Under the pieces are notes generated by a model. It was not told the DNA's origin and ran no database searches. It saw nothing but the letters and a program-made list of their open reading frames with translations. A stretch of 13,002 bases of DNA from an uncultured archaeon (GTDB lineage: Archaea; Asgardarchaeota; Lokiarchaeia; Sigyniarchaeales; SOKP01): the NCBI GenBank assembly GCA_964525635.1, contig CAZGJX010000108.1:1-13002 (forward strand), in the 5' to 3' direction. A program made the translations under genes and the position numbers. This document shows positions 1 through 13,002 of this stretch, piece by piece. Each line of letters begins with the position of its first letter. Position 1 is the stretch's first letter.

Positions 1-462
1 TGCTTTTTTAAAGCGATATCTTGGGCGTTGGAGGGTGAATCCCAATTCATGAAGCAATCTATGGGCTTGTCGAGCCCCTAATTCCACGTCAAATTTATTA
101 TTTATGTGAAAAGCTACACTCTTCGCTTCCTAATTACTAAATTCGTAGCCTAATTCTCGTGGGTGAGTTATTATATCCTCTCTTAATATGGCTTTTTGTT
201 TATTTGTAAGACGTGAGGATCTTCCAAGAGGGAGAATTGGTGCCATCGCATCTAATCCCCCTTAATTAAAAGCATGAAGCCAATTAAGTATCGTTCTCCT
301 AGATCGTTTAATTATTTTTGCGACTTTTGTACAATTATTTCCTTCACATAGTAAATAAAGTGCTTGATAGCGTTCTTTTAACCGTGGATTTTCTTCTTTT
401 TTATAAAGGTCGATCAATCCATCATGATCGGGTGATTTCCTCGTGATTTGAAGTGATCTCAT
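1..462 (-). pseudogene. IS630-family (Tc1/mariner superfamily) transposase, N-terminal HTH region; two in-frame stops, runs off the window edge
   Basis: ORF 262-462 has the typical N-terminus (RYQALYLLCEG..CTKVAKIIKRSRRTILNWLHAFN). Reading through TAA 262-264 in the same frame gives GGLDAMAPILPLGRSSRLTNKQKAILREDIITHPRELGYEFSN*EAKSVAFHINNKFDVELGARQAHRLLHELGFTLQRPRYRFKKA. The second stop is TAG 130-132, where this family usually has W. The LLHELGFTLQRPR motif is characteristic of IS630. GC is visibly higher than in the flank. Confidence 0.88.
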
Positions 463-520
463 ATTGTTAAATGATTCATCAAACCTTATTTAAGAGCATG
501 ATATCCATGTGATATGATTT
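1..520 (-). mobile_element. Transposase-proximal end of a degenerate IS630-like insertion sequence (outer boundary approximate)
   Basis: Transposase remnant plus a composition shift to extreme AT at about 520-540. The terminal inverted repeat cannot be confirmed because the other end lies outside the window. Confidence 0.55.
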
Positions 521-886
521 AATACTTGAGAAAAAGTCTATGTTATTATAAATATTATAATTGAATAAAACCTTCAATATTAAAATTATAACTAATTGCA
601 GAAACTTAACTATTTCTACAATATATTAATAATTTTATAAATAAAATTATGTAGAATTGTTTAGATTATAACAAATAAAACACGTTTTTATTGTTTATCC
701 ATTAATTTATCCATAATTTTAACAATAATACTAATTAAATAGATGAAAATTACAATAGTTATGCATTTATATTTATTGAATTCATATATCTGACTATCAT
801 TTCTCGTAAATTTTAAATAATATAGTATTTTATCAACGTTATTCATTAAATTCAATGTTTGAATAAAATATAAGGTTAAAATTAAA

Positions 887-1345
887 ATGGAAATGAGAAA
901 ATTAGGATTTTTAGCAGGAATTATCGGAATTTTAGCTTTTTTCACTCCAGTATTTTTTATGAGAACTACAGCAGGCGGATGGCTTGATCATAGCCTTTTA
1001 GCTTGGTATTTCTTTGTTGCTTTAGAAATGACTCCCCCCTGGGGAAACTCTGCGGTATTTCATACGGGTTATATTACAATTGTCGTTGGAGTCGTGAGCT
1101 TTATATTCTCAATATATATATTATTTTTAGCTAAAAAATATGAATTGGATAATGGAAAGAAAATCAAAATTATAGGATTAGTACTAATTCTTATCCAAAT
1201 AGCGGATATATTTTTAGAAATGATTGTTGGAATTTATACAAAGGAGAGCGAAATTGGCTTAGGGGTTGTCTTTTTTATACCAATAGCACCAATATTATAT
1301 ATAATTGTTGGAATACTTCATATTTATATTGGATCTAAATTATGA
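887..1345 (+). CDS. Uncharacterised membrane protein, about 4 TM helices; paralog of 1642-2088
   Basis: 152 aa with four hydrophobic stretches. Shares TM1-Pro, a WYF loop motif and a C-terminal IPI..I...G.I helix with the 1642-2088 protein. Confidence 0.8.
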   Translation: MEMRKLGFLAGIIGILAFFTPVFFMRTTAGGWLDHSLLAWYFFVALEMTPPWGNSAVFHTGYITIVVGVVSFIFSIYILFLAKKYELDNGKKIKIIGLVLILIQIADIFLEMIVGIYTKESEIGLGVVFFIPIAPILYIIVGILHIYIGSKL

Positions 1346-1394
1346 TATAATCAAAAAAACTAATTATCCAACAGAAAGATTAAAATATTTTTTT

Positions 1395-1553
1395 TCCCTT
1401 TATTTTATTTTCAGCTCTTCAACCATATTAACTGGAGTAATAAGTTAAGATAAAATAGAAACAAAATCTTTAGCTACATTATGGATTATTATTGGTATTA
1501 TAGACATCGGTATAGCATAAATCAATTCTTTATATTGGATGATAAGAATTTAA
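1395..1553 (+). pseudogene. Decayed partial duplicate of the 1642-2088 membrane-protein gene
   Basis: From 1425 it translates ILTGVIS*DKIETKSLATLWIIIGIIDIGIA*INSLYWMIRI*, aligning without gaps to IITGVISKTKADTQSLGTLWIIIGIIAIGAVAINFIYWWRRVS. An exact 23-nt match, ACATTATGGATTATTATTGGTAT, occurs at 1476-1498 and 1921-1943. Stops at 1446-1448, 1518-1520 and 1551-1553. Confidence 0.85.
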
Positions 1554-1641
1554 TAAATGAAAATTAAAAAAATTTTTATTTTATGTTTATGAAATGCACA
1601 TATATACCAATTCAATCACTATAAAAATAAATAATTTATCA

Positions 1642-2088
1642 ATGAGTTTAAAAGAACATCTTTCCATTACTGGTGGTATTATACTCCTCCTTGCTTGCGC
1701 ACTTCCGGGATATTTTGAGATTTATAGAAGTTATGTTAATTTTAATTCATTTATTTGGTATTTTGGTTTTGAAACTGTATTTTATGCTAGTAAAGTTGAA
1801 ACTGGTTTTTATTTTCAGATACCAAATTATTTTGCATTAGTTCCTATTTTGTTTATTGCATCTCTAGCTATAATAACTGGTGTAATAAGTAAAACCAAAG
1901 CAGATACACAATCATTAGGAACATTATGGATTATTATTGGTATCATAGCTATTGGAGCAGTAGCAATCAATTTTATATATTGGTGGAGGAGAGTTTCTTC
2001 CACATTGATACCTATTGGATTAATCATCACAACCATAGGGGCTATTATTTTAATTAAAGGTGGAACTAAAGAAAGATATTATAATTAA
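1642..2088 (+). CDS. Uncharacterised membrane protein, about 4 TM helices; probable start ATG 1642 (MSLKEHL) rather than 1594
   Basis: Four hydrophobic segments. The 1642 start gives an N-terminus co-linear with the 887-1345 paralog. Followed by a long T tract. Confidence 0.8.
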   Translation: MSLKEHLSITGGIILLLACALPGYFEIYRSYVNFNSFIWYFGFETVFYASKVETGFYFQIPNYFALVPILFIASLAIITGVISKTKADTQSLGTLWIIIGIIAIGAVAINFIYWWRRVSSTLIPIGLIITTIGAIILIKGGTKERYYN

Positions 2089-2561
2089 ACATAATAATAA
2101 TCTTTTTTTTTTTTTTGGATAATGAAAAAACAGAAAAACTTGAAATTTGGTTTTTTTTTGATTGATATAACTCGAAATCCTGGAGATTTTGGTTTAAGTT
2201 TTAAAGATAATGGTCCTATTCCTTGGGTTTGTAAAATCAATGGTTTATTTAAATTAATATAATTCAATTTTAAGATATTTATTATCTCTAAATTATAAAG
2301 CTCACCTCGCCGTTTATCATAAGATCCCCTGTCTTTAAGAATTAGTTGTAAATATAAATTATATTCTAAAATTCCTTTTATTTTTTCTATTGAAACATCT
2401 GATTTACACAGAAAGATTGTATCAAAAGAAATATTTCTAATGAACTCACTATCTTTCCTAACATATTTTCTAATATCTATAAGTATTGGTTGTCCTAGAT
2501 TTGGTTTTATTATGATTGGACAATTTTAATTGATTTCATTTAGAATATTGAAGTTAATCAT
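2085..2561 (-). pseudogene. Probable pseudogene or gene fragment, unknown function; one in-frame TAA at codon 12
   Basis: ATG 2561: MINFNILNEIN*NCPIIIKPNLGQPILIDIRKYVRKDSEFIRNISFDTIFLCKSDVSIEKIKGILEYNLYLQLILKDRGSYDKRRGELYNLEIINILK, continuing in frame into the listed 2085-2267 ORF. About 146 stop-free codons after TAA 2526-2528 is unlikely by chance at this AT content. The 3' end decays into low-complexity sequence. Confidence 0.6.
2101..2116 (+). terminator. Oligo-T tract, candidate archaeal terminator
   Basis: TC followed by about 14 T, starting 13 nt after the stop at 2088. Confidence 0.45.
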
Positions 2562-2752
2562 TGTATGATTTCTTTATCTTGGAAAAAAATAAAAATTTGA
2601 ATATCATATTTTTATTCAAAATAATAATCCATAACTTTTTTTAATTTCTATATATTCACCTATAGCTATGACAGTCTATTATCAAAAATCTAAAACATAA
2701 TTTAAATATTTATTGATAAAAATTCTGGTTTTTTATAAGAATTAGTTGAAAA

Positions 2753-2770
2753 AATAAAAGGTTTAAATAA
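2753..2770 (+). promoter_or_regulatory. Candidate archaeal BRE-TATA promoter (AAAAGG-TTTAAATA)
   Basis: Purine-rich BRE-like run directly followed by TTTAAATA. A GG at about 2792 is at the expected start-site spacing. The AT-rich background lowers confidence. Confidence 0.4.
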
Positions 2771-2941
2771 GAGAAATTGGTATAATTCTTAGGTGTCTTG
2801 TAAATTAGATGATTATTATGAATCGATTTTTTATTTATAACAGAAATAATTTGTATAAACAATCATCTAGAGAAAAGATAATCTTTTTTCTATATATAAA
2901 TAAAAATTAATTATTAAAAACTTAAACCCTATTTATTTATA

Positions 2942-2958
2942 GGGATAAATTATATAAA
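2942..2958 (+). promoter_or_regulatory. Candidate BRE-TATA promoter for the 2985 gene (near-leaderless transcript)
   Basis: GGGATAAA-TTATATAA, with the TATA box about 28-35 nt upstream of ATG 2985. Confidence 0.3.
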
Positions 2959-2984
2959 ATTTAAAATCCGCAAGCAAAAATAAA

Positions 2985-4421
2985 ATGACTGACGAATTTA
3001 ACGAAGAAGAAAAGAATGATAAGATAGAGAAGGAAGTTGAAAAAATCGATAAGGATTTTTTGACTAAAGCAAAAGATTCAAGAGATATTATTGATAAAAA
3101 TTTGAGGACATTCGAAGATAGCATAGATGAAATTGAAAAAAAGATAGAAAAGAAAGATATTGGTAAAAAAGCTATTGAAGAGATTAGTGAAGAAATAAAA
3201 GAAGCGCAAGAACAACTTCAAACAATTGAAAAAAAAATTCAAAATAGAGATCAATATCGAGAAGCACTCCAAGAAACTATAAGTGCTTTAGAAGAAAGAT
3301 ATAGCTATAAAAACGAAGAATTGGAGAGCTTAGAAGAGAGACTTGAGATTATAAAAGAAAGTAGAGAAAATCTAGAAGAACAGTATCAAGAACTCTTAAG
3401 GAATAATGAACAACTTGTTAAAAATTATGAACAAAGACAAGTAGATTTAATTGTTCTTTCTGATAATGTTAAAGAAAAAGTAGCAAATAAAGATGAACTT
3501 CGAAATCAAGCCGCTAAATTAAGGGATGAAATTAATGAAAATGAAAAAGAAATAGAAAAACAGCGAGAAGAAGCAGATGCTTTGGAAAAGAAAATAAAAA
3601 GTTTAAAAGCCGAAAGTGAAGCAATAAAAGTATCTATTGATAAGAATAAAATTGAATTAGACCACTCAAATAATTTAATTAATGCAAAAGAAGATGAATT
3701 AAAACTTTTAAGTGAACAATTAGAGAAAAAAGAAATAAAATTAGAAGATCTGGAGGAACAGCTTAAACAATATAATCAAGGATTTCCTGAAATGAAAGAA
3801 CAAAGAAAAACCTATGAAGAGCTTTTAGAAAAATATAAATATCAAATGACTGAAAAACAACAACACGTTGTAAATCTCGAATCTCGTATACAAGAAGCTA
3901 AAGTAAAATTGACAAATATTACAGAAGAAATTTCAAATAAAGAAGAATTTATCGAATCAAATGAAAAAAGATTAAATGAATTAAAAGAATCTATAGAAAG
4001 ATCTACAGTAGAGCATGAACAAAGAGAAGAAAGATTAGAAGCTATTAATGAAAAACTAAAAAGCGTCGAAGAAGAACATAATAGATTAATTACAGCTAAT
4101 GAAAGAATAGAAGGTAGCATGAGCGATTCTCGTAAAATATTTTTAAAATTAAAAGAAGATTTAGAGAACCAAGAAAAAGAGATAAGAGATAAAGAAAGTC
4201 GAATTCATAGATTGGAAGTCTTATCTTTGATTTATAGACTATCTAAATTTTTTGGGGGAATTTTAATATGTTTTGGTATTTTTTTCCTAGTATGGACAAT
4301 AGGTACAATTTTTAATTTTATTTCCCTTGATGATATTAGTCCAGATGTAATTCTTGGAGTTTTATTATTAGGTGCAATATTAACCATTGTTTCTGGTGTT
4401 TTTCATTTAGAGAAGTCATAA
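2985..4421 (+). CDS. Long coiled-coil protein with a C-terminal two-helix membrane anchor (not a true SMC)
   Basis: About 410 residues of E/K/L/I-rich heptad-like sequence with a single proline (GFPEM) and no Walker A/B or hinge motif. Two hydrophobic helices at the end: FFGGILICFGIFFLVWTIGTIF and VILGVLLLGAILTIVSGVF. Confidence 0.9.
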   Translation: MTDEFNEEEKNDKIEKEVEKIDKDFLTKAKDSRDIIDKNLRTFEDSIDEIEKKIEKKDIGKKAIEEISEEIKEAQEQLQTIEKKIQNRDQYREALQETISALEERYSYKNEELESLEERLEIIKESRENLEEQYQELLRNNEQLVKNYEQRQVDLIVLSDNVKEKVANKDELRNQAAKLRDEINENEKEIEKQREEADALEKKIKSLKAESEAIKVSIDKNKIELDHSNNLINAKEDELKLLSEQLEKKEIKLEDLEEQLKQYNQGFPEMKEQRKTYEELLEKYKYQMTEKQQHVVNLESRIQEAKVKLTNITEEISNKEEFIESNEKRLNELKESIERSTVEHEQREERLEAINEKLKSVEEEHNRLITANERIEGSMSDSRKIFLKLKEDLENQEKEIRDKESRIHRLEVLSLIYRLSKFFGGILICFGIFFLVWTIGTIFNFISLDDISPDVILGVLLLGAILTIVSGVFHLEKS

Positions 4422-4585
4422 TCAATTTATATTGTATGTGATTATGAAATAATATAAATATTGGAATAGAATAATTAGAATTTTAACTATTATTTTTTAA
4501 TAAGTATTAATAATATTGATATTTTTTATCATTGTATATCAAAAGAATTAATCAAATATTTAAAAATAAAATTTGATAAAGAAAT

Positions 4586-6484
4586 TTGAATAAACAACAA
4601 GATAAAGAAATTTCTAAAGAAGGAAAGAAAAGAATATCAGAAAAACCCTTAGGATTATGGAGTAGTGTACTTTATGGTATAGGGTGTGGGATTGGTGGAT
4701 CTATTTTTATTCTTTTAGGTGATGCAATTGGATTAGCTGGTCCTGGAGTGCTAATAAGCCTTCTATTGGGGGGGATCTTAATTTTTATAACAGCTTTAAA
4801 TTATTCTGAGCTCTCCACTAGTTTACCATTGTCAGGAGGGGCTTATAACTTTAGTAAAGAAGGATTAGGAGGCTTTTTAGCTTTTATTATTGGCTTTTTT
4901 TTATGGATTGCAAATATCGGAACAGTTGTATTTTCATCATTAGCTTTTTCACAGGTAATATACCAAATCTTTCCTATTTTGAAAACTTTAGTACCAATCT
5001 TAGGAAGTTTAATAGCTTTAGTGTCAATCTTATTTATTAGTTTAGTTGTTTTTAGATCACAGAAAATTGCTATAAAAAGTCTAATTTTTCTTACAGTAGT
5101 TTTAATTGCGATCTTTATCGTCTTTTCAATTTCTGGTTATTTCATCGCGCCAACTACTAATAGTCCCAATTTCAACCCTAGTTATCTTTATACAGAGTTT
5201 AAATTTCTTAGCATATTTCAAGTATTCTCTTTATTATTCATTTGTTTTACTTCAATTACTTCTAATTTAGCATATTTAAATCCAATAATAAGAAATCGGT
5301 TGAAAAAAATACCTCGAGTTAATATGTTAGCTATTATTATCACCTCAATAATTTATATATCTATAACAACAATCGTTTTAATTAATATTGGAGGTCAAAT
5401 AGAAAAATATAGTGGAGAGGATATTCTTTTAGCAGAAGTATTAAAAGATGTTCTTGGGGATTTTGGATTCTATATAATGGGAATTGCAGCAATTATATCG
5501 ACTCTTATCGCAATGAATGCCGCTCTTGGTTCTGCGACGAGTGTACTTAATGCTTTAGCTAGAGACAATTATATGACCGCGAAATTAAAGAAAGTTAACG
5601 AAAAAAGGAATATTCCAATATATTCATTGATGGTTACAACTATAATCGCTATATTCCTCGTTTTAATAGTAGATATTAAGTATGCAGCGCAAATAACAAC
5701 TTTTATTTATTTCATTGGTCTTGCTTTTATTAATTTTGCTGCTGTAAGTTTAAGATACAAAAGAAAAGAATTAGATCGTCCATTTAAAGCACCATTTTTC
5801 CCATATCTTCCTTTAATTGTAGGTGTGAGTTTTCTAATACTATCATTTACTCTTTCATTTATACCGATACTCATAGGTATTATAATATTTCTTGTTGGTC
5901 TCTTATATTATTTATTAACAATAGCAGATCGGCCTTCGATACAACTAACTATTGCGGGATTAAAATTTTTTAGTGTTATCATAATAGGATTGTTTATTTG
6001 GATTTTAAAGAATTTAAGTATTCTGAATTCTTCTATCTCTGATGGTATTATTATTTTTGATCAATTCTTACTAAGAGTTTTGATTTTCTTAGGAATTTTT
6101 GCAATTATTACAGTTATTTTTGATGTAATACCTCTGAGAGAAATAGTCTATTCTTTTGTAAAGAGGATTGATAAAGAGAAGATTGCTATAACTATCGGTG
6201 AAGGTCGTATTATTGAACTTGAAAAGCAGCATACTAAATTGATTTATTATATCAATATGATAATGGGTATTATTTTGTTAATTGGTGCTCTATTTGTTTT
6301 TCTTCTCGCATATTTAATAAATACTGATTTAATTATTATTGAACAGATTAGTCTTGGAGGCAGTATAATAAATCAAAGTGGAAGTGAATATATTTTTATT
6401 ACGACCTTAATTGTATTTGGTATAATTTTACTTTTTAGCAGTGTGACTCAACTATATTTTAATAAAGAAATGAAATCTTTATAG
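4586..6484 (+). CDS. APC-superfamily amino acid permease with C-terminal membrane extension
   Basis: TM1 motif LGLWSSVLYGIGCGIGGSIF, AGPG, YSELSTSLPLSGGAYNF, ALARD and LDRPFKAPFFPYLP are standard APC permease motifs. About 180 extra C-terminal residues carry about 4 more hydrophobic helices. TTG start. Confidence 0.9.
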   Translation: MNKQQDKEISKEGKKRISEKPLGLWSSVLYGIGCGIGGSIFILLGDAIGLAGPGVLISLLLGGILIFITALNYSELSTSLPLSGGAYNFSKEGLGGFLAFIIGFFLWIANIGTVVFSSLAFSQVIYQIFPILKTLVPILGSLIALVSILFISLVVFRSQKIAIKSLIFLTVVLIAIFIVFSISGYFIAPTTNSPNFNPSYLYTEFKFLSIFQVFSLLFICFTSITSNLAYLNPIIRNRLKKIPRVNMLAIIITSIIYISITTIVLINIGGQIEKYSGEDILLAEVLKDVLGDFGFYIMGIAAIISTLIAMNAALGSATSVLNALARDNYMTAKLKKVNEKRNIPIYSLMVTTIIAIFLVLIVDIKYAAQITTFIYFIGLAFINFAAVSLRYKRKELDRPFKAPFFPYLPLIVGVSFLILSFTLSFIPILIGIIIFLVGLLYYLLTIADRPSIQLTIAGLKFFSVIIIGLFIWILKNLSILNSSISDGIIIFDQFLLRVLIFLGIFAIITVIFDVIPLREIVYSFVKRIDKEKIAITIGEGRIIELEKQHTKLIYYINMIMGIILLIGALFVFLLAYLINTDLIIIEQISLGGSIINQSGSEYIFITTLIVFGIILLFSSVTQLYFNKEMKSL

Positions 6485-6633
6485 ATAAAACCAAAATAAT
6501 ATTTAATTAGATATATTAATATTTTAAAAAAAAAATGCTAATTCTAATATGATACCTAAATTTTCATATATCATTAGTGTTCAGTTATCCTAAAAAAAAT
6601 AAAATTATTATTTAATATTAAATGTAATATAGA

Positions 6634-7071
6634 ATGGAATGGAAAAGAAGTCTTTATAAAAGTATTATTTATAGAATAATAACAGTAGCATTAGGAACAT
6701 TAACCACTTATATTTTAACACAAGATATTGGTAAAGCAGGAATCATAGCTGTTGCAACCGAAACAGTGCAATTTACTTATTATTTTATTTTTGAAACCTT
6801 ATGGAGTTCCCGTGAAAATAAAAGAATTAGAAGAGAAATTGAGAATGAATTAATTTATAGAGAAATCGATTTAAAAATTGATTATAACTTTATTCAAGAA
6901 CTTTCATATGAACTTTCTCAAACAAATACTTTTATTAATTCTATTTATACATCAATTATGAATTTTTATAATAAATTACTAAATAATGAACAATTAGAAA
7001 AATTACATGAAAAAATATCTAAATATAAGTCATATTTTGAACGAGTTCATTCGGGGAGAAATTTTGAATAA
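6634..7071 (+). CDS. DUF2061-like small membrane protein with soluble C-terminal extension
   Basis: KRSLYKSIIYRII...TYILT..IGKAGIIA...E....YYFIFETLW fits the DUF2061 pattern (RS..K.I.WR ... YY.HER.W). About 85 polar helical residues follow. Confidence 0.72.
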   Translation: MEWKRSLYKSIIYRIITVALGTLTTYILTQDIGKAGIIAVATETVQFTYYFIFETLWSSRENKRIRREIENELIYREIDLKIDYNFIQELSYELSQTNTFINSIYTSIMNFYNKLLNNEQLEKLHEKISKYKSYFERVHSGRNFE

Positions 7072-7135
7072 AAAGCTTTCTTATAAATAATTGATATTTT
7101 AAAATGATATAAATTGAATTTAATTTATATTTAAA

Positions 7136-7870
7136 ATGAATTATCCAAAAATTAATCTCCATATTCATAGTAATTATTCCGATGGAAAAAATACAATAGA
7201 ACAAATAGTCGATAAGGCCTTAAAGACAAAATTTAATTATATAGCTATAACAGATCATTTTACTAATTCTTGGAAATCAAAAATAATCGATACACTTGAT
7301 TCAGAAGATAAAATAAGCGATTATTTAATGGAGATCGAATTGATTAATGAATGGTTAAGAGAGAATAAGGAAAAATTAAAGGTTTTAAAAGGTGTTGAAA
7401 TTGATTTAGAAAGTTCTTTTAATTATATTAAAAGAAATATTAATCCAAAAGCATTTGATATTATTTTATTTGAACATCTAGAAACACCAGAATCAATTGG
7501 ATTTATTCAAAGACTTATTAATGAATGGAAAAACATGGATTTAATATCTCAAAAAACACCTATATTTGGATTGGCTCATTTTGATCCATCATATTTTATG
7601 CACTCTGGATTAAATATATTATTAAATTTTATTAAAAAAAACAATATTTATTTCGAGTTTAATTCAAACTATGAATATTGCTACTCAACAAAATATAAGA
7701 ATATTTTTTTTGATAGATTAAAAAGTAAGAACATATCTGTGGCGATCAGTTCTGATTCCCATAGTATAAATGAGTTAAACAATATTGAAGAACCATTATC
7801 AATGATTGATTATTATAATCTAAATCAAAATTTTCAGAAATTAATTAATTCTTTGGAAAATTTGGATTAA
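7136..7870 (+). CDS. PHP-domain metal-dependent phosphoesterase (HisK/YcdX-like)
   Basis: Metal-ligand motifs NLHIHSNYSDG, AITDH, GVE, LAH, FEFN and SSDSH. Confidence 0.9.
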   Translation: MNYPKINLHIHSNYSDGKNTIEQIVDKALKTKFNYIAITDHFTNSWKSKIIDTLDSEDKISDYLMEIELINEWLRENKEKLKVLKGVEIDLESSFNYIKRNINPKAFDIILFEHLETPESIGFIQRLINEWKNMDLISQKTPIFGLAHFDPSYFMHSGLNILLNFIKKNNIYFEFNSNYEYCYSTKYKNIFFDRLKSKNISVAISSDSHSINELNNIEEPLSMIDYYNLNQNFQKLINSLENLD

Positions 7871-8017
7871 TATGATACTTAATGAAATATAAATAATCAA
7901 ATGTTTTTGATAATAATTGGACTATAAAAATAAAAAATATGATTGATTATATCATTATTATATGAAATAAAATTTATGAAATATCCAATTTTAATTTAAG
8001 AGCTGTTTGAAAAAAAA

Positions 8018-8788
8018 ATGTATTGCAACGAATGTGGTAATGAAGTTAAAGATAAAAGTCAAAGATTTTGTGAAAATTGTGGGGCAAAAATAAATATAAA
8101 TCCAGAACCCAGTTCCATTCAGCAACATCAGCAATCTGAGGGTAGTGATATAGGTTTATTCGATTTAAGGCGAAATTATTATGTCTTAAAAGAAAAATAT
8201 TGGGATTGGGGTTCCGGTGATATTTATGATGAATTTGGGAAAATTATTGGCAGAATGAACAGAAAAATTTTCAATATCAGAAAAAAAGTTGAATTGGTCG
8301 AACTTGATGGTACTGTTTCAGCATCAATCCATTCAAAAATAATTTCAGCTCGAGGTGCTCAAGACTTATTTGATCCAAACGACAATTTAATAGCTCGTAT
8401 TAAGAAAAAAATAACATCATTTTTTCATCCTTTATTCTGGTTAGAAGATCCATTTGGAAAGAGATGGTATGAAGCACAGGGACAATTTATGGGATGGTCA
8501 TTTAAGGTTAGAGAAATTGAAAGTGGAAAAATTGTTGCTGAAATTGAAAAAGCAGATCGTTGGAGAGATTTCCTTGGTGGTTTATTAGATTTTCAAGATA
8601 CTTATGCTTTAAGGATTCTTGATAATGAAACTGACAGACGAATTTTAGTGGGATTTGTACTATCAATTGATAATGTACTACATGATAATCAACATAGTAG
8701 ACATGGTTTTGTTCGTAGAGGTCCCTTTTTTCCAAGAAGATTTCCTGGAAGGTTTCCAGGACGCTTTCCAAGAAGATTTCCTTTCTAG
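8018..8788 (+). CDS. Zinc-ribbon + LURP-one/Tubby-C (scramblase-like) domain protein with Arg/Phe/Pro repeat tail
   Basis: N-terminal YCNECG...FCENCG zinc ribbon and a Q-rich linker. Repeated beta-hairpin units (DIYDEFGKIIGRM, DLFDPNDNLIARIKKK, GKIVAEIEK), then DTYALRI and a closing helix ILVGFVLSID, as in the LURP-one/YxjI family. Confidence 0.82.
   Translation: MYCNECGNEVKDKSQRFCENCGAKININPEPSSIQQHQQSEGSDIGLFDLRRNYYVLKEKYWDWGSGDIYDEFGKIIGRMNRKIFNIRKKVELVELDGTVSASIHSKIISARGAQDLFDPNDNLIARIKKKITSFFHPLFWLEDPFGKRWYEAQGQFMGWSFKVREIESGKIVAEIEKADRWRDFLGGLLDFQDTYALRILDNETDRRILVGFVLSIDNVLHDNQHSRHGFVRRGPFFPRRFPGRFPGRFPRRFPF
8729..8785 (+). repeat. 12-bp imperfect coding tandem repeat, about 4.75 units, encoding FPRR-FPGR-FPGR-FPRR-FPF
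   Basis: TTTCCAAGAAGA TTTCCTGGAAGG TTTCCAGGACGC TTTCCAAGAAGA TTTCCTTTC, then stop TAG. Confidence 0.9.
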
Positions 8789-8808
8789 TTTATCTTTTTT
8801 TTATTTAT
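8789..8808 (+). terminator. T-rich tract, candidate terminator
   Basis: TTTATCTTTTTTTATTTT-type run immediately after stop 8788. Confidence 0.4.
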
Positions 8809-8897
8809 GAAATAAGAAAAAGAATAAATAGGAAATATTAAATATTAATTGTATCTTTTTTTTCATTTATCATAAAAATAATTTTAAAGTGATAAAA

Positions 8898-9365
8898 ATG
8901 GGTAAAGGAGCACGTAAAAAAGCGATATCATTAGGATTTACTAATTTTAGAGAAACAATATTATTTTGTAGACCAAAGAAAATTAGAATGATGTTTTCTA
9001 AATATATGCCTGATACAGCTGATGCAGTAAAGGAATATTTAAAGCAAATTGATCCAACAACTGAAGTAACTAGTTCTGGTGGTGGAAGAAATAATACTTT
9101 TTATATGTTAGCCCCTCAAGCACAATTATATGTAGAACTAGCAGATAAAATGGCTGGTATGGCAGTTCCTAATTCTAATAATCATGTGATTAAAATGAAT
9201 ATTTTTTGTAATAACGACGAATATATTCATGCAATTGCAAATACAGCATACTATAGATGGGATGACGGTCTTTTAAATCACATAGATTTAAAAAAAATTG
9301 AGAAAAAGTATAAAGTTAAGAGTGAAGATGTACTTGCTGCTTGGAAGGCAATTATAGGAGAATAA
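8898..9365 (+). CDS. Hypothetical soluble protein (probable start ATG 8898, MGKGARKK; GTG 8889 is the alternative)
   Basis: Clean 155-codon frame with protein-like alpha/beta composition, followed by T tracts. No family motif recognised. Confidence 0.8.
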   Translation: MGKGARKKAISLGFTNFRETILFCRPKKIRMMFSKYMPDTADAVKEYLKQIDPTTEVTSSGGGRNNTFYMLAPQAQLYVELADKMAGMAVPNSNNHVIKMNIFCNNDEYIHAIANTAYYRWDDGLLNHIDLKKIEKKYKVKSEDVLAAWKAIIGE

Positions 9366-9452
9366 AAATAAATAATTTTTTTAAAATTTATATTTTTTTT
9401 TTTTATTAAAACTATAAAAAATCTTTTTATTATATGATTTTTAGGCGTATCT

Positions 9453-10211
9453 ATGAATCTAAATGATAAAATCAAATTAGCTGTTAAATGGATTATAGAA
9501 TCCAAAAAATTGGTTATATTTAAAGGAGCTGGAATCTCAACACACTCAGGATTACCTGATTTTCGTGGTCCAGATGGTGTTTGGACAAGGAGAGATCAAG
9601 GAAAACCTCCACCCAAAATGAAAGTTCCTTGGTATAAAGTAAAACCAAACATGGGTCATTATGCTATTTTAGAGTTATTAAAGTTAGGAAAACTTCATTA
9701 TCTTATATCACAAAATATCGATGGATTACATGCTAAATCAGGAATTCCCTTTGATAAACTTGCTGAACTCCATGGTAATCAATATTTTATGAAATGTTTG
9801 AATTGTCATAAAAAAATGACATTTGAAGGAGCAAAATGGGATAAATCCAAATGGGAAAATGGATATAGAACAAGTTTAATTAAAATTAACCAGCCTAAAT
9901 GTCCTCTATGTAAGGGAAGAATTATTTCAAGTATAGTTAATTTTGGAGATCCTTTACCTGAAGATGAGTTATCAGAAGCAGTAAAAAGATCAAAAAATTC
10001 AGACGTTTTTTTCGTTATTGGATCCTCTTTAATTGTTACTCCTGCGGCAAATTTACCTAAAATTGCTAAAAAAACAGGAGCGAATTTAATAATCTTGAAT
10101 TTAGGAGAAACCCCCTATGATAATATTTGTGACTTAAGATTTTTTAATGATATTAATAGTGTTTTAATTCCAATTGTAGAGAAAGTAAAAGAACAAATGC
10201 AAATTAATTGA
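9453..10211 (+). CDS. Sir2-family NAD-dependent protein deacylase, class IV (SIRT6/7)-like
   Basis: GAGISTHSGLPDFRGPDGVWT, SQNIDGLH, LAELHGN (catalytic His), zinc pairs CLNC and CPLC, NFGDPLP, GSSLIVTPAA, LNLGETPYD. Confidence 0.95.
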   Translation: MNLNDKIKLAVKWIIESKKLVIFKGAGISTHSGLPDFRGPDGVWTRRDQGKPPPKMKVPWYKVKPNMGHYAILELLKLGKLHYLISQNIDGLHAKSGIPFDKLAELHGNQYFMKCLNCHKKMTFEGAKWDKSKWENGYRTSLIKINQPKCPLCKGRIISSIVNFGDPLPEDELSEAVKRSKNSDVFFVIGSSLIVTPAANLPKIAKKTGANLIILNLGETPYDNICDLRFFNDINSVLIPIVEKVKEQMQIN

Positions 10212-10226
10212 TTTGGATTTTTATTC

Positions 10227-11885
10227 TTATTTATGTACTCCATAAATCTCTTTATTTTGATCGATTGCCTTAAGGAATTTTTTTGCGTCTATATTTGACA
10301 AAGATACTTTAATTTCACTATTTCTACTTAGTGATCCTGTAAAAATAAGTTTTTCATCAGCAAAAATTTTAATGTTAGTAGATGCAAATTTTTGAGGGGC
10401 TTTAACGATAACTCTATCATTTCTTATATCAATATCTAATTTAATTCTTTCTCCTTTGGAGTATCTTTCTCTAAAAGCAGAATGAGGTTTAAAATCATCA
10501 AATCTTTTTTTAGATTTAATTGGATTAATTGGATTTAATACAATATCTTGTCCAAAGGAATATATTTCAAATACTAAATTATTTGATTTAAAATCTCTGA
10601 CTTCTACGACAGGTCTCGCTAAGTCCTTATCTGCAAAACCAGATGGAACCTTTACAGTCATCTTCACTATTAATACAGAAGATATATCACCCCCTTCAAT
10701 AAAAATAATTGTATCAATAATAGATGGGAGCATTCCAAGTTCTACCCTTCCAATAAATCTCTGGACTGCGTTAATTGCAGATGAACTATGAACTACTCCA
10801 ATCATACCAACACCAGATAACCTGAAGTCTGTATAAATTTCAAAATCTTTTGTCGTTCTTACTTCGTCAAAAATAGTAAAATCTGGTCGAACAAGCAGCA
10901 AAATATCCGCTGAATTTTCAAGATTTCCTTCTAATTTTGTATATTGAGTAATTTCTGGTTTTACTTGAAGATCCCTTACACTTTCCAAAGTTTTTACTAC
11001 CTTTTCTCTTTCCAAATAATAATTTGCTAAAGCTGCTGAAAAAGTTGATTTTCCTGCCCCTGGTGCTCCACAAACCAATATACCCTCTGCTTTATCTAAA
11101 TTCTCTTGTAAATATGAATCTATCGAATAATCAGATAATTGTAAATTAACTAAAGGTCTTACTGCAGTAATCTCTACATCATTTGAGAAAGGAGGGCGTG
11201 TTATAACTATTCTAAATTCACGCATCTGGGCGACTAATGCTCCTATTTTTTCGATTTCTATAAATGAATGATCATCATCTCTAACATATTCAACGATTTC
11301 TAAAGCGATGTCTTCAATCAACTGATTAGATATTGGGTCTTCTGAGATTTTTTCAAGACGCCATTTTCCTGGTGATCCTTTCTTTGCATAAGGTGGAAGA
11401 TATCTCTTCAAATGAACACTCATTGTGGTATCATCAAAAAAATCCAAAAGTTTTAGGTAAAGGGGTTCCTCTGTTTTTGGTTCAATTCTATCCTTAACAT
11501 ATAACACTTCTAAACCTTCAAAAATACCGATATTGCCTTGGATACGATCTGTTGTTATTAAAATTGCATTATTTCTAATTGCTTCTTGTCTAATAAGTGC
11601 GTCTAATTCACCTCCTGGAGACATCTTGATTTCTTCTCTCGTAGGACGATCGCCAATAATATATAAAATAATTTCATTTTTTTTATGGTATTCTCTTAAT
11701 TTTTTTAGAACATTAATTCCAAAAAAACCAATCTCTTTTTGAATATTGGATCGATATTCTATTTCAGCAACCACTATATTTGGAATTAAAATTTCTGGAG
11801 TATCCCCAAGATCCCCATCCTCAATTAACCGTAATATTTGTCCATTAAATATAACAGATGTATCACATACAAATTTATTACTCAT
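10227..11885 (-). CDS. pina: PINA-family ATPase (N-terminal PIN domain + PilT/VirB11-like P-loop ATPase); archaeal Holliday-junction branch-migration ATPase family
   Basis: PIN motifs VCDTSV, VAEIE, ELDALIR, LITTD. Family motifs FFDDTTMSVHLK, ITRPPFS..EITAVRP, Walker A GAPGAGKST, LLLVRPDFTIFDEVR, GVGMIGVVH, GRVELGMLP and VKVPSG...DLARPVVEVRDF. Converges on the sirtuin with a 15-nt gap. Confidence 0.92.
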   Translation of the reverse strand: MSNKFVCDTSVIFNGQILRLIEDGDLGDTPEILIPNIVVAEIEYRSNIQKEIGFFGINVLKKLREYHKKNEIILYIIGDRPTREEIKMSPGGELDALIRQEAIRNNAILITTDRIQGNIGIFEGLEVLYVKDRIEPKTEEPLYLKLLDFFDDTTMSVHLKRYLPPYAKKGSPGKWRLEKISEDPISNQLIEDIALEIVEYVRDDDHSFIEIEKIGALVAQMREFRIVITRPPFSNDVEITAVRPLVNLQLSDYSIDSYLQENLDKAEGILVCGAPGAGKSTFSAALANYYLEREKVVKTLESVRDLQVKPEITQYTKLEGNLENSADILLLVRPDFTIFDEVRTTKDFEIYTDFRLSGVGMIGVVHSSSAINAVQRFIGRVELGMLPSIIDTIIFIEGGDISSVLIVKMTVKVPSGFADKDLARPVVEVRDFKSNNLVFEIYSFGQDIVLNPINPIKSKKRFDDFKPHSAFRERYSKGERIKLDIDIRNDRVIVKAPQKFASTNIKIFADEKLIFTGSLSRNSEIKVSLSNIDAKKFLKAIDQNKEIYGVHK

Positions 11886-12146
11886 TTTTAAAATTCTCTC
11901 GATATTTCATTATATTGTTTTTTTGATTTAACTATTATAAAGAATCGATCTATCATATTATTTTAAATCATTAAGGATTATATTCTTTATTATATATAAA
12001 AAATCTTGATAATTGATTTCTTATTCTTTATTTTATTTTAGATTTCTCTATCACCATGGGATCAGAAAATATATAAAACGCAAAGAAAGAAAAAATCTTT
12101 TTTTTTTTCCTTTTATTTTAACTAAAATTGTAATTTATGGTTTAAC

Positions 12147-12164
12147 AAAAAAAAAAAATAAAAA
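12147..12164 (-). terminator. Oligo-T tract on the minus strand, candidate terminator of the 12170 gene
   Basis: A run of about 12 A on the plus strand just downstream of the minus-strand stop at 12170. Confidence 0.4.
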
Positions 12165-12169
12165 TATAT

Positions 12170-13002
12170 TTAAACACCTTTAGGAATTATAATTTTCTTT
12201 GCAATCAATGATTCAATAGCATCTATTTTTTTATCTTTATTTTGTTCATGAATAGATTTTACAACATATTCTAAAGTAAATTCACCTTTATTTCTGGTAA
12301 TTGATTCAATTACATTGTATGTCCTAGTTTCCATTGGATTAAGTTCGCTTTCTCTCTTTATTTTTTCAATATATTTTATATCATTGAGAACAAATGGTTC
12401 TTTATAATATAATTCAATATAATCATTAATAATTGGTGGTATTAATTTTTCGAATCTCTCCATAGATCCATCCCAATTTTCAAGAATTTCATTTGTCTGT
12501 AATGTTAAAGCATCTCCTAAAGATGTAATCTTTGTTTTTATTCTCTCTGATGGTTTTTCGCTGAGAATCAATACAATACGAATATCCTCTTTATCATAAA
12601 CTGAACAATAAAAATATTTGAAATCTAATTCTAAAAGTTTTTCTCTCTTTTTTGGTTTGGATTGATCTATCTGAAATCCTTTGATTGCTTCTTTTCCTAC
12701 AATATTCTCTCCAATAGTAGTTATAGCTTGAATAAATCCTGAAAATAACTCTTTTTTATGTTTTTCAAGTATTGAATAACTCACCGAAAAAATCGGGACT
12801 CCGCTGTTTTTATTTATAATAACAATAGCTTGTAAATTATCAATATCCTTATATCTCTGTGTTCTTGCAAGTAATTCTGATTGTTTTTTCCTTTTTCTTG
12901 GTAAAAGAATATATGATCTTATGCTTAAAGATCCTAAAACACCTATAATTGCAAGTGCAGCAATTACAACTATGATAAGTATCGGCCCCATCCCTTCAGG
13001 TG
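12170..13002 (-). CDS. C-terminal part of a membrane protein: TM helix, longin-like domain, probable winged-helix; likely 5'-truncated by the window
   Basis: The frame stays open upstream of ATG 12991 (..PEG-M) to the window edge. TM ILIIVVIAALAIIGVLGSLSI, then basic PRKRKK. LQAIVIINKNSGVPIFS...LFSGFIQAITTIGENI...IRIVLIL...WDGSMERF is the beta-beta-alpha-beta-beta-beta-alpha pattern of Asgard longin-like domains. LNPMETRTYNVI...IESLIAKKIIIP resembles a winged helix. Confidence 0.75.
   Translation of the reverse strand, partial: PEGMGPILIIVVIAALAIIGVLGSLSIRSYILLPRKRKKQSELLARTQRYKDIDNLQAIVIINKNSGVPIFSVSYSILEKHKKELFSGFIQAITTIGENIVGKEAIKGFQIDQSKPKKREKLLELDFKYFYCSVYDKEDIRIVLILSEKPSERIKTKITSLGDALTLQTNEILENWDGSMERFEKLIPPIINDYIELYYKEPFVLNDIKYIEKIKRESELNPMETRTYNVIESITRNKGEFTLEYVVKSIHEQNKDKKIDAIESLIAKKIIIPKGV

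Follow-up and report, generated by a model that had tools for sequence, protein, structure and literature searches.

A compact sirtuin with a SIRT6-type short linker in an Asgard archaeon, comparable to LoSIR2b of Lokiarchaeum

Asgard relatives of the eukaryotic class IV sirtuins have already been described. A clade of Heimdall and Loki sirtuins was recovered with good support as the sister group of eukaryotic SIRT7 (Grau-Bove et al. 2022, bioRxiv 10.1101/2021.11.30.470311, Fig. 4b), and three SIR2 paralogues of Ca. Lokiarchaeum ossiferum B35 were studied in a preprint of July 2026 (bioRxiv 10.64898/2026.07.02.735847). In mass-spectrometry assays LoSIR2b, and not LoSIR2a or LoSIR2c, deacetylated histone-tail peptides; its activity on Loki histone-tail peptides was NAD+-dependent, a yeast H4K16ac peptide was deacetylated less well, Loki and Hod SIR2 enzymes restored yeast silencing, and the authors set a model of LoSIR2b beside the SIRT6-nucleosome structure (10.64898/2026.07.02.735847). 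The clade bears on the origin of eukaryotic chromatin regulation in that the SIRT6 body plan is present in the archaeal relatives of eukaryotes, a point which is already in print with the 2022 phylogeny and with the 2026 assays and yeast complementation with Loki and Hod SIR2. The notion of class IV as a eukaryote-specific group, which the initial annotation of the present gene cited as the original description, is outdated in view of the Asgard clade published in 2022 and of the name 'mono-ADP-ribosyltransferase sirtuin 6' given by JGI to several orthologues. The kinship with SIRT6 described below is real yet already published, and the gene is one more orthologue.

The window, by which we mean the whole stretch of 13,002 nucleotides that was analysed, contains an intact sirtuin open reading frame at 9453..10211 on the forward strand, with an ATG start, 252 aa plus stop and no internal stops. 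The protein matches Pfam SIR2 (PF02146) with 117.1 bits against a cut-off of 24, and the alignments place in it all the sirtuin hallmarks, each of them invariant or nearly so (GAGxS, FRG, QNxD, the HG motif with the catalytic His, and the four cysteines that bind zinc). The G+C content of the gene, ~29%, is like that of the rest of the AT-rich window (21-30%). The gene is real and intact, and its features are as follows.

9453..10211, forward strand: complete sirtuin gene, the catalytic core alone, without N- or C-terminal extension; its start lines up with those of orthologues.
9525..9539, forward strand: GAGIS, residues 25-29, Rossmann NAD-binding motif; the 99-row alignment shows no exception at G25, A26 and G27 and few at S29.
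9561..9587, forward strand: FRGPDGVWT, residues 37-45, the FRG motif of the nicotinamide pocket in its class IV-type form, aligning to FRGPHGVWT of human SIRT6.
9585..9641, forward strand: T45-V63, a short linker of 19 aa where ordinary prokaryotic sirtuins have a helical module of 35-44 aa.
9711..9722, forward strand: QNID, residues 87-90, NAD ribose-binding motif; all 99 aligned rows agree at N88 and D90.
9771..9773, forward strand: His107, catalytic base in AELHGN, invariant in the alignments and aligning to SIRT6 His133.
9795..9911, forward strand: zinc module C115-x2-C118-x31-C150-x2-C153; the 99-row alignment has C115, C150 and C153 throughout and C118 in nearly every row.
9939..9950, forward strand: NFGD, residues 163-166; human SIRT6 has DWED at the aligned site.
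10020..10028, forward strand: GSS, residues 190-192, pyrophosphate-binding turn of the Rossmann fold; G190 is invariant and S191 and S192 nearly so in the alignments.

The motifs picked out when the sequence was first read, namely FRGPDGVWT, LISQNIDGLH (residues 84-93), P.DKLAELHGN (residues 99-109) and NFGD, are all found in the translation. The FRGPDGVWT-type form also occurs in eukaryotic SIRT6-type representatives, and the insert of the zinc module, WDKSKWENGYRT, is kept in the aligned Asgard orthologues and absent from the bacterial subgroup.

In order to compare linkers, we measured them alike in all sequences, from the end of FRGxxGxW to the xPxxxH motif. The window sirtuin has a linker of 19 aa. 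Its Asgard orthologues have 18-20 aa, and so do almost all of the 150 nearest representatives of clusters at 50% identity, apart from a few bacterial ones of the long-linker type (35-37 aa). Among the 80 listed sirtuins from named GTDB genomes that carry the ISQN[IV]DxLH motif, 76 have linkers of 35-44 aa, and the remaining four (two Promethearchaeota, one Dehalococcoidia and one other bacterium) have 18-20; the two CobB-type paralogues of the window's own genome have 33-34 aa. A second distance follows the same division, as the Q of QNxD and the E of ExHG are 18 residues apart in every short-linker protein and 16 apart in the long-linker Asgard paralogues. The short gap between GVWT and KVKPN that had first drawn attention to the gene is there, while its length was slightly miscounted: the stretch (RRDQGKPPPKMKVPWY) has 16 residues and not about 13. 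Judged on sequence, the short-linker pattern is not a product of chance, since it is conserved across hundreds of homologues. What the present comparison adds is a length rule, with linkers of 18-20 versus 35-44 aa and QNxD-to-ExHG distances of 18 versus 16, which sets the clade apart from its paralogues.

The best sequence match of the window sirtuin in the PDB is human SIRT6 (E 2e-48, 168 bits), in a nearly gap-free alignment that spans query residues 11-244 and residues 38-268 of the 355 aa of SIRT6. Further matches are Sir2-Af2 (154 bits), Sir2Tm (141), Sir2-Af1 (121), SIRT7 (93) and SIRT3 (87), followed by SIRT4 (77), SIRT5 (70) and SIRT1 (69). An AlphaFold2 model was obtained from the 99-row alignment with no templates (pLDDT 95.9); a single-sequence model had a pLDDT of 43 and was set aside. 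With the former, Foldseek puts 33 human SIRT6 chains on top (TM 0.82-0.85), then Sir2-Af2 (0.74) and Sir2Tm (0.69), with the proviso that the alignment behind the model is rich in eukaryotic SIRT6-type sequences and may pull it towards SIRT6. The modelled segment 33-66 consists of a single short helix (43-48) and a turn. Class U Sir2-Af2 and Sir2Tm (PDB 1MA3, 1YC5), like the genome's own long-linker paralogues, differ from the window sirtuin in having the full helical module, a linker of 33-44 aa and the 16-residue spacing, and the class U type fits the small domain of the model worse (rmsd 4.3 A). The helical module of the small domain is therefore, by its length and in the predicted structure, put down as reduced in the SIRT6 manner, as the initial annotation had proposed.

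The likeness to human SIRT6 (class IV; PDB 3K35, 3PKI, 3ZG6, 8F86, 8G57) has limits. Its N-terminal residues 1-25 lie outside the structural match, and the window protein, with 252 aa, has neither the N- nor the C-terminal extension that serves chromatin and nuclear targeting in SIRT6. At the second zinc pair the window sirtuin has a canonical CxxC, whereas human SIRT6 shows a single Cys there in the alignment; across 61 eukaryotic SIRT6-type representatives, most keep two to four residues between these cysteines and seven have at least 8. The initial annotation had also read NFGD, as opposed to DWED, as the sign of an intermediate, a reading which does not hold. In the same 61 representatives NFGE is the commonest form of this site (18), with HFGE in 6 and DFGQ in 5, while DWED, DWDD or DWDQ occurs in 11. 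By these counts DWED is a derived state of a eukaryotic subset and no hallmark of class IV.

LoSIR2b (GNAMCCOK_01652, of the Asgard 'SIR2b' clade) resembles the window sirtuin in several features, compared by eye with its printed sequence. It is ~250 aa long and consists of the core only, with a short linker (YRGPDGVWTRRDKGLPP...QPNSGH), LISQNVDGLH, AELHGN at the 18-residue spacing, NFGD, and the same WDxxKWGxGYRT insert between the two CxxC pairs. It comes from another genus, and roughly half of the residues are identical by the same visual estimate. LoSIR2a, on the other hand, is of the long-linker type, unlike the window sirtuin. The Asgard clade of Grau-Bove et al. is most probably the same as that of the window sirtuin; in their tree it adjoins a class IV eukaryotic family.

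We then inferred a maximum-likelihood tree (IQ-TREE, LG+C20+F+G4 PMSF) from 94 rows and 251 columns. The short-linker rows are 24 from Asgard archaea (eight family codes), 14 from other prokaryotes and 36 eukaryotic ones of the SIRT6 type; the remaining 20 rows are of the long-linker type and include the paralogues from the own genome. Among the eukaryotic cluster representatives, five could be assigned to named organisms, which are Branchiostoma (sequence named SIRT6), Diphasiastrum, Willaertia, Mantamonas and Pelomyxa. Short-linker and long-linker rows are divided by a branch with a support of 100/99, with the eukaryotic SIRT6-type rows on the short-linker side; the ultrafast bootstrap values are rough, their correlation having reached 0.964 at the end of the search (0.99 wanted), and SH-aLRT agrees on the branches quoted here. 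As the initial annotation had anticipated, the window sirtuin groups with the eukaryotic SIRT6-type sequences and apart from the long-linker, class U/III-type ones. None of the three contrary outcomes that it had named was observed, as the protein lies neither inside class U/III nor inside a bacterial clade and its model has no CobB-like helical module. The eukaryotic rows form a single clade (100/100, stem 0.93), and the window sirtuin is placed outside it as well as outside a subclade that contains Dehalococcoidia. Because of the short/long-linker split and the separate eukaryotic clade, the window sirtuin is, within this sampling, of the class IV type and outside the eukaryotic crown.

Within the short-linker clade, the Asgard subclades, the Dehalococcoidia-containing subclade, further sequences and the eukaryotes all branch from one polytomy. 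Constraining the window's clade to group with the eukaryotes costs 10.4 log-likelihood units (AU p 0.29), so this grouping is neither recovered nor rejected. The proposed relationship to the ancestor of SIRT6/7 stands as kinship, with the 100/99 clade, while the specific ancestry does not follow from the tree. An AU test joining eukaryotes and all Asgard-labelled rows (p 0.014) was set aside as uninformative, because the constraint broke a 100/99 pair (an Asgard second paralogue and a metagenome sequence) and because the tested group was defined only once the tree was known. The comparison with Grau-Bove et al. has to take account of the sampling: their clade lies with SIRT7, with SIRT6 nested among eukaryotic sequences, whereas in our tree, from which labelled SIRT7, class I and class II sequences are absent, the eukaryotes are one clade. 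SIRT7 orthologues were sought among the 150 nearest representatives, and the six that were tested against the PDB all favour SIRT6 over SIRT7, by 11-57 bits. With the Asgard, Dehalococcoidia-containing and eukaryotic groups in a polytomy, an Asgard origin of SIRT6/7 is no more than possible. We tentatively put forward, as a scenario with rather less than even chances, that eukaryotic SIRT6 and SIRT7 were vertically inherited from the Asgard short-linker clade and that the Dehalococcoidia copies are secondary transfers; if true, the SIRT6 architecture and histone-directed deacylation would be older than eukaryotes. Short-linker domains also occur behind N-terminal extensions of 160-290 aa, in one protein of the Asgard clade and two of the Dehalococcoidia-like subclade (P0121, P0129 and P0130).

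Altogether, we infer that the gene quite probably encodes a stand-alone, active NAD+-dependent lysine deacylase of the LoSIR2b orthologue type, belonging to the short-linker clade that comprises the closest prokaryotic kin of eukaryotic class IV. The mechanism is established sirtuin chemistry. Acyl-lysine and NAD+ would occupy the cleft that the Rossmann domain forms with the small zinc domain, nicotinamide would be released, His107 would act as the base, and the products would be O-acyl-ADP-ribose and the free lysine. By analogy with LoSIR2b, the most likely substrates would be lysines of small basic chromatin proteins (histones, Alba), although other proteins may be substrates too, and a chromatin role of the window sirtuin is plausible on the same ground. 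Since the terminal extensions of SIRT6 are absent, any chromatin targeting would be achieved by the core alone.

The 4.45 Mb genome to which the window belongs (100% complete) has four intact sirtuin genes and one broken one; besides the window gene, the intact ones are the two long-linker types and a divergent 393-aa form. It encodes four Alba proteins and five histones of 69-74 aa, which have MAKK-type N-termini only and no long tails, whereas the histones of the 2026 preprint have long lysine-rich tails. The MOZ_SAS (MYST) acetyltransferase profile has no match in this genome, nor in the control genomes, so that this negative carries no information. The short histones and the lack of chromatin-targeting extensions would suit an ordinary CobB-type regulator with a SIRT6-like shape, acting mainly on metabolic enzymes (e.g. 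AMP-forming acyl-CoA synthetases) and not on chromatin. Such a protein might also be lost in close relatives with no visible replacement, as is the case here, the substrates of sirtuins are not readable from sequence, and the top NCBIfam matches are indeed of the CobB type. However, these equivalog models, like the other NCBIfam models, all stay under their cut-offs (NF040867, 198.6 bits versus 320; NF001753, 196.1 versus 243), two long-linker CobB-type paralogues are already in the genome for that role, and the counterpart LoSIR2b is precisely the paralogue active on histone-tail peptides (10.64898/2026.07.02.735847). We regard the CobB-type alternative as unlikely, at roughly one chance in four, and retain the deacylase of the LoSIR2b type as the preferred reading.

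The nearest homologues are named Promethearchaeota, Lokiarchaeota, Hod-, Hermod- and Heimdallarchaeota, in keeping with the first assignment of the protein to Asgard archaea, and homologues 68-76% identical come in hundreds from Asgard MAGs. Across 251 genomes of the phylum, all matches with more than ~44% identity are orthologues of the short-linker type, which occur in eight Asgard family codes, f1 (45/54), f6, f20, f23, f17, f28, f2 and f15, while none of the 59 genomes of f8 has one. A closed 4.4 Mb genome of the same order (G210) yielded no short-linker orthologue with this query, its best match being 40% identical and having an internal TAA. Conservation in Asgard archaea is thus wide but patchy, and we add that the clade is sparse in Dehalococcoidia too, with bacterial-form orthologues in 13 of 201 genomes (the query's own genome counted in).

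The order PHP, LOR/Tubby-like, SIR2 and a convergent PIN-ATPase is common to other genera of the same family. Distant Asgard orthologues have no neighbour in common, and with no neighbour conserved across Asgard families the context is silent on substrates. In three genomes of the same genus (G156:C100, G113:C279, G019:C177) the sirtuin and the adjoining orf158 are missing, while orf273, the PIN-ATPase, LOR and PHP remain in order (compared with window 8018-11885) and only ~170-240 bp separate the end of LOR from the ATPase. Since the gene order is shared by other genera of the family, the gene belongs to the lineage and was lost cleanly in these three congeners, and its precise deletion there indicates that it is dispensable, which is a further addition of this work. 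Were the gene newly acquired by horizontal transfer, from a eukaryote or from a bacterium, or were the contig a contaminant of the bin, the gene would be uninformative on Asgard biology; this reading could appeal to the absence from the three congeners and to the short-linker subclade with a named Dehalococcoidia sequence and orthologues in that class. It is nonetheless very improbable, being contradicted by the synteny in other genera, by the occurrence of orthologues in eight Asgard families, by the position of the protein outside both the eukaryotic clade and the Dehalococcoidia-containing subclade, by a G+C content that matches the window, and by the flanking PIN-ATPase, which is 82-83% identical to those of same-genus genomes versus 72% in another genus and hence assigns the contig to the genus.

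Downstream, at window 10227-11885 on the reverse strand, lies this gene for a PIN domain and a PilT-like ATPase, tail to tail with the sirtuin and 15 bp apart, which matches NCBIfam PRK13764 with 645 bits and the Holliday-junction branch-migration ATPase PINA below cut-off. The adjacency might evoke a defence-type SIR2 NADase (as Thoeris ThsA, DSR, SIR2-HerA or SIR2-pAgo) acting with the ATPase, an idea that can be dismissed as PADLOC models match neither protein, the sirtuin has the complete core of a deacylase, zinc module and catalytic His included, the ATPase belongs to the housekeeping archaeal PRK13764/PINA type, and the pairing is gone outside close kin, with the ATPase retained in the three congeners that lack the sirtuin. 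At window 8889-9365 on the forward strand, between LOR and the sirtuin, is a 158-aa ORF without Pfam, NCBIfam or PADLOC match; syntenic loci show no counterpart, relatives having only ~170 bp there, and the ORF is either spurious or an insertion specific to the lineage.

Several irregular sirtuin genes were also observed. An orthologue from another Asgard family (G199:C181:6053-6796) is intact except for an in-frame TAG that falls exactly on the Trp codon of GVWT (FRGPDGV*TRRD), which may reflect an error of sequencing, a recent pseudogene or recoding. The sirtuin occurs as tandem pairs at G207:C9:775441-777123 and G240:C190:72308-73957, with internal stops in one copy of each pair. In the window's own genome, the divergent 393-aa paralogue (G000:C47:21965-22420; L004 1006-2184) has GAGLS, no FRG motif and HIHG at the catalytic site, and its N-terminal region contains a repeated proline-rich unit (PPPSPREDIA.QAAPH). 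Finally, the broken sirtuin fragment G000:C171:3435-3737, with five in-frame stops (one TGA and four TAA), is probably a pseudogene.
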